DNA of 64,000 nucleotides, taken from contig OZ271918.1 in the NCBI GenBank assembly GCA_965602015.1, positions 224,001 to 288,000 of the forward strand, written 5' to 3'. This DNA comes from Salinispira sp. (GTDB lineage Bacteria; Spirochaetota; Spirochaetia; DSM-27196; Salinispiraceae). This document shows positions 1 through 64,000 of the stretch, piece after piece (positions within the stretch are counted from its first letter, which is position 1; every line of letters begins with the position of its first letter). Under the pieces are notes generated by a model, which was given only the letters and a program-made list of their open reading frames with translations, did not search any database and was not told the origin of the DNA. A program made the position numbers and the translations under genes.

Positions 1-669
1 CTCCGCAAGCGCATCGCCGAGAAACTGGTTGAGAGCAAACAGACTTCCGCCCATTTGACGACGTTCAACGAGGTCGACATGAAGGCTGTAATGGATATAC
101 GGAAGGCGTACAAGGAGAGTTTTGAGAAAAAACACGGGGTGCGCCTGGGCTTTATGAGCTTCTTCCTCAAGGCGGCGGTAAAGGCCCTCCAGGAATATCC
201 CGAGGTGAACGCCTTCGTAGACGGCACCGATGTCATCTACAATGATTTTTACGACATCGGTGTTGCCCTGTCATCAGACCGGGGGCTTATGACCCCGGTT
301 GTCCGGGATGTAGACCATCTGGGATTTGCAGACATCGAATCGACCATCATGGACTTTATTCAGCGTGCCCAGAAGAAAAAAATTATGCCCGACGAGCTGA
401 TGGGCGGGACATTCACCATCTCAAACGGCGGGGTGTTCGGCTCCATGCTTTCCACGCCCATACCAAATCCGCCGCAAACCGCGGTGCTGGGAATGCACAG
501 CATCCAGCAAAGGCCGGTGGTACGCGACGGCGAAATCGTCATCCGTCCCATGATGTATCTGGCGCTTACCTATGACCATCGGATTCTCGACGGACGGGAA
601 GCAATTGGCTTTCTCAAGAGCATTAAGGATGCGGTGGAGGATCCCAACAGCCTGCTGTTGGATGTATGA
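1..669 (+). CDS. sucB: 2-oxoglutarate dehydrogenase E2 (dihydrolipoamide succinyltransferase), C-terminal part; 5' end is outside the window
   Basis: Frame is open from base 1 (LRKRIAEKL...[10 protein letters not shown]); motifs [14 protein letters not shown] and [14 protein letters not shown]; followed by lpdA. Confidence 0.93.
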
Positions 670-695
670 GCCTGCACTGAGCTGAGGATAGAAAA

Positions 696-2189
696 ATGAG
701 CGACGAAAAAAACTTCGATCTGATAGTAATCGGCGCGGGCCCCGGCGGGTATGTGGCTGCCATCAGGGCGGCCCAGCTCGGCATGAGTGTGGCGTTGGTC
801 GAAAAGATGGAGAGTCTCGGGGGAACCTGCCTCAATGTCGGGTGCATCCCTTCCAAGGCCCTGCTCGATTCTTCGGGCCATTTCCACAGCGTTCAGCACC
901 GCATTGCTGAGCACGGTATTTTGGTGAAGGCCGCTGACGTGAACATGGAGACCATGATCGGACGCAAGGCCGCTGTGGTAAAAAAGCTGACCGACGGGGT
1001 CGCCGGTCTTATCAAGGGACGCAAGGTCAGCCGCCACCAGGGAATCGGCATTCTCCGTCCGGGCGACGGTAAGCATCGGGTGGAAGTGTATGACAACCCG
1101 CTCCCGTTATGGGAGCGTTCAATCGGCGGCCTTGACCAGGCAGCTCAGAAGTCCGACAGTGAAGCGGCATCAGCAAAGCCCCTAGAGGTTTTGTTGGCGA
1201 AAAACGTGATTTTGGCCACCGGCAGTCAACCCGTGGAGCTGCCCTTTATACCTTTCAACGGTAAGTCGGTCATCTCATCCACCGGAGCCTTAAGCCTTAT
1301 CGACATACCCAAATCCATGGCGATTATCGGAGCCGGCGCTATCGGGCTGGAAATGGCCCAGGTGTGGGCTTCACTGGGGGCAAAGGTGACGGTCATCGAA
1401 ATGATGAAGCAGATCCTTCCCGGCTGGGATTCCCAGATCGCCAAAACCCTCATGAAGGAGTTCAAGGAACTCGGGGTGGAATTTCTGCTTGATAATTCGG
1501 TGAAATCCGCAAAGGTTTTGAAAACCGGGGTAAAATTGAGTCTTGAGAAGGATCCCGGAGAACTAAAGGTCGACAAGGTACTGGTAGCCGTCGGTCGTCG
1601 GCCCGCCCTTGACAGCGCAGGTATTCCGGAAGCCGGCATCAAACTCAGCGAGGACCGCCGGCGGATTGCCGTGGATTCGGACTACCGGACATCGGTGCCC
1701 GGGGTCTACGCAATCGGCGATCTGGTTCCCGGTCCCATGCTGGCCCACAAGGCTGAAGACGAGGCTGTGGTCTGCGTCGAACGCATGAACGATATACCCG
1801 CGCACCTGGATTATGACGCGGTCCCCGGGGTCGTCTATACCCATCCGGAAGGCGCAACCGTCGGCTGGAGCGAGGAACGGCTCAAGGAAGCGGGGATGGA
1901 GTATAACAAGGGGAACTTTCCCTTGGCAGCCAACGGCCGGGCCCTGGCCCTTGGCAGCAGCGGGGGGTTCGTAAAAATTCTCGCCGATAAAACTACCGAC
2001 CGCATTCTCGGCGCCCACATCGTCGGCCCCTGGGCAAGCGACCTAATCGCTGAGATTGTCGCGGTCATGGAAATGAAGGGAAGTGCCGAAGATATCGCGC
2101 GCATCGTGCACGCCCATCCGACCCTCCCCGAAGCGGTGAAGGAAGCCGCCCTCGGGGTTCACGGACGAAGCATACACTCGCTGCGCTGA
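696..2189 (+). CDS. lpdA: Dihydrolipoamide dehydrogenase (E3)
   Basis: GAGPGG FAD motif, GGTCLNVGCIPSK redox disulfide, GAGAIG NAD motif, HAHPTLPE. Confidence 0.95.
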   Translation: MSDEKNFDLIVIGAGPGGYVAAIRAAQLGMSVALVEKMESLGGTCLNVGCIPSKALLDSSGHFHSVQHRIAEHGILVKAADVNMETMIGRKAAVVKKLTDGVAGLIKGRKVSRHQGIGILRPGDGKHRVEVYDNPLPLWERSIGGLDQAAQKSDSEAASAKPLEVLLAKNVILATGSQPVELPFIPFNGKSVISSTGALSLIDIPKSMAIIGAGAIGLEMAQVWASLGAKVTVIEMMKQILPGWDSQIAKTLMKEFKELGVEFLLDNSVKSAKVLKTGVKLSLEKDPGELKVDKVLVAVGRRPALDSAGIPEAGIKLSEDRRRIAVDSDYRTSVPGVYAIGDLVPGPMLAHKAEDEAVVCVERMNDIPAHLDYDAVPGVVYTHPEGATVGWSEERLKEAGMEYNKGNFPLAANGRALALGSSGGFVKILADKTTDRILGAHIVGPWASDLIAEIVAVMEMKGSAEDIARIVHAHPTLPEAVKEAALGVHGRSIHSLR

Positions 2190-2256
2190 CCGGCAATACC
2201 GCATACGCGGGCGGCTGAGACGGGGCAGTAATCAGTACATACACTCGGAGGATAGA

Positions 2257-3399
2257 ATGGCAACAGTTGAGTATTCAAAAGGTCTTGAGGGGGTGGTGGC
2301 CGCCGAAAGTTCCATATGCCGGATTGACGGTCAAAACGGGGAATTGTATTACCGGGGGTACCCCATCTCTTCCCTGGCCCGAAAGGTCAGTTTTGAAGAG
2401 GTGATATATCTCCTGCTGTACGGCGATCTGCCGAACAAGGCGGAGTACGAGAAATTTCATTTGAAGGTGCGGAGCCAACGGGACATTAACCCCTCAATTC
2501 TGGAGATGATCAAGAACTTCCCCAAGGATAGCCATCCAATGGAGCTTCTCCAGTCGAGCATCGCCTACCTGAGCGCATACATCGATCACCGGATTGTTCA
2601 CTCCGCCACCTGCCACTGTACATCCACCCTGCATCAGGTTACACAGTTGGCGACGGTTGTCGCGGCCTTTCACCGAATCACAAACGGTCTCGAGTACGTG
2701 GCGCCCCGGAAGGATTTGAGTTTCGGTGCGAATTTTCTGTATATGCTGCGTGGCGAGGAGCCGGGAGAACTCGAGGGGAAGGTCATGGATGCCTGCTTTA
2801 CCCTGCATGCGGAGCATCATTTTAACGCGTCGACGTTCACCGCCAGGGTAGTGGCTTCCACCAACTCAACCTGCTACAGCAGCATTTCCGCAGCAATCGG
2901 AGCGCTCTACGGAAGTCTTCACGGCGGGGCTAATGAAAAAGTAATGAATATGGTCGATGATATCGGCAGTCCCGAGAATGCCGAAGCCTGGGTAAATAAC
3001 GCCCTGGCGAATAAACAGAAAATCATGGGAATGGGCCACCGGGTCTACAAGGCGAAGGATCCCAGGTCGGTAATCATGGAAGACTTTCTCGAGACCCTCT
3101 CAAAGGAAAAGGGCGACGACAGCAATCTTCGCATCCTCAAAACCGTGGAGCGGGTTGCCGGAGCCCACATGAAGGAAAAAGACAAAGACGTCTATCCGAA
3201 TGTGGATTTCTTCTCTGGCGCAGTATACGGACTCCTTGGAATTCCCAAGAAGCTCTACACGCCGATTTTTGCTGCCTCCCGGGTAGCCGGCTGGCTTGCC
3301 CATATTCTCGAACAGAGGGAAGACAACCGGCTCTACCGCCCCACGGCGATATACACCGGCCCGGAAGGAAAGAAGGTGGTTCCCCTGTCGGAACGCTGA
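2257..3399 (+). CDS. gltA: Citrate synthase (or 2-methylcitrate synthase-type)
   Basis: KGLEGV, HAEH-NASTF, LHGGANE, MGMGHRVYK-DPR, YPNVDFFSG; GGAG ribosome-binding site upstream. Confidence 0.9.
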   Translation: MATVEYSKGLEGVVAAESSICRIDGQNGELYYRGYPISSLARKVSFEEVIYLLLYGDLPNKAEYEKFHLKVRSQRDINPSILEMIKNFPKDSHPMELLQSSIAYLSAYIDHRIVHSATCHCTSTLHQVTQLATVVAAFHRITNGLEYVAPRKDLSFGANFLYMLRGEEPGELEGKVMDACFTLHAEHHFNASTFTARVVASTNSTCYSSISAAIGALYGSLHGGANEKVMNMVDDIGSPENAEAWVNNALANKQKIMGMGHRVYKAKDPRSVIMEDFLETLSKEKGDDSNLRILKTVERVAGAHMKEKDKDVYPNVDFFSGAVYGLLGIPKKLYTPIFAASRVAGWLAHILEQREDNRLYRPTAIYTGPEGKKVVPLSER

Positions 3400-3435
3400 A
3401 ACCACTATGGCACTCGCCACTTTTGGCGTCTTGGT

Positions 3436-4419
3436 CTATTTCAACCAGCGGAGGACGTATTTCCACACTCCATACCATACAATCGACCGGGTCAATGATT
3501 TGATCATTGCCCGGTTTTTTTTATCTCCGATTGCTTGGCTCCCCGCGGTGCTCTCATTGATTTCTTGGCGGACCGGAGGGCGAAATCCTTCGGACAGCAT
3601 TGAGAAGCTCATATAGGAGGGTGAAAGGGCCCCCTCCGGACAGCCGTAAAGACAGCGCATGCATAACACGCAACTGTCGGAAAAAACGGGAAAGCTCGAT
3701 TCCTCCATGGATATGTTTCCTACAGGACAGCTTCTCGAGCACCAGCCGCAGGAACTGCAGCTGTGATTAACCTCGATGCCTCTGCCAAAGCGGCTTGCCC
3801 CCCGCTGCTCAAGTGAAGCCAGCCAACTGACCGCCGCCGAGCCCGCCGCGAAGCCGCTTCGCCGGCGGGTGCCGTTGTGTATTTCCCGGGCAATGGTGGC
3901 GATATGGCGGTAAGCGGCGGTGAGGATGAAGGGCACCAGTTTAGGTGGAGTTGATACCGTCCAATTGGACGGCATCACCAGCATATCCTCGTAGTCCACT
4001 TCGAATCCTCTGAGCTCCAGGCCGCGTATGACCCGACGGCGGCAGTCATTATTCGGCCACAGGGCCCCCCCGGCTGAGACTGACAGTACTGCGGCTAGTA
4101 CCGGTTTTGTCTCCTGCCGGCCATCCGCATCAGGCCATGGGGCGGAGGGATGTTCCAGGCTTTCCACCCAGCGGCGCACCGGAGCCGGCGGCCCGCCGGC
4201 GTATACGGGATACATTAGAATCAGTCGGTTGCAATTCTTGGGAAGGACTATTTCATCAATGCTTTGGACCGACTTTTCGCTTCTCCCATATGCGCTGAGG
4301 TCCAGGGGGATGAGTCGGCAGCAAGCGCTGCCCTCCGCCGCCTGGATTCTGTCGGCCAACAGCCTGGCGCAGTATGCAGTCCCCCCGGTGCCGCTGAAAT
4401 AGGCGACGGCGCCGATCAC
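3436..4419 (-). CDS. EFR1-family flavodoxin-like/ferredoxin protein
   Basis: YFSGTG N-terminus, YPVY, two CxxCxxCxxxCP 4Fe-4S motifs; GTG start at 4419 overlapping the GNAT stop (GTGA) is preferred over the longer ORF call. Confidence 0.8.
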   Translation of the reverse strand: MIGAVAYFSGTGGTAYCARLLADRIQAAEGSACCRLIPLDLSAYGRSEKSVQSIDEIVLPKNCNRLILMYPVYAGGPPAPVRRWVESLEHPSAPWPDADGRQETKPVLAAVLSVSAGGALWPNNDCRRRVIRGLELRGFEVDYEDMLVMPSNWTVSTPPKLVPFILTAAYRHIATIAREIHNGTRRRSGFAAGSAAVSWLASLEQRGASRFGRGIEVNHSCSSCGWCSRSCPVGNISMEESSFPVFSDSCVLCMRCLYGCPEGALSPSYMSFSMLSEGFRPPVRQEINESTAGSQAIGDKKNRAMIKSLTRSIVWYGVWKYVLRWLK

Positions 4420-4988
4420 AGGTATTTCTCCACCCAGCTGACCTCGCTGATTCGGTACCCCTCCCGGACGTACATTGCCCGTGCCGCCGCATTTTCCAAG
4501 CCAGTGAGGCATGCGATATATAGCGCTCCCCGCTCCCGTGCCCAGGATTCAATTGTTGTGAGAAGACCGCTGCCGATGCCCCGCCCGCGGGCATTCCGGG
4601 CAACATGCAGTTCATTGAGCCAGAGGTACTCGCCGCCGGATTCCAGGCCGCAGCAGCAGTTCGCGAAGGCGAAGCCCAACAGTGTCGACTGATTCACAAG
4701 TTCCGCGGCCCCGGGATCCGGGGCCTTCGGGTCCAAATACTCCGACGGAATATCCTCTAAAGCGAAGGCGAAAAGCGGGTCCGCTCCCCCCGCTTCCGCC
4801 GATCGGCGTACCGCAGCCACGCGCCGTTCCGCCTCGGACTCGGACGGACCATTAGTATCGGTTTGCAATTGTGCGCAGATCAATTGCGTTAGAGCTGCGG
4901 GAGTAAACTCAAGTTCCGATGCCCGGGCGGTAATAAAAACCGGCGCAGATCCCCGGCTATTAACTGACTGCTTCGATAAACTTTTCAT
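4416..4988 (-). CDS. GNAT-family N-acetyltransferase
   Basis: ELHV..ARGRGIGSGLL and N..ARAMY...GY acetyl-CoA-binding motifs. Confidence 0.8.
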   Translation of the reverse strand: MKSLSKQSVNSRGSAPVFITARASELEFTPAALTQLICAQLQTDTNGPSESEAERRVAAVRRSAEAGGADPLFAFALEDIPSEYLDPKAPDPGAAELVNQSTLLGFAFANCCCGLESGGEYLWLNELHVARNARGRGIGSGLLTTIESWARERGALYIACLTGLENAAARAMYVREGYRISEVSWVEKYL

Positions 4989-5109
4989 TGAGATATCCCG
5001 TTAGTCATATTATACATAGTATACCGGACCGGGCAGGACCGGCGACAAGCAATCCGGGCGGGAAACCAAGCCCGACGATCTAATACCACACACAATATCT
5101 GGAGAAAAC

Positions 5110-6498
5110 ATGGCAGAATACCGTAGCGAATCAGACAGCATGGGGCAAATCAATCTTCCGTCGTGGGCGTATTGGGGAGCGCAGACCCAGCGGGCTGTGG
5201 AAAATTTCAAAATTTCTGGCATACCCCTCCCGCTTCCGATGATCAGGTCCATCGCCCTCATAAAGAAGAATGCAGCCATTGCCAACATGAAGCTGGGGCT
5301 GGTTGAGAAGCATCTCGGCGATGCGGTGGTCCAGGCCGCAGAAGAAGTAATCAAGGGTAAGTGGGACGAACACTTTCCCATCGACGTCTTCCAGACCGGA
5401 AGCGGCACCAGTAGCAATATGAACACCAATGAAGTGATTTCAAACAGGGCCAACGAGATCCTTGGAGAGCCCATCGGCAAACGGCATCCGGTGCATCCCA
5501 ATGATCACGTAAACCGGGGACAGAGCTCTAACGACGTGATTCCGACGGCGGTTCATATCTCCAATCGCATTGAAGCGGAGCAGCTGGTGCAGGCCATCGA
5601 CGACCTGGCCGCTGCTTTTCGTGAAAAGGAACGGGAGTTCGAAGGAGTCATAAAACTCGGGCGCACCCATCTGCAGGACGCCGTACCCATGACCCTCGGT
5701 CAGGAGTTTTCCGCCTATGCGGTCCAAATGGAAAAATGCGCTGCCCGACTTCGGGGGACCTTTGGAAACCTCGAGGAGCTGCCATTGGGAGGAACGGCAA
5801 TCGGCACGGGACTGAACACTCACCCCGACTTTTCAGCCCTGGCGGTGGAAGGCATCGCAAAGGACAGCGGTATTCCCTTCCGTCCGGCCAGGAATCTGTT
5901 TGAGGGCATTGCCGCCCGGGATGCCCAGGTTGAGTTTATGGGCGCGGTAAACGTGCTCGCCACTGCCCTGATGAAAATCGGCAATGACCTGCGCATACTG
6001 GCCAGCGGCCCCCGGGGCGCTTTGGGAGAAATCGTCCTGCCTAGCCTCCAGCCCGGGTCTTCCATTATGCCCGGCAAGGTGAATCCGGTTATTCCGGAGA
6101 TGCTGATACAGGTTGCCGCCCACATTCATGGAAAAGTGCTGTCGGTTACCATGGGGGGGCAAAATTCCCCCCTTGAGCTGAATATGATGAATCCCCTCAT
6201 CGCGTATGAGGTATTGGGTTCCATTGAAATACTGACCAATGCAATTCGCACCCTTGCGGATAAGGCTGTCAGGGGAACCACAGCGGATGTGGATCGCTGC
6301 CGCCATTGGATCGACTGGAGCCTTGCCATGGTGACCCCCCTGGCCATCAAAATCGGTTATGACGAGGCCACCAGGCTTGCATACAAGGCGTACAAGGAAA
6401 AAAAGAAAATCCGCGAGGTCGTTCTCGAAGCTGGGGTGATGGATGCCGCCGAGCTCGATGAGGTTCTCGATCCCGTCGGGATGGTTAAAAATTCTTGA
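5110..6498 (+). CDS. fumC: Class II fumarate hydratase
   Basis: QTGSGTSSNMN, HPNDHVN, GRTHLQDA, GSSIMPGKVNP signature. Confidence 0.93.
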   Translation: MAEYRSESDSMGQINLPSWAYWGAQTQRAVENFKISGIPLPLPMIRSIALIKKNAAIANMKLGLVEKHLGDAVVQAAEEVIKGKWDEHFPIDVFQTGSGTSSNMNTNEVISNRANEILGEPIGKRHPVHPNDHVNRGQSSNDVIPTAVHISNRIEAEQLVQAIDDLAAAFREKEREFEGVIKLGRTHLQDAVPMTLGQEFSAYAVQMEKCAARLRGTFGNLEELPLGGTAIGTGLNTHPDFSALAVEGIAKDSGIPFRPARNLFEGIAARDAQVEFMGAVNVLATALMKIGNDLRILASGPRGALGEIVLPSLQPGSSIMPGKVNPVIPEMLIQVAAHIHGKVLSVTMGGQNSPLELNMMNPLIAYEVLGSIEILTNAIRTLADKAVRGTTADVDRCRHWIDWSLAMVTPLAIKIGYDEATRLAYKAYKEKKKIREVVLEAGVMDAAELDEVLDPVGMVKNS

Positions 6499-6546
6499 GA
6501 AAACGCTCCGCAGCGTTTAAGCTGAAAGCAGAAGGGACGGTAATAC

Positions 6547-7227
6547 ATGAAACACTTGAATCAGACAGATCCGGCATACATCTCCGCGATGACGGAGTTT
6601 ATGGAAGGCGATTGGCAAGCCGCTGAAAAATCCTTTTTGGGTTTGAAGGAGCAGTATCCCGAGAGCAGCTTTATCCGGCTCACCCTGGGGAATATCTATT
6701 ATTCCATGGGTCGCTTGAACAAGAGCATAGAGTTTTATGAAGAAGCCCTTGAAATCGAACCTGAATGGGGAGTCGCCTACTATAAAATCGGCGTGACCTA
6801 TTTCCGGGCGGGAAAACTGGTTAAATCACTGGCGGCATTTAACAAGGTGTTGGATTTAAAGAACCAGAGCCACGCCATGGCTTCCTACTTTGTCGGACTT
6901 ATCAACTTTTTTTTGGGCCGTGACGAGGTCTCCGATACGGCCTTCACGAATTTTCATGAAATAGCTCCGGAATCCATGATTGCGAACTATTTTCTCGCCG
7001 AGATCAAAATAAAAAAGAACCATTTTAATGAGGCCATTGCCCTTCTTGAAGAGCTTCTCGAGGAGACCCCGAAGCTCGCCGAGGCATGGTATATGCTCGG
7101 CCAGTCATACTACGGTCTGCATCGCAACACCGATGCCATCAAAGCCTTCAGAAAGGTCCTGGAAATTAACCCAGAGGATTCCCGGGCGAAGACAAAGCTC
7201 ACGCTTATGACTGATGTCGAATGGTGA
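6547..7227 (+). CDS. Tetratricopeptide-repeat protein
   Basis: Repeated TPR patterns (LGNIYY..G..A, AWYMLG..Y..A..AF..VL.INP). Confidence 0.8.
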   Translation: MKHLNQTDPAYISAMTEFMEGDWQAAEKSFLGLKEQYPESSFIRLTLGNIYYSMGRLNKSIEFYEEALEIEPEWGVAYYKIGVTYFRAGKLVKSLAAFNKVLDLKNQSHAMASYFVGLINFFLGRDEVSDTAFTNFHEIAPESMIANYFLAEIKIKKNHFNEAIALLEELLEETPKLAEAWYMLGQSYYGLHRNTDAIKAFRKVLEINPEDSRAKTKLTLMTDVEW

Positions 7228-7266
7228 TCCGTTAAGCCCCGGATTCGGGGCCTGAGGAGATAAATC

Positions 7267-8595
7267 ATGCTGTCTATCCTTCATATCGATCGGTCCAAGT
7301 TCTTTCAAAAAATCGTGCGGGACATCATTTCCGCCAACGGACTGAGTTACAGCTCATGCACCACCAAAAGCGAAGCTTTGAACATTCTGGAAAGCATGAA
7401 TGTCGATCTGATAATCACCGGCCTGGAACTGGATGACGGCAGCGGCGAAGATTTTGTGGAGGAAGTAAACCGCAGCAGATTCAGGACTATTCCGGTAATC
7501 GTGGTGACCGCAACCGAAAGCCTAAAGCTCCGCCAGCGGCTGTTCACCCTCGGCGTCGTGGACTACATGCTCAAAAAGGATATGAACACCGAGCGGCTTT
7601 CCAGTTATATCCAGACCTTTGTGCGGGGAGATGAACTTCTCTCGGATCTCAGGAGGTTGCGCTTCGCAATTGTGGACGACAGCCAGGTCGGCCTCAATAT
7701 CGTGCAGAATATTTTTCACCTCAACTCGGTCAGGCAGGCCCGGTTCTTCTCCAGCCCCCGGGAGCTGCTGGCCGAGGAGAATCCCTATGATGTGTTCCTG
7801 GTAGACCTGGTTCTACCGGAAATGTCCGGCGAGGAATTGATAATCGAGCTTCGGCGGCGCTATCCGAATGCCATTATCATCGCCATGTCGAGTATCTCAA
7901 ACACCAAAACCATATCAAATGTTCTCCTTTCGGGTGCCGACGATTACCTTATCAAACCCTTCGACGCAATGATTTTTATGGCCCGGATAAAAACGAATGT
8001 TCGGGTCTATACCCTCATGCGCGATCTGCAGGAGAAAAAGGCGGTCCTTCAGCAGATGGCCGATTACGACGGTCTTACGGAAGTGTTTACTCACCGCAAA
8101 ATTGTCTCCTATCTCTCCCAGCAGCTTGCGGAGCCACCATCTGACGGCGCGGCTCATCCTGCCGGCCCGGCTCATCCTGACGGCGGGGTAATCACCGCCA
8201 CCATTCTGTTCGACCTGGATAACTTCAAAGCGGTGAACGACAACTACGGACATCAGCTGGGCGATGAAGTGCTGAAGCGTTTTGCCGCCATTTTGAAGAC
8301 CCATATAAACTCCCGGGGAGCCGCCGGACGGTACGGGGGCGAGGAATTCCTGGCGGTCGTCAAGGTTTCCGGAGAGGATGAGGCCCGGGACATACTCACC
8401 CGGCTGTATGAGGAACTGCACCTCGTTCGGTTTGAACAGGACGATATTAAGCTTCGCTGCAGCGCCGGCGTTTCCCTGGCGTTGTGGGGCAACCCGCAGA
8501 AGCAGCTCCACCTCGCTGATATGGCGCTGTACAAGGCAAAACGGGACGGTAAAGACCGCTTTGAATTTGCGGCGGAAGGTCTGGACCCGCAGTAG
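7267..8595 (+). CDS. Response-regulator diguanylate cyclase (REC-REC-GGDEF)
   Basis: Degenerate first REC; second REC with IVDD, VDLVLPEMSG and KPF; DLDNFKAVNDNYGHQLGD and RYGGEEF. Confidence 0.9.
   Translation: MLSILHIDRSKFFQKIVRDIISANGLSYSSCTTKSEALNILESMNVDLIITGLELDDGSGEDFVEEVNRSRFRTIPVIVVTATESLKLRQRLFTLGVVDYMLKKDMNTERLSSYIQTFVRGDELLSDLRRLRFAIVDDSQVGLNIVQNIFHLNSVRQARFFSSPRELLAEENPYDVFLVDLVLPEMSGEELIIELRRRYPNAIIIAMSSISNTKTISNVLLSGADDYLIKPFDAMIFMARIKTNVRVYTLMRDLQEKKAVLQQMADYDGLTEVFTHRKIVSYLSQQLAEPPSDGAAHPAGPAHPDGGVITATILFDLDNFKAVNDNYGHQLGDEVLKRFAAILKTHINSRGAAGRYGGEEFLAVVKVSGEDEARDILTRLYEELHLVRFEQDDIKLRCSAGVSLALWGNPQKQLHLADMALYKAKRDGKDRFEFAAEGLDPQ
8141..8185. repeat. In-frame 18-bp tandem repeat (about 2.5 units)
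   Basis: ctgacggcgcggctcatc / ctgccggcccggctcatc / ctgacggcg, encoding ...DGAAHPAGPAHPDGG. Confidence 0.75.
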
Positions 8596-8721
8596 CTTAC
8601 GTTGCACAGCTTTTGCCGCGCGGCTGCCACTTGGTGGCCTTGCACTGCCCGGCTGCCGCTCTTGCCCCATGCTCCTGACCTGGGTATATTCTCCCGATAA
8701 CCGCCCACCCCAGGAGTGTAC

Positions 8722-11700
8722 ATGTCATTAAATAATCTCAGCAGCTCAATACCCGAAGTCGGCACCCGCATCGGGAGATTCATCCTCGAGTCCGTAGACC
8801 GCCTTGAGGAGTATCAAAGTTTCGGGCTGCTGTTCCGAGAGGAAAACAGCGGATGCGAAATATATCATGTGGTCAATGAAGATGAAGAAAACCTCTTCAG
8901 CTATAACTTCAAAACAATTCCCGAGGACAGCAGCGGCGTAGCCCACATTCTGGAGCACACGGTTCTCTGCGGCTCGGAGAAATATCCGGTAAAAGACCCC
9001 TTTGTTATGTTGTACAAGGGAAGCATGCAGACCTTTCTCAACGCCATGACCTACCCCGACAAGACCCTGTATCCCGCAAGTTCCACGGTGCCCCGGGATC
9101 TTTTTAACCTTATGTCGGTGTATACCGACGCGGTGTTTTTTCCTCTTCTCAAGGAAGATCACTTCAGACAGGAGGGGCACCGTCTTGAGAAAAACCCCGA
9201 AGGTGAAATTGAGATAACCGGCGTGGTATACAACGAGATGAAGGCCAATTACTCAACCCACGACGACATAGCTTCTGACCATACCTTCAGGACGGTCTTT
9301 CCCGACACGCCCTACGCCTTCGATTCGGGGGGGGATCCTGCTGAGATTCCTAATCTCCGCTACTCCTACTTTCTGGATTTCCACCGCCGCTATTATCATC
9401 CGTCCAACTGCCGAATTTTTCTCTACGGAAACATTCCAAGCCGGGACTATCTCGATTTTCTTGACCGGGAGCTGTTCTCCCGCTTTTCACCTGATGCTCT
9501 CAAGAACAGGGGAGAGGTCGAAGTACCCCTTCAGAAAACCTGGGATGCCCCGAAAAGCATGGAAGTGAGCTATCCGGCTTCCGCTGATGAACCGGGAGGC
9601 GGGGCAACCTCGGTGAATCTGACCTGGCTCCTTGGGCCGGTTTCCGACCGAAAGACCGCACTGGCCGTGGAGCTGCTCAGTGATGTGCTCCTGGGAAACC
9701 CCGCCAGTCCGATCCAGAAACTGATAAATGAATCGGATCTGGGAGAAGATTTGAGCAGCACCAGCGGCTACGAGAACGAATTCCGCCAAATGCTCTTTTC
9801 CGTCGGCATGCGGGGCACCAAGCCCGAACGGGCGCAGGCCGTGGAAGATCTGATAATGGGGGGGCTGCGCGATGCAGCGGAGAATGGCATACATCCTTCC
9901 CTTCTCGAGGGCTCATTGCGCCGCTTCGAGTTCCGCAGCCGGGAGATAAAAGGCGGGGGACCCTTCGGTCTGCGCCTGCTTTCCAGGAGCATGAGGAGCT
10001 GGCTCCACGGCGAACAGCCCCGCCACAGCATGGATTTCGCTCCGGTGCTCCAAGAGGTCAAGGCGGAGCTGGAGACGAACCCCCGTTACCTTCAGGACCT
10101 CATCCGCGAGCTCCTTCTTGATAACACCCACCGCTGCCGGCTGACGGTATACCCGGACAGCAGTCAGAATGAGCGGGAATCCCGGGCAGAACGGGAAAGC
10201 GTGGACGCCAAACTTGCGGCCCTCGGCAAAGACGGCGAGAACATCGTGGGGCAATGGACCGAAGAGTTCGCCCGCTTCCAGGGCACTCCCGATACCCCGG
10301 AGGCCATTGCCAGCCTGCCGTTTCTCACGGTAGAGGACATTCCCGCCGAGGTGAGAAGCATACCCAATAGCCGTCACCGGCTCGATGCGTCCCAGCCGCT
10401 TTACTATCATGAGGTATTTACCAACGGCATCAGTTATGTGGACCTCGGATTTTCCATCAGCGACCTCCCCCCGGAGTATCAGCTCTTCGTTCCCCTGCTC
10501 ACCCACATGCTCCCCCAAATCGGGAGTACTTCGAGGTCTTACGAGGAAGTCAATCTCGACTGGGGTTTGAAGACCGGCGGTTTTTCGGCATACGGGGAAA
10601 ATTCCTCAACGGTGGAGAAAACCAATCTTCAGCACTGCTACCTCAGGCTAAAAACCCTCGATGATATGAGCGACCAGGGCATCGACCTTGTGGGGGAGGT
10701 TACCCGCAGCGCGGATTTTCAAGACCTGAAGTATCTCTGGGAGCTGTTCAGCGAGTTCCGCAACGACATGCGAAGCGGCATTGTTCAGTCGGGAACCAAC
10801 TATCCGGCCACCCGGGTGAGCCGGGCCCTCAACTCCAGGGCATATGTTGATGATATCTGGCGGGGGGTTATACAGCAGCGCTTTTTGGAGGCCCTTCACC
10901 AACTGGCAATGGCGGACCGGAGCTCGGCCATGTTGTTTCTGTCCTCCAGGCTCAGGGAGTTGGCAGACTGGATTTTCAGCTCGGATGCGTTGATTGCGAA
11001 TGTCACCTGCGAAGCCGGTCAGTTCGAGCAGCTGAGAGCCCAGGTTTCGGCCTACGCCGCTTCCCTGAGTAGTCGCTCCGCTGCAACGCTACCGGTCGCC
11101 GAGGTTCGGGGGATGCTCCCTGAGATCGGCGGGTTGCTCGACGAGGAACCCGCGGGCCGGGAGCTGATAATTCATAGTACAAAGGTCAATTTTACCGCCA
11201 TGGCGCTGAGAGCCTCTCATCTGAGGGAACGGGAGCAGGTCGCTGAACTGATTTTAGCCCATATTTTGCGCACCGGACTGCTTTGGGAGAAGATCCGTAT
11301 GGAGGGCGGTGCCTACGGCGCCTTTGCGGTGCCCGACGGGTTATCAGGGCTGTTCGTTTTCGGCAGCTACCGGGATCCGGCGATAGAAAAGAGCTGGGCG
11401 GCATATGCCGAGAGTCTTGAGATTATCGCCGCCGGCGCGCTGGATCAGCAAACTCTGGACTTGGCAAAAATTGCAATTGCTGGCAAAGAGCTTCGCCCCC
11501 TGTCGCCTGCCGAGCAGGGCCTGATAAGCTTCAAGCGGGAAAAATACGGCATCAGCGATGAACTTCGCCAGCAACGAAGAAGGTGGCTCATCGGCTGCAC
11601 CCTTGACGATGTGCTCGCCGCGGCGAAACGGCTCTCCGAGAATTGCCGGGACGCGGTTTTCGCGGTTCTCGCCGACGGCAGCGTCGCGAATGACCTGGCT

Positions 11701-11739
11701 GCCCGTTATCCCGACCTCAGGCAAACAGCGATGCACTAA
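8722..11739 (+). CDS. Insulinase-family (M16C, presequence protease-like) zinc metallopeptidase
   Basis: HILEH inverted zincin motif, FLNAMTYPDKT, GVVYNEMK, IRMEGGAYG, SYRDP; AGGAG before ATG 8722. Confidence 0.9.
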   Translation: MSLNNLSSSIPEVGTRIGRFILESVDRLEEYQSFGLLFREENSGCEIYHVVNEDEENLFSYNFKTIPEDSSGVAHILEHTVLCGSEKYPVKDPFVMLYKGSMQTFLNAMTYPDKTLYPASSTVPRDLFNLMSVYTDAVFFPLLKEDHFRQEGHRLEKNPEGEIEITGVVYNEMKANYSTHDDIASDHTFRTVFPDTPYAFDSGGDPAEIPNLRYSYFLDFHRRYYHPSNCRIFLYGNIPSRDYLDFLDRELFSRFSPDALKNRGEVEVPLQKTWDAPKSMEVSYPASADEPGGGATSVNLTWLLGPVSDRKTALAVELLSDVLLGNPASPIQKLINESDLGEDLSSTSGYENEFRQMLFSVGMRGTKPERAQAVEDLIMGGLRDAAENGIHPSLLEGSLRRFEFRSREIKGGGPFGLRLLSRSMRSWLHGEQPRHSMDFAPVLQEVKAELETNPRYLQDLIRELLLDNTHRCRLTVYPDSSQNERESRAERESVDAKLAALGKDGENIVGQWTEEFARFQGTPDTPEAIASLPFLTVEDIPAEVRSIPNSRHRLDASQPLYYHEVFTNGISYVDLGFSISDLPPEYQLFVPLLTHMLPQIGSTSRSYEEVNLDWGLKTGGFSAYGENSSTVEKTNLQHCYLRLKTLDDMSDQGIDLVGEVTRSADFQDLKYLWELFSEFRNDMRSGIVQSGTNYPATRVSRALNSRAYVDDIWRGVIQQRFLEALHQLAMADRSSAMLFLSSRLRELADWIFSSDALIANVTCEAGQFEQLRAQVSAYAASLSSRSAATLPVAEVRGMLPEIGGLLDEEPAGRELIIHSTKVNFTAMALRASHLREREQVAELILAHILRTGLLWEKIRMEGGAYGAFAVPDGLSGLFVFGSYRDPAIEKSWAAYAESLEIIAAGALDQQTLDLAKIAIAGKELRPLSPAEQGLISFKREKYGISDELRQQRRRWLIGCTLDDVLAAAKRLSENCRDAVFAVLADGSVANDLAARYPDLRQTAMH

Positions 11740-11820
11740 AAAACCCTCATGCTCCTGCGGCAGGCCGTCGATGTATTAAAAGAGGCATTGGCCGGGCTGC
11801 CGGCCTGCCGACGGGAGTGA

Positions 11821-12279
11821 ATGGTGAAAGCATATATACGTCGAGTAACAATATTTTTATTAGTCGCAGCGATGTGCTCTGCGGCATACGGTCAGGACGG
11901 CAGCGAGGCAGACCCCAGCCTGGTGGCGGTTGGTTCCCTATCGGCCTCGAATCTGTATTTAAGCTATCTCGTCCTGGGAACTGTAGCCGACGGCTTTGTC
12001 AGCGGAAGCTATGATCTGGAAACCACGAAGAGCATCGCCCTGGAAACCATCTTTCTCAACGGCAACTCCAAATCCGCCCTCGAGTCCCTCATTGACTCGG
12101 ATGTCATCGCGCCTGAAGAAAGCATGGTCGTCAATGAAATGATTCAGAGCTACATGGTCCTGGACAATATGGCTGAAGCTCTTATCAGATTCGTTGAGGA
12201 CGATGAGGACAATGGAGCGGCATATCAGGTGTTTCGGGTGGAAGCCTGGGAACGCATATCGAGACTTCTGGGCCTTTGA
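11821..12279 (+). CDS. Hypothetical exported protein
   Basis: 152-aa ORF with signal-peptide-like N-terminus and GGAG ribosome-binding site. Confidence 0.65.
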   Translation: MVKAYIRRVTIFLLVAAMCSAAYGQDGSEADPSLVAVGSLSASNLYLSYLVLGTVADGFVSGSYDLETTKSIALETIFLNGNSKSALESLIDSDVIAPEESMVVNEMIQSYMVLDNMAEALIRFVEDDEDNGAAYQVFRVEAWERISRLLGL

Positions 12280-12319
12280 CAAGAGTCTTTCACCCGCCCG
12301 ATAGCCGGGCGAAAACGCG

Positions 12320-12892
12320 CTAACTGCTGGCCTGGACCGTAAGAAGCAGGCTGTACACCCCGCCTTCCCCGAGAAATGAAAAATCGACCACAACTCTTCC
12401 GTCAGGTATTCGCCACTGGGCTTCCTTCACCTTGTAACCCCGGTGCGCCTTTTCGGCCGGATTGATGAACTCATTATGACCCTGATCTTCCCTCCAGGGC
12501 GTACCGTAGAGCACGCTGTACTTGTTGATAAAATCATTGGCAGCCTGATACGTCCGTTCGAACAGATCTGCAGACACATCGGTCTGGTGAGCGTTGAACA
12601 TAAACCAGCTGAGTCGGTCTCCGTGAAATGAATATACCCAGCGGCCGGGAATGCCGAACTCCCTGCTTTGGCGGATGAACTGATCCCCCTCATTGACCCG
12701 GGCCTGGGGGTACAGAGCACGAAAATCATCAATACTCATTCCCAGCCGTATTCCGCGTTCCGCATCGGACGAGGAGGAATACCCTTGGGATATTTCCTGT
12801 TCTGAAGGATTGCAGGAAAGCAGCGCAAAACTAATTGCCGCAATAAGGGCGGACCTCATGATGAATCTCAGCGGGAGCGTAAACCTGGTCAT
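12320..12892 (-). CDS. Hypothetical lipoprotein
   Basis: Hydrophobic leader ending in LLSC (lipobox-like); start may be the later ATG (MRSALI...). Confidence 0.6.
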   Translation of the reverse strand: MTRFTLPLRFIMRSALIAAISFALLSCNPSEQEISQGYSSSSDAERGIRLGMSIDDFRALYPQARVNEGDQFIRQSREFGIPGRWVYSFHGDRLSWFMFNAHQTDVSADLFERTYQAANDFINKYSVLYGTPWREDQGHNEFINPAEKAHRGYKVKEAQWRIPDGRVVVDFSFLGEGGVYSLLLTVQASS

Positions 12893-12976
12893 ACGGGTGT
12901 GTATCCTGAAGTGAATTGGGTATGATTTTATATCAGAAAATCACCACCGCTGTCAATTTAATATGAAGTGATGGTA

Positions 12977-12994
12977 TGAAAGCGGTGCCTCCCC
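12977..12994 (+). repeat. Left sub-terminal inverted repeat of IS copy 1
   Basis: tgaaagcggtgcctcccc, exact reverse complement of 14252-14269. Confidence 0.95.
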
Positions 12995-13045
12995 CGAGAT
13001 CCTGCCAGTCAGGGTCTATATTAAATACCGGAGGAGGACAACCAA

Positions 13046-14098
13046 ATGAGTAGTATTATTATATCCCTCGACAGCCATAAACGGTATACCGTGGCTGCAA
13101 TTGAGGACGAAAAAGGAAGGAAATCCTCACAGCGCATAGAACATTCTCACGGGTGTATTCGTGATTTTCTCCAACAATTTGAGCCGGGACAGGAAGTCGC
13201 ACTTGAAACAATCGGAAGTTGGTACTGGATTGTGGATGAGATTGAGGAGGCCGGCATGAACCCCTTGCTGGTACATGCCGGTAAGTCAAAATTGATGATG
13301 GCCATGTTTAACAAAACTGACAAACTCGATGCTGAAGGTCTCAATAAACTTCAAAAAGCAGGCACACTGCCTACTGTGTGGATTCCACCAGGAGAATTGC
13401 GTGATAAACGAGAACTCTATCGAACCCGGATGCAGTTCGTTCAGGAGTTGATACGTGAAAAGAACCAAATTCATGCCGGGTTCGAGAAATATGGGTTTCG
13501 ATTCAATGATGTGAGCGATCTGTTCGGAAAAGCAGGTACAGAAGCCATGAAGAAGGTAATGCCAAAACTCCCCGAGCATACCCGCACCATGATGAAACTC
13601 AAGCTCGATAATCTCGCGTTTATTAAGCAATCTATCACCGACTGCGAACAACGAATGCATGAAGCGTTTGATGAAAATGCTGAAATGAAGTTGGTGAAAT
13701 CCATTCCCGGGATCGGATTTATTCTCAGCGCAGTCATTGTGCATGAAATTGGAGACATACATCGCTTTAAGACCGCTGAACATTTTGCATCATACTGTGG
13801 TACAACGCCGCGCGTTCACTCGAGCGGAGGTAAAACTCATTATGGTCGAACATCGAAAGCATGTAATCGATACTTGAAGTGGGCACTTACTGAAGCAGCT
13901 AATGTAACCTGTCTTAATCAAAGAAATTGGGCGAACCGACATACGGTAAAACTCTACAAGAGAGTTCGTACTAAACGTAATCATAAGGTTGCAATAATCG
14001 CCGTGGCACGGCACTTAGCAGAAGCAATATTTTGGATATTGCAGAAAGAACAGCATTACAAAGATCCTGCATTAGCGGGTTTGTCCAGACAGGGGTAA
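13046..14098 (+). CDS. IS110-family DEDD recombinase/transposase
   Basis: RuvC-like DEDD residues D9, E54, D92, D95 (SLDSHK, ALETIG, KTDKLDA); C-terminal IPGIG...YCGTTP...HSSGG with predicted catalytic Ser; GGAGGAGG ribosome-binding site. Confidence 0.96.
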   Translation: MSSIIISLDSHKRYTVAAIEDEKGRKSSQRIEHSHGCIRDFLQQFEPGQEVALETIGSWYWIVDEIEEAGMNPLLVHAGKSKLMMAMFNKTDKLDAEGLNKLQKAGTLPTVWIPPGELRDKRELYRTRMQFVQELIREKNQIHAGFEKYGFRFNDVSDLFGKAGTEAMKKVMPKLPEHTRTMMKLKLDNLAFIKQSITDCEQRMHEAFDENAEMKLVKSIPGIGFILSAVIVHEIGDIHRFKTAEHFASYCGTTPRVHSSGGKTHYGRTSKACNRYLKWALTEAANVTCLNQRNWANRHTVKLYKRVRTKRNHKVAIIAVARHLAEAIFWILQKEQHYKDPALAGLSRQG

Positions 14099-14251
14099 GC
14101 GCGTTTTTGGGGCTACAGCGCGAATACGAGGCTGTGCAAAGTGATTGCGACACCCCTGGAAGGACATTTTCATGCCACGTGGATGGCGGAGATATGACTC
14201 GGACAAAACCGATTTGCAGAATTTTTGTAATAGAACATTGAAAACTCTTGC
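14082..14251 (+). ncRNA. Putative bridge/seek RNA of IS copy 1 (ends approximate)
   Basis: Stems 14082-86/14162-66, 14090-96/14152-58, 14114-19/14131-36; loop segments match the target (14103-14113, 14139-14143) and the donor junction (14168-14177, 14190-14197). Confidence 0.75.
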
Positions 14252-14269
14252 GGGGAGGCACCGCTTTCA
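14252..14269 (-). repeat. Right sub-terminal inverted repeat of IS copy 1
   Basis: ggggaggcaccgctttca, followed by gata and then the target TG. Confidence 0.95.
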
Positions 14270-14273
14270 GATA

Positions 14274-14416
14274 TGCCCCCAAAACAGCTGATATTGTGCG
14301 CTAAGTATCAATCCTGGCTGGAAATGCAAATGAAGTGACAAAAAACCTTGAGATTAGTCCCTTACTTCTTGTTCTTAAGGCATTTGCATCAATTCCATCA
14401 GCTGTTTTGGGGGCAC
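14274..14416. repeat. MITE/REP-like element with ~20-bp terminal inverted repeats; left tip interrupted by IS copy 1
   Basis: tgcccccaaaacagctgat (14274-14292) and atcagctgttttgggggcac (14397-14416); internal complementary segments tgcaaatg/catttgca. Confidence 0.8.
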
Positions 14417-14445
14417 TACCAATTTGACAAAGGCCGGGGAGGCAA

Positions 14446-15303
14446 TCAAAGCAGCTCCCGCAGCTTACCGATGCTCAGGGGGGCACAGCCTTCGTAGTGA
14501 TTATTAACATTGATAATCGTTTCAATACCCCGTTCTTCGAGCATGCGGGCAGCCTTGGCTATGAGCATCAGGTCGTCATCCATGGGGCGGATTATTCTTC
14601 CCCATTTTTTTTCGCTGAGCCGGTCCATTTCTTTGCGTTCGGGCCCGTGCAGACGAAGCACCACGGGGGCCTTTGTGCCAATATCTGCAATAAAGCTCTC
14701 AATGGTTTTGTATGCCGGAGGCAGGTAATACCCATGGATCAGTACCGGTGAAATCGAGTATCGGTCGAGCAGACGGAAAAATCCGCCGCTGAAATACTGG
14801 GGATTGCGGATTTCGACGCCGAACCAGGGTTCATTTTCCGAACGGATATCTTCGGGGAGTGAGGAGAAAAAATCCTCCAGAAGATTCATAAAGCTGTCGG
14901 CGCCGGTCATCTTCCGCTTATTCAAATACTCAAACTGGAACATCAACACCCGGGTTTTGGGAATTATCGGAGAGAGTCTTCGCAACACCTCCTCCAACAC
15001 ACTCCGGGATAAAAAGTCCGGGTTGATTCTCAGGGGACCGCCGGATCCCCGATAGTGGGTGAGGCTCAGGCTGTCCGGGAGCTTAATGGTGAAGCGGAAA
15101 TCCTCGCCCACGCTTGCCGAGTAATCCAGCGCCGTTGCGCTGTCGGGAAGCTTTGTTCCCCCGTCAAATAGGCTCCAGAACCACTGATCTATTTCAACGG
15201 TGGAAAAAAGACGGGAGTACTCGGAAAGATAGTTTTCGCAGTCCGGGGAATATACGATGTCAGTCCATTCAGGATACTTCCAGCTGCAGGTTCCAATACG
15301 CAT
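14446..15303 (-). CDS. DUF72 domain protein
   Basis: MRIGTCSWKY..W, TVEID, F.FTIK, VEIRN, LRLHG, NNHYEG. Confidence 0.88.
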   Translation of the reverse strand: MRIGTCSWKYPEWTDIVYSPDCENYLSEYSRLFSTVEIDQWFWSLFDGGTKLPDSATALDYSASVGEDFRFTIKLPDSLSLTHYRGSGGPLRINPDFLSRSVLEEVLRRLSPIIPKTRVLMFQFEYLNKRKMTGADSFMNLLEDFFSSLPEDIRSENEPWFGVEIRNPQYFSGGFFRLLDRYSISPVLIHGYYLPPAYKTIESFIADIGTKAPVVLRLHGPERKEMDRLSEKKWGRIIRPMDDDLMLIAKAARMLEERGIETIINVNNHYEGCAPLSIGKLRELL

Positions 15304-15367
15304 AACTACAGTATAGTGTTTCCCGAGAAATTTGACCCGGAGCATGCTTACTGATATAACGGATGGT

Positions 15368-16783
15368 ATGAGTTTTATTATTGTCGGTGCCGGCGTGGTC
15401 GGCCTTCAGGTAGCACGAAGGCTGATAGAAGAGCAAAAAGACGTCACCATAATAGAACAGAGCGAAGAAGCGGCCCGATATGCCGCATCCCGCCTCGACT
15501 GTATGGTTATTACCGGTCAGGGGAACAACCTTGAGGTGCTGAGACACGCGGGAGTCGAACGGGCCGAATACTTCATTGCCCTGACCGGCTCCGATGAGAT
15601 CAACATGATCTGCTGTTCCCTTGTAGCCGCCGAGTTCCAGGTTCCCCATAAGGTCGCCCGGGTGCGGGCGGTGGAATATCTGGAAACCCAGATGACCGAA
15701 CAGCGCTACCTGGGCATCGACTATGTCATCAATCCCGAGACCGAGGCCGCAAAGACCATAATTCAGCAGCTGGATACCGGGGCCCGCAACTATGTCATGG
15801 TTTTCGAAAACATGGACATTCACATCCAGCGCATTCTTGTGGATGACGACTCCCCGTTCGCCAACAAGGCCATCCATCAGCTTCCCGCCATACTTCCCTT
15901 TTCCTTTGTTGTTCCCGTAATTCAAAGAGATTCCAACATCATTATCCCCGATGGTAACACCATGGTCCTGGAAGGCGACGAGATGTATGTGGCCGCAAAG
16001 GAGAATGACGTCAAACGGATTTTCCAGGTCCTGGGAGAGAAGGAAAGTCAGGCCAAACGCATTCTCCTGGTCGGTGGCGGTACCATCGGCCGGCTGGTGC
16101 TTCACCACCTGTTGGGTGACGGGCTGAGCGCCCCCGGCTTTTTCAAACGCTTGACCAGACTGGTCCGGCGCAGGAGTTCAAGAACCGTCAAAATTGTCGA
16201 GAGGGATTACCAGAAGTGCAAAATGCTCAGCGACCACTATCCGGAAGCCCTGGTCATTAATGCGGATATCTCCGAAGAAAATATTTTTGAGGAAGAAGGG
16301 CTTTCGGAATGCGACCTGATGATAACTGCCACGGAAAACTCGGAGATGAATATCGTCGCAGGACTGTATGCCCGCAAGATGGGCATAGACCGGGCTATCA
16401 CCCTGGTGCGTTCTGAGAACTACGCGCACATTGCCGAAGAACTCGGCATTAATGTGGTGGTCAGTTTAAAACACACGGTGGTCAATTCCATTCTCCGATA
16501 CCTGCTAAAGGGCAATATAAGCACCATTCAGACTGCGGGCCGTGGACTGGTTGAGTTTCTCGAGCTTCAGGTCGAACAGGGCAGCCGGATTGTGGGAGAG
16601 CAGATAAAAAATCTCCGTCTGCCGCCGGAGACCCTCATTCTATACATCAACCGGGGGGAGCGCACTTATATTCCCGATGGAAACAGCGTACTTGAGAGCG
16701 GTGACCACATCATTATTCTTGCAAGGAAGGAATTTGTGCCCCGCATAGAAGATTTGGTGACCAACTCCGCTTCGGGGCAGTGA
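15368..16783 (+). CDS. trkA: Trk potassium uptake system NAD-binding subunit
   Basis: Two RCK Rossmann motifs (GAGVVG, GGGTIG) plus TrkA-C (IPDGN) repeats; upstream of trkH. Confidence 0.9.
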   Translation: MSFIIVGAGVVGLQVARRLIEEQKDVTIIEQSEEAARYAASRLDCMVITGQGNNLEVLRHAGVERAEYFIALTGSDEINMICCSLVAAEFQVPHKVARVRAVEYLETQMTEQRYLGIDYVINPETEAAKTIIQQLDTGARNYVMVFENMDIHIQRILVDDDSPFANKAIHQLPAILPFSFVVPVIQRDSNIIIPDGNTMVLEGDEMYVAAKENDVKRIFQVLGEKESQAKRILLVGGGTIGRLVLHHLLGDGLSAPGFFKRLTRLVRRRSSRTVKIVERDYQKCKMLSDHYPEALVINADISEENIFEEEGLSECDLMITATENSEMNIVAGLYARKMGIDRAITLVRSENYAHIAEELGINVVVSLKHTVVNSILRYLLKGNISTIQTAGRGLVEFLELQVEQGSRIVGEQIKNLRLPPETLILYINRGERTYIPDGNSVLESGDHIIILARKEFVPRIEDLVTNSASGQ

Positions 16784-16802
16784 CCATGCAGAGGAAAACT
16801 TC

Positions 16803-18254
16803 GTGAAGGGAATAGCGATTACCCGGGCTCTATCCGCCATCGTGCTCATGGTAGCCCTGTTTATGGTGTTTCCCGTATTGGTGGCGGTTTTTGAGGGTAC
16901 GCCGGAGCATATTATGGCATTCGTCTGGCCGGCCCTCGGAGCGATTGTGTTTTCCGGCGCCATCCTGCTTTCCACCTGGAACCACCGGGGCGATATTAAT
17001 CCCAAAAGCGGTTTCCTCCTGGTGAGCCTGGGATGGGTCCTGGTTTCCGCCTTCAGCGCCATTCCCTTCGTCATCAGCGGGTCTATTCCCTCCTACACCG
17101 ATGCGTTTTTTGAAACAATGAGCGGTTTTACTACTACGGGGGCATCCATACTCACGGCCATCGAGAGCATGCCCCGCCCCTTTTTGTTCTGGCGATCCCT
17201 TACTCACTGGCTGGGTGGAATGGGAATCGTGGTTTTGGCTGTTGCCCTCTTCCCCCTGCTGGGAATCGGCGGTCTCCAGCTCATGAAGGCCGAAGCGCCG
17301 GGTCCCGATGTAGACCGGCTTACCAGCAGGATTACCGGAACAGCGAAAATCCTCTGGCTGATATATCTCGGAATGACGGTTCTGGAAACCCTGCTGCTCA
17401 TGCTCGGGGGGATGGATCTCTTTGAGGCCTTGACCCACACCTTCGGGACCCTGGCCACCGGAGGGTTCAGTCCGAAAAACGCCAGTGTGGGCCATTATTC
17501 CAGCCCCTACATCCAGAATGTCATAACCGTATTTATGGTTCTGGCCGGAACCAATTTTATTATGCACTACCGGCTGTTAACCGGTCGGTTCAAGCTTCTG
17601 TGGCAGAACTCGGAACTCAAGGCCTATCTGGGTATTTTCGCCGTTACGGCGCTGATCATGGCCTGGAATCTCTATCGGGAAAATGTGTACGGGAGCTTTC
17701 CCACAGCCCTGCGCTACGCCGGCTTTCAAACAGCAAGCATAATTACCACCACCGGCTACGCAACGGCTGACTTTGCCCTGTGGCCCGGACTGAGCAAGGC
17801 ATTGCTTCTGGCTACCATGTTTATCGGCGGCTGTGCGGGGTCCACCGGCGGCGGGCCCAAGGTGGTGAGGATCATCGCCCTGCTCAAACAGGGTTTTACC
17901 GAAATGAAGTACCTGCTGCACCCCAGGAGTGTGTTCACCGTAAAGCTCAACGGCGCCAGACTCAGGAAATCCGTGGTGTACACCATTGCCGGTTTTATCG
18001 TGCTCTACCTGTTTTTCCTGATTCTCACGACCATTGTGGTGTCCACCGGGGGATATGATCTGGAAACCAGCTTTTCTACCGCACTGGTGACCCTGGGAAA
18101 CATCGGTCCCGGATTCGGGCTCGTCGGACCCAGCCAGAATTACGCGTTTTTTCCCGCCGGCGTGAAGTGGTACCTCAGCTTTATCATGATGCTCGGGCGG
18201 CTCGAGCTGTACACTGTTTTGGTGCTCTTTTCACCCCAGTTCTGGCGGCGTTAG
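16803..18254 (+). CDS. trkH: Trk potassium uptake membrane protein
   Basis: FETMSGFTTTG, WLGGMG, ATGGFS, TTTGY, GGCAGSTGGG, LGNIGPG, GRLE. Confidence 0.95.
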   Translation: MKGIAITRALSAIVLMVALFMVFPVLVAVFEGTPEHIMAFVWPALGAIVFSGAILLSTWNHRGDINPKSGFLLVSLGWVLVSAFSAIPFVISGSIPSYTDAFFETMSGFTTTGASILTAIESMPRPFLFWRSLTHWLGGMGIVVLAVALFPLLGIGGLQLMKAEAPGPDVDRLTSRITGTAKILWLIYLGMTVLETLLLMLGGMDLFEALTHTFGTLATGGFSPKNASVGHYSSPYIQNVITVFMVLAGTNFIMHYRLLTGRFKLLWQNSELKAYLGIFAVTALIMAWNLYRENVYGSFPTALRYAGFQTASIITTTGYATADFALWPGLSKALLLATMFIGGCAGSTGGGPKVVRIIALLKQGFTEMKYLLHPRSVFTVKLNGARLRKSVVYTIAGFIVLYLFFLILTTIVVSTGGYDLETSFSTALVTLGNIGPGFGLVGPSQNYAFFPAGVKWYLSFIMMLGRLELYTVLVLFSPQFWRR

Positions 18255-18299
18255 GCAACCCATTTTGCCTTATCCTGAATAATATCGTAGTATTAATCC

Positions 18300-20219
18300 A
18301 TGAGCTCAGAGCCTCCGAAACCCGGCGGTGCGACGCTTGCCTGGCACCAACGTTTAAATTACCAGCTAGCCACCGTGATCAGCGCCATGGTTTTCCTGAG
18401 TCTGCTCATTTTGGGAAGCGTCAGCGCTGGCCTGACTCAGGAAGCCCTGTTGAGCCGGGAGTTCTACTATCTTTCGTCCTTAAGCCAAACCTACGCCCTT
18501 CATTTGTCCCAGCAAATCGACAAGACAAGGGCTATTGTGAATGCCTACTCCTACGACAGCAGCCTTCGGGATGCCCTGATTGACGAAGATACCAGGCAGG
18601 CGTTTTTCCTTCTTGGGTTCGCCCGGGAGGCATCGGCCTACCTTGAGGATATTGTTCTCGTTCGGCCCGACGGCCGGGTGCTGGTGTCCGGCAGTCTGCG
18701 GATGGAAGGTGAACGTATTGATGAATACCCCTCTTTTTTGGCCAGCCTGGAAAGCGGCCGGAGCAGCATCGGAACCGCGGCGGTTCTTTCAAGAGGACTG
18801 GCGCCGTCTATCGGAATATCCGCGCCGGTTATTCTGGACGGAGAGGTAATCGGAGTGTTGCTCGGAGTGTTTAATCTCGAGCGCTTTGGCATCGATGTCC
18901 TGACATCGAGCCTTACCCGGGATCAGGCCGAGGTGTTCGTCATTGACGAGTCGCGTCAGTACGTGGTCCATCCGAACCGTAGAAGGCTTCTTCAGGCCGT
19001 CGAGGAGGAAATAAGCGCGACTCTCCCTGAAGCATCCGGAAAAACCCTGCTGATGGATGGAGAACGGAGAATTTCAGCTCTCGAACCGGTATCAGTCCTG
19101 CCCTGGTATCTCGGAGTGCATCTGGATGCCCGATCGGTAAAGCAGCCTATACGCAGGATCATCATCGTCTTTTTTGTCCTTTCGCTGATTATTGCCATTT
19201 CCCTGTCTATGAGCCTGTTTTATTACCTTCGCCGGCTCATTGTCTCCCCGATTCTGTCCATGCGAGACCGGGTTGCGGAATTCGACCGCAAACTCGAACC
19301 GATTGTCCCCAGACTCGAGCGTCGTAATGAACTTCAGCTGCTCGAACGCCAGCTCTCGTTGATGTCCTCTGATATCGCCGAGCGCAACCGCAAGATCAGT
19401 GCTATTTACCGCCAGCTGTTAAGATCGGAGAAGCTCGCCTCTCTGGGCGCCCTGGTGGCGGGGCTCTCCCATGAGATGAATACACCCCTGGGAAACGCGG
19501 TGACTCTGGTGAGCAATTGCAGTCAGACGATAACTGATTTCCGCGATCGGGTCGGCTCCCAGAATCTCACCCGGACCGAGTTGGATAATTTCATCGGGTA
19601 CATCGAAGAGGCAGTAGTTCATGTTCAACTGAATATCAACAGGGCGGCGGGGCTGGTCCGCGATCTCAAGCAGGTGGCCGTTGATCAGGGAAGCATGAGG
19701 CGCAGGGAGTTTGACCTCAGGGAAGTTACCGAGGAGGTCATCCATACCATCTTCCACATGGTCAAGAACCGCCCCATAGAAATTACCAATTCCGTCGAGG
19801 GAGATATCAAACTCAATAATTATCCCGGTCCGCTGGAACAGGTAATCACTAACCTCATAAGCAACAGCCTCGCTCATGGTTTTGGCCCCGAGGATTCCGG
19901 TGAGATTCAGATTTCCGGCAAAAAAAATGGCGGGATGGTGTATCTGGAATACAGCGATGATGGAATAGGAATTCCCGAAGATTTGAGGGAACGGGTATTC
20001 GAACCGTTTTACAGCTCGAAAATCGGCCAGGGGGGAACCGGGCTGGGGCTGTTTCTGGTTCAAAACATCGTTAGCGGAGTGTTTAACGGTCATATTATTC
20101 TCGAGGCCGCTCAACCCCGGGGCGTACGGATTCTTATTGAGTTTCCCGCCGAGCCGCCCGAGTCACCCCGGGAAACCCTGGATTTTCTCTCTCTGTCGGA
20201 CCCCAGCAACATACTTTAA
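18300..20219 (+). CDS. Membrane sensor histidine kinase (Cache-like, HAMP-like, HisKA, HATPase)
   Basis: Two transmembrane segments; SHEMNTPLG H-box, NLISNS, DDGIG, GTGLGL. Confidence 0.9.
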   Translation: MSSEPPKPGGATLAWHQRLNYQLATVISAMVFLSLLILGSVSAGLTQEALLSREFYYLSSLSQTYALHLSQQIDKTRAIVNAYSYDSSLRDALIDEDTRQAFFLLGFAREASAYLEDIVLVRPDGRVLVSGSLRMEGERIDEYPSFLASLESGRSSIGTAAVLSRGLAPSIGISAPVILDGEVIGVLLGVFNLERFGIDVLTSSLTRDQAEVFVIDESRQYVVHPNRRRLLQAVEEEISATLPEASGKTLLMDGERRISALEPVSVLPWYLGVHLDARSVKQPIRRIIIVFFVLSLIIAISLSMSLFYYLRRLIVSPILSMRDRVAEFDRKLEPIVPRLERRNELQLLERQLSLMSSDIAERNRKISAIYRQLLRSEKLASLGALVAGLSHEMNTPLGNAVTLVSNCSQTITDFRDRVGSQNLTRTELDNFIGYIEEAVVHVQLNINRAAGLVRDLKQVAVDQGSMRRREFDLREVTEEVIHTIFHMVKNRPIEITNSVEGDIKLNNYPGPLEQVITNLISNSLAHGFGPEDSGEIQISGKKNGGMVYLEYSDDGIGIPEDLRERVFEPFYSSKIGQGGTGLGLFLVQNIVSGVFNGHIILEAAQPRGVRILIEFPAEPPESPRETLDFLSLSDPSNIL

Positions 20220-20253
20220 TCACAGGGTACTTTTCGTTATACTGCTGCCAATT

Positions 20254-21903
20254 ATGGCTAAGTATCACGAAAACCTGTCCCACTGGGCAGATCAGAACGC
20301 ACAAAAAATTATCGGCAGCAGAAAGACCCCCGAGGGCACTCCGAAGAATCGCTATGTCTGCGCCTCGGGCATTACGCCGTCGGGTACGGTCCACATCGGA
20401 AATTTTCGGGAAATTATATCCGTCGATCTGGTACATCGGGCGCTCCTGGACCGGGGTGTGAATTCCCGGTTTATTTACAGCTGGGATGATTACGATGTCT
20501 TCCGGAAAATTCCGAAAAACATGCCAAAGCAGGATGTCCTTGAAAAATATCTTCGCTGGCCCATCGTGGATGTACCGGATCCCTTTGAAGCCGAGTCGAG
20601 CTATGCCCGGGCCAATGAGGTCGCGGTGGAGAAGGTCCTGCCACTTCTGGGAATCACCCCTGAATATCTCTATCAGGCGGAAAAGTACCGTTCATCTACC
20701 TACGCCGAGGGAATACGTCGCGCCCTGGAAAAACGTGACAAAATCCGGGAGATTCTCAATGAGCACCGCAGCACTCCCCTGGAGGAAAACTGGTGGCCTA
20801 TCTCGGTGTTCAGTTCATTTACCCAAAGAGATGAGACCACTGTCCTTTCCTGGGACGGCGAGTGGGGGATCAGCTACCGCTGCAATGACAGCGGCAGGGA
20901 AGAAACCCTGGATATCAGGAATGCGTCCGGGGTGAAACTGTTCTGGCGGATAGACTGGCCCATGCGCTGGCAGTACGAAGGGGTTGATTTCGAACCCGCC
21001 GGCAAAGAGCATCACAGCGCCGGAGGATCCTTCGATACCGCAAAGCAGATATCCGAAGCAGTGTACGGCTATTCGGCCCCGGTAACCTTTAAATACGACT
21101 TCATCAGCATCAAGGGGCAGGGGGGAAAGATCAGCTCTTCTCTGGGAAATGTGGTGAGTATTTCCGATGTGCTGGAGATTTATCAGCCGGAAATCGTCCG
21201 CTACCTCTTTGCGGGAACCCGGCCGAATGCGGAGTTCGCCATAAGCTTTGACCTTGACGTCATAAAGATTTATGAGGACTACGACCGCTGCGAGCGTATC
21301 TACTTCGGTCTGGAAGAAGCCAATGAAAAGCGCCGGGGCAAGGAGGGGCGGATTTACGAGCTCAGCCAGATAGACCCCGACTCCCTGAAACTTCGTGAGG
21401 AAGCGGCTGCCGGAACCATCATCCAGCTGCCCTTCAGGCATCTGTGCAACCTCCTTCTTATCCACAACGGAGATATTGCAGCGGCCATCGATTCCTTTCC
21501 CGGGGTCGCCGAAGCCCGCAGCGCCGGGACCTTCACACAAGAAGATCAGCTGCGTGCCGAAGACAGGGCCCGTTGCGCCTGGAACTGGATACAGGAGTAT
21601 GCTCCCGAGGACTTCCGGTTCAGCGTTAAAACCGGCCGGGAAGAACCCCTTGAGTTAAGCTCCGAACAGCGTTCGGCGGTAAGCGCCTTGAAGGAACTCA
21701 TCTCCTCCGGAATCGCCGACATTGACGATAAGGAACTGCAGGACCGGATTTACCAGGTCTCCCGGGACAACGGCATCGAGCCCAAGGATTTTTTCACCCT
21801 GTTGTACCTGCTGCTTATCGGCAAAGAGAAGGGCCCCCGTCTTGCGGGTTTCCTTAAGACCCTTGGCCCCGACCGGGTATTGGGCATCCTGAAGCCCTAT
21901 TAA
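20254..21903 (+). CDS. lysS: Lysine--tRNA ligase, class I
   Basis: HWAD, SGITPSGTVHIGN, WRIDWPMRW, EPAGKEH, KISSS, GPRL; ATG 20254 preferred as start. Confidence 0.95.
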   Translation: MAKYHENLSHWADQNAQKIIGSRKTPEGTPKNRYVCASGITPSGTVHIGNFREIISVDLVHRALLDRGVNSRFIYSWDDYDVFRKIPKNMPKQDVLEKYLRWPIVDVPDPFEAESSYARANEVAVEKVLPLLGITPEYLYQAEKYRSSTYAEGIRRALEKRDKIREILNEHRSTPLEENWWPISVFSSFTQRDETTVLSWDGEWGISYRCNDSGREETLDIRNASGVKLFWRIDWPMRWQYEGVDFEPAGKEHHSAGGSFDTAKQISEAVYGYSAPVTFKYDFISIKGQGGKISSSLGNVVSISDVLEIYQPEIVRYLFAGTRPNAEFAISFDLDVIKIYEDYDRCERIYFGLEEANEKRRGKEGRIYELSQIDPDSLKLREEAAAGTIIQLPFRHLCNLLLIHNGDIAAAIDSFPGVAEARSAGTFTQEDQLRAEDRARCAWNWIQEYAPEDFRFSVKTGREEPLELSSEQRSAVSALKELISSGIADIDDKELQDRIYQVSRDNGIEPKDFFTLLYLLLIGKEKGPRLAGFLKTLGPDRVLGILKPY

Positions 21904-21960
21904 GCGCACGGTAGTCCGGGACACTCGTGAGTTTCAGATTTCCGGAAGAGGGAGAATGCG

Positions 21961-22692
21961 ATGAGCAGCGATGACTTGAAAAGAGCCTGCGGCTACGCCG
22001 TGGTGGACGAAGTGGTGCAATCCGGCATGAAGCTGGGTCTTGGCACCGGAAGCACGGCAAATTTCGCCATTGAGCGACTGGCCGAGCGCATTTCCAGCAG
22101 GGAACTGAGGGATATATCGGCAGTTGCCACAAGTTTTGGCACCCTTACCCTGTGCCAGGAGCTGGGCATACCGGTATACAGCATGAATGACAGCAGGATC
22201 CGCGGCCAGCTCGACCTCGCAATTGACGGCGCCGATGAAGTGGATTCCAAAAACCGGCTCATCAAGGGCGGCGGCGGCGCTCACCTCCTTGAGAAACTCG
22301 TCGAGTATAATGCCCGGGAGTTTTACGTCATTGTCGATGAGGGCAAGCTGGTTGACCGGCTTAACCTCAAATTCCCCATTCCCGTCGAAGTCATACCCGA
22401 AGCCCGGGTCGCCGTGCAGCGATCGCTGGTAAACATGGGATTTTCCGTCAAGCTTCGGATGGCCAAGGCAAAGGTCGGGCCGGTGGTTAGCGACAACGGC
22501 AACCAGATCCTGGACATCCTCTCCCCCGATGGCTTAGTCGACGGAGGACTTTTTGATCCGGCAAATCTGGAGAGAAGTTTGAACTGCATTCCCGGAAGCG
22601 TGGAAAACGGGCTGTTCACCCGGCGGGTTAATGCGGTATACATCGGCACTGAAGACGGAGTTCAAATCCGAAGAGCCTCCGCCGCTGAGTAA
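21961..22692 (+). CDS. rpiA: Ribose-5-phosphate isomerase A
   Basis: GLGTGST, DGADEVD, IKGGGGA, SDNGN. Confidence 0.96.
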   Translation: MSSDDLKRACGYAVVDEVVQSGMKLGLGTGSTANFAIERLAERISSRELRDISAVATSFGTLTLCQELGIPVYSMNDSRIRGQLDLAIDGADEVDSKNRLIKGGGGAHLLEKLVEYNAREFYVIVDEGKLVDRLNLKFPIPVEVIPEARVAVQRSLVNMGFSVKLRMAKAKVGPVVSDNGNQILDILSPDGLVDGGLFDPANLERSLNCIPGSVENGLFTRRVNAVYIGTEDGVQIRRASAAE

Positions 22693-23255
22693 ATCTTGGC
22701 GAACACCCGGGGGTCGCCCCCGGCGTCGGGGTGGTGAATCAGACAGAGTTCACGGTAGCGGCGAATGATTTCCCGCCGGCTCACGGGATCTCGAAGCCCC
22801 AGGGTTTCGAGATGTTCAGACCGGTGAACCCATCGTTCTATGCGGTTTTGGGCATCGGTCAGCATTGACTGTATTTCCTCTTCTCCGGTGGAATCGAAGT
22901 TTCTCCAGTCCAGATAATACTCTTCAAGGGGGTCCGCCGGGGCTATATCCCGATCGCCCGGGGTTTTCCAGGGCATAATGCGGATATCAAGGCAAAAGAT
23001 ATGGATGTCCAAACCCCTGGTCCGCCGCAGTTCATTCCTCACCACATACAGGCTGTGAAACAAGAAAAAATGTGACCGGAAAACTCGAAGCAGCGCATTA
23101 TTGCGGGAACCCTCGGTTTCCTCCGGGTCATCGGAGAAGGGGGGTACACCCCGCTGTTGAAGCAGCTTCATCAGATTGTATTCGCTGATACCCTCGGGTT
23201 GCCCTTTGAGAATCTCGTACACTGTATCAGAAAGCCGGGTGAAATATTCCCGCAT
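22662..23255 (-). CDS. DnaJ-related domain protein with C-terminal J domain
   Basis: SEYNL...HFFLFHSLY, YYLDW, and HHPD J-domain motif. Confidence 0.8.
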   Translation of the reverse strand: MREYFTRLSDTVYEILKGQPEGISEYNLMKLLQQRGVPPFSDDPEETEGSRNNALLRVFRSHFFLFHSLYVVRNELRRTRGLDIHIFCLDIRIMPWKTPGDRDIAPADPLEEYYLDWRNFDSTGEEEIQSMLTDAQNRIERWVHRSEHLETLGLRDPVSRREIIRRYRELCLIHHPDAGGDPRVFAKIYSAAEALRI

Positions 23256-23349
23256 AGTAAAATGATAGCCGCCGGCTCAAAAATGATCCAGCGGCTTGAG
23301 AACAGAGTGGAAGCCGGGCTGGCTGATTTTCCCAACCCGGATAGAAAGT

Positions 23350-24219
23350 TTAGCGGATAGTAATTCCTGCGGTGAAACTCAGGGTTGCGAGGTTGTTCAT
23401 GCCGTAATCATTTACTGCCTGTGTCCAGAAACGGTCTTCAAACTCGCTGACTCCTCTCGAAGTTCCCCCAAGAAATCGCACATTCACAAAACTGGAAACG
23501 CCCCGCTGAAGAGGAACGCTAAAGCGCAGGGAACTGTCCAAAATGCTCCCTTCGAATTCGAAATCCGCGCCATTAATAAAAGCCGCCGATGCGTACAGTC
23601 CCGTAGCTTCGAATCCCAGTTCAAACCCCGACTCGAACCGGTAATTGACCTGGGTGAACAGGGCCGGAACCAGCCCGAGGTTCTGGTTGGTGGTTGATTG
23701 GCCGCCGCCAACCTCCCTGAAGACAATCGACGCATTGCGGAATTGCAGGGCAGCTCCGGCGTATACGTCCAGGGAATCCGACGGGATAAAATCATATCCG
23801 TAGGTAAATCTCCAGAAGGGAAAGCCGTACTTCAGTTCCATGGGAGTTCCGGAAGCAAAGGTAACCCCGTCGATGGTGACGTCGTCCCTGAAGGTGACCT
23901 GGGTGTTTATGGTAAGGGGCTGGTAGAGGGTATTAATCTGGTGACGGCCGCCGAGAATCGCCCCGAGACGGACCCGGCTTACGGGGAAAAGGATTTCCTG
24001 TCCCCCCTGGGTGACGAAGTTGAATTGGCTCCCGGTATCCGCCGATGCCGAGGACTGGAATACGTGGCTCACTACCTTGACCGCTCCGCCTTCCAGGTCG
24101 GCGAAAACCTGGACTGGACTGTCCGGTAGATTGATGAAGCTGCCGGTCTGGGACTGTGCCGAGAGTGAAATGCTCGCTATCAGCAGAATGACGCCAGCAG
24201 CTACCAGAGGTTTTTTCAT
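23350..24219 (-). CDS. Hypothetical exported protein, possibly an outer-membrane beta-barrel
   Basis: AGGAGA before ATG 24219; signal peptide MKKPLVAAG...SAQ; alternating aromatic beta-strand pattern. Confidence 0.6.
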   Translation of the reverse strand: MKKPLVAAGVILLIASISLSAQSQTGSFINLPDSPVQVFADLEGGAVKVVSHVFQSSASADTGSQFNFVTQGGQEILFPVSRVRLGAILGGRHQINTLYQPLTINTQVTFRDDVTIDGVTFASGTPMELKYGFPFWRFTYGYDFIPSDSLDVYAGAALQFRNASIVFREVGGGQSTTNQNLGLVPALFTQVNYRFESGFELGFEATGLYASAAFINGADFEFEGSILDSSLRFSVPLQRGVSSFVNVRFLGGTSRGVSEFEDRFWTQAVNDYGMNNLATLSFTAGITIR

Positions 24220-24292
24220 TAGTTTCTCCTGTGATATTTCAGTATGTGATGAAACTACTGAAGAAATGTCCGCGAGGCAAGAAGATGTACGT

Positions 24293-24313
24293 AAATCAGC
24301 TGTTTTCGGGGCA
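24293..24313 (-). repeat. Solo copy of the dispersed terminal repeat
   Basis: aaatcagctgttttcggggca. Confidence 0.85.
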
Positions 24314-24317
24314 GTAC

Positions 24318-24356
24318 AAAAAAACACCGACGGGAGCACAAACTCCAGTCGGTGTT
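24318..24356 (-). terminator. Rho-independent terminator of rubrerythrin
   Basis: aacaccgac...gtcggtgtt stem with an A7 run on the left (U-tract on the minus strand). Confidence 0.75.
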
Positions 24357-24378
24357 ACCTATTGAGTCGGTAGAAATT

Positions 24379-24954
24379 CTACCAGTTTTCCCGGATCAGT
24401 TCAAAATATGCCTGGGGAAAACTGCACGCGGGGCATTTCTTGGGAGGCTCGGTGCCTTCATAGATATATCCGCAGTTGAGACATGCCCAGGTCACGGTTT
24501 CCTTCTTTTTGAAGACTTCGCCGTTTTTCACGTTTTCCATGAGGGCCAGGTATCGTTTTTCATGCTGTTTCTCGGCTACGCAAATTGCATTGAATGCTGC
24601 GGCCACCTGAGAAAAGCCTTCCTCTTTGGCGATTTCGGCGAACTCCTTGTACATGGTGGTCCACTCGTAGTTTTCCCCTGCTGCCGCGGCCTTGAGATTC
24701 TCCTCGGTGCTGAGAACCTGACCGGCGGGGAATTCCGCCTCTACTTTCACCTCGCCGCCTTCCAGGAAATTAAAGAAGCGCTTTGCGTGCTCCCGTTCCT
24801 GATTGGCGGTTTCTTCGAATAGCTCTGCTATCTGCTCATATCCCTCTTCGCGCGCCTTGATTGCGAAATAGGTATATCTGTTTCGGGCCTGGGATTCCCC
24901 CGCGAATGCGGTTATGAGATTTTTCTCGGTCCGTGTTCCTTTGAGACTAGCCAT
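24379..24954 (-). CDS. rbr: Rubrerythrin
   Basis: AFAGESQARNRY, EREH, GENYE, EKQH diiron motifs; C-terminal CLNCG/CPAC rubredoxin-like domain; GGAGG ribosome-binding site. Confidence 0.95.
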   Translation of the reverse strand: MASLKGTRTEKNLITAFAGESQARNRYTYFAIKAREEGYEQIAELFEETANQEREHAKRFFNFLEGGEVKVEAEFPAGQVLSTEENLKAAAAGENYEWTTMYKEFAEIAKEEGFSQVAAAFNAICVAEKQHEKRYLALMENVKNGEVFKKKETVTWACLNCGYIYEGTEPPKKCPACSFPQAYFELIRENW

Positions 24955-25067
24955 GTAATCCTCCTGTCTCTGGTAGATTGGTACCTTTACAGTGTGGACC
25001 AAATTTGTAATCAATGCAAATAATTTATTCTGAGTAAAAGACTTATGTATTCCGGGGGAATTACCGG

Positions 25068-25090
25068 GTGCCCCGAAAACAGCTGATTTT
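25068..25090 (+). repeat. Solo copy of the dispersed terminal repeat
   Basis: gtgccccgaaaacagctgatttt. Confidence 0.85.
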
Positions 25091-25096
25091 CACAGC

Positions 25097-27133
25097 CTAG
25101 AACTCGACCTCGGAAATATAATCCCCAAGCTGACGACGGCGGCGGCCCAACTCTTCCTCCAGCTGAGTTAGCAGAACCTGTATCTGCTCAATTCTGTCCT
25201 CCTGGGAGTTCAGGCTTTCGGTATATCGCCGGTAGAGAGCGCTTTCCGCTTCGAGTGCTTCGAGGTTGCGGATGATGCGGTCCTGTTCACTGTAGATCCT
25301 CCGAAGTTCGCCCTGCAGCGATGATATCGACTGCTGGGTTTCATCAACAGCCCTCCTCAACGCGGTAATTTCCGAAAGAACTGCGGTTTGACGCTCATCG
25401 AGCACGCCGCTGGCGATGAACAGTTCGAGATTGGCATCTTGCAGATTTACCAGCTGGTAGCTTCGCGACAGTTCGCGGGTTTCCAGAAATTCCAGGACGC
25501 TCTGTTCTTCGGCCGGCAAATCGATGATAAATTCCGCATAGCCCTCGTTATCGTCGAATTCAGGAGCACCTGAAATCTCCCAGCCCGGGCTGCGCCTGTG
25601 AAGCAGCCGCAAAGCCAGTTCCTCGTTGCCGTTGTTTTCTATGGAGTAGCGGTAGTTCCTCAGTTGCCGATATCTGGTTTCCAGAATCCCGCCGCTTGCC
25701 CGGATTTCGAAAATCGAGTCTTCCCGGTTCTGGTTTTGGCTTTTAATGCTTACCCGGTCTTCAAGGGCGTATTCGATCCGACGGGTACCGCCGGGGGCCA
25801 TGAAGTCGAGAATGGCTTCGCCTGCAAATTCCCCTTGGTCATATATGGCCATGGGGCCGGCGGTAAAGAAGTATCCGCTGCTGTTTACGATGTTCAATGC
25901 CCGGTATACCGGCGCATTCGCGTCGGACCGCCATGTGAGATAGCTTTCGACGTCCAGCGGAGCGTTTACTGTGGGAATCATGGCTGACTTTTGAGCGCCG
26001 AGACTCACTGGGCCCTCAATCTGATAGGAAAATACCGACGCGAGGCTACCGCTGATTTGGCCATCAGCCCGAGCCGGAGCTGAATCCGCAACTGAATACT
26101 CTTCGCTATGGTCGTCGGCGAATCCGTCATAAGCCCTCGGGGCTTCGGCGAGCATCGGCGCTTGAGCGGCCTCATTCCCGGCGAAGGACCGGGCGCTTTC
26201 CCGGCGAGGCGCGCTGGCAATGGGCGAGGGTACCGGGGCCGCGCTGAGTCCCGGCGGAGGAAGGTTTGGCCGCGAGACATAACGAGGGGTATACAGGTCC
26301 ATGACGAAGGAGACGGGGTTGGCGGTTGAAAGGTTGAGCTCTATGTCCCGCCAGTCTTCAGAACCGGTGTTTTCAATGACGGCCCAGCCCTGGATGGTCG
26401 AACCGCTGTTTCCGCTGAACAACCGGTAGCTTGGTTTCCACACGGGAGTGCTTCTGATGTAGGAGATCCGTAGCCGTCGATTTCCCAGCCCGCTATAGCT
26501 GATTACCACAGTTTTAAGCCCCCCGGAATCACCGATGAGCTCGAGGGCCGTCTCCACATCGCTGGATGCCTGTGCGGAGGGATAGCTGATTCCTTGAATT
26601 TCAGAGAGGGGGAGGGAGGTGATCTGCCCGCGGGACAGTAGGTTGACGTGTTCCCCGCTTCCCGAAGGTGAGCTGCGGTTTTCCAGGCCCATGATTACTC
26701 CGGAAATGCTCGATTCAGCGGCCTGCACCCGTACTTCCATTCCGCGGCTGCGGATTAACAGGTCGCGTATGCCCGGATTTCCGCTTAAATCAATGGACAG
26801 CCTGCCCAGGGTCCGGTTTATGGGATCTTTCGCGGGAAATTCGGCGGAACTGACGGTACCCCCGTCGAGATCCTGGACAACCAAGGTTTTGAGAATATCC
26901 AGCATATCTTCACCGGAAACCGGCATTTCCAGCGTACCATCTCCATCCACCACAGCCTCGTAAGTGACCAGGGAGGTTCCGTTGGTAAACATGGTTACCG
27001 AGTGCACCTCAGGTGCGTATGCCGGTTCAGCGCTGCCTGCGCCGAAGGCTGTCATTGCCAAGAAAAGGGACGTCAGAATAGGCAGAACGCGCTTTGACAT
27101 GGTCTCGGTGATTTTGACTTTGAGAGTATTCAT
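25097..27133 (-). CDS. DUF4139-type exported protein with C-terminal coiled coil
   Basis: Signal peptide, DILKTL, SY....PVWKPSYRL, QGWAVIEN...EDW, EQDRIIRNL. Confidence 0.75.
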   Translation of the reverse strand: MNTLKVKITETMSKRVLPILTSLFLAMTAFGAGSAEPAYAPEVHSVTMFTNGTSLVTYEAVVDGDGTLEMPVSGEDMLDILKTLVVQDLDGGTVSSAEFPAKDPINRTLGRLSIDLSGNPGIRDLLIRSRGMEVRVQAAESSISGVIMGLENRSSPSGSGEHVNLLSRGQITSLPLSEIQGISYPSAQASSDVETALELIGDSGGLKTVVISYSGLGNRRLRISYIRSTPVWKPSYRLFSGNSGSTIQGWAVIENTGSEDWRDIELNLSTANPVSFVMDLYTPRYVSRPNLPPPGLSAAPVPSPIASAPRRESARSFAGNEAAQAPMLAEAPRAYDGFADDHSEEYSVADSAPARADGQISGSLASVFSYQIEGPVSLGAQKSAMIPTVNAPLDVESYLTWRSDANAPVYRALNIVNSSGYFFTAGPMAIYDQGEFAGEAILDFMAPGGTRRIEYALEDRVSIKSQNQNREDSIFEIRASGGILETRYRQLRNYRYSIENNGNEELALRLLHRRSPGWEISGAPEFDDNEGYAEFIIDLPAEEQSVLEFLETRELSRSYQLVNLQDANLELFIASGVLDERQTAVLSEITALRRAVDETQQSISSLQGELRRIYSEQDRIIRNLEALEAESALYRRYTESLNSQEDRIEQIQVLLTQLEEELGRRRRQLGDYISEVEF

Positions 27134-27167
27134 AGTGTTTTCCTCGAATGACGGGATTTACGGTACC

Positions 27168-28067
27168 TTACTGTATTAACCGCCGGATTAGGTGATCGTT
27201 ACGGCGCCATTTCGGATTGGTTTTTACCCTCAGGTCCAGATGTACCCGGTACGGAAAAACCCGTCCGATTTCTTTCTGGCTTTCCACCCTGATGGCCTTT
27301 ATGCCGGCACCGCCCTGTCCGACCACCATGCCTACCTGGCTCTTGCTCTCGACGCACACTGATGCCCGAATCCAGAGCTGATCGGCCTTTCCCGTTTCCC
27401 CGCCTTCCGCCGGTTTGATCTCCAGGTCGTGAATTTCCACATATATAGCGTGGGGCAGCTCCTGCCTTGCCCGGAGCATCGCCCGTTCCCGGATGATTTC
27501 AGCGATGCGGAATTCCGGCTCCTGATCTGTGTAATATTCTTCGGGGTACATGGGCTCGCCCTCGGGGGCCAGGGCGAATACCGAATCTACCAGCGCCTGC
27601 CTGCCTTCGCCGGTCGCTGCGGAGATACGATGTATCGATGCGAAATCTTTTTCCGACTGCACTAGAATTTGCTTTTCAAGGGCGTCTGGAGAGGCGAGGT
27701 CGCATTTGTTGAAAACGAGAACGACCGGAACCGCCTGACGGGAGAGGATGCCCAGGAGTTCCAGTTCTTCAGCGCCGATATCCCGGGATGCGTCGATGAT
27801 GTACAGCACCAGGTCGCAGTCTTCAAGGCTTTCGGTGACCAGGCTCATCAGCTGCTGGTTGAACTTTTTTACCGAATGGTGGAAGCCCGGGGTGTCGAGA
27901 AAAACGATTTGCCCGGCATCATCGTTGAGAATACCCCTGATCCGGTTTCTTGTGGTCTGGGGGACCGGAGTAACGATGGAGATTTTTTCTCCGCAGAGAA
28001 GATTCATCAGGGTTGATTTTCCCGCCGAGGGTCGGCCGACGATTGCCGTCATTGCGCTTTTTTTCAT
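27168..28067 (-). CDS. era: GTPase Era
   Basis: GRPSAGKSTL, PQTTR, DTPG, NKCD, KH domain (ELPH, VVGQGG). Confidence 0.95.
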   Translation of the reverse strand: MKKSAMTAIVGRPSAGKSTLMNLLCGEKISIVTPVPQTTRNRIRGILNDDAGQIVFLDTPGFHHSVKKFNQQLMSLVTESLEDCDLVLYIIDASRDIGAEELELLGILSRQAVPVVLVFNKCDLASPDALEKQILVQSEKDFASIHRISAATGEGRQALVDSVFALAPEGEPMYPEEYYTDQEPEFRIAEIIRERAMLRARQELPHAIYVEIHDLEIKPAEGGETGKADQLWIRASVCVESKSQVGMVVGQGGAGIKAIRVESQKEIGRVFPYRVHLDLRVKTNPKWRRNDHLIRRLIQ

Positions 28068-28169
28068 GCTTTAATCATAGCAGAATTGCAGTGTATAATA
28101 TGGCCGCGACGGGGACATTTTCACTATATTAAGCGGACTCATCCAAAAACGACAAACATGGAGAACACA

Positions 28170-28775
28170 ATGAATGTATATTCGGGGATTCGGCTCGAAG
28201 ATGAAAAGGACGGCGGAGAAAACAAGGAATCTGAAAACCTCATCGGAAAAATGATGAAGACCCGCTCAATTTTACTGAGCGGTGAAGTAAACAAAGATCT
28301 CGCCGAGCGGGTTATCCGCAGCCTTCTGATTCTTGAAGCGAACGGGGACGATCCCATAAAAGTATTTATCGATTCACCCGGGGGAGACGTCGACGCGGGG
28401 TACGCGATCTTCGACATGATCCGCTTCGTAAAACCCCAGGTCTACACTATCGGAATGGGTCTGGTGGCCAGCGCCGGCGCCCTTATTCTTCTTGCGGCTC
28501 ACAAGGACCGCAGGGTCGGCCTTCCAAACAGCCACTATCTCATTCATCAGCCCCTGAGCGGAATGCGGGGGGTGGCAACCGACATCGAAATACATGCCAG
28601 GGAGCTTGAAAAAACCAAGGCGAAAATCAACAGGCTCATTGCCGAGGAAACCGGAAAGGATCTCGAGCAGATTGAAAAGGATACCGACAGGGATTATTGG
28701 CTGAATGCCGAGGAAAGTCTGGACTACGGGCTGATTTCGAAGGTTGTGGCAAACCGGATGGAACTCGACGCGTGA
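28170..28775 (+). CDS. clpP: ATP-dependent Clp protease proteolytic subunit
   Basis: IDSPGG, GLVASAG (Ser), IHQP (His), DTDRDYW; GGAG before ATG 28170. Confidence 0.93.
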   Translation: MNVYSGIRLEDEKDGGENKESENLIGKMMKTRSILLSGEVNKDLAERVIRSLLILEANGDDPIKVFIDSPGGDVDAGYAIFDMIRFVKPQVYTIGMGLVASAGALILLAAHKDRRVGLPNSHYLIHQPLSGMRGVATDIEIHARELEKTKAKINRLIAEETGKDLEQIEKDTDRDYWLNAEESLDYGLISKVVANRMELDA

Positions 28776-29782
28776 CCAGGGAGGAAATCCCCTCGCTGGA
28801 AACCCGGGTATTTCCCGGCTTTGCTCCGCCGGGTCAGAGGCTGAGCCACGGCATTCCCGCCCTTGACCTGCCAAATGACGCAGCTTCCCGCATTGCCGGG
28901 GGCGAAATAAGCCTCTACCGCGGAAAGGTCCGTGACAGTTTTACAACTTCCCGGGGCATCCTCATGGTAACCACCGACCGGATCAGCGCCTTTGACCGCA
29001 TACTGGACGTCATACCCGCTAAGGGCGAAATTCTCAACCGCATCTCGCTCTATTGGTTCGGGCAGACCGAGGATATCATAGAAAGCCACATCCTCGAAGC
29101 TCCCGGCGGCCGCAGCGTCTTTGTTAAACCCGCCGCGGTCCTGCCCGTAGAGGTCGTTGTCCGCGGTTATCTCACCGGTTCGGCATGGCGGGATTACCAG
29201 TCCGGCCGGCGGATTTCAGGCATCGGCCTACCATCGGGCATGAGAGAAAATCAGCGTTTCGATGAACCTCTCATAACACCGTCGACCAAGGCAGCCGTCG
29301 GCACCCACGATGAACCAATATCCTCCGAGGAAATACTGGCCCGCGGCCTGGTCAGTCCCGACATCTGGGGCCAGGTGGTCACGACCGCAACTGCATTATT
29401 TGCCCGGGGCCGTGAGCTCGCGGAAAAACGCGGACTGCTCCTGGTAGATACCAAGTACGAGTTCGGTATTTTTGAAGACCGGCTCATCCTGGTTGATGAA
29501 ATACACACCCCCGACAGTTCCCGTTACTGGTTGGCTGACAGCTACGACGAGGCCTTCTCAACCGGACAGCCTCCGGCAAAACTGGACAAGGAGTACCTTC
29601 GGCGCTGGCTGATGGAGCAGGGCTTTATGGGCGACGGCCAGGCTCCGGAAATTCCCCCGGAGGTACGCCGGGAGCTCGCATGGAAGTATATCCAGGCCTT
29701 TGAAATGATCACTGGTGAAAAATTCTCCCCCGTATTTTCAGATATTGAATCAGAACTGGAAGTAATAGGGTCTTACCTGTAG
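28772..29782 (+). CDS. purC: SAICAR synthase
   Basis: GKVRD, TDRISAFD, VEVVVRGYLTGS, TPSTKA, DTKYEFG, DEIHTPDSSR; GTG start overlapping the clpP stop. Confidence 0.94.
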   Translation: MTREEIPSLETRVFPGFAPPGQRLSHGIPALDLPNDAASRIAGGEISLYRGKVRDSFTTSRGILMVTTDRISAFDRILDVIPAKGEILNRISLYWFGQTEDIIESHILEAPGGRSVFVKPAAVLPVEVVVRGYLTGSAWRDYQSGRRISGIGLPSGMRENQRFDEPLITPSTKAAVGTHDEPISSEEILARGLVSPDIWGQVVTTATALFARGRELAEKRGLLLVDTKYEFGIFEDRLILVDEIHTPDSSRYWLADSYDEAFSTGQPPAKLDKEYLRRWLMEQGFMGDGQAPEIPPEVRRELAWKYIQAFEMITGEKFSPVFSDIESELEVIGSYL

Positions 29783-29822
29783 CGACCCTTCCCGGCACTG
29801 TAGAAGGGTCGGGGAGGCAGCT

Positions 29823-30956
29823 GTGATTATCAGGTCGTACCAAAGAATCCCAAGTAATCCATACCCTCAATTGTTGCGCCCGATTTTTCTCTGGGGGTTC
29901 GCTCTGTTTGCCTGCATGGCATGTGCATGCTCCAATCCCCTGGCTGATACAGACCAAGCGGTCAGAATCTTCAGCTATAATGCCCAGACCCTCTTCGATG
30001 ATGTGCTGCAGGGGAATGAGTTCCCCGAGTTTCGTCCTTCGCTGGATGGTTGGGGCAGCAGGGAGTACCATGGCCGTCTCCGCAACCTGGCACGGGTAAT
30101 CAGGGAGAGCTGCCCGGGTGGGCCGGACATCGTTGTCCTGCAGGAAATCGAAAATCTGTCCGTATTGCAGGATCTGCGCCGGTATTTCCTTCGGGGCCTG
30201 GGCTACCATGATCTGGCTGCGGGAGCCAGCAAAAGTGCATCCATGGGAATCGGTGTGCTCAGCCGGCACCCCATATCTTCGAGCAGACTGGTATCTGCGG
30301 TTCATCCGGATACCTCGCTCAGGCCGGCTCTTGAACTGGAAATCCGCCTCGGGGAAAACCGGGAGTTGCGATTGTTTGCAGTTCATTGGAAAAGTAAGCG
30401 GGGAGACTCGGAAGAAGAGACCGAGCCGCTGCGTCTGCTTCAAGCCCATAGCCTCATCAGTCGCATAGAGGCGCTCAAGGCGCAGGGAGACAGCCTGCCG
30501 CTTATCATCGCCGGGGACTTCAATGAGACGCTTCAGGATTTTTCCGGCCGGGAATCCCTGCGCTATGCTACCGCCACAGTATTACTTGAGGAATATGGGC
30601 AATGGAGAGATTCGCCGGGCAGCGATGGTTTGAAACCGGTGGTGGTCAGCATCGCCCCCGATCCGTCCACGCTTGTAATGCATGCAATCGACCTCCCGGG
30701 CTTTCTGCTTCCCCTTGAAAATTTGTCGGAGGAGTCAGTCCCCTCGGGGAGCTACCACTACGACGGCAGCTGGGAGCTCATAGATCAAATACTCATCAGT
30801 CCGTCTATGCTTGATACATGTTTTAGCTCCGCACGGTTTTTTATCGTTTCCAACCCATGCCTGGTGGACAGCGGGGGAAGGCCGCGCCGCTGGAGTCCCG
30901 GCCGCAGCGGAGGGTTTTCTGATCATTTGCCGGTATTGCTGGAACTTTTTCCCTAG
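29823..30956 (+). CDS. Endonuclease/exonuclease/phosphatase family protein, probably exported
   Basis: SYN..LFD, LQEIEN, HWKS, GDFNE, IDQI, FSDHLPV; start uncertain. Confidence 0.85.
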   Translation: MIIRSYQRIPSNPYPQLLRPIFLWGFALFACMACACSNPLADTDQAVRIFSYNAQTLFDDVLQGNEFPEFRPSLDGWGSREYHGRLRNLARVIRESCPGGPDIVVLQEIENLSVLQDLRRYFLRGLGYHDLAAGASKSASMGIGVLSRHPISSSRLVSAVHPDTSLRPALELEIRLGENRELRLFAVHWKSKRGDSEEETEPLRLLQAHSLISRIEALKAQGDSLPLIIAGDFNETLQDFSGRESLRYATATVLLEEYGQWRDSPGSDGLKPVVVSIAPDPSTLVMHAIDLPGFLLPLENLSEESVPSGSYHYDGSWELIDQILISPSMLDTCFSSARFFIVSNPCLVDSGGRPRRWSPGRSGGFSDHLPVLLELFP

Positions 30957-31057
30957 CGAACCTATACTATGGAATAACTGCCGGACGACGGGCCGGCGAC
31001 CCCCTCAATACTGCCGGGTGTAGAGACCGGCTGGAAAATGAGTAAACGGGGTATATC

Positions 31058-31624
31058 ATGTCCGATACTTCCAGCACACAAACCGCAGGAATAAAAAATT
31101 CCTATCCATCTGAAAAGGCCCTCATTGCAGTCAGCGACGTTTTGGCCTTTACCCGGCTGGCCGGGAGCGCTACGCCCGATGAGCTCGGGCGCTTCCTCAG
31201 CTTCCTCGCAAACCATCACAGCCGATGGCTTGAAGGCAGCAGCGGTGAAATTATCAAGTTTATCGGCGATGCCTGCCTGATGGTCTTTCCCGCTGACGAC
31301 GCCGACAAGGGAATCAACATTCTCAAAGAAATGAGGGAGTCATTTGTCGTCGAGACCCGGCGTCAGTTCGATCATAGCTGGCTCGGCATGACGGTTCAGG
31401 CCCATGTCGGATTGATTTATCGGGTGGCCATGCCCCCTGAAATGCGTTCGGATATTTTCGGCATAGATGTTAATACGGCCTTCAGGCTGGGTGCCGAAGG
31501 GGGCAACTACGCCAGACCCAAAGGCGGGGAAATCATTCTTTCGCCCCAGGCGTTCCGGAGTCTGGAACCCGCAAGCCGCAAAGCCTTCAGGAAATATACC
31601 CCGCCAATGTATTATCGGGGGTAA
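31058..31624 (+). CDS. Stand-alone class III nucleotidyl cyclase-like domain protein
   Basis: SDVLAFT, KFIGDA, DIFGIDVNTAFRL motifs. Confidence 0.75.
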   Translation: MSDTSSTQTAGIKNSYPSEKALIAVSDVLAFTRLAGSATPDELGRFLSFLANHHSRWLEGSSGEIIKFIGDACLMVFPADDADKGINILKEMRESFVVETRRQFDHSWLGMTVQAHVGLIYRVAMPPEMRSDIFGIDVNTAFRLGAEGGNYARPKGGEIILSPQAFRSLEPASRKAFRKYTPPMYYRG

Positions 31625-31694
31625 AGGGCCCGGGGCCGGTCAAACCAGACAAGGCAGAGATTCGGGGAGCCGCCGCCGAGAGCGGCTTGCCGGA

Positions 31695-32471
31695 TTACCT
31701 GCGCCAGATCCCGATTTCTATTAACCGGCTTTCGGCCTGCTCCGCCCATCCCCGGTTTGCCGCCGGGCTGGCGGGGCTCGGGTGGAGAATGCTGTACACC
31801 GGAATATCCAGCTTGCCCATGCGGGCCACGGCGCTCAGTCGTTTTTCCGCGAACTTCCCCACGCCGATCAGGGTTTTTGGCTTGAGCGCCCGGATTTGTT
31901 TCACGAGGGCGCCGTCGCACAGGCTGAGAACGCTGTTCTGCTCTGAGGCGGGAAGCTTGTCGGGGGTGCGGTTTCTCCCGCCCTCCTCCATAAAGACAAG
32001 AGGGCAGTAATTGATTACAAGATGATCGGCAAAAAAGTCTCGGGGGTCGGGGTAACGCCCGGACATGAGACCCCAGAGCCTATCCCCGCTGACCTCCACC
32101 CGGGAGCAGTCAAAACCTTCAACTGGACGTTTTTTATGTTCGAAAGGCGGCTTGCCGACGGGCATGTTTCCCAGACTCATCCAGTCCCGCACATAGGGCA
32201 CGGCTCCGAAAGGAATGCCGGTCTGGGCCATGCCCCAGGGACCGGGGTTCATGCCCATAAAAAGCGCAGCGGGGTTTGGCTGGGCATAACGCCGCAGGTA
32301 TTCGTGAAACACTGCGTCGGCGTATTCCAGGGGATTGTACACTGTATGTACCGGCGGGGCGAACTCCAGTTTTCCCAGATCGGCGCTGAGATCTGAGTTG
32401 ATCGCAATGAGGTCTTCAGCCAGCTGATTCATTCGGGAAGGATAGCCCGGCCCGGCAGGGTTGTCTACCAC
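31695..32471 (-). CDS. SMUG1-type (family 3) uracil-DNA glycosylase
   Basis: VYNPLEYA, GMNPGPWGMAQTGIPFG, EVSG.RLW, NYCPL, RNRTPDKL, HPSPASP; true start may be ATG 32432. Confidence 0.9.
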   Translation of the reverse strand: MVDNPAGPGYPSRMNQLAEDLIAINSDLSADLGKLEFAPPVHTVYNPLEYADAVFHEYLRRYAQPNPAALFMGMNPGPWGMAQTGIPFGAVPYVRDWMSLGNMPVGKPPFEHKKRPVEGFDCSRVEVSGDRLWGLMSGRYPDPRDFFADHLVINYCPLVFMEEGGRNRTPDKLPASEQNSVLSLCDGALVKQIRALKPKTLIGVGKFAEKRLSAVARMGKLDIPVYSILHPSPASPAANRGWAEQAESRLIEIGIWRR

Positions 32472-35044
32472 AGTTCACCCTGGCCGTCAGGGGGGTGAAT
32501 CGCCAGACATTGGGAAACAAGGTCCCAGGAGGCGGCGCCGTTTATGCTTTGGAGAACCGGGATCAGTTGTTTCTGGACGTACCAGGAAGAGTCGGGGATG
32601 AGAGATACGAGATCCTCTTCGCTCATAGCAGGCCGGGGACCTTCCGAGGTCATCAGATAGCGGATTTTTCGCAAGCGCCGGCTATCGCCTCGGGATTTTT
32701 TGCGCCGCCACTCCATTTCAAGCCGGGCAGCCCGCACATGGGGCGGCAGGTTCCCCCGGTACTCTTCAGGATTTTTGCTGAGACGCTTGGAAATGAGCAG
32801 TTGGCGGTTATGCTCAGGGTTTCGCAGCGCTGCCAGGATGTCTTTGAGAATGTATGCGATTTCCTCCCGGCCGGCGTCGCGCAGCAAGGCTTCGATTAAC
32901 CGCGATTGGGCGTTTCTGGCGAAGGGCGTCCAGTCGCTGCGCACCGCTTCCATTCCCTTAATGACCAGCTCACCGCTTGCGGGCCCGATTTCACCGCCGG
33001 TAAACCCGAGACCTGCATAGCTTTTCGCCCGCCCCTGGGGGCCTTCGAGTCCGGCGTCCTGGAGGCCGTGCAGCACCGCGTCGGATGATACGGATTTCAG
33101 AGCCGGAATGTACAAGGGGGCGAAAAGGTATTCAAATTCGATTTCCAGGAAGGATTCGCGGTTCCAGCGCCGGCGGACCCATACGCCTATGTGACTGTTG
33201 ATGTCCTTAACCAGTTCGCGGCCCAGGGAAAATAAATCTTCAGGGCGAAAATTCGCCCTATTGATTACCTCATCAGGCGGCGTCAGGAAGAGGCTGTCGG
33301 TATCGCCGTACATTGCGGAGAACCCCCGCTCCGCGGCAAAATCCCGACTCCAGAACAGAATTTCCTTGGCAAACGAGGTGATGGCCGTGGCGATATCGCT
33401 TCCTGCGAAACGGCAGCCCGGGCTTCCGAGGACACCATAGAAGGAGTTGGCGAGGATTTTATACGCGTAGGAGGCGGTTTCGTCGCCCCGTGACTTCGCC
33501 TCTTCGCGCAGCCGGTAAAAATCTGTGATGATTCGGGGAAGGATGCCATCATCGGGGAGAAATGGGGCGCCGTTGGGAGATGTGAGCAATCCCGCTTGGG
33601 CTTTCCCTGTTGTCCCCTGTTCTTTCGCCCGGACATGGCCAAGGGGATCGATGCCGAAACTCCTGATGATCGAAGGATACAGACCTTTAAAATCCAGGAG
33701 AAGCACATAGGGAAAACGGCCGCTTCTGGGGAAAATAATGGTTCCGCCGGGGCTCTCGTTCATGGGCAGAGCGTCCACGCCGTGATCAGGGGCGGCTATT
33801 CTCTCCCGGTGAAGCCGGCTGGTATACAGTTGCTCAAACGCATGAACGCTTGCCCACGATCGGCTAATGCTGGTGCCGCAGAGGGCGGCCCGCCGCAAAG
33901 TCAGTTCCAGCAAACCGCTGTCAGCCAACAGCTCTAGCACCAGCCGGGAGTCTTCGAGGCAGTATTTGAGGAACCTCAAAGGTTCTTCATTCCACAGCCG
34001 GTCCAGCTCATCCATTTTTCCCGACGGGGAAAACTGTTCCGCCTTTCCCCTTCCTAAAACCGCCGAGGCCACGGATTCCAGGCTGTAGGATTCAAAGTGC
34101 CGGGGATACATACGGTGAAGACGCATGGCGTCAATGACCACCCGTCCGGGGACCTCGCAGTGATCCGGCATATCGCCGCTGCCGGGGAGGAATGCCGCCG
34201 ACTCTCTGGAGCGGCCGAAATCACCTCGAACCCCGAGCTCCGCCATTCTTCGTAGGATCATCATCATGTCGAAGCCGATGACGTTCCATCCGGTAATGAT
34301 GTCCGGGTCGATAGCCACTATTTTATCTCTCAGATCGCATAAAAGACGGGTTTCGTCGGGATGTTGTCTCAGTTCAGCTGTTCCCGCGGCAGCGGGATTG
34401 ATTCCCTTGTCTATGGAGATAATGACGGATTGGTAATGCGAAGCCTGCCCCGGGGAAATCCTGCCGTCGGGAGCCGGGCAATGAACCAGTGAAACCGCAC
34501 GAATTTCACCCGTGCGGCTGGTTTCAATGTCCAGCGCAAGCACTCTCAGGGGTATGGGCGAACCGCCTCCATCGGCACGGATGCGGGGATTTCGAATCCG
34601 CAGATCAACCCGGTCGCCGTCTTCCTCATTGCCTTCGAATACAACCCGCAATGAAATGCCCCCGTCGATCATAAACTGATTGGCCGGACTGATGTCGCCC
34701 TCATAGCAGGCAAGTCCTGCTCCCCGCAGAAGCCGGTGGGCCGCGCTCATCTCCCGATGGACGGTGAAATCCAATCGAAGCAGGGGTCCTCCGTTCATCC
34801 GGGACCAGCCCCCGCTCTCCGAGAAGGGGATTTTTGCATGCTCAAGAAGCCTGCGCGCCTCGGCGATATCTTCGGTCCGGATAAAAAAGCGGGGAAAGAA
34901 ATCGCTGCAAACCAGGCCAAAGCTGCGCCCGTCCTCACAACGGCCCTGAAGAATGATCTGTTCTCCGTTTTTGCCGCTTTTGCTTCGGATATACATAAGC
35001 GCGCCGCTAATTGCCATGGACCTCAGTGTATCCGCTTTTGGCAA
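32465..35044 (-). CDS. polB: DNA polymerase II (family B)
   Basis: Exonuclease DIET, GWN...FD, YC..D; polymerase DFKGLYPSII, YKILANSFYG, YGDTDS, KGME.VRSDWT. Confidence 0.9.
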   Translation of the reverse strand: MPKADTLRSMAISGALMYIRSKSGKNGEQIILQGRCEDGRSFGLVCSDFFPRFFIRTEDIAEARRLLEHAKIPFSESGGWSRMNGGPLLRLDFTVHREMSAAHRLLRGAGLACYEGDISPANQFMIDGGISLRVVFEGNEEDGDRVDLRIRNPRIRADGGGSPIPLRVLALDIETSRTGEIRAVSLVHCPAPDGRISPGQASHYQSVIISIDKGINPAAAGTAELRQHPDETRLLCDLRDKIVAIDPDIITGWNVIGFDMMMILRRMAELGVRGDFGRSRESAAFLPGSGDMPDHCEVPGRVVIDAMRLHRMYPRHFESYSLESVASAVLGRGKAEQFSPSGKMDELDRLWNEEPLRFLKYCLEDSRLVLELLADSGLLELTLRRAALCGTSISRSWASVHAFEQLYTSRLHRERIAAPDHGVDALPMNESPGGTIIFPRSGRFPYVLLLDFKGLYPSIIRSFGIDPLGHVRAKEQGTTGKAQAGLLTSPNGAPFLPDDGILPRIITDFYRLREEAKSRGDETASYAYKILANSFYGVLGSPGCRFAGSDIATAITSFAKEILFWSRDFAAERGFSAMYGDTDSLFLTPPDEVINRANFRPEDLFSLGRELVKDINSHIGVWVRRRWNRESFLEIEFEYLFAPLYIPALKSVSSDAVLHGLQDAGLEGPQGRAKSYAGLGFTGGEIGPASGELVIKGMEAVRSDWTPFARNAQSRLIEALLRDAGREEIAYILKDILAALRNPEHNRQLLISKRLSKNPEEYRGNLPPHVRAARLEMEWRRKKSRGDSRRLRKIRYLMTSEGPRPAMSEEDLVSLIPDSSWYVQKQLIPVLQSINGAASWDLVSQCLAIHPPDGQGELW

Positions 35045-35128
35045 GTGAAAAAAGCGAGTCGCCCTGCTTTACCGTCCCCGGGCGCCGGTAGTCGGGAAGC
35101 TTGCAACTATTCCCACCCTCATTTATAA

Positions 35129-36436
35129 ATGAGGAGCATGAGTGGTTTTTCGAATCAGAGCGAGTATTTCGACCATCTTAGGAGCCACGGTCCGCTTCCA
35201 GCGGGATTCCGGGGAGGCAGCTGTTCCCTCACATTTATGCCCGACGAACGCCCCAGCGGCGAGCCCTACCGAATGGATATGTCGGCAATAGTCCTGGATG
35301 AGCCCACCGACGCCTTCGCCGGGGCCTTTACGAAAAATGCCGTTCCCGGAGCGCCGATTCTTATTGCCCGGCAGAGAATCGAGGGAGCTGCCATGCAGGG
35401 AGTCCTCGTAAATAACCGGATTTCAAATGTGGCGGCAAGCGGCGGGCAGGCCACCGCACAGCGGCTCACAACCCGGGCCGGGGAATTGCTCGGCATTTCC
35501 GGCGATCTGTTGTTCCCCAGTTCCACGGGCATCATCGGTTGGAAGCTTCCGGAGGATGAAATGATGGCGGCCATGCCGCGCCTTCGCGACTCGACGGCCC
35601 TGGATCCCTCACGGCCCGAACTTCCCCTTGAGCTTGCCAGGGCCATCATGACAACTGACAGTTTCCCGAAGATCCGCTCCCGCCGTCTGGGCCAAGGGAA
35701 AATCATGGCTATTGCAAAGGGCGCGGGCATGATCGAACCCAACCTGGCCACCATGCTGGTTTTTATAATGACAGACCTGGATGTATCCAGGACCGATCTG
35801 AGAAGCATCCTCTCACAAACCCTGGAAGACAGCTTCAACGCCATCTCGGTGGACAGCGATCAGAGTACCAGCGACATGGTGCTGGCTTTTTCTTCCCAGA
35901 AATATCCGGTAGAATTATCCGATTTTTCCCTGGAGTTCGCCCGCATGTGCAGGGACCTCAGTGAGGATATCGTCCGCAATGGCGAGGGTACCGGCCATGT
36001 AATCCGCATCACCGTGTCCGGCGAGGAAGAACCCGCTTACCTCAAGGCCCTGGGCAAGGCTGTAGGGAACAGCCCGCTTGTCAAAACAGCGGTTTACGGT
36101 AACGACCCCAATGTGGGCCGAATCCTTTCGGCCCTCGGAGATTGCGCCGGGAATCTCGGAAAGTCGATACATGCTCAGGAGCTGGAAATCAGGATAGGGG
36201 ATCAAACGGTGTTCCGCGACGGCGTGTTTTCCCTTAGCCGTCAAAAAGAAGAGCTGCTGGCGAGCTATCTCGCCCAGCAATCACAAAACCCCCGGATTCA
36301 AGGGTATCCGCAGAACGAACGCTCGGTTGAAATCAGCATCGATCTGAATCGGGGGAAAAAAGCGCACAAGGTAGCGGTTTTCGCGTCGGATCTCGGTCAT
36401 GAATATGTCCGGGAAAACGCCGACTACCGGACATAG
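35129..36436 (+). CDS. argJ: Ornithine acetyltransferase / N-acetylglutamate synthase
   Basis: SSTGIIG, IMTTD, KGAGMIEPNLATML autoproteolysis motif, DSDQSTSD, SPLVKTA..G.DPN.GRI. Confidence 0.93.
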   Translation: MRSMSGFSNQSEYFDHLRSHGPLPAGFRGGSCSLTFMPDERPSGEPYRMDMSAIVLDEPTDAFAGAFTKNAVPGAPILIARQRIEGAAMQGVLVNNRISNVAASGGQATAQRLTTRAGELLGISGDLLFPSSTGIIGWKLPEDEMMAAMPRLRDSTALDPSRPELPLELARAIMTTDSFPKIRSRRLGQGKIMAIAKGAGMIEPNLATMLVFIMTDLDVSRTDLRSILSQTLEDSFNAISVDSDQSTSDMVLAFSSQKYPVELSDFSLEFARMCRDLSEDIVRNGEGTGHVIRITVSGEEEPAYLKALGKAVGNSPLVKTAVYGNDPNVGRILSALGDCAGNLGKSIHAQELEIRIGDQTVFRDGVFSLSRQKEELLASYLAQQSQNPRIQGYPQNERSVEISIDLNRGKKAHKVAVFASDLGHEYVRENADYRT

Positions 36437-36452
36437 TACAGGAGAGCCTCAG

Positions 36453-37448
36453 ATGGAGAATAAAGGCAGGGAGCGGAACGAACAGGATGTTCAGATCATG
36501 CGTTCCCGCGATCTTATACGCAAGGCGATGGAAGAGATCGGCAATGTGGTGGTCGGTCAGACCAGCATGATCGAGGGAATGTTCATGGGTATCCTTGCGG
36601 GGGGCCATGTCCTCCTCGAAGGGGTGCCGGGTCTGGCCAAGACCCTCGCAATTAAGACCATGGCGGAGGTAATCGACGCCAGCTTCAAACGCATCCAGTT
36701 TACACCGGATCTCCTGCCTGCCGACCTGGTGGGGACAATGATATACCGGCAGCAGACCGGGGAATTCGTTCCCCGGAAGGGACCGGTCTTTTCAAATATC
36801 ATTCTTGCGGATGAAATAAACCGGGCGCCCGCAAAGGTGCAATCCGCCATGCTCGAAGCGATGGAAGAAAATCAGGTCACAATCGGCGACAACACCTATC
36901 CGCTTCCCGAGCCCTTTTTTGTGCTGGCTACCCAGAATCCCATTGAACAGGAGGGAACCTATCCCCTGCCTGAAGCCCAGCTGGACCGCTTCATTTTGAA
37001 GCTGACCGTTGATTATCCGAGCGCCGAAGAAGAGCTTCAGATCCTTCGTCGCATGGGCAAGCGCGAGCAGATTCACCTCAGCCGGCAAATTCTCAAGTCC
37101 GATATAAAACGCCTGCGTGAAGCCGCTTCCAGCATAACCGTGGATGAACGCATAGAGAGCTATATCGTCGATATTGTCGCCTCCAGCCGGCAGAATGACC
37201 GGGGGCTGAACAGTTTTGCCCGCTTCATCGAGTTCGGGGCGTCACCCCGGGCAAGCATCTATCTGTACCGTTGTTCCAAGGTGAAGGCCCTTTTGGAGGG
37301 AAGAAGTTTTGTGGTACCGGAAGATGTAAAATATGTGGCCCCTATGGTGCTTCGCCACCGGATCAACCTGAGCTATGAGGCAGAAAGCGAGGACATGACA
37401 ACGGAAGATGTTATTTCCTATCTCCTCTCGGCGGTGCCGGTTCCATGA
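36453..37448 (+). CDS. MoxR-family AAA+ ATPase
   Basis: GVPGLAKT, RIQFTPDLLP, ADEINRAPAKVQSA, ATQNPIEQEGTYPLPEAQLDRF, GASPR. Confidence 0.95.
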   Translation: MENKGRERNEQDVQIMRSRDLIRKAMEEIGNVVVGQTSMIEGMFMGILAGGHVLLEGVPGLAKTLAIKTMAEVIDASFKRIQFTPDLLPADLVGTMIYRQQTGEFVPRKGPVFSNIILADEINRAPAKVQSAMLEAMEENQVTIGDNTYPLPEPFFVLATQNPIEQEGTYPLPEAQLDRFILKLTVDYPSAEEELQILRRMGKREQIHLSRQILKSDIKRLREAASSITVDERIESYIVDIVASSRQNDRGLNSFARFIEFGASPRASIYLYRCSKVKALLEGRSFVVPEDVKYVAPMVLRHRINLSYEAESEDMTTEDVISYLLSAVPVP

Positions 37449-38320
37449 ACGCCGCCAGGCTCTTCGCACGGGTAAAAAACCTCGAACTGATCTCATCAAA
37501 GCTTGTGGAGAGCCTGCTCACGGGAAACTACCGTTCGGTGTTCAAGGGACCGGGCATTGAGTTTTCCGAAGTGCGGGAATATGTAGAGGGGGACGATCCC
37601 CGGCTAATAGACTGGAACGTCACCGGACGAATGAACTCGGTGTTTACCAAAACCTTCCGGGAGGAACGGGAGATCGTGCTCTTCCTGATTGTCGATCTTT
37701 CGGCATCGGTATTCTCCGCCGCCGGAAGCCACAAACTCCGGGAAACCGCGGATCTCATTTTTACGATTTTTACCTTCGCAGCCGCTAACAACAATGACCA
37801 GGTCGGCGCGGTATTTTTCACCGAAGATATCGAGCATTGGGTAAGCCCCATGAAGGGCAGGAAGCACGCCCTGCGTCTTATTCAGGATATGATCCGCTTC
37901 CAGCCCGGCGGAAAGGGCTCGAATTTGGGACTGGCCATCAAAACCACCGGCGAAGCCCTGAAGCGCCGGGGGATCTGCGTCATCCTCTCGGATTTTAAAA
38001 GCAGCGGGTACTGGCGTGACTTGAGCATCCTCGCCAAGCGCCATGATGTGCTGGCGATTCGCCTCACCAGCCCGGAGGAAGTTGATTTCCCGGCCACGGG
38101 CCTCATAAAAATGCAGGACGCCGAAACCGGCAAGACCCTGCTCGGCCTCGGTTCGAACCGGAGATTTCGAAAAAAGTATCAGGAGTACTGGGCCCTGCAG
38201 CGAAAACAGTGGTTCAGGGAATGCCGCAAACGGGGAGTAAGTCCTATCGAGATTCGCAGCAATGAGGACCCGGTATTAAAACTCTTTCAGTTTTTTCAGC
38301 GCAGGAAACGCCGCCGATGA
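37445..38320 (+). CDS. DUF58 protein (vWA-like MoxR partner)
   Basis: G.Y.S.FKG.GIEFSEVREY..GDD.R.IDWNVT; ILSDF. Confidence 0.92.
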   Translation: MNAARLFARVKNLELISSKLVESLLTGNYRSVFKGPGIEFSEVREYVEGDDPRLIDWNVTGRMNSVFTKTFREEREIVLFLIVDLSASVFSAAGSHKLRETADLIFTIFTFAAANNNDQVGAVFFTEDIEHWVSPMKGRKHALRLIQDMIRFQPGGKGSNLGLAIKTTGEALKRRGICVILSDFKSSGYWRDLSILAKRHDVLAIRLTSPEEVDFPATGLIKMQDAETGKTLLGLGSNRRFRKKYQEYWALQRKQWFRECRKRGVSPIEIRSNEDPVLKLFQFFQRRKRRR

Positions 38321-39261
38321 GAGGTTTTTCACCTGTTGCCGCTGTGATTCTTTTGGCGGTTTTCCTGGGGCTGGCGTCGGTACCCCATGCGGCCGCTCAA
38401 GATTACAGCATATCGCGCACGGTCTTTCTCCCCTCGGTCTATTATGTGGGGGACCGGGTCGAACTCCGCCTGTCGCTGAGGAGCAGTCTCCTCAACGAAA
38501 TCCAGCTGCCCCAGGAATTGCCCCAGCCGTCCTGGGGGGTAATACACGATATACGGATAATTGACCGGGGCGACGAGAAAGATATCCGAATACTCTTCAC
38601 CAGTTATTATCCCGGAACCCGGACCCTTCCCTCGATAAACCTGGGGCCGATTCTTCTCACAGACATTTCGATATTCGTTTCTTCCATTCTGGATTCCAGT
38701 GAACAGGATTTGGTTTCCGGCAGAGATCAGCTTATTCTTCCGGGCACCCAGTTGATTATTATTCTATGGATTCTCCTCGTTTTTAGTATCCCGCTGCTTT
38801 GGCTGATGATTTTTAAATGGGGGCGAAGCTATTTTCTGCTGCTCATTCGCCGGTATCAGGCGGGGTTGCCGTATCGCCGCCTCCTACGGAATTTGCGGGA
38901 GCTGACGGAAAACGCGGGAACCATGGACGGCCGGAATTTTTACATTGCTTTGCTCGACCTGGTTAGGGAATACCTCAGCGGCCGCATACGGGTTGACGCC
39001 CGTTCGGCAACCACAAAGGAACTCGAGTCGGCTTTAAAGAAGGAAGTGGAAAATCCCGCAGACAGAAATTTTATCGTTCGGCTGTTCCACCACGGCGACC
39101 TGGTGAAATTCGCCTCACAACCGTCGACCCTCAAATCCCGGATGGATCACCTGACACAGCTTCAGGAGGTGCTCCAGCACATCGAGTCGAATCGCGGTGC
39201 TGAGGAACAGGGCCGGTCGGCGGGCTCCAGTCAGCCATCCAGAAGCAGGAGGGGAGCATGA
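38317..39261 (+). CDS. Bat-operon membrane protein
   Basis: Signal peptide, single TM, SATTKEL and DLVKFA; translationally coupled on both sides. Confidence 0.75.
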   Translation: MRGFSPVAAVILLAVFLGLASVPHAAAQDYSISRTVFLPSVYYVGDRVELRLSLRSSLLNEIQLPQELPQPSWGVIHDIRIIDRGDEKDIRILFTSYYPGTRTLPSINLGPILLTDISIFVSSILDSSEQDLVSGRDQLILPGTQLIIILWILLVFSIPLLWLMIFKWGRSYFLLLIRRYQAGLPYRRLLRNLRELTENAGTMDGRNFYIALLDLVREYLSGRIRVDARSATTKELESALKKEVENPADRNFIVRLFHHGDLVKFASQPSTLKSRMDHLTQLQEVLQHIESNRGAEEQGRSAGSSQPSRSRRGA

Positions 39262-40271
39262 GCGGTGCCCAGTGGACCCTGGATAATCCAGAATTTCTCC
39301 TCCTCCTGCCGCTATTGCTTCCCTTGGTGTTTATTCGCCATATATGGCGCCGCAGGGGCGGCAAGCTCACCTTTGCGTTCACTAATTGGCAGGGCAAGGG
39401 GTTCAGCAATCCGTTGACCTTGCCGGCCCTTGTGTATCTCGGTTCGGTCCTGCTCTCCTGGGCAGGCATCATTTTGATGATTATCGCCCTTTCCGGGCCA
39501 TCCAGGGTCAGCCGGGAGCGGGTGTTCACCTCCCGGGGTATCGATATCATGTTCGTCATTGACATATCTCCCTCAATGGCAGCCCGGGATTTTGTTGATG
39601 ACTCGCGATTGGAAAGCGCCCAGGAGACCATACTCAGGTTTATCGACCGGCGGCGCAATGATCCAATAGGTTTGACGATTTTCGGCACCCAGGCCGCCCT
39701 GAGAGTACCGCCGACCCTGGACTACGACTTTCTTAAAAACGCAGTAAACAATCTTCAGGTTCTGGAATTGGGAGAAGGAACGGCACTGGGAATGGGAATA
39801 GCCCTCGGAGCCCTTCATCTGCGCAACTCCACAGCCCGGGAGAAGGTGATGGTGCTGCTCACCGACGGTGAGAGCAACGCCGGGGAGATTCTGCCGGAAG
39901 CCTCGGCTCGTATCGCCGCCGAGGCGGGAATACGGGTGTACGTCATCGGGATAGGCAGCGACCGCGAAGTGCTGCTGGAGTTTACCGATCCCCGCAATGG
40001 CAAGCCGTACCGGGCAACCTACCGGGGATCGCTGAATGAGGGTCTGCTTCGCAGCATAGCCGGCAGCACTGGCGGTGAATACTTCACAGTTACGAATCCC
40101 GGTAGTCTCAATGGCGTTCTGCTCGCCATAGACAGTCTCGAGCGGGTCGAGACCAGGTTGAAGGTGGAGGTGCGCAAAGAGCCGGTTCACCGACGGCTTA
40201 TTCTGTTGGCCTTTATTCTGATATTTGCCGATTTTCTCATCAGGAAAATGCTGCTTCGGGAGCTGCTATGA
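39258..40271 (+). CDS. batA: BatA-like vWA domain protein
   Basis: N-terminal TMs, DISPSM MIDAS motif, GTALG, LLTDGESNAG, TGGEYF. Confidence 0.85.
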   Translation: MSGAQWTLDNPEFLLLLPLLLPLVFIRHIWRRRGGKLTFAFTNWQGKGFSNPLTLPALVYLGSVLLSWAGIILMIIALSGPSRVSRERVFTSRGIDIMFVIDISPSMAARDFVDDSRLESAQETILRFIDRRRNDPIGLTIFGTQAALRVPPTLDYDFLKNAVNNLQVLELGEGTALGMGIALGALHLRNSTAREKVMVLLTDGESNAGEILPEASARIAAEAGIRVYVIGIGSDREVLLEFTDPRNGKPYRATYRGSLNEGLLRSIAGSTGGEYFTVTNPGSLNGVLLAIDSLERVETRLKVEVRKEPVHRRLILLAFILIFADFLIRKMLLRELL

Positions 40272-41251
40272 CGATTGTATACCCTTCAATGTTATTGCTC
40301 CTGTTGGGGATTCCGCTTTTGATGCTCTTCCAGGTCAGGGAGTACCGGCTTAATCGAACGGACCTCATCAGAATCGGCGGGTACTGGGAATATGAGGAAG
40401 TCAGGACGGTCTTTTTTATCAAATGGTTTCTGTCCGCACTTCTACTGATACTCACCTATGTTTTTTTGGTTCTCAGCGCAGCGGGTTTGAGTTGGGGAGA
40501 AGAACCGGTGGAGGAAGACCGGCTCGGAATTGATATAGTCTTCGCAGTGGATGTTTCCTATTCGATGCTGGCGGAAGATATCGAACCCAGCAGGATCGGC
40601 CGGGCCCGGGAGGTGATTCGGGGCCTGAGCGAAAATTTCACCGGTGCCCGCTTCGCCCTGGTGGCATTTAAGGGGCAGGCGACCGTCCTCCTGCCGGCCA
40701 CTGAGGACGCGTATGCCCTGGAGAACTCCCTGAATTTCCTCAATACCGAGGTTATTTCTACTCCGGGGACCAATCTGGAAGACGCGCTGAGAAGCGCGCT
40801 CGGGGCGCTGCCAAGCGGATCTAACCGCAACCGGGTCATAATTCTGTTCAGCGATGGGGAACAGCTTGGCGGGGACGTAACCGAACCGGCGCTTCAGGCG
40901 GGACGCCAGGGCATACCGGTGTATACCTACGGTTTGGGAAGCGGCGAAGGCGCGACCATTCCTCTGGGAGACGGTAATGTGCTGCGGGACAGTCAGGGCG
41001 CGCCGGTGGTCAGCAGACTGGACAGCCGCGCGCTTGAAGAAATCGCCCGCCTGAGTCGAGGGCAGTATTTCGAGGCGGCGATGGGTTTCGGAAGCCTGGA
41101 CGGGGCCATCAGGGATCTCATTGAAAACCGGGTCCGCGACGGCTTCCGCCTTATAAGCATATCGCGTTACCGGCTTTTTCTGGCCCTGGCCCTTATAAGC
41201 TATACCGCCTACCTCATCGTGCGATCCTTAAAATTCAGGGGGTTGTTTTGA
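40268..41251 (+). CDS. batB: BatB-like vWA domain protein
   Basis: DVSYSMLAEDIEPSRI, PGTNL, FSDGE, G...VVSRLD. Confidence 0.85.
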   Translation: MTIVYPSMLLLLLGIPLLMLFQVREYRLNRTDLIRIGGYWEYEEVRTVFFIKWFLSALLLILTYVFLVLSAAGLSWGEEPVEEDRLGIDIVFAVDVSYSMLAEDIEPSRIGRAREVIRGLSENFTGARFALVAFKGQATVLLPATEDAYALENSLNFLNTEVISTPGTNLEDALRSALGALPSGSNRNRVIILFSDGEQLGGDVTEPALQAGRQGIPVYTYGLGSGEGATIPLGDGNVLRDSQGAPVVSRLDSRALEEIARLSRGQYFEAAMGFGSLDGAIRDLIENRVRDGFRLISISRYRLFLALALISYTAYLIVRSLKFRGLF

Positions 41252-41874
41252 GCAATTATTTTTCCCGCAGCCGACGCATTCAGATACTGACCGGGCTGCT
41301 TTTCGCCGTAATCCCGCTGCTCATCGCTACGGGCTGCGGTATCGGCGGACCCCATCTGCCGGTTCTCAGCGGCAATTACGCCTTCGGGCGAGGAGACTAT
41401 CAGGAATCAACCGTTCGCTATCTGGAAGCCCTGGAACAGGAGGAGTACACACCCTGGGTGCGCTACAACCTCGCCAATGTATACCATTCTCTCGGAGAGT
41501 TCGATGCAGCCTTTGAGCTGTGGGATCAGGCCCTTGAGACCGATGACGTCTCCCTTCTGTCGGCGGTTTTTTTTAACCGGGGCATTTTGCTTTACGAGCA
41601 GGGCAAGTATGAAGAGGCCTTTGAAAGCTTTAAAACCTCGCTCAGCTATGAACCTAACGATGTAGGCGCAAAACTCAATCTCGAGCTGACTCTTTTGAAG
41701 CTGCAGGGCAACCGGACCGGCGGGGGACAACTGAGAAGTGTGGAAAATGATTCAGGAGAAGAAGAGCTCTCGGCGGACAGTATTCGCATGTTCGAGTACA
41801 TCCGGCGCAGAGAAGAGCAGACATGGATGCAGGGAAGCCGGCCGCCGGACTCCCCGGCGCCCAATGATTGGTAG
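41248..41874 (+). CDS. BatC-like TPR protein
   Basis: GN..F..GDY, YNLAN, FNRG, AK.NLEL, C-terminal DW. Confidence 0.78.
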   Translation: MSNYFSRSRRIQILTGLLFAVIPLLIATGCGIGGPHLPVLSGNYAFGRGDYQESTVRYLEALEQEEYTPWVRYNLANVYHSLGEFDAAFELWDQALETDDVSLLSAVFFNRGILLYEQGKYEEAFESFKTSLSYEPNDVGAKLNLELTLLKLQGNRTGGGQLRSVENDSGEEELSADSIRMFEYIRRREEQTWMQGSRPPDSPAPNDW

Positions 41875-41884
41875 GAGGCAGCGT

Positions 41885-43900
41885 ATGACCGGTTTTTTTC
41901 GACGGGCGATAGGGATTTTCTGCCTCCTTTTTCCCTTCACCGTAACGGCGCAAAGCGCCGATAACATCCGCCTCTTCCTCCAAAACGAGCCCGTAGTCGA
42001 AGGCGAACTGTTCGCTATTTTCGTCGAAATGCCCCGGGAATACATAAGCGGGCTACGGGTTACCCAGCCTCCGAACAGCGATCGCATGCGTTTCTGGGGC
42101 GGAGAGTTTATATACAGCAGCAGTGAGTACGAGATCCCCGAGGATTATTTCCTGATTCGCTACCGCTATATGCCCGACGTGGCCGGGTTCACTTTGTTTC
42201 CCGGGCTCACCCTGACCTGGCCAGAAGCCCGCATCGAAAGCGGTCCCCTCCTGGTTCCGGTCCGTACCGATGGAGATATCATCCCTCCGGAACTGGAGTG
42301 GAATATTCCTGAGGGCCCGGTTTACGAAGGACAGACAGTCTACATTTCCCTGGATATGCACCGGGCGAAGGAAATATTGTTTCCCGATACCCTGAGCATC
42401 GAGACCCCCAGGGATGCCATTCTCGAGGAGGTCACCGGGCTGGGAGCCCTGATCGAGTATGAGTTCGCCGGGGAGATGTTTAACCGAATTCCCCTGGCTA
42501 CCTTCCTGTACACACCTCTCCGCAGCGGAAACCTGTCCATTCCGTCGGCCAGGGTCATCTTTGGCGGGTATGAGCGGGTCGTATCCCGGGAGTCCCTGCC
42601 GGTTCGGGCCCTCAGCGAACCTCAGCGGCTTCAGAACGGGGCGGTAGGCGATTTTACCCTGAGTACTTCAGAAACCCCGAGGAACATGCGAATGGGCGAA
42701 GAGCTGGTATTCGTGCTCAGCATAGCAGGGCGGGGCAGTCTCGGCGTGCTCCAGCTTCCCGACATTGAAGTTCTCAACGGGACCATAGAAGGTCGGGATC
42801 AAAGTGAAAACTACAGCCCGACGGAAGAAGGCTATGCCGGCAGCCAGAGCCGAAGTTACCGGATTCGGCCGGATGAGGTGGGAACCATGCAAATCCGGGT
42901 ACCGGAGTTTACATGGTTCGATCCTTCGGCCGGTGAGATCCGCAGTCAAAGTCCGCGGAACTTCTCTATCCGCATCGATCAGCGGGAAGGCGATGGCGAG
43001 AGGGCGCCAAGGTTCTCCGAGCTCAAGTATGATGCGCCGACGGGCATCGCAGCGATATTTCCCCTGTATCTTTCAAACTCGTTTACCGGAATGGTATTTA
43101 TCGTTCTCATTCCTCTCAGCATGCTTCTCTATGTTCTGCTCAAGCGGAAGAGCGGATTTGCGGTGCGCATGGGGATGACGGTGTTTATTCTTATATCGCT
43201 GGGACTCTTAACACTGATTGGTCTCAACCTCTACGATTTCGACCGCCTTGAAAGCCAACGGCAGGATTTTGTAGAGCGGGCTGTTGAATCAGCCCAGGTT
43301 CATCACCTTACCCGCGGGAGGCTGCTTGCTGAGATGCGGCCCTGGGACAACCGCCTGTTGTTTCATCTTGCGCAAATCGAATATCTGGCGGGAAATACTT
43401 CGCGAAGCCTGGTGCTTGTCAGACGGGCTGTGGGCAATTCTCCCATGGCTGCGTCCCTGAGGAATGCTCTTGAGCTGCTCGAGGGGGAAATGGAGCTTAC
43501 CCGTCAATTTGGTATTCCCCGAATTCTTCACGATGACTGGGCCTTCCTGCTGCTGTGGGCCTGCCTGATTACTTCGGGATTCGCCCTATTGCGCCGTGAT
43601 TTCCGGCCACGGTGGAACGCCTCAATGGTGATCGCCATGGTGGTAATGACGGTCACCGTGATAAGCGCCGTAACCATGGGCGTAATGTTTCGTCAGAACA
43701 TAAGCGATCAGACTCCGGTAATCCGTGAAGGAGGGGTCATGGTGAAAAAGATTCCCGACGCCGACGCGGAGAACTGGATCTTCCTGCCCGAGGGTACCAC
43801 CGTGCAAACCAAGGTCGAGAACAGCGGCTATGTCCAGATAGAAACCGCCTACGGCATCGTTGCGTGGATACCCGTCGATGGAGTGTATATCAGTGACTGA
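41885..43900 (+). CDS. BatD-like protein fused to a BatE-like TPR/SH3 C-terminus
   Basis: AGGAGG before ATG 41885; GAVGDF, F.WFDP; C-terminal LPEGT.V...WIP SH3-like region. Confidence 0.72.
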   Translation: MTGFFRRAIGIFCLLFPFTVTAQSADNIRLFLQNEPVVEGELFAIFVEMPREYISGLRVTQPPNSDRMRFWGGEFIYSSSEYEIPEDYFLIRYRYMPDVAGFTLFPGLTLTWPEARIESGPLLVPVRTDGDIIPPELEWNIPEGPVYEGQTVYISLDMHRAKEILFPDTLSIETPRDAILEEVTGLGALIEYEFAGEMFNRIPLATFLYTPLRSGNLSIPSARVIFGGYERVVSRESLPVRALSEPQRLQNGAVGDFTLSTSETPRNMRMGEELVFVLSIAGRGSLGVLQLPDIEVLNGTIEGRDQSENYSPTEEGYAGSQSRSYRIRPDEVGTMQIRVPEFTWFDPSAGEIRSQSPRNFSIRIDQREGDGERAPRFSELKYDAPTGIAAIFPLYLSNSFTGMVFIVLIPLSMLLYVLLKRKSGFAVRMGMTVFILISLGLLTLIGLNLYDFDRLESQRQDFVERAVESAQVHHLTRGRLLAEMRPWDNRLLFHLAQIEYLAGNTSRSLVLVRRAVGNSPMAASLRNALELLEGEMELTRQFGIPRILHDDWAFLLLWACLITSGFALLRRDFRPRWNASMVIAMVVMTVTVISAVTMGVMFRQNISDQTPVIREGGVMVKKIPDADAENWIFLPEGTTVQTKVENSGYVQIETAYGIVAWIPVDGVYISD

Positions 43901-44330
43901 CTTCGGTAAAATTCTGGAGGAGTGGGACGGCATGAGAACCCGGCATGATTTTGCATCAATGCTGGACAGCTACCCCCCGGAGAGCGGCGATCACCCTGAA
44001 TCATCCGCCGATAATACCGGCAGTTCGCGGTCTTCAGATGAGCTTCACCGGGGTCATCCGAGAAACTGGCCCGTAGACCGCCGAATAGATCTTCACGGCA
44101 TGACCGTGCAGCAGGCTTCCGTAAGCCTTGAGAATGCCCTCAACGAGGCGGTGCGGACCAATCAGCGCAAACTGTTGATTATTCACGGTAAGGGTCTTCA
44201 CAGCCGCGGTGAGCCGGTTCTCAAAAAGCGCGTAATGGAAATCCTCGATGCCCACCCCCGTGCTGGAATGCGCGGGCAGGCGCCGCGAAGTGAGGGCGGG
44301 AGCGGTGCTCTGTGGGTAGCGATTAAATGA
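43893..44330 (+). CDS. Smr/MutS2 C-terminal domain protein
   Basis: IDLHGMT, IIHGKG.HS, GGSGA. Confidence 0.9.
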   Translation: MTDFGKILEEWDGMRTRHDFASMLDSYPPESGDHPESSADNTGSSRSSDELHRGHPRNWPVDRRIDLHGMTVQQASVSLENALNEAVRTNQRKLLIIHGKGLHSRGEPVLKKRVMEILDAHPRAGMRGQAPRSEGGSGALWVAIK

Positions 44331-44376
44331 TGGTAAGTAAGATGATTGCTGCGCGATCTATGAGCCGACCGGGATC

Positions 44377-44595
44377 TTATCGTTCCCGGTAGATAATTCT
44401 TCCTCTTGTGAGGTCATAGGGTGAGAGGGCAACTTTGACCCGGTCCCCGGGAACAATACGGATATAGTGTTTCCGCATTTTTCCAGACAGATGGGTGAGG
44501 ATAACATGTCCGTTTTTTAATTCCACCCTGAACATGGTGTTCGGTAATGCTTCTTTGACTATACCTTCTACTTCAATAGCTTCTTCTTTCGCCAC
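44377..44595 (-). CDS. infA: Translation initiation factor IF-1
   Basis: [10 protein letters not shown]...[10 protein letters not shown]...SGKMR...[13 protein letters not shown]. Confidence 0.98.
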
Positions 44596-44655
44596 AAAAT
44601 CTCCATATGGGAATGTATATAGGGTTCTCTGTTAGAGGACTCCAGAAATCGCCTA

Positions 44656-44684
44656 ATAATAAAAAAATCAATTTTTTTTGTCAA
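44656..44684 (-). promoter_or_regulatory. Sigma70-type promoter of infA
   Basis: TTGACA-N17-TATTAT on the minus strand. Confidence 0.7.
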
Positions 44685-44759
44685 CTTGTTGACTTTTATA
44701 TCTGATTAGGGCATTTTACCGACAATTTTCCGCGGATGCTCCGGAATTAGGAGTTCGTA

Positions 44760-45116
44760 ATGGACAGAGATTTCGTCGAACGGATGAAAGAAAAACTGCT
44801 TCAGATGAAGGCTGAAATTATTCAGAACCTCATCCACGAAGACGAGGATTTTCTTGAACTGGCTTCGTCAAACGACAAAAAAGACCTGGTGGATGCCGCC
44901 AGCAGCGATATTGATAAAAAACTTCTGAGCACGTTGTCGGCTCAGGAGGTGAAGCGCCTCAACCTCATCGAGGCTGCGCTCTCCCGAATTGAAAACGGCA
45001 AGTACGGGTACTGTCTGAAAACCGGCAAACCCATTCCAGCCGAGCGCCTCGAAGCCATCCCCTACGCCCTGTATACCATTGAGTATCAGAATGAGATAGA
45101 GCGGAGGAACAGATAG
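44760..45116 (+). CDS. dksA: TraR/DksA-family transcription factor, one-cysteine variant
   Basis: DxxDxA tip (DLVDAA), ALSRIENGKYGYC, RLEAIP. Confidence 0.82.
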   Translation: MDRDFVERMKEKLLQMKAEIIQNLIHEDEDFLELASSNDKKDLVDAASSDIDKKLLSTLSAQEVKRLNLIEAALSRIENGKYGYCLKTGKPIPAERLEAIPYALYTIEYQNEIERRNR

Positions 45117-45204
45117 CCGCCCGCTAAACTCCTCTTATTTCTTCAGCTGCATGTGCCGAAAATATTAATGGAAAGACATAAAAAGTCTGTTCCGATATTT
45201 TCCC

Positions 45205-45669
45205 GTGAAGCCGGAGGAGTTTATGAGCGCCGCCGTCCAGGCACTTCCCAGCGCGGGCAGTTTTCAAAGGCTGCCTTCAACCGCAATCCCCCTGAATCAA
45301 ATGCTGAGGCCTCAGTATGTAGGCGGCAAGGTGGGGGTGTCGGTCAGGGATTTTTCGGTTTACACCCACTTCAAGCACATTACCGCCATGCCTTCGGCCG
45401 ACGGAGCCGGATACTCGGCATCCCGGCTGCGAATGCTCGACACGCTTATAGACAGACTCGTCAAACTCAAAGAAAATTCCATTGATGAGGACCAAAGTAC
45501 AAATCTCGGCGGCATGGACTCCCAGGCCATCGATGCTCTCATCGACGAATATGCCCGCCGTTACCAGCAGCTGGAAGCTCAAAGTTCACAGGGACTTAGC
45601 CGTGACCAAGGCGCCGATTTTGGCATCAGCGAAGGCAACAACGCCATGTTTCTGAACATTTTCGCATGA
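45205..45669 (+). CDS. Hypothetical protein
   Basis: 154-aa ORF (YTHFKHI, RLRMLDTLIDRL); probable start is the ATG after GGAGGAG. Confidence 0.65.
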   Translation: MKPEEFMSAAVQALPSAGSFQRLPSTAIPLNQMLRPQYVGGKVGVSVRDFSVYTHFKHITAMPSADGAGYSASRLRMLDTLIDRLVKLKENSIDEDQSTNLGGMDSQAIDALIDEYARRYQQLEAQSSQGLSRDQGADFGISEGNNAMFLNIFA

Positions 45670-45723
45670 ACCGAGATTCAGTGAAGTGCGGGATTGATTC
45701 CTGCCGGTTTTGTTTTCCGGTGG

Positions 45724-46407
45724 CTATATCATTCCGTGATCGGTTTTGAAGCTGTCTTCCCTGGTTTCCCTTTCAATGGTGGAAAGCGGACCGTGTCCCG
45801 GGTAAATGACGGTTTGCGGAGCGAGGCTGAACACTTTTTTTTCCAATAATTTCAGCATCTTATCCCCGTCGCCGCCTTGAATGTCGGTGCGCCCGAGTCC
45901 GTCGAAAAACAGCGAATCACCGGTAAACAGGGCATTGGTAGTCTCGGAAAAAAAGCACACGCTCCCGGGAGTGTGGCCGGGAATGTGAATTACCTGCAAG
46001 TCGCTTTCCGGAAGGGTGTCGCCTTCCTTGAAGTAGAAATCCGGCTTCGGCCTGGGTCCGAACATGTCCTGGAAAACCTCGTCGGCTTCCTTGTTTTCCG
46101 GCGGGAGAAACGAGCGGTTCACATCCGCTGCGTCCTCTTTGAGGTACTCCGCGTCTTTGCGGTGTATTCCAACGGTAATCTCGCAGCCCTTTTCTCTGTA
46201 ATGCTCGATTATTGCGGCAGCGCCGGCGGTGTGGTCGATATGACCATGGGTAAAAACAATGGTATGAGGGGTCATGTTGACCCGCTCCATACTCTGCCAG
46301 ATAGTTTTTGCATCCACGCCGGGGTCGATGAGGATGCAGGATTTTCTTCCCGTTGCGAAGATATATGTATTAGTATGAAGAGGGCCCGTTATAATTCGTT
46401 CTACCAT
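45724..46407 (-). CDS. MBL-fold metallo-hydrolase (glyoxalase II-like)
   Basis: IDPG, THGHIDH, PGHTPGS, TGDSLF, GRTD, PGHG. Confidence 0.92.
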   Translation of the reverse strand: MVERIITGPLHTNTYIFATGRKSCILIDPGVDAKTIWQSMERVNMTPHTIVFTHGHIDHTAGAAAIIEHYREKGCEITVGIHRKDAEYLKEDAADVNRSFLPPENKEADEVFQDMFGPRPKPDFYFKEGDTLPESDLQVIHIPGHTPGSVCFFSETTNALFTGDSLFFDGLGRTDIQGGDGDKMLKLLEKKVFSLAPQTVIYPGHGPLSTIERETREDSFKTDHGMI

Positions 46408-46445
46408 TATCGATTAGGATAATCACAAAGCAGAATTGAGGCAAG

Positions 46446-47600
46446 TTGATAATGTTTCCCCTGGTCCCGGCCATTGCCGCCGCGGTTCTTTTTTACATAA
46501 TACTCCCCACACTCGGAGCCTTTATTGCCCGGCGCCGCTGGCGTTCGTTTCGGCAACGGATAGTCGATTCTTCCTACCTTCCCCTGTATCCTCAAAGGAT
46601 AGGTCGCAAAACTCCCGGGGACACCCCACAGCCGGCGTCCGGGGAACCGGAAGCTTCATACCGGTTTTTCGGGATTCTCGAAGCTGTCGAGGACAGCGAC
46701 ATAATCTGGCTGAGCGACGGAACTCACCGGATACGGGTTGACCTCTCCTCATCGGAGATCTATATCCTTCCGGGCCATAAACTCACCGATCCCAACCCCT
46801 CGGCGGACCACAGCCCCCGCATTACCCGGTGGAAAAACCTGGGGAGCCTTCCGGAGGGAACGGAATTTTTCGTCACCGGAGAAATGAAACGGGACACCCT
46901 GGTGCCGATGTTCGTTAAATCCGAAAAACAGGAGCTTCTGGTGGTCATCCATGATATGCCCCGGGAGCAGTTTCTCGCCCGGGCCATACAGACCGGCCGT
47001 CAGCGCAATGAATTCTGGAATGAACTCACTCCGTTTTCCTTTCTCTCAGGGCTAATGGCCGAGCTGATCCTTATACTGTCCCTGCTGCAGGCTAATCCTG
47101 GAAGCCTGCTGCTGCTGGCTCTTGTTCCCCTGGCGCTGATCCCGGTAATGATCCTCGCACCGCCGGGGATATTTTTATATTTCCTGTACCGGAGTGCCTG
47201 GAAAAAAGCCCGGAAGTATCGGGAGGAGCGGGACCTTCTGCGTCTGCCGCTGCGTTACCGCCGAGGAGAGGCGGCGCAGGGAGATCTTCCCGACGGCGGC
47301 AGCTACACACTCAGGCTTGAGGAGGGGCTGCCGGAAGATCTGAGAAATGACGGGGAAATGCGGATCAGACATGCCATGGCGGTTGATCCGACGGAAAGTT
47401 TAGTCTGGTATTTTTCAAGTCCTGACAGCAGCGACCCATTCGCGGAGCGGATATACATCAAGGGCGATCCCTCGGAGCTGGCGCGGGAAAGTCAGAAACG
47501 GGCGGTGCAACTGGAGTATATGAGCGTTCTGTACTTTTCCGCCGGCCTGTTGATCAACGGGTTGCTGCTTTTTGCGTTGCTGCTGATGTGGTGGTTCTGA
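46446..47600 (+). CDS. Hypothetical membrane protein
   Basis: 384-aa ORF with several TM segments; GRQRNEFWN motif. Confidence 0.65.
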   Translation: MIMFPLVPAIAAAVLFYIILPTLGAFIARRRWRSFRQRIVDSSYLPLYPQRIGRKTPGDTPQPASGEPEASYRFFGILEAVEDSDIIWLSDGTHRIRVDLSSSEIYILPGHKLTDPNPSADHSPRITRWKNLGSLPEGTEFFVTGEMKRDTLVPMFVKSEKQELLVVIHDMPREQFLARAIQTGRQRNEFWNELTPFSFLSGLMAELILILSLLQANPGSLLLLALVPLALIPVMILAPPGIFLYFLYRSAWKKARKYREERDLLRLPLRYRRGEAAQGDLPDGGSYTLRLEEGLPEDLRNDGEMRIRHAMAVDPTESLVWYFSSPDSSDPFAERIYIKGDPSELARESQKRAVQLEYMSVLYFSAGLLINGLLLFALLLMWWF

Positions 47601-47614
47601 TGTGGTGGTTCTGA
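47583..47614. repeat. 14-bp perfect tandem duplication spanning a stop codon
   Basis: ctgatgtggtggtt twice, followed by ctga. Confidence 0.85.
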
Positions 47615-47641
47615 GTGCGATTGGTATCATTTTGACATGGT

Positions 47642-47672
47642 AAAAAAAATCCCGCCACCGGGGCGGGATTTT
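47642..47672. terminator. Bidirectional rho-independent terminator
   Basis: A8-tcccgcc-loop-ggcggga-T4 between convergent genes. Confidence 0.85.
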
Positions 47673-47687
47673 ACGTGTACAGCAGTA

Positions 47688-48197
47688 TCAGTTCTTTTTC
47701 TTTGCGTAGTTTACGTTCAAACTCCGGCCCCGATAGTCAGTGCCGTTCAATGTTTCGATTACCTCATTGGCCTTATCGATATTGATATCCGCAAATGAGT
47801 AATTATCCAATATTTTAATGTTTCCGATGTCTTCCCGGGCAAGGCCGGTGTTATCTAAAATGAGCCCGACAAGATCCCTGGGGTAAACCCGGCGGGTACG
47901 GCCAATGCCGATAAACACAGAGGTCATGTTATCATTTGATTTGTCGCCGGACCGGTCGTTGGATCTGTTATTTGATGGCTGAGGTTTTCGGCGACGGGTC
48001 GGACGGCCGCCTTCCTTGAAATATTTCAGCATGTAAGCGGCAGCATAGCCGCGCTTAAAAACCGAAACGTACTTTTTGAATAGTCTGCGGTACTCATCAA
48101 GTTCGGCGGGATCCTCGTTCTCATGAATACCGCTGAGTATAGAATCGAGCTGATCCTGGACTTGCTCTTCGTCGATTTGATAATTGTCTTTCGCCAT
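47688..48197 (-). CDS. Stand-alone DbpA RNA-binding-domain protein
   Basis: SVFIGIGR...PRDLVG...IGNIKILDNYSF..I...LNGTDYRGR; AGGAG before ATG 48197; no helicase domain. Confidence 0.85.
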   Translation of the reverse strand: MAKDNYQIDEEQVQDQLDSILSGIHENEDPAELDEYRRLFKKYVSVFKRGYAAAYMLKYFKEGGRPTRRRKPQPSNNRSNDRSGDKSNDNMTSVFIGIGRTRRVYPRDLVGLILDNTGLAREDIGNIKILDNYSFADINIDKANEVIETLNGTDYRGRSLNVNYAKKKN

Positions 48198-48622
48198 TGT
48201 GCGCTCCTGTGATTGGTTGTGCCATGAAATTCGGGATTGCATCCCTTTTCGGCGGCGGGCAAAGCCTTGGTATACCGCGACTATATAAAGCGGATAAACT
48301 CCGCGGTTTCCGGCGTTCTCTTGCGAGTTTTCGGATTGCTAAGGGTATACCTTTTTATTGGGCTTTCATCGGTGAAAAATCCGAAAAGAATCTGCGCTGA
48401 GACTCCTGCGAAACGACGCTCGCCGCTGTTCCCCGCTAATAAGCAGGGGATCTCTGTTTTTTACCGCAACGCGGTTATTAACTGAAAAATGGCCAAGCGG
48501 GAAAAAACCGGATATTGCCGGTATGAACACTTCCCTTTTTAATGTGAAAACGGAAAAACCTGGGTAGCTGTATCTTTTTGCCGAGTTCCTCCTTTTCCTA
48601 TGGGAAATTTAAAGTATTTTAA

Positions 48623-48651
48623 AGAATATCCGCGCCAATTTTCTTTGTCAA
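48623..48651 (-). promoter_or_regulatory. Sigma70-type promoter upstream of the DbpA-domain gene
   Basis: TTGACA-N17-TATTCT on the minus strand, about 420 nt before the start codon. Confidence 0.55.
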
Positions 48652-48678
48652 GAATGAGGCTTTTTCACCGATACCGTA

Positions 48679-49935
48679 GTGGGGAGTAACAGAATGATCA
48701 AGACCCGCAGTTCACATAATGCCGCCGGGGGCTTTTTCCGAATGAGCCTTCTGGCCGGCCTGCTCATTTTCGCATTTCACCGGGAAGCGCTTACGCAGAC
48801 CCTTCAATTCAGATTTCGCGAAGGCGACCGCTACAGGATCCTGTCAGAAATACAGCAGGACGTATACGTGAACGAGCAGTATCAATACTCTGCCGAGCTG
48901 CTCAACCGCATACAGGTGGAAGTTACCGAGGCTCGGGACGGCCGCGGATTTCAACAGGTTTTTTATCAGCACTCGGTGGAAGGCCGAACCGGCGGAGTCG
49001 ACGCATATCAGCTCGACAGGGAATACAGCGCTGAGTTCTGGCGGGATTCCCAGGGCCGCTACGAAATTGATCCCGGGTATTTTGTGCCCACGGTGCGGGA
49101 CGTGCCGATATTCCCCGACCGGGAACTGTCGCCCGGTGAAAGCTGGTCGGATTACGGGTACGAAGTTCATGATTTACGGGACGGATTCGGTATCCAAGAC
49201 GTGTTCCGTTTCCCGATGCCGGTTACCTATCGCTATGTCGGTCCGGTAATGCGCGAGGGAATTGAATTGCAGCATATCGTAATCGAATATAATGTGTATC
49301 ATCGCAAGGATGTTCCCGCCGGTTTTTTTCAGTACCCCTACCTCATTACCGGCATGTCTCGCCAGAACTACTACTTCGACTCTCTGCTTGGACGACCCCA
49401 TTCCTATGACGAGGTATATGACATAATGCTTCATGTCAGCGATGGAACAACCGTGCGCTACACCGGCAGTGCGAGGGCGGTGGTTATTGAAAGCCAGGAC
49501 CTTGACCGAAATGCCCTGCTCGGCGAGCTCGAAGATGCCCTGGATGAGCTGGGTGTGGAAGACAGTGTTGTCACCCAGGATGAACGGGGAGTCACCATAT
49601 CCCTTGAAAACATCCAGTTCCAAGCCGACTCTGCCCGGCTGCTGCCGGGAGAGCTGGACAAGATAGAAAAAATCGCCGGAATCCTGCTTCAGTATCCCGA
49701 CCGGGACATCCTCGTAAGCGGTCATACGGCGCTTGCGGGCACCGCTGCCGGGCGTCAGAGACTCAGCGAGGACAGGGCCCGGGCGGTGGTGGATTATCTG
49801 CTTTCCCTCGGTGTCAGGGAGAGGGCAAACATCATGTATCAGGGATTCGGCGCCGAACTGCCAGTAGCCCCCAATACCAGTCCCGAGGGTATGAGGCGGA
49901 ACCGCCGGGTAGAGATCACTATTCTCGAGAATTAG
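48679..49935 (+). CDS. OmpA-family protein with C-terminal peptidoglycan-binding domain
   Basis: NIQF..DSA.L, SGHT, LSEDRA..V..YL, RNRRVEI; N-terminal signal/TM. Confidence 0.88.
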   Translation: MGSNRMIKTRSSHNAAGGFFRMSLLAGLLIFAFHREALTQTLQFRFREGDRYRILSEIQQDVYVNEQYQYSAELLNRIQVEVTEARDGRGFQQVFYQHSVEGRTGGVDAYQLDREYSAEFWRDSQGRYEIDPGYFVPTVRDVPIFPDRELSPGESWSDYGYEVHDLRDGFGIQDVFRFPMPVTYRYVGPVMREGIELQHIVIEYNVYHRKDVPAGFFQYPYLITGMSRQNYYFDSLLGRPHSYDEVYDIMLHVSDGTTVRYTGSARAVVIESQDLDRNALLGELEDALDELGVEDSVVTQDERGVTISLENIQFQADSARLLPGELDKIEKIAGILLQYPDRDILVSGHTALAGTAAGRQRLSEDRARAVVDYLLSLGVRERANIMYQGFGAELPVAPNTSPEGMRRNRRVEITILEN

Positions 49936-50065
49936 ACAGCAACAAGCTTCCAGGCACTCGGATTGTAATAATTCTGTTAAAATACCCGGACACTTGGGGC
50001 AAAATACCAGCTTAAAACTTGACAAATCAGATTGAGAAGGTTAACTATAACTACAGGAGGACCAC

Positions 50066-50989
50066 ATGGCTGTTTACTCGAGTATTACCGAACTCATCGG
50101 CAATACCCCCATGCTCCGGCTGAATGGCTCTAATGACGGCGGCGCAGAAGTTCTTGTAAAACTGGAAAGCTTTAACCCGCTGTCCAGCGTCAAGGACCGA
50201 ATCGGTCTGGCGATGATCCGGGCCGCGGAGGCCGATGGCAAATTGCAGCCGGGCGCGCCGATTGTCGAGGCGACGAGCGGAAACACGGGAATCGCTCTGG
50301 CTTTCGTGGGAGCAGCTACCGGACATCGGGTCATCCTCACAATGCCGGACACCATGAGCATCGAGCGACGGCGTCTGTTAAAAGCCTTCGGGGCAGAGCT
50401 GGTGCTCACGGCGGGTTCCGAGGGAATGTCCGGGGCGGTGAATAAGGCCCAGGAAATCCTCAAAGAGAATCCCGGTTCGTTTATGACCAGGCAGTTCGAG
50501 AATCCCGCGAATCCCGATGTGCATCGGGAAACAACCGCTGAAGAAATCTGGAAGGATTGCGAAGGAAGGATAGATGCATTTGTTGCCGGGGTTGGCACAG
50601 GAGGTACCGTCACCGGAGCCGGAGGCCGTCTGAAGGAACTCAATCCCGACCTGCATCTTGTCGCAGTTGAGCCGGCGGAGAGCCCCGTGCTTTCTGGCGG
50701 GAATCCGGGGCCCCACCGCATACAGGGAATCGGCGCGGGATTCGTGCCCGCGGTAATGAAAAAAGACCTCATCGACGAGGTGATACGGGTCAGCTCGGAG
50801 CAGGCCGGCGCCCAGAGCCGGCGGCTCGCCTCCGGCGAAGGATTGATGGCGGGGATATCGGCAGGGGCGAACGTCTTTGCCGCACTCGAGCTGTCGCGCC
50901 GTCCGGAATTTTCCGGCAAACGCATCGTAACGGTCATCTGCGACAGCGGTGAACGCTATCTGAGTACCTGGTTATACGACGAACATTAG
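50066..50989 (+). CDS. cysK: Cysteine synthase A
   Basis: KLESFNPLSSVKDRI, EATSGNTG, GVGTGGT, IQGIGAGF, DSGERYLS. Confidence 0.95.
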   Translation: MAVYSSITELIGNTPMLRLNGSNDGGAEVLVKLESFNPLSSVKDRIGLAMIRAAEADGKLQPGAPIVEATSGNTGIALAFVGAATGHRVILTMPDTMSIERRRLLKAFGAELVLTAGSEGMSGAVNKAQEILKENPGSFMTRQFENPANPDVHRETTAEEIWKDCEGRIDAFVAGVGTGGTVTGAGGRLKELNPDLHLVAVEPAESPVLSGGNPGPHRIQGIGAGFVPAVMKKDLIDEVIRVSSEQAGAQSRRLASGEGLMAGISAGANVFAALELSRRPEFSGKRIVTVICDSGERYLSTWLYDEH

Positions 50990-51024
50990 CAGCTCCGGGG
51001 CAGCCCCGGCAAAAGGAGAACAGC

Positions 51025-52323
51025 ATGAGTTATCAGTTTGAAACCCGGGCCCTTCACGAAGGGCAGGAAATATCCGAAGCAGCCCCCTCGAGGGGTGTCC
51101 CGCTCCACCGAACTGCGGCATACATGTTCAGGGACAGCGAACACGCGGCGAATCTCTTCGGCCTCAAGGAGCTCGGATACATTTACACCCGTCTGATGAA
51201 TCCGACCACTGATGTTCTGGAAAAACGGGTTGCCAGCCTGGAGGGGGGGGCAGCGGCTCTTGCGGTTGCTTCCGGGACCTCTGCGATATTCTATTCCATA
51301 ATAAATATCGCCGTCGCCGGAGATGAAATCGTTTCCTCCCGCAATCTGTACGGTGGCACATTTACCATGTTTAACGACATCCTGCCCCAGTACGGTATCA
51401 CCGTTCGCTTCGTCGATCCGATGAATGTCGACGAGGTGCGCTCGGCGATAAACGGCAAAACGAGGGCGCTGTTTATCGAAACCATCGATAACCCCACCCT
51501 AAAGGTTCCGGATTTCCCGGCCCTTTCAGATGCTGCCCACCAGGCACGGATTCCGTTAATCGTCGACAATACCTTCGGAACACCCTACTTGTTCCGGCCC
51601 ATCGAACATGGCGCTGACATCGTCGTTCAGAGCCTAACCAAATGGATGGGCGGGCACGGTACGGGAATCGGCGGTATCGTGGTGGATTCGGGTAAATTTG
51701 ACTGGACCGATCCTAAATTCGTTACCATGAACGAACCCGACTCATCCTACCACGGCCTTCGCTATGCCCATGATCTTGGCGACCTTAATCCGGTGGGCTA
51801 CATCATGCGAATGCGTCTGGTTCCCTTGAGGAACCTCGGCGCGGCGTTGAGTCCCGACAACGCATGGATGTTTCTCCAGGGGTTGGAAACTCTGCCGCTG
51901 CGGATGGAGCGGCACAGCGAAAATGCTCAAAAGATCGCCGAATATCTTGCACAGCGGCCGGAAGTTGAATGGGTTTCATATCCCGGGCTGCCTGCCGCGA
52001 AAAATGCCGCCGGAGAAGGCAGCAGTAAAAACGCCGAAAAGTATTTTACCAGAGGCGCAGGCGGGATGATCGTGTTCGGAATTCGCGGCGGACGCAGCTC
52101 CGGTGAAAAGTTTATTAACGCCTTGCAGCTGTTCAGCCTTCTGGCGAACGTTGGCGATGCCAAGAGCCTGGCGATTCACCCGGCAAGCACCACCCACAGC
52201 CAGATGTCGCCGGAGCAGCACAAAAGCTCGGGAATCGGTGAAGAGCTCATCCGGCTCTCAGTCGGAATAGAGCACATCGACGATCTAATAGAAGACCTCT
52301 CCCGGGCATTCTCCTCTCTGTGA
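51025..52323 (+). CDS. metY: O-acetylhomoserine sulfhydrylase
   Basis: IYTRLMNPT, LYGGT, VDNTF, SLTKWMGGHG (PLP lysine), LANVGDAKSL.IHPASTTH. Confidence 0.9.
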   Translation: MSYQFETRALHEGQEISEAAPSRGVPLHRTAAYMFRDSEHAANLFGLKELGYIYTRLMNPTTDVLEKRVASLEGGAAALAVASGTSAIFYSIINIAVAGDEIVSSRNLYGGTFTMFNDILPQYGITVRFVDPMNVDEVRSAINGKTRALFIETIDNPTLKVPDFPALSDAAHQARIPLIVDNTFGTPYLFRPIEHGADIVVQSLTKWMGGHGTGIGGIVVDSGKFDWTDPKFVTMNEPDSSYHGLRYAHDLGDLNPVGYIMRMRLVPLRNLGAALSPDNAWMFLQGLETLPLRMERHSENAQKIAEYLAQRPEVEWVSYPGLPAAKNAAGEGSSKNAEKYFTRGAGGMIVFGIRGGRSSGEKFINALQLFSLLANVGDAKSLAIHPASTTHSQMSPEQHKSSGIGEELIRLSVGIEHIDDLIEDLSRAFSSL

Positions 52324-52345
52324 ATCAAAGACCAGGGTTCCGGGC

Positions 52346-53908
52346 GTGGAAATGCCCGGGACCCTGGCTTACACTGGTACTGTGGATAGCCGCAGTGAAC
52401 TACAGCTCGAAGCCCTCATCAGGGCGCTGCCTCAGATTGTAGTATATCTCGATAATTCCGGAACGGTTATACGCCACAACGCGAATCTCTGCGAGATTCT
52501 TACACCCGGCGTTGAAGACATAAGCGGCGAGGCAGTCATCGACTACCTGCACCCCTGGAGCGAAAGCGATGCCCGGGAGCTCGCCCGTTTATTGGCGTTT
52601 CCGCTCCGGGAAGACGAGGATGTCCGGGTCGAGTATGCGGTTTCCCTCAAGACCAGCTGGTCTAGCCGGGGAATTTTCCGAGCAGAACTGCGCCGGTCGC
52701 CCGCATGGGATGACGGCCAGACTCCTTCGTACCTGCTTATCCTGGAAGACGTGACGAGCCTCAGGCAAATGGAGGAAGAGTACCGGAGGGTCCAGAGAAT
52801 ACAGGGACTGCTTCCTCTGATCAGGGGCTTCGGCGCGGATTATAAAGAACGGCTGACGGTGATGTACGGGAATGTGGATTTCGCCCTGGAGCTTATCAAG
52901 GACGATTCCCGCCCCGAAAGCGAGCGGCTGAGGGAAATCAGAGACAGCCTGAGTTCAATTATCAAAAATCTCGAACGAAGCAATGGCAGATTGGATAATA
53001 TTCTCTGGATGACCGACGGCGGCCGACGCAACATCGGCGAGTTTTCCCTCTCCGATGCGGTGAGGGAGGTTGGCGAACAGTCGATACTCGGAAGTAATAA
53101 AAGCCTCGACATCATAATGGGGAACCCCCTGCCTCCATTCCACGGAGATTATGAAAAAATCCTGCAGATGCTCCAGAACATTATGATAAATGCGGTACAG
53201 GCGGGAAACGAAGCCTACCAGGTGTCGGTGAGCGTCGAGTCAGTAACTCGGGCCGACGGAGAATACGCCATGATCAGCATCGCCGACCACGGGGACGGTA
53301 TGAGCCTGGATCTGATGGCCAGGGCTGAACAGCCATTCTTTACAACGAAGGACCAAGCCGATGGCCTGGGCCTGTTTATCGCAAAAAATATCGCCCTGGA
53401 ACACGGCGGCTCTATCGAAATCCAGAGCACTTCCGGAAAAGGAACAACGGTACATATGTATCTACCATTTCATCGGCATCAGCAGAAGTCTAGAGTCCAA
53501 CGACAAATACCCGATGGACTAAAAATCCTCATACTTGACGATAACCCTGATATCCAGGACATCTGGGAACGGCTTTTGTACCAGCTCGGCATACAGGGGA
53601 GTTTTGTCACCAGTCCCTCCCACGCCTACGACAGTTTTGAGCGTGCATCTCAGTCGGATTATCCCTTTCACATGGTTATTCTCGAGGACAGTCAACATCA
53701 CATTCCCGGGGTCTTTCAGCTTCTCAGAAGGATGAAAAAGCTCGCGCCGGATTTGATCGCAATTTATACTTCCAGCCACAGCCCAAGCTTTACTGTCGAT
53801 GAGCTTGTAGCAAAAGGATTCTCAGCGTATCTGCGCAAACCATTCAGGCTAATTGATTTCCAAAATGCTTTGATAAAGGCTTTGTACAAGGGCGGGGGGG
53901 GCGACTGA
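52346..53908 (+). CDS. PAS-like/HisKA-like/HATPase/REC hybrid with degenerate phospho-sites
   Basis: HATPase boxes (NIMINA, DHGDG, PFFTTK, GLGL, GKGT) are intact; the H-box reads GFGADYKE; REC ends in KPF. Confidence 0.8.
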   Translation: MEMPGTLAYTGTVDSRSELQLEALIRALPQIVVYLDNSGTVIRHNANLCEILTPGVEDISGEAVIDYLHPWSESDARELARLLAFPLREDEDVRVEYAVSLKTSWSSRGIFRAELRRSPAWDDGQTPSYLLILEDVTSLRQMEEEYRRVQRIQGLLPLIRGFGADYKERLTVMYGNVDFALELIKDDSRPESERLREIRDSLSSIIKNLERSNGRLDNILWMTDGGRRNIGEFSLSDAVREVGEQSILGSNKSLDIIMGNPLPPFHGDYEKILQMLQNIMINAVQAGNEAYQVSVSVESVTRADGEYAMISIADHGDGMSLDLMARAEQPFFTTKDQADGLGLFIAKNIALEHGGSIEIQSTSGKGTTVHMYLPFHRHQQKSRVQRQIPDGLKILILDDNPDIQDIWERLLYQLGIQGSFVTSPSHAYDSFERASQSDYPFHMVILEDSQHHIPGVFQLLRRMKKLAPDLIAIYTSSHSPSFTVDELVAKGFSAYLRKPFRLIDFQNALIKALYKGGGGD

Positions 53909-53913
53909 TATCT

Positions 53914-54057
53914 GTGCCCCCAAAACAGCTGATTTTATGACCGTAAAACAAGGTGTGAGAATGATGTACACGATTTTTGGCGATGAGCGAAATGAACGGC
54001 AGCTAATTCCTGTCCCGAAAAATGATTAGTCGGTTTAAATCAGCTGTTTTCGGGGCA
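53914..54057. repeat. MITE/REP-like element with terminal inverted repeats; right tip interrupted by IS copy 2
   Basis: gtgcccccaaaacagctgattt (53914-53935) and aaatcagctgttttcggggca (54037-54057). Confidence 0.82.
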
Positions 54058-54079
54058 TATCTGAAAGCGGTGCCTCCCC

Positions 54080-54249
54080 GCAAGAGTTTTCATTGTTCTA
54101 TTACAAAAATTCTGCAAATCGGTTTTGTCCGAGTCATATCTCCGCCATCCACGTGGCATGAAAATGTCCTTCCAGGGGTGTCGCAATCACTTTGCACAGC
54201 CTCGTATTCGCGCTGTAGCCCCAAAAACGCGCTTACCCCTGTCTGGACA
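54080..54249 (-). ncRNA. Putative bridge/seek RNA of IS copy 2 (ends approximate)
   Basis: Same guide-like segments as copy 1; one visible substitution, outside the guides. Confidence 0.72.
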
Positions 54250-55285
54250 AACCCGCTAATGCAGGATCTTTGTAATGCTGTTCTTTCTGCAATATCCAAA
54301 ATATTGCTTCTGCTAAGTGCCGTGCCACGGCGATTATTGCAACCTTATGATTACGTTTAGTACGAACTCTCTTGTAGAGTTTTACCGTATGTCGGTTCGC
54401 CCAATTTCTTTGATTAAGACAGGTTACATTAGCTGCTTCAGTAAGTGCCCACTTCAAGTATCGATTACATGCTTTCGATGTTCGACCATAATGAGTTTTA
54501 CCTCCGCTCGAGTGAACGCGCGGCGTTGTACCACAGTATGATGCAAAATGTTCAGCGGTCTTAAAGCGATGTATGTCTCCAATTTCATGCACAATGACTG
54601 CGCTGAGAATAAATCCGATCCCGGGAATGTATTTCACCAACTTCATTTCAGCATTTTCATCAAACGCTTCATGCATTCGTTGTTCGCAGTCGGTGATAGA
54701 TTGCTTAATAAACGCGAGATTATCGAGCTTGAGTTTCATCATGGTGCGGGTATGCTCGGGGAGTTTTGGCATTACCTTCTTCATGGCTTCTGTACCTGCT
54801 TTTCCGAACAGATCGCTCACATCATTGAATCGAAACCCATATTTCTCGAACCCGGCATGAATTTGGTTCTTTTCACGTATCAACTCCTGAACGAACTGCA
54901 TCCGGGTTCGATAGAGTTCTCGTTTATCACGCAATTCTCCTGGTGGAATCCACACAGTAGGCAGTGTGCCTGCTTTTTGAAGTTTATTGAGACCTTCAGC
55001 ATCGAGTTTGTCAGTTTTGTTAAACATGGCCATCATCAATTTTGACTTACCGGCATGTACCAGCAAGGGGTTCATGCCGGCCTCCTCAATCTCATCCACA
55101 ATCCAGTACCAACTTCCGATTGTTTCAAGTGCGACTTCCTGTCCCGGCTCAAATTGTTGGAGAAAATCACGAATACACCCGTGAGAATGTTCTATGCGCT
55201 GTGAGGATTTCCTTCCTTTTTCGTCCTCAATTGCAGCCACGGTATACCGTTTATGGCTGTCGAGGGATATAATAATACTACTCAT
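54233..55285 (-). CDS. IS110-family DEDD recombinase/transposase
   Basis: Identical to the copy 1 protein except S219Y (KSIPG to KYIPG). Confidence 0.96.
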   Translation of the reverse strand: MSSIIISLDSHKRYTVAAIEDEKGRKSSQRIEHSHGCIRDFLQQFEPGQEVALETIGSWYWIVDEIEEAGMNPLLVHAGKSKLMMAMFNKTDKLDAEGLNKLQKAGTLPTVWIPPGELRDKRELYRTRMQFVQELIREKNQIHAGFEKYGFRFNDVSDLFGKAGTEAMKKVMPKLPEHTRTMMKLKLDNLAFIKQSITDCEQRMHEAFDENAEMKLVKYIPGIGFILSAVIVHEIGDIHRFKTAEHFASYCGTTPRVHSSGGKTHYGRTSKACNRYLKWALTEAANVTCLNQRNWANRHTVKLYKRVRTKRNHKVAIIAVARHLAEAIFWILQKEQHYKDPALAGLSRQG

Positions 55286-55367
55286 TTGGTTGTCCTCCTC
55301 CGGTATTTAATATAGACCCTGACTGGCAGGATCTCGGGGGAGGCACCGCTTTCATACCATCACTATG

Positions 55368-55877
55368 TTATTTATCCTCAAGATATTTGCGAACGTCGCT
55401 TTCCGTAGCGTTTAAGGGCCCGGAAGTGAGCATGGGAGGCGATTTGATGGATTCGGCGCTCATCATTGCGGCTATCCGCTGAAGCGCGGATATTAAGTGC
55501 ATTTTTTCCCACTCTTGGAGGGCTTCGAACTCCTCGGTAAAGTCTTCCTGCAGAAGATTCGGTGCGGCGTTGAGTATGGCAAGGGCATCTTCTGAAAGCA
55601 CAATGCTCACCTTACGCTTGTCCTCGCTACTGCGCACCCTCTGTACCATCTGCTGTTTTTCCAGGCGGTCGAGAATGCTGGTTACCGTCGCCTGGCTGAG
55701 GCTGATTTTTTTTGAAACTTCGCCGATGGTTTTGCTACTGTCCTTGTGTAGCTCTTTTAGCACCAGAAGTTGCGGTCCCGTGAGTCCGTACCGCTTCGCC
55801 AGGTCTCGGGAATGCAGGTCTATTGCGCGGATTATTTGCCTGAGGGTAGTCAATATGAGTTCGCTGTAATTTTCCAC
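55368..55877 (-). CDS. MarR-family regulator, EctR-like
   Basis: LRQIIRAIDLHS, GLTGPQL, SLSQATVTSILDRLE, R..EDKR; divergent from an osmolyte transporter. Confidence 0.88.
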   Translation of the reverse strand: MENYSELILTTLRQIIRAIDLHSRDLAKRYGLTGPQLLVLKELHKDSSKTIGEVSKKISLSQATVTSILDRLEKQQMVQRVRSSEDKRKVSIVLSEDALAILNAAPNLLQEDFTEEFEALQEWEKMHLISALQRIAAMMSAESIKSPPMLTSGPLNATESDVRKYLEDK

Positions 55878-56100
55878 CTATCGCCTCTTACCAGACTATA
55901 ATCATACAGCGCGTCAGCTGTCTACCGTTTGGATTATGTGAGCCCGCGGCGTTACAATGTTTTGCGGCCGTTGATCATACTTACAGATTTTTAGAGCCAT
56001 AATCGTAAGGCCGCTAAATTATTATTTTTCGAAATTCGGAAAAATATCGGGATATTTCCCGTATTAAGCCATGATTACTCCTGGTTTCTCGCTACCTACC

Positions 56101-56137
56101 TTGAATTTCCTTGTAAAAATATTTAGATTACTAATAA
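56101..56137 (+). promoter_or_regulatory. Promoter of the ProU-type operon with an overlapping candidate MarR/EctR operator
   Basis: TTGAAT-N17-TAGATT; pseudopalindrome TATTTAGA-TT-ACTAATAA at 56120-56137. Confidence 0.5.
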
Positions 56138-56164
56138 TTGATTACAAAAATCTTAGGAGAATTT

Positions 56165-57115
56165 ATGAAAAAGTCAGTGTTTACTGTACTGAGCTCTGTC
56201 GTGCTTCTGACAGTATTTCTATTATCATCGTGCCAGCCTGCTGATGATACCGAAACCCTCGTCTTTGGTGATCTTTCCTGGAATAGTGTCCAGGTTCATA
56301 ATAGGATCGCCTCTTTTATTATTGAGAACGGTATCGGCGGTTATGAAATAGAGTACGTGGCAGCGGACACTCTGGTGACCATCAACGGAATCATTCAGGG
56401 AGATATCGACGTAGATATGGAATCCTGGCACTCGAACTTCCCCGAAGTATATGCAGAAGGTGTGGAATCTGGCTCACTGGTGGATCTGGGCAAAAACATG
56501 CCCGATGCTCCCCAGGGCTGGTGGGTTCCCCGCTATCTGATCGAGGGTGATGACGCTCTTGCGCCGACCCTCCGTTCAGTCGCGGACCTGCCCCGCTATG
56601 CCGAACTGTTCACCGACCCGGAGGATCCCTCCAAGGGCATCGTATATATGGGTACCGCCGGCTGGTCGGCCACAACCATTTCCGAAGATATTTTTGCGGA
56701 GTACGAGCTCGACGATTATTTTAATCAGGGCGTTCCCGGCTCGGGAGCCGCATTGGCCGCCACCATGGTAGGGGCATATGAGCAGGGCGAACCCTGGGTC
56801 GGATATTACTGGGCGCCCACCGCTGTTCTCGGCCGGCTTGATATGGTGCGACTTGAAGGTTCTGAATTCGATCCTGCCGATGTAAATATCATCGTTAACG
56901 ATTCGGTTCTCGAGCGGGCTCCCGACGTCGTGGAATTCCTGCGGGAATACAGCACCAGTGTTGACGACAACAACGAGTTCCTCGCCGTTATGGAAGAAAA
57001 CGAATGGGATGCCGAGCAGACCGCCATCTGGTTCCTTGAGAACAAGGAAGATGTGTGGACCGCTTGGGTTTCCGACGAGGTCGCCGACCGGGTCCGCAGC
57101 GCACTTAACTCATAA
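56165..57115 (+). CDS. proX: Glycine betaine/proline ABC transporter substrate-binding lipoprotein
   Basis: Lipobox LSSC, WNS, DVDMESW, QGWWVP, GYYWAPT; operon context. Confidence 0.82.
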   Translation: MKKSVFTVLSSVVLLTVFLLSSCQPADDTETLVFGDLSWNSVQVHNRIASFIIENGIGGYEIEYVAADTLVTINGIIQGDIDVDMESWHSNFPEVYAEGVESGSLVDLGKNMPDAPQGWWVPRYLIEGDDALAPTLRSVADLPRYAELFTDPEDPSKGIVYMGTAGWSATTISEDIFAEYELDDYFNQGVPGSGAALAATMVGAYEQGEPWVGYYWAPTAVLGRLDMVRLEGSEFDPADVNIIVNDSVLERAPDVVEFLREYSTSVDDNNEFLAVMEENEWDAEQTAIWFLENKEDVWTAWVSDEVADRVRSALNS

Positions 57116-57125
57116 GGCGCGGACA

Positions 57126-58376
57126 ATGAGCGACGTTAAAACAGATACAGGGGCGCCTAGCGCCCCTTCTTCATTTATTGAGATACGGGATTTGTGGAAG
57201 GTATTCGGGCGGGATCCAAAAAGAATCCTCAGCGATAAATACCGCGACAAGGACAAGGACTTTATCCAGGAGAAAACCGGCTGCGTGGTCGGGATGAGGG
57301 AAGTTAACCTCGAGATAAAGAAAGGCGAGTTTTACATCATTATGGGATTGTCGGGCTCCGGCAAGTCCACCCTTATTCGCAATATCATCCGCCTGGTAAA
57401 TCCCACCTCCGGGAAAATCCTCATCGACGGTGATGATGTAACCGCAATGAATGAGGCCGAACTCCTCGATTTCCGACGTCACCGTTTTGGCATGGTTTTC
57501 CAGCACTACGGTCTAATGCCCCATTTGACGGTTCTTGACAACGCTGCGTACGGCCTGAAGGTCCGGGGTCTGCCCAAGGGCGAACAGCTGGCTAAGGCCA
57601 TGACATCATTGGAAACCGTCGGCCTCAAGGGGTGGGAGGATTATTATCCCGGCAGTCTCTCGGGAGGCATGCAGCAGCGGGTGGGAATTGCCCGGGCTCT
57701 CGCCAACGACCCCGACATCCTTTTAATGGACGAACCGTTCAGCGGCCTTGATCCCCTGATTCGACGGCAGATGCAGGATGAACTGGTTGAGCTACAGGAT
57801 CGACTGAAAAAAACGATTGTGTTTGTCACCCATGACCTTCACGAAGCCCTCAAGCTCGGAGACCGGATCGCCATCATGCGCAACGGCGAAACCGTGCAGA
57901 TTGGTACGCCTGAGGAAATCGTGACAAAGCCCGCAGACGACTACGTGCGGGATTTCGTCCAGGATGCCTCACCGGCCAAGGTGATTACCGCAGGCAGCAT
58001 TATGGACAGCCCAAAGGTTCTGCTCTACGCCTGGGAGGGCCATGCGACGGCCCTCACCATTCTTCAGCAGGAAAACCGGCCAGGCGCCTTCGTGGTCAAC
58101 AAGGAAGGGAAGTTGCTGGGCGCAGCCAACCGCGAACGCCTGCAAAAGTACCTCGATGACCCTGACAGCGACAAAAGCGCCAAGCTCGCTTCCCCGGTGG
58201 TGAGGGAAATACCGACGGTCAGCGAAGACACGGTTTTGGAAGACCTATTCAGTATGGTCTCGAAACATCCCTACCCCGTGCCGGTTGTGAATGAAAAGGG
58301 CAAGCTGTTGGGCATCGTAAAAACCGATGATATTTTCGAAACCATCAGTCCTATGGGAGGTGAAGATAATGTTTGA
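57126..58376 (+). CDS. proV: Glycine betaine/proline ABC transporter ATPase with CBS domains
   Basis: GLSGSGKST, LSGGMQQRVG, LMDEPFSGLDPLIR, FVTHDL; C-terminal CBS pair. Confidence 0.92.
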   Translation: MSDVKTDTGAPSAPSSFIEIRDLWKVFGRDPKRILSDKYRDKDKDFIQEKTGCVVGMREVNLEIKKGEFYIIMGLSGSGKSTLIRNIIRLVNPTSGKILIDGDDVTAMNEAELLDFRRHRFGMVFQHYGLMPHLTVLDNAAYGLKVRGLPKGEQLAKAMTSLETVGLKGWEDYYPGSLSGGMQQRVGIARALANDPDILLMDEPFSGLDPLIRRQMQDELVELQDRLKKTIVFVTHDLHEALKLGDRIAIMRNGETVQIGTPEEIVTKPADDYVRDFVQDASPAKVITAGSIMDSPKVLLYAWEGHATALTILQQENRPGAFVVNKEGKLLGAANRERLQKYLDDPDSDKSAKLASPVVREIPTVSEDTVLEDLFSMVSKHPYPVPVVNEKGKLLGIVKTDDIFETISPMGGEDNV

Positions 58377-59247
58377 GTTTCCGGAAGTAATCCGCCTTCC
58401 CCTACGCGACGGAATCGATGCAATCATGAGCTGGCTTCTACAGAATCTTGATGGCTTCTTCGATGCCATCGGCTGGGTCATCCTGCAGGTCATGAATCTC
58501 TTTGAGGCGATCTTTACAACGATTCCCTGGTTCATCCTGATAATTGCGGTGTTTTTCGCAGCATGGAAGATGATGAAGACCCTTCGTACCGCCATCGTCC
58601 TGTCGTTGATGCTTCTATTAATCGGTACTTTCGGGTATTGGGAAATGGCCATGCAGACCCTCGCGCTGGTTTCCGCAGCGGTTCTCTTTTCGCTGCTCAT
58701 TGGGGTACCCACGGGCATCGCCATGGCCCAGAGCGACCGCGCAGAATCTGTCATTAAACCCATGTTGGACGGTATGCAGACCATGCCGAGTTTCGTCTAT
58801 CTAATCCCGGCACTGATGTTTTTCGGCCTTGGGAAGGTTCCTGCCATCATCGCTACCATAATCTATGCAGTGCCGCCGGTTATTCGGCTCACCAATGTCG
58901 GTATCCGAACCGTGGACCGAGAAGTGGTTGAAGCCGCCAAGGCCTTTGGAGCGGAGAAAAAGCAGGTCCTGTGGGATGTGCAACTGCCACTCGCCCGACC
59001 GTCAATCATGGTCGGCATCAATCAAACGACCATGATGGCTCTCGCCATGGTGGTAATCGGCTCTATGATCGGCGCACGCGGACTCGGTATGGAAGTTCTT
59101 TTATCCATCAACCGCATTGAAGTCGGACGGGGCTTCGAAGCAGGTCTGAGCATTGTGTTTCTGGCCATCGTCATCGACCGACTCACCTTTGCAATATCCA
59201 AAACCGGCAATAAAACCGGCAACAAAAACAGCGGCAGAGAGAGTTAA
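58369..59247 (+). CDS. proW: Glycine betaine/proline ABC transporter permease
   Basis: LDGMQTMPSFVYLIP, EAAKAFG, GINQTTMMALAMVVI.SMIGA.GLG. Confidence 0.92.
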   Translation: MFEFPEVIRLPLRDGIDAIMSWLLQNLDGFFDAIGWVILQVMNLFEAIFTTIPWFILIIAVFFAAWKMMKTLRTAIVLSLMLLLIGTFGYWEMAMQTLALVSAAVLFSLLIGVPTGIAMAQSDRAESVIKPMLDGMQTMPSFVYLIPALMFFGLGKVPAIIATIIYAVPPVIRLTNVGIRTVDREVVEAAKAFGAEKKQVLWDVQLPLARPSIMVGINQTTMMALAMVVIGSMIGARGLGMEVLLSINRIEVGRGFEAGLSIVFLAIVIDRLTFAISKTGNKTGNKNSGRES

Positions 59248-59271
59248 TCCGGCGTTGCTGTTACCACCTAC

Positions 59272-59305
59272 AACCGCCCTCCGGTTCCGGAGCGGCGGTT
59301 TTTTT
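59272..59305 (+). terminator. Rho-independent terminator of the ProU operon
   Basis: aaccgcc-ctccgg / ccggag-ggcggtt stem followed by a T run. Confidence 0.85.
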
Positions 59306-59476
59306 AGTATACGGCGATCCGACGCTTGCGCGATCCCTCGAGTTTTTCTATGCTTTTCCCAGCTTGTAATACCATGGAACCGCTAAATGTCGCCAATTGC
59401 CCCATCCACGCCCCGGGATCGGATATTGATAGAGTATTTACGCGGTACAACGTCGTTGGTACGAAGATCAGAGAGC

Positions 59477-59515
59477 AAAATCAGCTGTTTTGGGGGCACG
59501 CCAGTTTTGGGGCAC
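59477..59515 (-). repeat. Solo copy of the dispersed terminal repeat plus a partial tandem duplicate
   Basis: aaaatcagctgttttgggggcac (59477-59499), then gttttggggcac (59504-59515). Confidence 0.82.
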
Positions 59516-59539
59516 GCCACGAGTACACAGGAGTCTGCA

Positions 59540-60613
59540 TTGGGAAAGGAAGTCAGGGCGGTAGATGCGCGATATTTGGAAAAGATCCAGAGAAAACTGC
59601 AGAGGAGAATGCAATCAGGCAGCTTCAAGGTTCATCTCACTGCCTTTTTAGGTGTTAACGGCCTGCTCTTCCTCACCTGGCTGCTCACTCCGGGTATTCA
59701 TCCCTGGTTTCTCTATCCTGCCGGAGCCTGGGGTATTGGCCTGGCCCACCATTTTACCTCCCGCCTCAATCTAAAGAGAAGTTGGGAGGTCTTTTCGAAG
59801 CTGCCAAATCTCTCGAAGCCGACGGTGAAAAAAGTCAGGGCTATTCTGGCTAACCGCGGTGCCTTCAGGCAGCACGCCACCGCCGTGCTCGCCACTTCCG
59901 GTTTTCTGGGGATGATCAATGCCATTACCACTCCCTTTGGTTTTCAATGGTGGTTAATTCCCGGCGCAGCCATGGGAATGGGGCTGCTGATTCATCACAG
60001 CGCTGCCAGCCACCGGCGAAGAATAATGGAAATGGAACTTAAAGAACTCGAACAGGGAGCGGGAATCCCCGAGCTGATGACGCTGCCGGGGAGCGGGCAG
60101 GATACAGATGAAGCCCGGCGTCTGGTAGATGCCATCAGCGCTCAAATACGTTCCCGACCAGAGAGCTTTCCCGTCGACAGTGAGATGATTCTTTCCGATC
60201 TTCAGCGTTACCTCAAAGGCTACGATGATCTGGGTATTCGCAGAGATGAGCTGAGGAGCCTGTTAACAAGTCACTCAATAGACGCTCTCAGGCAGGAGCG
60301 CCGCGAGCTTCAGGCCAGCCTCGAAGAACAACCGCCTTCCGAAATCGCCGCGGAATACCGCCGGGGTATAGAAGCCCTGGAAAAACAGCTATCGACCCTG
60401 GAGGACCTTGCCGGGAAGCTGGAGGTGATCGAGTTGCAGCGCAGGACGCTCATCAATTCCTTGAGGCAAATACATCTCGACATTACCCGCTATCAGAGTA
60501 AAACCATCGACAAGCATCTTCCGGATATCCAGAAAGTGCACCGGGGACTTGATGACATATCGCGCTACCTGGAGGATTTTGAGAACAGTTACCGGGAAAT
60601 ATCAAAGTCCTGA
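59540..60613 (+). CDS. 2TM-domain membrane protein with C-terminal coiled coil
   Basis: Two F..H....VN...W...P..WG.GL..H (2TM-like) units; TTG 59540 follows AGGAG (start inferred). Confidence 0.72.
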   Translation: MGKEVRAVDARYLEKIQRKLQRRMQSGSFKVHLTAFLGVNGLLFLTWLLTPGIHPWFLYPAGAWGIGLAHHFTSRLNLKRSWEVFSKLPNLSKPTVKKVRAILANRGAFRQHATAVLATSGFLGMINAITTPFGFQWWLIPGAAMGMGLLIHHSAASHRRRIMEMELKELEQGAGIPELMTLPGSGQDTDEARRLVDAISAQIRSRPESFPVDSEMILSDLQRYLKGYDDLGIRRDELRSLLTSHSIDALRQERRELQASLEEQPPSEIAAEYRRGIEALEKQLSTLEDLAGKLEVIELQRRTLINSLRQIHLDITRYQSKTIDKHLPDIQKVHRGLDDISRYLEDFENSYREISKS

Positions 60614-60647
60614 TTCGCGCTGTGGATTTTTAGAGTCTTGGTGCTGG

Positions 60648-61754
60648 CTAAGGTATAAGGACGATTTTTCCTACATGCTCCCGCTGAAGCAGTAGCTTCT
60701 GCGCACTGACAATCTGCTCCAAGGGTAATGTGGCGCATACCCTGGGACGGATCTCCTCCGATTCGATATACCCGACAAGATTGGGAAAGACTTCCGGATC
60801 CCATGCGGTGGTGCCGATAATGCGAAGGTCCTTAAGGTAGATGTCCCGCAGATCGCTTTGCACTAGCGGTCCGGCTATTGCACCCGAACTGACCATTCGC
60901 CCGCCCCGTCGCAGCAGCATAGTGTTTTTTTCAAATTCCGGGCCCCCGACGTTGTCGACGATCAGGTCGGCGGTCTCGCTTCCAAGGATTTCGAGGAGGT
61001 CTTCATTCCTGCTGATTACCCGGTGGGCTCCGAGGGACCGGACTGATTCAATTTTACCAGGACTGGTGACTGCCACCACCCTGGCGTTGCGGCGCAGTGC
61101 CAGGCTAATGGCCGCAGAACCAACACCGCCGGAAGCACCTTTGATGATAACCGTTTCTCCTGCCCGGGGTCCCGCCCGGTGAAGCATGTTTTCCGCGGTC
61201 CCCCAGGCACAAGGCATGGCGCCTAATTCTTCATTGCTGAATGAAGAATCCACCGGAAAAACTTCGCTTGTCGGAGCCAGCACATATTCGGCAAAGGCGC
61301 CGTCAAAATCCGAACCCATCCATACGGTAACCTGAGAATCAAACCCGCGGCTGCGCATGCAGGATCTGACAAGAACTCGGTCGCCAACGCGAGGCTGTCG
61401 GCGGCCTGGGCTGGTCGGGGTTGGGCTCCGGCTGTGCTCATCCGATGCTTTAAAGCCCGAATAGATATCTACCACTTCTCCGCAGCAATCTGTCCCCTGG
61501 ATGAAGGGAAAGGGCGTAGGGGCGGACCAGCCGCCGTCCGCCGGGGCTCCTTTCTGCCTACTCTTCCCGTTTTCATCGGTTCCCGAGGAAACCTGGGAAG
61601 AGTACCAGCCGAGGCGGGTATTGATTTCCGTATTGTTGACCCCCGCAGCCAGCACGCGAATCAGCGTCGTACCGGGAAGGAGACGGGGAACCGGCACATC
61701 CCGGTACTCCAGCTTGTCAAATCCGCCGCCTTCCCGGGTTACCACTGCCTTCAT
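60648..61754 (-). CDS. Zinc-binding alcohol dehydrogenase/quinone oxidoreductase (MDR) family protein
   Basis: MKAVV, AAGVNNTEI, P.IQG.D..G.V, DGAFAEY, GASGGVGSA, GKIVL. Confidence 0.88.
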   Translation of the reverse strand: MKAVVTREGGGFDKLEYRDVPVPRLLPGTTLIRVLAAGVNNTEINTRLGWYSSQVSSGTDENGKSRQKGAPADGGWSAPTPFPFIQGTDCCGEVVDIYSGFKASDEHSRSPTPTSPGRRQPRVGDRVLVRSCMRSRGFDSQVTVWMGSDFDGAFAEYVLAPTSEVFPVDSSFSNEELGAMPCAWGTAENMLHRAGPRAGETVIIKGASGGVGSAAISLALRRNARVVAVTSPGKIESVRSLGAHRVISRNEDLLEILGSETADLIVDNVGGPEFEKNTMLLRRGGRMVSSGAIAGPLVQSDLRDIYLKDLRIIGTTAWDPEVFPNLVGYIESEEIRPRVCATLPLEQIVSAQKLLLQREHVGKIVLIP

Positions 61755-61815
61755 TATCTCACCCTGACCTGCCTCAAACCGTCGGGGATCCGGGGGCAGG
61801 GCGAGGGGAAAGTCT

Positions 61816-62847
61816 TCAGTCCACATAGTACATTTCCTGCGATCCGGCCCCTTTGACATCGGTTTTTCCCCGGGGGCTGCAGGAAATCTCGTCCCGGACC
61901 AGTTTCCATGTAGACTCCGAGAGATTTATCTTCATGGGGCTCGATCCGGCTTCCATTCGGCTGGCGATATTCATGGCGTCGCCGAAAATATCGTATAGAT
62001 ACTTTTTCACTCCGACGATGCCGCCGATCACGTCTCCGCTGTTAATGCCGATGCGTATTTGCCAGTTGCAGTTCGCCGGGCTTTTGCGTGTGGAAAGATA
62101 GTCGATCATGTCTCTGCCGGCCTGTACAAGCCTGATGGCATGGTCGGGCGTCGGAGGGTGCATGCCGCAAACCGCAAGGTAGGCGTCGCCGATTGTCTTG
62201 ATTCGCTCGCAACCCCTTCGCTCCATAATCTCGTCGAAGGCCGTGTACATATCATTCAATTCGTCTATGAGGGTGCGGGGATCCAGCCCGTTGGTAACCG
62301 GCGTAAAGTCCACGAAGTCGGAGAACAGAATGCTCACATTTTCGAAGAGCTGGGGTTCTGCCTTGCCTGATTCCCTCAACTGGCGGGCGACTTCCGACGG
62401 CAGCACGTTGAGTAGCAGGCGCTCCGCCGCCGCCCGCTGAGCGTCCACTTCCGCCAGGGCGTTTCGAAGCCGCACATGGGTGCTGACCCGGGCGATCACC
62501 TCTTCTTCCCTGAAGGGCTTGGAAACGTAATCCACGGCCCCCGCCTTAAAGCCCCGGACCTTGTCATCGGTATCGCTGAGGGCGGAGATAAAAATCACAG
62601 GGATCTCCTGTGTGGATTCCCTTTCTTTAAGTTTGCCGATGGTCTCGAATCCGTCCATCTCGGGCATTTTAATATCGAGGAGGATAAGGTCGGGCTGGGC
62701 TTTCTCGGCTATTTCCAGGGCCCGGCGGCCATTTTTCGCCTGAAGGGGATAAAATCCGTTCTCCGTCAATGTTTCCGAAAGCACTTTTAGGTTTTCTTCA
62801 ATATCATCAACCACCAGAATGCGCGTCTTTTTGTCATCCATAGTCAA
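61816..62847 (-). CDS. Response-regulator adenylate/guanylate cyclase (REC plus class III cyclase)
   Basis: ILVVDD, LLDIKMP, KPF; LFSDFVDFT, IKTIGDAY, RIGINSG, YDIFGDAMNIASRME. Confidence 0.92.
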   Translation of the reverse strand: MTMDDKKTRILVVDDIEENLKVLSETLTENGFYPLQAKNGRRALEIAEKAQPDLILLDIKMPEMDGFETIGKLKERESTQEIPVIFISALSDTDDKVRGFKAGAVDYVSKPFREEEVIARVSTHVRLRNALAEVDAQRAAAERLLLNVLPSEVARQLRESGKAEPQLFENVSILFSDFVDFTPVTNGLDPRTLIDELNDMYTAFDEIMERRGCERIKTIGDAYLAVCGMHPPTPDHAIRLVQAGRDMIDYLSTRKSPANCNWQIRIGINSGDVIGGIVGVKKYLYDIFGDAMNIASRMEAGSSPMKINLSESTWKLVRDEISCSPRGKTDVKGAGSQEMYYVD

Positions 62848-64000
62848 GCTCCCCCGATGTGATCGAGAATTTTTACAAGCCCGTCTTCATTAAAACCTCC
62901 AGCGAGCTGCCCAATTCGGTTCAAAAGATCTTCAGCGCCTGGGGCGTCCTGTTCATCAACCCACTGACGGATGCGGGTAAAATCATTAATCACCAGGGCA
63001 TCGGAAAAAATCTGTATCTGCTCATCGGGGATCAGCGCAGCCATTTGCCGGATATCTTCAGCTTTGAGCATACGGTCGGTTTTCCCCATATTCTCGGCAA
63101 GCTCTTCCCTGGCAAAGCTGAATCGGATGTCGCTGTGCTCTTCTATCAGGTTGAATAGCTGCTTCTGTTGGAACGGCTTTGCGAGAAAACCGTCAAAGCC
63201 GGATTCGCGGATCCGCTGCTCATCGTGCTTGAATGCGCTGGCGGTCAAGGCAAAGGTGACGATGTCCGCGGTCCGGGCATCGTCTTTTAAGACCCGGACA
63301 GCCTCATAACCGTCCATTACCGGCATTTTTATGTCCATAAAAATCACTTCCGGTTGATGTTCCACAGCCCGCTGGACCGCCTGCTCACCGTTCTCCGCTT
63401 CCATCACCGTAAAGCCGACTTTCTCGAGCATCTCTTTGAGAATAAGGCGATTGTCAGTTTTGTCATCGACAACCATGGTTTTCGGGTGCCTTCCGCCGGC
63501 CACGGACTCGACTTTTCCGCTATCCACCGGAGCTTTCGGGACCCCGCTGCTTGTTTTGAGCGGCAGACTGAAACTGAACGTGCTCCCGTTGCCAGGGGCT
63601 GATTCCAGGCTCAGGGTGCCTCCCATCATCTCGATGAAGCGGCTGGAAATGGCAAGGCCCAAACCTGTTCCGCCTTCGTGGTCGCTGTCCGAGGCCTGGG
63701 TAAATGGCTTGAGTATCTGCTTCTGGTCCTCCGGGGAGATGCCCTTTCCGCTGTCCTTGACGGAAAACCGTATACCTCCGGAATCTACTCCAACCGCGAC
63801 GGCGATGCCGCCGTCTGAGGTAAACTTCACCGCATTACCCAGTAGGTTGATCATGATTTGCCGCAGTTTACCCAAATCTCCGCTGACGTTTTGCGGCAAA
63901 TCGCCTATATATTCCACATAGAAGGACAGGTTCTTCTGTCGGCATTTTATGGAAAACATATCTTCCATATCCGTGACGAAGTCCCGAAGGTTGAACACCG
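62844..64000 (-). CDS. Hybrid sensor histidine kinase, C-terminal part (HATPase plus REC); 5' end is outside the window
   Basis: NLLGNAVKFT, DSGKG, GTGLGL, G.GSTF; REC with VVDD, FMDIKMP, KPF. Confidence 0.9.
   Translation of the reverse strand, partial: VFNLRDFVTDMEDMFSIKCRQKNLSFYVEYIGDLPQNVSGDLGKLRQIMINLLGNAVKFTSDGGIAVAVGVDSGGIRFSVKDSGKGISPEDQKQILKPFTQASDSDHEGGTGLGLAISSRFIEMMGGTLSLESAPGNGSTFSFSLPLKTSSGVPKAPVDSGKVESVAGGRHPKTMVVDDKTDNRLILKEMLEKVGFTVMEAENGEQAVQRAVEHQPEVIFMDIKMPVMDGYEAVRVLKDDARTADIVTFALTASAFKHDEQRIRESGFDGFLAKPFQQKQLFNLIEEHSDIRFSFAREELAENMGKTDRMLKAEDIRQMAALIPDEQIQIFSDALVINDFTRIRQWVDEQDAPGAEDLLNRIGQLAGGFNEDGLVKILDHIGGA

Follow-up and report, generated by a model that had tools for sequence, protein, structure and literature searches.

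An IS1111-type insertion sequence at a fixed AG^TG site, mostly within the terminal repeats of an IS1-like element and its MITEs, in Salinispira sp.

The Locus and Its Elements

The stretch of Salinispira sp. DNA analyzed here, called the window, is 64,000 nucleotides long. It holds two copies of an IS1111-type insertion sequence, each lodged in a MITE, and five further copies of the MITE repeat that are empty (Table 1). The two insertion sequence copies differ at 2 of 1,307 bases compared. Copy 1 and its MITE are intergenic, lying between an unannotated 190-aa ORF and a DUF72 family gene (14446–15345, minus strand) that adjoins the MITE. A first-pass annotation, made from the letters of the window alone, started copy 1 at 12961; that position falls in the flank, and the left core is at 12969.

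The element's recombinase matches PF01548 (40.2 bits) and PF02371 (93.7 bits) above the Pfam cut-offs, and NCBIfam model NF033542 at 226.8 bits against a cut-off of 140. In an alignment of 37 homologs, residues D9, E54, D92 and D95 are invariant and S260 is near-invariant. We take these five to be the catalytic residues. With its RuvC-like DEDD and Transposase_20 domains, its TG-only core, and its fixed site and orientation, the element is a member of the IS110 family. Against the IS621 and ISCro4 structures (PDB 8wt6, 9t56), only the C-terminal part of the recombinase aligns (E 2e-11).

The sub-terminal inverted repeats are perfect over 18 bp. This exceeds both the 11–13 bp given as usual for the IS1111 group in PMC11187229 and the 7–17 bp quoted in PMC11208160. 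Outside the perfect repeats lie 8 bp on the left, core included, and 4 bp on the right, against 7 and 3 in the IS1111 group; the extensions become 7 and 3 if one more, mismatched base is counted into the repeat. The non-coding DNA extends 174 nt from the stop codon to the end of the right repeat, as against 69 nt from the left repeat to the start codon. Sub-terminal repeats together with a long non-coding right end are the IS1111-type anatomy, as described in PMC11187229.

The genome (G000) carries 10 copies, with mutual differences of 0–14 bases and a target-guide region identical in all 10. The tenth copy arose by tandem duplication, in which 255 bp of left flank was copied along with the element (C1:3399413-3402533); its right core joins a chromosomal TG 255 bp upstream, with neither AG nor a CCCC match. 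It was left out as an independent site, leaving nine. Another copy (C1:1706983-1709279) is split by a 1,310-bp element and has lost about 319 bp of the recombinase 5′ region. The interrupting element is present in seven identical copies, with an IS3-like integrase-core ORF recognized by eye. That locus is mobile DNA nested three layers deep.

Table 1. Features of the window, in window positions; guides and donor loop are predictions.
Feature	Position	Strand	Remarks
Displaced outer ~5 bp of MITE 1 left terminal repeat	12964..12968	+	ends AG; same five bases precede TG in the MITE at 464379
IS1111-type element, copy 1, both TG cores included	12969..14275	+	1,305 bp counting one core
Copy 1 left core TG	12969-12970	+	
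Left sub-terminal inverted repeat	12977..12994	+	18 bp, perfect
DEDD recombinase ORF, IS110 family	13046..14098	+	350 aa; Pfam and NCBIfam profile matches
Predicted right-target guide, 5′ guide of target loop	14104..14113	+	complement of target top strand from core G; covariation +1..+6
Stem-loop between target guides	14114..14136	+	equivalent hairpin in aligned relatives; in centroid fold
Predicted left-target guide, AAAG plus core UG	14138..14143	+	AAGUG in the first-pass annotation; covariation -4..-1
Predicted donor loop	14165..14196	+	read by eye from alignment
Predicted right-donor guide, weak	14165-14172		by eye
Predicted left-donor guide	14190-14196		by eye; matches element right end
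Right sub-terminal inverted repeat	14252..14269	+	18 bp, perfect
Copy 1 right core TG	14274-14275	+	
Host MITE 1	14274..14420	+	~142 bp between TGs; repeat 14274-14292 occupied
MITE 1 inverted repeat	14397-14415		unoccupied, AG present; outer bases run to 14420
Solo repeat	24295..24313	-	empty; AC before TG
Solo repeat	25069..25087	+	empty; GG before TG
Host MITE 2	53910..54057	-	repeat 54039-54057 occupied
MITE 2 partner repeat	53915-53933		empty, without AG; TG before TG (CT-GTG in the first-pass annotation)
IS1111-type element, copy 2	54056..55362	-	ORF 55285-54233
Copy 2 cores	left 55362-55361, right 54057-54056	-	
MITE 2 displaced outer bases	55363-55367		
Solo repeat	59480..59498	-	empty; CG before TG (GC-GTG in the first-pass annotation)

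The Host Repeat

The occupied repeat is found in 123 copies in the genome at ≤1 mismatch, 119 of them exact. Twenty-two of them are the ends of a 1,247-bp element, in 11 paired copies; 58 are the ends of 29 units of 132–144 bp; 8 form palindromes of 41–46 bp; and 35 are solo. The four palindromes (201919, 400647, 2356764 and 2681483) are perfect or near-perfect and consist of two host repeats head-to-head; they are probably minimal deletion derivatives.

The 1,247-bp element is present in 12 copies that are 96–98% identical by BLAST. Its 377-aa ORF is transposase-like, with zinc-ribbon and HTH features. The protein scores 35 bits against the IS1 model NF033558, below the cut-off of 100, so the element is labeled only "IS1-like" here. 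Thirty-one of 32 homologs match the same model at E ≤ 0.01. Pfam gave no IS1 match, and a profile search of the PDB returned only zinc-finger matches at E > 0.1. Conservation among the 32 homologs of D128 and D219 (invariant) and E269 (near-invariant) is only suggestive of a DDE/RNase H catalytic core.

The units of about 142 bp are short, gene-less and multicopy, and they have terminal repeats in common with the 1,247-bp element, as expected of MITEs; their paralog families are 69–94% identical. A REP or REPIN identity, which would call for a conserved GTAG/GTGG foot with a self-palindromic stem in a repeat that does not end a DDE-type IS, was considered and rejected, as bases −5 to −3 vary and the repeat bounds 12 transposase-coding elements. 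The dispersed repeat forms the terminal inverted repeats of a second transposon, IS1-like, and of its ~142-bp MITEs.

Of 99 genomes of the order, 40 contain a homolog of the host transposase. The repeat itself was found in one other of the 60 relatives searched, a member of the same genus (G001, 63 copies). Many of the G001 copies read TGCTCC rather than TGCCCC, a change within the right-guide span. A protein query found no close copy of the recombinase in G001 (83% complete) or in a second relative, G002.

Where does the host end lie? Placing it at TG, G or AG, next to a short target duplication, was tried and dropped, since the 11 paired host elements show no consistent duplication there. 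A scan of 400 offset/length combinations over 45 paired elements, with a shuffle control, gave a different answer. A 9-bp duplication (≤1 mismatch) at offsets 5/5 outside the TGs is present in 6 of the 45, whereas 100 shuffles gave a mean of 0.18 and a maximum of 1; the remaining 39 elements lack it. Duplications of 8 bp at offsets 6/5 and 5/6 are present in 8 and 7 of the 45, respectively. In a related family in G002, 9–10-bp duplications at 5/5 were seen by eye in two of eight copies. The IS1 family itself is characterized by terminal repeats of ~23 bp and target duplications of 8–10 bp. AG^TG therefore probably lies between bases 5 and 6 of a host end of about 24 bp, rather than at the repeat tip, where the first-pass annotation had placed it. 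Insertion 5 bp inside would be expected to disable that host end.

In G000, and likewise at the loci examined in G002 (L255–L262), the outer ~5 bp of the host end vary among copies that are otherwise 96–98% identical; the variants are common to several copies, and the duplication lies outside them. The tip of a transposon end is normally the cleavage site, so variability there is unusual.

Insertion Sites and Junctions

All 10 genomic copies have AG^TG at the left junction, all at AG^TG-CCCC and in a single orientation. At the nine independent sites, the two junctions share exactly TG. Beyond it the bases differ, G versus A on the left and A versus C on the right; that is, nothing outside the core is duplicated. 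Both window copies have AG on the left and the 19-bp repeat on the right, and excision of either in silico restores AG^TG plus the repeat. The window's first reading, that the two copies share one AG^TG position and orientation and duplicate no more than TG, is thereby borne out and extends to the whole genome.

Seven of the nine sites are in the main 19-bp repeat. The site at 1709279 has the same position in a second repeat family, which matches the main repeat to +7 and then diverges; this family bounds units of about 110 bp as well as the end of a truncated host-transposase homolog at 2757300. The intergenic site at 331372 is without a paralog in the genome and resembles the repeat no further than +10; it may be a chance match or what remains of a deleted MITE. 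Insertion into non-repeat DNA is seen at this one site of nine, the other eight being in host-like repeat ends. Three of the nine sites are at ends of the IS1-like element. The hosts are of several kinds: one or the other end of the IS1-like element, three MITEs whose interiors are unrelated, a solo repeat, the second family and unique DNA. The outer flanks differ among all of the sites.

The copy 1 locus in G001 has neither the insertion sequence nor the MITE; at 68–76% identity it is too distant to set boundaries. In place of an empty allele, the assignment of the copy 1 junction is supported by a 94%-identical empty MITE at 464379, whose five outer bases are those found immediately left of copy 1. 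Among the joints listed, neither a circle junction nor a joint bypassing the element was seen; these joints came from contigs of four runs of one sample, a source in which rare circles would not show.

Predicted Guides and Their Covariation with Targets

Two target guides are predicted in the non-coding region downstream of the recombinase gene (Table 1), the complement of the target top strand coming first and the match to the bottom strand following. The same order, with the top-strand complement 5′ of the bottom-strand match, is described for the IS1111 group in PMC11187229. The guides predict the target AAAG^TG-CCCC-AA.

To follow guides and targets across the family, relatives of the recombinase were collected; a single-protein search of contigs found none, and an alignment query did. 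The set comprised 160 loci at 48–58% identity plus two others (L005 and L006), 162 in all. Both ends were obtained at 111; the 51 dropped were loci with ends not found (37), short flanks (11), or a missing ORF or anchor (3). Parsing of 110 loci by target-independent anchors gave 76 distinct guide pairs, which came down to 71 relatives once the element itself was taken out along with four rows that had no core base in the right guide.

In these 71, the guide base agrees with the locus's own target at positions −4 to −1 in 64, 67, 62 and 69 cases (shuffle means 21–35) and at +1 to +6 in 70, 67, 58, 50, 44 and 34 cases (shuffle means 18–41). None of 2,000 shuffles reaches these matches, a significance that is overstated, as the relatives are not phylogenetically independent. 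When only the 25 relatives that do not belong to the dominant TG^AC class are considered, the covariation is retained, with 22, 25, 22 and 24 matches at −4 to −1 and 24, 21, 23, 22, 23 and 16 at +1 to +6. Position −5 also covaries (42 of 71) and is no longer significant in those 25. Positions −6 and +7 to +9 are at chance. An extension of the right guide beyond +6 was rejected on the latter ground, although +7 is A at all nine sites here. The left guide proposed at first pass, AAGUG, corresponds to 14138–14143, where each guide position covaries with the left target in 62–69 of the 71 relatives.

The fit of the guides to the element's own sites is less good than that of the relatives' guides to theirs. 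Position +5 mismatches the guide at all nine used sites (a G would wobble), and the four bases of the left guide are fully matched at only one of the nine. No site in the genome matches both guides exactly. Five sites have AG and an exact match to the right guide; all are empty, and the number is small.

The donor loop was read by eye. An earlier by-eye candidate for the right-donor guide was abandoned when the alignment of relatives put part of it in a stem. The predicted RNA region folds no better than shuffled sequence (z −0.49 to −0.6), and Rfam gave no match in 12800–14600.

The relatives' targets are of interest in themselves. The ..RA^TGAC class, REP-like by eye, accounts for 68 of 111. 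Four relatives (L108, L134, L136 and L138) have an attC-like RYYYAAC just left of the core, and three (L063, L073 and L173) have GTAG^TGCCAAC, close to the target here. Some relatives have tRNA-like flanks; ARAGORN called none among the 111.

Choice among Sites

Among the five empty repeats of the window, AG precedes TG only at 14415; the dinucleotide is AC at 24313, GG at 25069, TG at 53915 and CG at 59498, as the first-pass annotation had noticed. In the window by itself the association of AG with occupancy (two of two occupied repeats versus one of five empty) is weak evidence, with P about 0.14 by hand calculation. Genome-wide counts, proposed at the same time as a check, give a modest enrichment: AG is present in 7 of 7 occupied and 67 of 116 empty main repeats (one-sided Fisher P = 0.025), and in 8 of 8 versus 73 of 123 when the second family is included (P = 0.019). 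When all TGCCCCNAA sites are counted, 9 of 82 with AG are occupied versus none of 156 without AG (P = 5e-5, for a class chosen after the sites had been seen). Repeat ends lacking AG are occupied at 0 of 49, and all 22 paired host-IS ends carry AG.

The 82 AG^TGCCCCNAA sites are made up of 73 in the main repeat (7 occupied), 8 in the second family (1 occupied) and 1 in other DNA, which is occupied. As 81 of the 82 are repeat ends, a sequence match alone explains the bias toward repeats.

A further feature of the used sites lies outside the guided region. Bases −10 to −6 are A/T at 44 of 45 positions over the nine used sites, versus 73% at the 73 empty AG sites. In a permutation test with host types as strata, P is 2.5e-4, for a post hoc feature seen by eye with four windows tried. 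The flanks of relatives do not suggest such a bias family-wide. We consider it likely that an A/T-rich outer flank helps insertion, because the guides pair imperfectly with every used site.

The repeat ending at 14416 had been singled out at first pass as the best remaining target. It is indeed the sole empty copy with AG in the window; across the genome it is one of 73 empty AG sites. Its left-guide match is two of four, the lowest class, to which 47 of the 73 belong. Its outer flank is fully A/T, as in 19 of the 73. Seven empty sites elsewhere are better on both counts.

Proposed Mechanism and Alternatives

Four things are established here: where the copies sit, that their core is TG only, what the repeat is, and that guide and target covary across relatives. 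We propose that the IS1111-type element inserts into AG^TG-CCCC sequences, for the most part within the terminal repeats of IS1-like elements and MITEs, and that it likely picks these sites by pairing of an RNA guide that it encodes. We put the probability of this reading at about 0.88.

The steps would be as follows, in keeping with what is known of the family. The element would be excised or copied out as a circle, as descriptions of related elements suggest (PMC11187229, PMC11208160, PMC13626964, bioRxiv 10.1101/2025.10.25.684509). The circle junction would create a promoter, for which TTGCGG-N18-TATGAT, read by eye, is a candidate. The 3′ non-coding region behind the recombinase gene would then be transcribed, and the RNA would bind the DEDD recombinase. 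The target would be recognized by pairing of the right guide to its top strand and of the left guide to its bottom strand, and recombination at TG would leave one core at each junction. Repeat ends would be targeted because nearly all matching sequences of the genome are there, not because of their structure; the copy in non-repeat DNA, which matches the guide span only, indicates that repeat structure is seemingly not needed. The benefit to the element may be a plentiful intergenic safe harbor, as described for IS5075 (PMC8269217).

Could something other than the guide bring the element to these ends? Paired repeats, or ends bound by the host transposase, might recruit the recombinase, with the guide only fine-tuning the site. 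The eight of nine sites in host-like family ends and the imperfect pairing at every used site are what this proposal expects, and the one non-repeat site may be a MITE remnant. Against it, two families whose sequences part after +7 are occupied to a similar degree (7 of 73 and 1 of 8), a solo repeat is used, the only AG^TGCCCCNAA site outside repeats is occupied, and repeat ends lacking AG go unused. On balance we regard such recruitment as improbable. Still more so is the proposal that the AG is merely host consensus without a role and that targeting is by TG-CCCC-N-AA alone, to which we give almost no credence: AG is indeed carried by every paired host-IS end and by more than half of the empty repeats (67 of 116), and the within-family P is only 0.025, but non-AG TGCCCCNAA sites are never used, and of the 71 relatives, 62 and 69 agree with their own target at left-guide positions −2 and −1, respectively.

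The copies might also not have been targeted independently: the host IS or MITE could have transported the element within a composite, or recombination between repeats could have spread it. Three sites are at the ends of a mobile host IS, and one copy did arise by tandem duplication with 255 bp of flank. Yet the host is different at each site and the outer flanks are all different, and the element copies are 0–14 bases apart while their host MITEs are only 69–94% like their paralogs. The distinct hosts and flanks largely refute this proposal, which we hold to be very improbable.

Within the guide-pairing account a bolder reading can be framed, which we offer as doubtful. The element would be a hyperparasite whose guide is exact for no genomic target, which reads ends common to two IS1-like families, and which picks among about 80 equal sites by the A/T flank 6–10 bp outside the guided region; its cut 5 bp inside would leave the cleavage tip and the binding site of the host on opposite sides of the insertion, which would immobilize the host. 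If true, the system would be a natural readout of the non-guide determinants of bridge recombinases and a brake on another transposon.

Comparison with Known Systems

That an IS1111-type element can lodge in the terminal repeat of another mobile element is familiar from IS4321/IS5075 onward, and the guide-RNA mechanism of 2024 accounts for it. The present case is a clear further example of what has been described for IS4321/IS5075 and for the Coxiella IS1111, and it is not surprising. A literature search that reached few subscription journals showed no published instance in which the ends of an IS1-like element are the target of an IS1111-type element. What the present case adds is a well-mapped natural guide–target pair, with a TG core and the IS1111 guide order, in a clade distant from the characterized bridge and seek recombinases. 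In addition, a single genome with about 80 near-identical targets, nine of them used, is a test set for mismatch tolerance and flank effects.

IS4321 and IS5075 target the terminal repeats of Tn21 (PMC11187229, PMC8269217). As here, an IS1111-type element is fixed at one position of the terminal repeat of another mobile element, look-alike sites outside the repeat are also used (ureC there, 331372 here), and the safe-harbor logic applies. The host there is a Tn3-family transposon, whereas here it is a small IS1-like element with its MITEs in a spirochaete-type genome. The target sequence differs as well, and here two related repeat families are used.

In Coxiella burnetii, 20 of 21 IS1111 copies are within the MITE QMITE2, and the 5′ bases of the MITE are split off to the other side of the insertion sequence (PMC5896051), as seen here. 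The QMITE2 target is described in that source as a GTAG REP palindrome 10–20 bp in. In contrast, the cut here is about 5 bp inside a linear terminal repeat, and the autonomous parent is present, in 12 copies.

The seekRNA elements ISEc11, ISKpn4, ISPa11 and ISPst6, as set out in PMC11187229, are alike in that non-coding DNA follows the transposase gene, the inverted repeats are sub-terminal, the first of two target guides is the top-strand complement, and the target is not duplicated. The present element differs in clade and target, in its 18-bp repeats (11–13 bp being usual), and in having a guide RNA that is predicted. With the bridge recombinases of IS621 and ISCro4 (PMC11208160; PDB 8wt6, 9t56) it has in common a DEDD recombinase, a dinucleotide core, and separate target and donor loops. 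The IS621 RNA is encoded in the left end and the core is CT (PMC11208160), whereas the present element has its predicted RNA in the right end, a TG core and the opposite guide order.

Follow-up and report, generated by a model that had tools for sequence, protein, structure and literature searches.

A predicted two-loop bridge RNA downstream of an IS110-family recombinase gene, with guides matching the terminal repeats of an IS1-like element

Introduction

What directs an IS110-family element to the tips of one short repeat? The window analysed here (the whole stretch of 64,000 nucleotides) holds two copies of such an element, and an earlier reading made from the letters alone (the sequence-only reading) had proposed that the end of the recombinase gene and the region downstream fold into the target-binding loop of an IS1111-type bridge or seek RNA programmed against a host repeat. 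The target-binding loop is borne out by covariation between guides and flanks in relatives; a second, donor-binding loop at 14163–14198 had been missed. With a probability of about 0.88, the downstream region is predicted to encode a two-loop bridge RNA that steers the element to the tips of IS1-like repeats.

The element and its recombinase

The features of the element and its surroundings in the window are as follows.

12969–14273, forward strand: IS110-family element, 1305 bp, with the TG core counted once (at the left end)
12969–12970, forward strand: left TG core, preceded by the left-target AAG at 12966–12968
12971–12976, forward strand: right-donor arm (the left tip of the element), predicted partner of the right donor guide
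12977–12994, forward strand: left subterminal inverted repeat, 18 bp, a perfect match to 14252–14269
13046–14098, forward strand: DEDD recombinase, 350 aa, with D9, E54, D92 and D95, and S260 by alignment
14252–14273, forward strand: right subterminal inverted repeat and left-donor tip
14274–14415, no strand assigned: 142-bp MITE with 19-bp terminal inverted repeats, the left one (TG core first) being the right target
53915–54057, no strand assigned: 143-bp MITE, one end of which the second window copy targets
54058–55362, reverse strand: second window copy of the element, with 2 differences and its RNA at 54120–54255

The recombinase carries the Pfam domains PF01548 and PF02371 and scores 226.8 bits against NF033542 (cut-off 140). 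It joins a DEDD RuvC-like domain to a Transposase_20 domain with the G--P----SG serine, the combination that defines the IS110 family, and catalytic roles are predicted for its residues from IS621 by alignment; the match to the IS621 PDB entry is confined to residues 189–333 (E 1.7e-11). Also as in IS110, there is no duplication beyond the short core (AG-TG on the left at 9/9 sites). Insertion is oriented and site-specific, and occupied and empty repeats differ by the element and one TG only.

The DNA layout is that of IS1111. The inverted repeats are subterminal, with extensions of 8 (left) and 4 (right) bp from the perfect repeat, or 7 and 3 bp when one mismatched outer pair is counted, which is the IS1111 arrangement. 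The downstream non-coding region is the longer one, also an IS1111-type trait, and the right end exceeds the left in 98 of the 98 family elements compared; a perfect inverted repeat of at least 9 bp occurs in 89. The protein, on the other hand, shows neither full-length kinship with the IS1111 transposases nor their motif. Its identity is 21–22% with proteins of the ISEc11 and IS4321 families and 31–32% with haloarchaeal and rhizobial IS110 proteins, and it has GT-P where the IS1111 group has GL-P----S(T)G; GL-P occurs in none of the 94 proteins, out of 98, that show the motif pattern. Because of the 21–22% identity to ISEc11/IS4321 and the absent GL-P, the element is kept out of the IS1111 group proper: on identity and motif, it is an IS110-family member with an IS1111 DNA and RNA layout. 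The label given by the sequence-only reading thus fits the repeats, the right-end RNA and the guide order, and fails for the transposase. No close relative of the element was found (best 61%), and a relative at about 50% is present in 3 of 60 related genomes.

The sequence-only reading knew two occupied sites, whereas the genome (G000) has 10 copies, 99–100% identical to one another, at nine independent insertion sites. AG-TG is read at all 10 left junctions. The guides described below are identical across all ten RNA regions, with single changes in two copies, at 14162 and at 14181. A match of at least 5/6 to TTGACA, located 14–24 nt before the right core, would form a junction -35 motif in 90 of the 98 elements; that of the present element is weak against the family, matching 3/6. 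No circle joint was found in four contig sets of one sample, a search limited by the loss of rare forms from contigs.

Some copies have distinctive surroundings. The copy at G000:C1:1706984-1709278 (L002) has an IS3-type element inserted within it, and a broken, unrelated IS110 gene lies 300–900 bp downstream. The copy at G000:C1:1213485 sits right behind a tRNA-Met gene (L009:1301-1376), where an autonomous IS1-like copy ends.

Fold and extent of the predicted RNA

The RNA and its guides are predicted at the following positions.

14076–14211, forward strand: predicted full bridge RNA, with closing helix 14076–86/14201–11 and the donor guides in a three-way junction
14088–14160, forward strand: target-binding domain, with helices 14090–96/14152–58, 14100–03/14146–49 and 14114–19/14131–36
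14104–14113, forward strand: right target guide, 9 nt plus C14113 facing the core G (one-core-base register)
14137–14145, forward strand: left target guide, with guide 14137–41, core TG 14142–43 and putative handshake 14144–45 (equal to the first two donor bases)
14163–14172, forward strand: right donor guide and core-pairing CA, a weak match with 3 Watson-Crick pairs and 2 wobbles in 8
14173–14188, forward strand: donor-loop inner hairpin, 14173–77/14184–88 (helix 5, paired in 97.2% of cells)
14189–14198, forward strand: left donor guide, with 14190–94 equal to the right tip of the element, core TG 14195–96 and putative handshake 14197–98

Four of the five helices come from RNAalifold, and the closing helix was added by eye. 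In 58 relatives the five-helix structure has 91.4% of cells paired, with changes on both sides at 25 of 31 pairs, and none of 500 shuffles scored as high. The closing helix is itself paired in 76.7% of cells, 8 of 8 pairs show changes on both sides, and it belongs to the minimum-energy fold of 14074–14213. The recombinase stop codon falls within the scaffold, 5 nt 5' of the right target guide, as it does in 74 of the 98 elements.

All four helices proposed by the sequence-only reading form when 14082–14166 is folded alone (z -4.14, 0/200 shuffles as good), and the target-binding domain 14088–14160 also folds by itself (z -2.73). The outermost one, tgtcc/ggaca (closing at 14162–66), is left without support by the homologues and was rejected: it is paired in 38% of cells among the 58, and 361 of 500 shuffles scored as high. 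Sliding it by -3 to +3 gave 16–49% of cells paired, on a column mapping that is approximate, as the present element has 2–3 extra bases there.

A covariance model (R1) built from the 58 relatives, with the present element left out, matches 14072–14220 with 86.9 bits (E 5e-22). The model finds all 10 copies in G000 and nothing else; it has no match in the genomes G001 and G002, and Rfam has none across 12800–14500. A 59-bit match to the RNA model lies at G009:C92:6298-6459 (L194), on a contig for which the protein search at E 1e-40 listed nothing, and is possibly a solo or decayed bridge RNA.

Guides covary with flanks across the family

Does the predicted loop track the insertion site? In the present element, the sequence-only reading had matched 14103–14113 to the target as its reverse complement, with 10 of 11 positions agreeing. 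The match stands as counted, and its single mismatch does sit on the target base that varies between C and G; G14103, however, is a scaffold base: it is G in 97 of 98 elements, and 20 of 97 relatives have a complementary base facing it in the target. The guide proper is 14104–14112 with C14113, matching at 8 of 9 positions. Extra pairing at G14103 is nonetheless possible, because the site at 331373 retains the facing C. On the other side of the loop, AAGTG and the left flanks of both window copies read as that reading had described them.

The consensus of the element's own targets is AG-TG-CCCCnAAAA. Eight of the nine right-guide positions match at 8 of 10 right junctions; the guides of the 97 other elements match the same junctions at no more than 5 of the first 7 positions. 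The left guide is tight at AG only and looser than in the family, its positions 3 and 4 matching at 4 of 9 sites each. The left donor guide matches at 5 of 6 positions and the core. Taken alone, the 10/11 match is modest, since one as good arises somewhere in 26 of 3000 dinucleotide shuffles of 14061–14250. The strength of the guide-target match comes from family covariation, and not from that single match.

Loci for the family test were gathered with a protein alignment of 40, taking the best 80 of 385 genome matches and the best 80 of at least 551 metagenome matches. With one copy of the present element and three loci from related genomes included, 164 loci were examined, of which 148 had flanks, 127 had both end motifs and 115 an RNA parse, for which only scaffold motifs and pairing were used. 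Of these 115, 11 were left out for short flanks, 4 for unequal cores and 2 for a wrong parse; 98 elements remained, with one row re-anchored by hand. The test set (n=76) holds one relative per 90%-identity cluster, without the present element; its proteins are 46–58% identical.

This is the check in homologues that the sequence-only reading had asked for, and the result is strongly positive for both target guides. Right target guides match their own right flanks at 385 positions, against a mean of 176 and a maximum of 217 in 2000 permutations, and left target guides match their own left flanks at 313, against a mean of 130 and a maximum of 165 in as many. Right-guide positions 1 to 6 match in 74, 70, 69, 53, 52 and 40 of 76 (expected 30, 38, 23, 20, 22 and 19), and left-guide positions 1 to 5 in 74, 69, 67, 65 and 36 (expected 26, 30, 21, 25 and 24). 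The signal persists at a 75% identity cut (n=38), and once the large 'AC' target class is set aside the remaining 18 representatives match at 97 of 126 positions, against 36 expected. Because covariation ends at position 6 (position 7, 21/76, p=0.27; none for positions 7–9), pairing at positions 7–9 is no more than putative here, and the long right guide of the sequence-only reading, set beside a short left one, is supported for its first six positions only.

The donor loop covaries as well. In the right donor guide, position 3 agrees with the element's own end in 56 of 76 and position 4 in 59 (27 and 26 expected); in the left donor guide, positions 2 and 4 agree in all 76, against 43 and 65 expected. 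Guides of both loops thus covary with the target and with the joined ends, as the definition of a bridge RNA has it. The 98 elements hold 70 distinct guide pairs, and two relatives that are 88% identical (L098 and L101) have different targets, each matched by its own guides. Within the RNA, the complement of the top strand lies 5' of the match to the bottom strand, the order described for IS1111 seekRNAs (PMC11187229).

Several features of the relatives were noted alongside. In 49 of the 98 elements (L025–L176), across many phyla, the target is a REP-like repeat ending CTCG(C/G)AA-TG-AC. The right ends of L023, L116, L122, L128, L108, L109 and L167 measure about 400 bp against the usual 190 or so; the extra sequence lies inside the element, and in L167 upstream of the RNA. 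The flanks of L052, L057, L060 and L175 resemble a tRNA T-arm or anticodon-arm by eye, and ARAGORN found no gene in these tRNA-like flanks, in either the interrupted or the rejoined loci.

The target repeats

The target that the sequence-only reading had called a host repeat in fact forms the ends of an IS1-like element and of its MITEs, as their terminal repeat. The right junctions of 7 of the 10 copies enter this 19-bp repeat, and the insertion point is its tip. G000 has 123 such ends, 7 of them occupied and 116 free. Among 45 paired ends, 11 flank an element of 1246–1248 bp encoding a 377-aa transposase-like protein, and most others bound MITEs of 42–145 bp. An unoccupied sibling of the 142-bp MITE in the window lies at G000:C1:464379.

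The 1247-bp element, at G000:C1:15719-16965 (L001) with 10 further copies, is unclassified and shares its 19-bp terminal repeats with the MITEs. Its protein has no Pfam match and scores 35.2 bits against NF033558 (IS1 transposase), under the cut-off of 100; most of its 130 relatives lack names. 'IS1-like' is a label only, because the IS1 match is sub-threshold, Pfam gives none and the relatives are mostly unnamed. Neither a profile score over the cut-off nor a target-site duplication, the marks of the IS1 family, was found: no direct repeat flanks the autonomous copies with both ends free. Intact copies are bordered by AG...CT, of which the AG may be part of the element or of the site that it entered. 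G000 holds no empty paralogous site for the element, and the orthologous regions in G001 and G002 are too diverged (68–72%) to fix its end. The 19-bp repeat has 63 matches in G001 and none in G002.

Two sites lie outside the repeat. At G000:C1:331373 the whole guide span is matched, after which the sequence departs from the repeat, and at G000:C1:1709278 the guide matches at 6 of 9 positions, a weak off-target site. The full pattern occurs at 65 unoccupied sites, every one in the repeats. All 9 independent sites have AG before the core, whereas of the 116 free repeat ends 67 do (p=0.025 by Fisher's test with the 7 sites in the repeat). This bias is not significant among MITE ends alone (p=0.064); free ends of the autonomous element have AG at all those listed with flanks. 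The wobble-compatible G form of the variable base is not favoured, with 4 C and 3 G at occupied ends and 65 C, 50 G and 1 T at free ones.

Core register and putative handshake bases

In 86 of the 98 elements, CA (or a close variant) stands opposite the TG core; in the other 12, the present element included, C alone stands there and the guide is shifted by one base. These registers are called type A and type B, our own labels, type B being the one-core-base register. Read in the shifted register, 9 of the 11 other one-core-base elements match at 5–7 of the first 7 guide positions. A two-core-base register was rejected for the present element, as it gives 6/8 against 8/9. A tree of 63 proteins puts the number of changes in this label at 9, and well-supported branches force at least 7 of them; the present protein sits on a long, unsure branch. 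The one-core-base relatives (L051, L057, L058, L060, L083, L084, L089, L090, L098, L101 and L151) are scattered over the tree, and L052 (two-base) is a close sister of L057 and L060 (one-base), at 85% identity.

The handshake bases of IS621 come after its top-strand guides and favour exchange of the top strand (PMC11208158). In the present family, handshake-like bases follow the bottom-strand guides. In the donor loop, the first of them is the same as target base 1 in 57 of 76 elements, and the second the same as target base 2 in 55 (34 and 44 expected), which is significant at the 90, 75 and 70% cuts, on few independent lineages and with permutations that ignore kinship. In the target loop, compared with the donor tip, position 1 is invariant and position 2 weak (p=0.004 to 0.07; at the 75% cut p=0.067). 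Of the two putative donor-loop handshake bases of the present element, one agrees with the target and the other with its own donor. Because handshake-like bases follow the bottom-strand guides, the 'reversed' guide order of IS1111 is likely the IS621 layout read from the other strand, and bottom-strand exchange first is therefore predicted; we infer this strand order from handshake placement. Taken from the opposite strand, the RNA has its long guide first and its short guide with the handshake bases second, as in IS621.

Proposed mechanism and alternatives

One loop of the RNA would bind the two strands of the insertion site, AG-TG-CCCCnAAAA, by base pairing, and the second loop would do so with the two strands of the element's ends once these are joined; insertion by the recombinase would then take place at the TG core common to both. 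By analogy with IS621, ISEc11 and CazIS110-1, a circular intermediate may form, whose junction would make a promoter; the RNA would be processed, possibly also into a target-only form of about 73 nt; and a recombinase tetramer would exchange strands at the core. If the IS621 layout is read from the opposite strand, the bottom strand would go first.

Alternatively, the working species could be a target-only seekRNA, a hairpin of about 73 nt (14088–14160), in which case protein at the subterminal repeats would do most of the reading of the ends, and this copy's donor loop would be dispensable or in decay. For ISEc11 an 82-nt seekRNA is enough (PMC11187229), and a 77-nt target-loop RNA makes up 90% of the RNA bound in CazIS110-1 (10.1101/2025.10.25.684509); here the hairpin folds by itself, and the element's own right donor guide pairs weakly. 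The same study of CazIS110-1 nevertheless reports that excision and integration in vivo need the full RNA, and in the present family the donor guides covary with element ends, the donor hairpin and closing helix are conserved, and the element's own left donor guide still matches at 5 of 6 positions plus the core. This makes a target-only RNA unlikely as the sole working species, though full and target-only species could coexist.

It is harder still to credit a choice made by protein, in which, for example, the protein binds the repeat or the IS1-like transposase sitting on it, and the RNA match is incidental. The repeat is longer than the guide, 7 of 9 sites lie in it, and a 10/11 match turns up in 26 of 3000 shuffles; against this, the same loop positions track unrelated flanks in relatives (70 guide pairs among 98 elements; L098 and L101), and two of the element's own sites lie outside the repeat, so that we consider such a choice very improbable. 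Finally, element and repeat might move as one composite, in which case the right flank common to the copies would be carried along and not selected as a target. Seven of 10 copies do have the same 19-bp right flank. Beyond 19 bp, however, the sequences differ: some belong to one or the other end of the autonomous element, others to several types of MITE; unoccupied siblings exist, 116 repeat ends are free of the element, and relatives end at the same motif distance with unrelated flanks. A composite can hardly be entertained on these grounds, and a full two-loop bridge RNA is the preferred reading.

Relation to known systems

The comparisons here are with the available portions of the cited papers. 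In its downstream non-coding position and subterminal inverted repeats, the RNA resembles the seekRNAs of ISEc11, ISKpn4, ISPa11 and ISPst6 (IS1111 family), and it shares with ISEc11-type seekRNAs the top-strand complement placed 5' of the bottom-strand match and natural reprogramming among relatives (PMC11187229). It differs in having a covarying donor loop, the available text of that paper describing target matches only. The transposase also differs from those of ISEc11 and IS4321, with GT-P and not GL-P----S/TG in addition to the low identity. With the IS621 bridge RNA it shares two loops, four guides, a 2-nt core and, putatively, handshake dinucleotides by the short guide (PMC11208160, PMC11208158, PMC13626964), and the recombinase shares the composite DEDD and serine active-site residues (here by alignment). 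Unlike in the published accounts of IS621, the RNA lies in the right end with the guide order reversed relative to the gene, the core is TG (CA on the other strand) and not CT, the donor guides lie in a three-way junction and the putative handshake positions fall on the bottom-strand guides. Donor guides in a multi-loop are noted for many IS1111 RNAs (PMC11208160).

As to targets, the ends of other mobile elements are a familiar destination.

IS4321 and IS5075 reportedly target the terminal repeats of the Tn21 family. IS1111 inserts in QMITE2 (PMC5896051). The present element likewise has an IS1111-type layout and enters the repeat ends of a mobile element or MITE; it differs, as far as these cases are described, in that it goes to the 19-bp ends of an unclassified IS1-like element and of MITEs of 42–145 bp.

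How much of this is new? The mechanism (since 2024), the downstream position of the RNA and the targeting of transposon ends and MITEs are already described, and because of this the surprise is limited. The literature searched, which lay outside ISfinder and bioRxiv supplements, gave no account of this element or of handshake bases in an IS1111-layout RNA, and clade-specific DNA and protein motifs were absent from the searchable supplements of PMC11208160 and PMC11187229. A large survey predicts 32,190 bridge RNAs in 86 models (10.64898/2026.10.21.760802, available part), and such surveys may well include this clade. It is tempting to join the strands into one picture: a widespread, uncatalogued IS110 clade, distinct in protein from true IS1111, with a complete downstream two-loop bridge RNA, handshake bases on bottom-strand guides, a 'reversed' order that would be IS621 turned around and exchanging the bottom strand first, and a one-base register slip that arose or reverted at least 7 times, the present element included. 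That conjunction is offered tentatively, and we think it rather doubtful that all of its parts hold together.

RNA-guided IS110 recombinases are an active topic in genome editing, and this clade is unusually easy to read, with a nearly fixed scaffold, four exchangeable guides and, in 98 elements, 70 guide pairs supplied by nature. With it a point in dispute can be put to a direct test, namely whether elements of the IS1111 layout work with target-only seekRNAs by a different mechanism or with full IS621-like bridge RNAs. If the flipped reading were true, the IS1111 order would be the IS621 machine turned around, with the bottom strand exchanged first. Ecologically, the element is a parasite of a parasite, tracking a growing set of about 120 repeat ends.

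One rearrangement deserves mention. In the tandem pair at G000:C1:3399669-3402532 (L003; copies at 3399669 and 3401229), the element and 255 bp of a flanking gene are duplicated. At the tandem junction, 3400972, the right tip of the element is joined to a chromosomal TG, so that the left-donor arm and core only are kept; it is not a target site. Placing the right donor guide 3 bases further 3' also seemed to fit this junction and was rejected, because in the family register those bases belong to the hairpin. In keeping the left-donor arm and core, the junction resembles the LD-only or half-match recombination described in the available parts of 10.64898/2026.08.14.744561 and 10.64898/2026.08.31.748434; unlike those studies, it records a single natural event.

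Follow-up and report, generated by a model that had tools for sequence, protein, structure and literature searches.

Does the RNA predicted in the right end of this insertion sequence recognise the element's own joined ends as well as its target and, if so, with which bases? The window, that is the whole 64,000-nt stretch of Salinispira sp. DNA analysed here (coordinates are positions in it, 1 being its first letter), carries a 1.3-kb element of the IS1111 group of the IS110 family, present in 10 genomic copies, 9 intact and 1 interrupted. From the letters alone, the first-pass annotation had read a donor-binding loop made of two segments, TTTCATGCCA at 14168-14177 and AGATATGA at 14190-14197. 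Both are present as it gave them, and so are the matches it described, nine of ten positions in reverse complement for the first and eight of eight in identity across the predicted junction for the second. When 14099-14251 was subjected to 3000 dinucleotide shuffles, a core-spanning junction 8-mer arose by chance in 1.4%, a reverse-complement match of at least 9/10 in 2.4%, and any junction 8-mer jointly with such a match in 0.5%. These frequencies are modest, so that the single sequence is only suggestive and it is covariation among homologues that decides. We establish below the ends, the core and the target of the element, a conserved fold, and the covariation.

The element, its ends and its target

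The landmarks of the element are as follows.

12969..12970, + strand: left TG core dinucleotide, in the start ...AG-TG-ATGGTA of 10/10 copies
12971..12976, + strand: left-end terminus ATGGTA, the right donor half in the circle, constant in the 10 copies
12977..12994, + strand: left subterminal inverted repeat, 18 bp, 100% complementary to 14252-14269
13046..14098, + strand: IS110-family DEDD recombinase, 350 aa (PF01548, PF02371; NF033542 at 226.8 bits, cut-off 140)
14252..14269, + strand: right subterminal inverted repeat, 18 bp, pairing perfectly with the left repeat
14270..14275, + strand: right-end terminus GATA (left donor half) and TG core, in the end TTTCA-GATA-TG of 10/10 copies
14274..14415, no strand: target, a 142-bp miniature element with the 19-bp terminal repeats of a second, 1.25-kb IS (inverted repeat I2)

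The sequence shared by the 10 copies runs from TG-ATGGTA-IRL at 12969 to IRR-GATA-TG at 14275; the ends assumed by the first-pass annotation are thus common to all copies, and the junction it deduced from them is right. The recombinase has the DEDD RuvC-like domain and the Tnp domain of the IS110 family. Its residues D9, E54, D92 and D95 are invariant, and S260 nearly so, in an alignment of 44 homologues, and by analogy with the family these five are presumably catalytic. The traits of the IS1111 group are found as well: a perfect 18-bp repeat lying 6 and 4 bases inside the cores, a long right and a short left end (177 noncoding bases follow the stop codon and 77 precede the start codon), and insertion at a fixed place, with AG-TG in 10/10 left flanks and CCCC[C/G]AAAAC in 8/10 right flanks.

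No circle joint was found in the contigs from four runs of one sample or in the assembly, and rare forms drop from contigs. Across the predicted junction (14248-14275 joined to 12971-12972), TATGAT with TTGCGG 18 bases upstream, noticed by eye, forms a possible junction promoter; a scan of the linear element gave no promoter at the RNA 5′ end (4 sites vs 2.4 expected). Two copies deserve mention. The one at G000:C1:1706981-1709280 has another element of about 1.3 kb inserted after base 62 and lacks bases 63-381. At G000:C1:3399415-3402551 (L009, L006), a 254-base flank and the element are duplicated in tandem, and the right end of the first copy is fused exactly at TG to a partner site unlike the left end or the normal target, which may be a single event of off-target recombination at the core.

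The second IS, whose termini serve as target, has 12 near-identical transposase copies in the genome. Its 377-aa protein (L204:155-1285) has no Pfam match above cut-off, and its NCBIfam IS1/ISL3 matches are weak and below cut-off. In the genome 120 of the terminal repeats are full and 7 are occupied by the element, with spacings of 141-145 bp and 1247-1248 bp; the miniature elements of 141-145 bp number over 20, and a few palindromes of 42-47 bp occur too. Left flanks end in AG in 9/9 independent insertions vs 64/113 empty sites (Fisher p 0.011), a preference that agrees with the left target guide, AAAG-TG. This guide belongs to a hairpin in the right end of the element:

14090..14158, + strand: target-binding hairpin; stem 14090-96/14152-58, 90.6% paired, 8/9 pairs with double-sided changes
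14103..14114, + strand: right target guide, complementary to CCCC[C/G]AAAAC, as found in 8/10 right flanks
14138..14143, + strand: left target guide AAAG-TG; 10/10 left flanks end AG-TG

Among the 54 homologues with both flanks, the two guides covary with the target as those of a bridge RNA do, the right one at positions 1-6 (z 3.7-8.5) and the left one at four positions (47-52/54). At 14113-14116 the right target guide has CU, not CA-U, opposite the core, i.e. one core pair, a variant also seen in several homologues (L141, L154, L184, L186, L197, L198). Most homologues are inserted into a related GC-rich palindromic repeat (..CGCAA/GGAA-TG-ACA..), found in very different phyla (flanks of L048-L061 and L147-L179), from which the target repeat of the Salinispira element differs.

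The left donor guide and the fold around it

An alignment of 44 proteins led to 160 fetched loci, and 162 were examined. Both ends were found in 124 of them with a search pattern in which the TG core and the repeat are fixed, the other 38 being left out; the 124 gave 106 distinct loci, of which 104 could be anchored in the RNA alignment. The two that were dropped at this step, L081 and L090, failed the RNA anchor, yet each matches its own right end 7/7. The proteins are about 46-55% identical to that of the Salinispira element; a single-protein scan of genome contigs, viral contigs, plasmids and 400 genomes of the phylum yielded no usable close relatives. Since the core was fixed by the search pattern, invariance of TG in the homologue DNA is not evidence. 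The termini do vary, with right ends GAGA, GATA, TAGA and AAGA and many forms at left-end positions 2-5, and it is this variation that makes a covariation test of the guides possible. In five loci (L113, L156, L158, L174, L202) the left-end spacer from core to repeat is 7 bases instead of 6. As a positive control, the target guides covary with the flanks by the same test as the donor guides.

14190..14197, + strand: left donor guide A-GATA-TG(A), reading as the right end followed by the core (covariation, 104 homologues)

For this segment the covariation check that the first-pass annotation had proposed came out clearly in its favour. At 14191 and at 14193 every homologue has the base found in its own right end (104/104 for either position), against shuffled means of 90.9 and 69.3, and the agreement spans the GATA, GAGA, TAGA and AAGA ends. 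It withstands thinning to below 65% protein identity (50/50 vs a shuffled maximum of 43), and the guide columns score z 8.8 and 7.3 where the neighbouring hairpin columns reach only 3.6. On a FastTree tree, the two positions underwent 4 and 3 parsimony changes, equal in DNA and RNA; independent pairs went in the same direction in 2/2 and 3/3 cases, which is too few alone (p 0.5 and 0.25). In six of the 40 dropped loci both the RNA anchor and the right end are clean, and these six agree without exception; L189 is mis-anchored. Position 14197 is A in 85/104 homologues although the facing DNA base is constant, so that the eighth base lies probably outside the guide, whose predicted length is then probably 7 bases (14190-14196). 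As judged from the homologue sequences, a left donor guide is well supported in this IS1111 clade, and with it the reading of the region as a donor-binding loop. A low-depth contig of run X4 departs from the element just behind this guide (14157-14199) and is possibly a chimera.

The first-pass annotation could identify no convincing closing stem. One exists, and the loop it closes contains further conserved features:

14077..14086, + strand: outer closing stem, 5′ arm; pair probability 0.96-0.99 for 8/10 pairs
14201..14210, + strand: outer closing stem, 3′ arm, pairing with 14077-14086
14174..14187, + strand: small hairpin GCCA(C)...(G)AUGGC between the donor guides; 98% of cells paired, 5/5 pairs with double-sided changes
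14173, + strand: U where IS621 has its handshake guide, a role presumed from its place; T in 104/104

The outer stem is predicted by the single-sequence fold (z -4.05) and, in 61 homologues, shows double-sided changes at 10/10 pairs with 74.7% of cells paired; it follows that the donor guides sit in a multibranch loop, which has the target hairpin inside it as well. In the small hairpin, GCCA pairs with UGGC at 14184-14187 (probability 0.99 for three pairs and 0.79 for the fourth) and thereby occupies four bases of the right guide as first placed. Over the whole structure 88% of cells are paired, vs 72% after shuffling and 32-44% after sliding, in a control that ignores relatedness. A model of the free RNA has the donor guides paired with each other at a probability of about 0.7. 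Rfam gave 0 matches at E up to 1. The 5′ stems of the RNA overlap the last codons and the stop codon of the transposase (14077-14098), and the C-terminal tail VSSTxG that is conserved in the homologues likely reflects RNA constraint.

The register of the right donor guide

For the other segment the same check failed. The first-pass annotation had paired 14168-14177 with TGGTATGAAA, a register that omits the core, has its GCCA held in the RNA hairpin and does not covary with the left ends: at 37/220 matches vs 35 shuffled, z is 0.4-1.3 across thinnings, and 0 columns exceed the shuffle (p 0.12-0.82). The RNA there is near-constant whatever the left end, with G in 103, C in 101 and C in 98 of 104 at 14174-76. 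The 9/10 match is partly built in, because U-CA-U complements A-TG-A, which stands at the core and again 7 bases further, where the left repeat begins; the suspicion, voiced with the claim itself, that part of the match was chance was correct. The match is likely an accident of register, and the right guide would lie 7 bases off its first placement. A search for the best-matching 10-nt right guide anywhere in the noncoding regions of the homologues gave scattered positions and was given up; 10/10 matches occur only in L115 and L190, 55-57 bases downstream of the left guide and adjoining the right repeat.

It is a register anchored on the core that carries the covariation:

14164..14172, + strand: putative right donor guide, core-anchored and loose; CA at 14171-72 opposite TG, 14170-14164 opposite left-end positions 1-7

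From 14169 to 14166 the RNA covaries with positions 2-5 of the left end (diagonal z 4.7, 5.8, 5.8, 3.3), scores which relatedness inflates, as a register shifted by +2 also scores z 2.4-4.8 and off-diagonal cells reach z 4.0. Watson-Crick matches exceed the shuffled expectation at every level of thinning: 213/316 vs 137 at 90% (z 11.1), 147/220 vs 96 at 80% (z 9.4), 90/136 vs 65 at 70%, and 63/100 vs 45 at 65% (z 5.0). CA stands opposite the core in 95/104 homologues, and anchoring on the core copies the layout of the target loop. This is a loose pairing, reaching about 60% at positions 2-4 and 27/104 at 14165, and the Salinispira element, with 5 Watson-Crick and 2 G-U pairs of 9, belongs to the weakest class (7/104 elements). 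On the tree, 0/13 contrasts are significant by independent pairs; in summed, non-independent contrasts the RNA changes in the same way as the left end in 12.4, in the opposite way in 1.3 and not at all in 30.4, the values for the register first proposed being 1.6, 1.1 and 41.3. Pairing of the right guide does not correlate with repeat length (Spearman rho 0.00). With the guide in the core register, the order of guides is still the one first described, the same as in the target loop: in both loops the top-strand guide lies 5′ of the bottom-strand guide, the order known from the IS1111 group.

Readings of the donor loop and known systems

We favour, at a probability of roughly 0.7, a two-guide donor loop in which the left guide and the core-anchored right guide of a predicted RNA would pair with the joined ends. 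By analogy with IS621, this RNA would bind the recombinase, the target hairpin would open an AG-TG-CCCC(C/G)AAAAC site, the donor loop would hold the joined ends (or, in excision, the two junctions with the flanks), and strands would be exchanged at the TG core. The donor guides would flank the small hairpin, and the order guide, core, U, stem, guide, core would mirror the target loop. Among the observations that count against this reading is one on the handshake base: the partner of U14173 would be the A of the donor itself that adjoins the core, and such a pairing is inhibitory in IS621 (PMC11208158). Position 14173 is T in 104/104 while the target base next to the core varies; it does not follow the target, because the invariant U faces the invariant A of the donor. 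We infer that U in both loops of most homologues would make the handshake balance neutral.

Survival of the family signal on thinning (z 5.0 at <65% identity) and pairing that does not drop with longer repeats (rho 0.00) both speak against a reduced version, in which this element would use no donor-guide bases but those of the left guide and those that pair with the core; the remainder of the right guide would have decayed, and the left end would be recognised mainly by protein on the 18-bp repeat. This version is improbable without being negligible: although both GG positions face a U (G-U wobble) and pairing persists at A14166 and A14164, the Salinispira element forms just 5 of 9 possible Watson-Crick pairs, most tree contrasts show an altered left end with the RNA not following, and in the tandem duplication (L009/L006) a right end is joined at TG to an unrelated site, 254 bases upstream of a left end.

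The seekRNA model goes further in that the short target hairpin would work alone, the donor half being a dispensable precursor and the ends being read via the repeats and the flanking target. We consider it slightly less probable again, as a dispensable segment is not expected to track the right end in 104/104 elements and as the donor hairpin and the outer stem are conserved with compensatory changes. Experiments on relatives point both ways: in the sections available of PMC11187229, an 82-nt target-only RNA of ISEc11 beat the long RNA (42% vs 15%), and in those of 10.1101/2025.10.25.684509, a target-only RNA is the main species of CazIS110-1 and supports one transfer step, whereas excision and integration needed the full RNA.

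The weakest reading, and a very unlikely one, is that in this element 14167/8-14177 slips to pair with TGGTATGAAA, 7 bases off and without the core: its 9/10 Watson-Crick pairs and one G-U are unique among the 104 elements, a rarity that is post hoc since the element was selected for that match, its duplex proxy, computed with RNA parameters, is -12.9 kcal/mol where the core register has -5.7, and an element-specific shift is beyond the reach of covariation, no relative above about 55% identity having usable DNA; but the family shows no covariation there (z 0.4-1.3), 7/10 matches are accounted for by family constants and the GG of the left end, the pairing demands that the GCC/GGC stem (probability 0.99) open, A14177 has its explanation in its partner U14184, and the core is excluded, in contrast to all four guide pairings of IS621 (PMC10849738, in the text available). 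Its bolder form, a second, core-less register that reaches into the inverted repeat and switches with the RNA hairpin, is about as improbable.

The two-guide donor loop bears on a matter that the available text of two papers leaves unsettled, the need for a donor loop in IS1111 elements, since Durrant et al. predicted one and a target-only RNA was enough for ISEc11. A left guide that tracks the end of its own element in 104/104 relatives speaks for donor pairing being under selection in this clade, and the corrected register of the right guide matters for the reprogramming of such elements. Tentatively, and with more doubt than confidence, one may go on to see in this IS1111 clade a true bridge system of two loops whose donor loop is asymmetric, its left guide being strict and its right guide loose, and in which the handshake is not programmable; if true, this would be covariation-level evidence of RNA end recognition despite long inverted repeats.

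The system itself is already known, IS1111 donor loops having been predicted in 2024, and its closing stem is now identified. IS621 likewise has two pseudo-symmetric loops, in each of which left and right guides overlap at a 2-bp core, and an imperfect right donor guide; its core is included in all four pairings, and the right donor guide pairs, discontinuously, with the core and the right donor (PMC11208158; PMC13626964, as far as their available text goes). In contrast to IS621, the RNA here lies in the right end, the guide order is reversed, the core is TG, not CT, and the multibranch loop around the donor guides contains the target hairpin too. The handshake base here is an invariant U that does not track the target, and the next base is in a stem; the handshake is a feature of IS621 and does not define bridge RNAs.

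With ISEc11, ISPa11 and ISKpn4 of the IS1111 group the element shares the DEDD recombinase, the short left and long right ends and the subterminal repeats, and with the seekRNAs (PMC11187229, in part) an RNA downstream of tnp whose top-strand match is 5′ of the bottom-strand match. For the group, the available text of Durrant et al. 2024 (PMC11208160) predicts donor nucleotides in the multi-loop of many orthologues and assigns donor guides by manual inspection of a few elements, that of Siddiquee et al. (PMC11187229) reports transposition of ISEc11 with a target-only RNA and maps only target matches, and part of the table of a 2026 review (PMC13604230) gives only target matches for IS1111 members. 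Here the donor guides are backed by covariation in 104 elements and given a register; earlier, as far as the consulted text tells, by inspection. The register for relatives may already stand in Extended Data Fig. 10c or Supplementary Table 5 of PMC11208160. No mutation or covariation test of an IS1111 donor guide was found in the literature covered, the text of mostly open papers. The repeat of 18 bp compares with the 7-17 bp stated for the group. The IS1111 members IS4321 and IS5075 reportedly (Partridge and Hall 2003) have as their insertion sites the inverted repeats at the termini of another mobile element. The Salinispira element does likewise, its target being a resident 1.25-kb IS and its 142-bp miniatures, not Tn21-family transposons.
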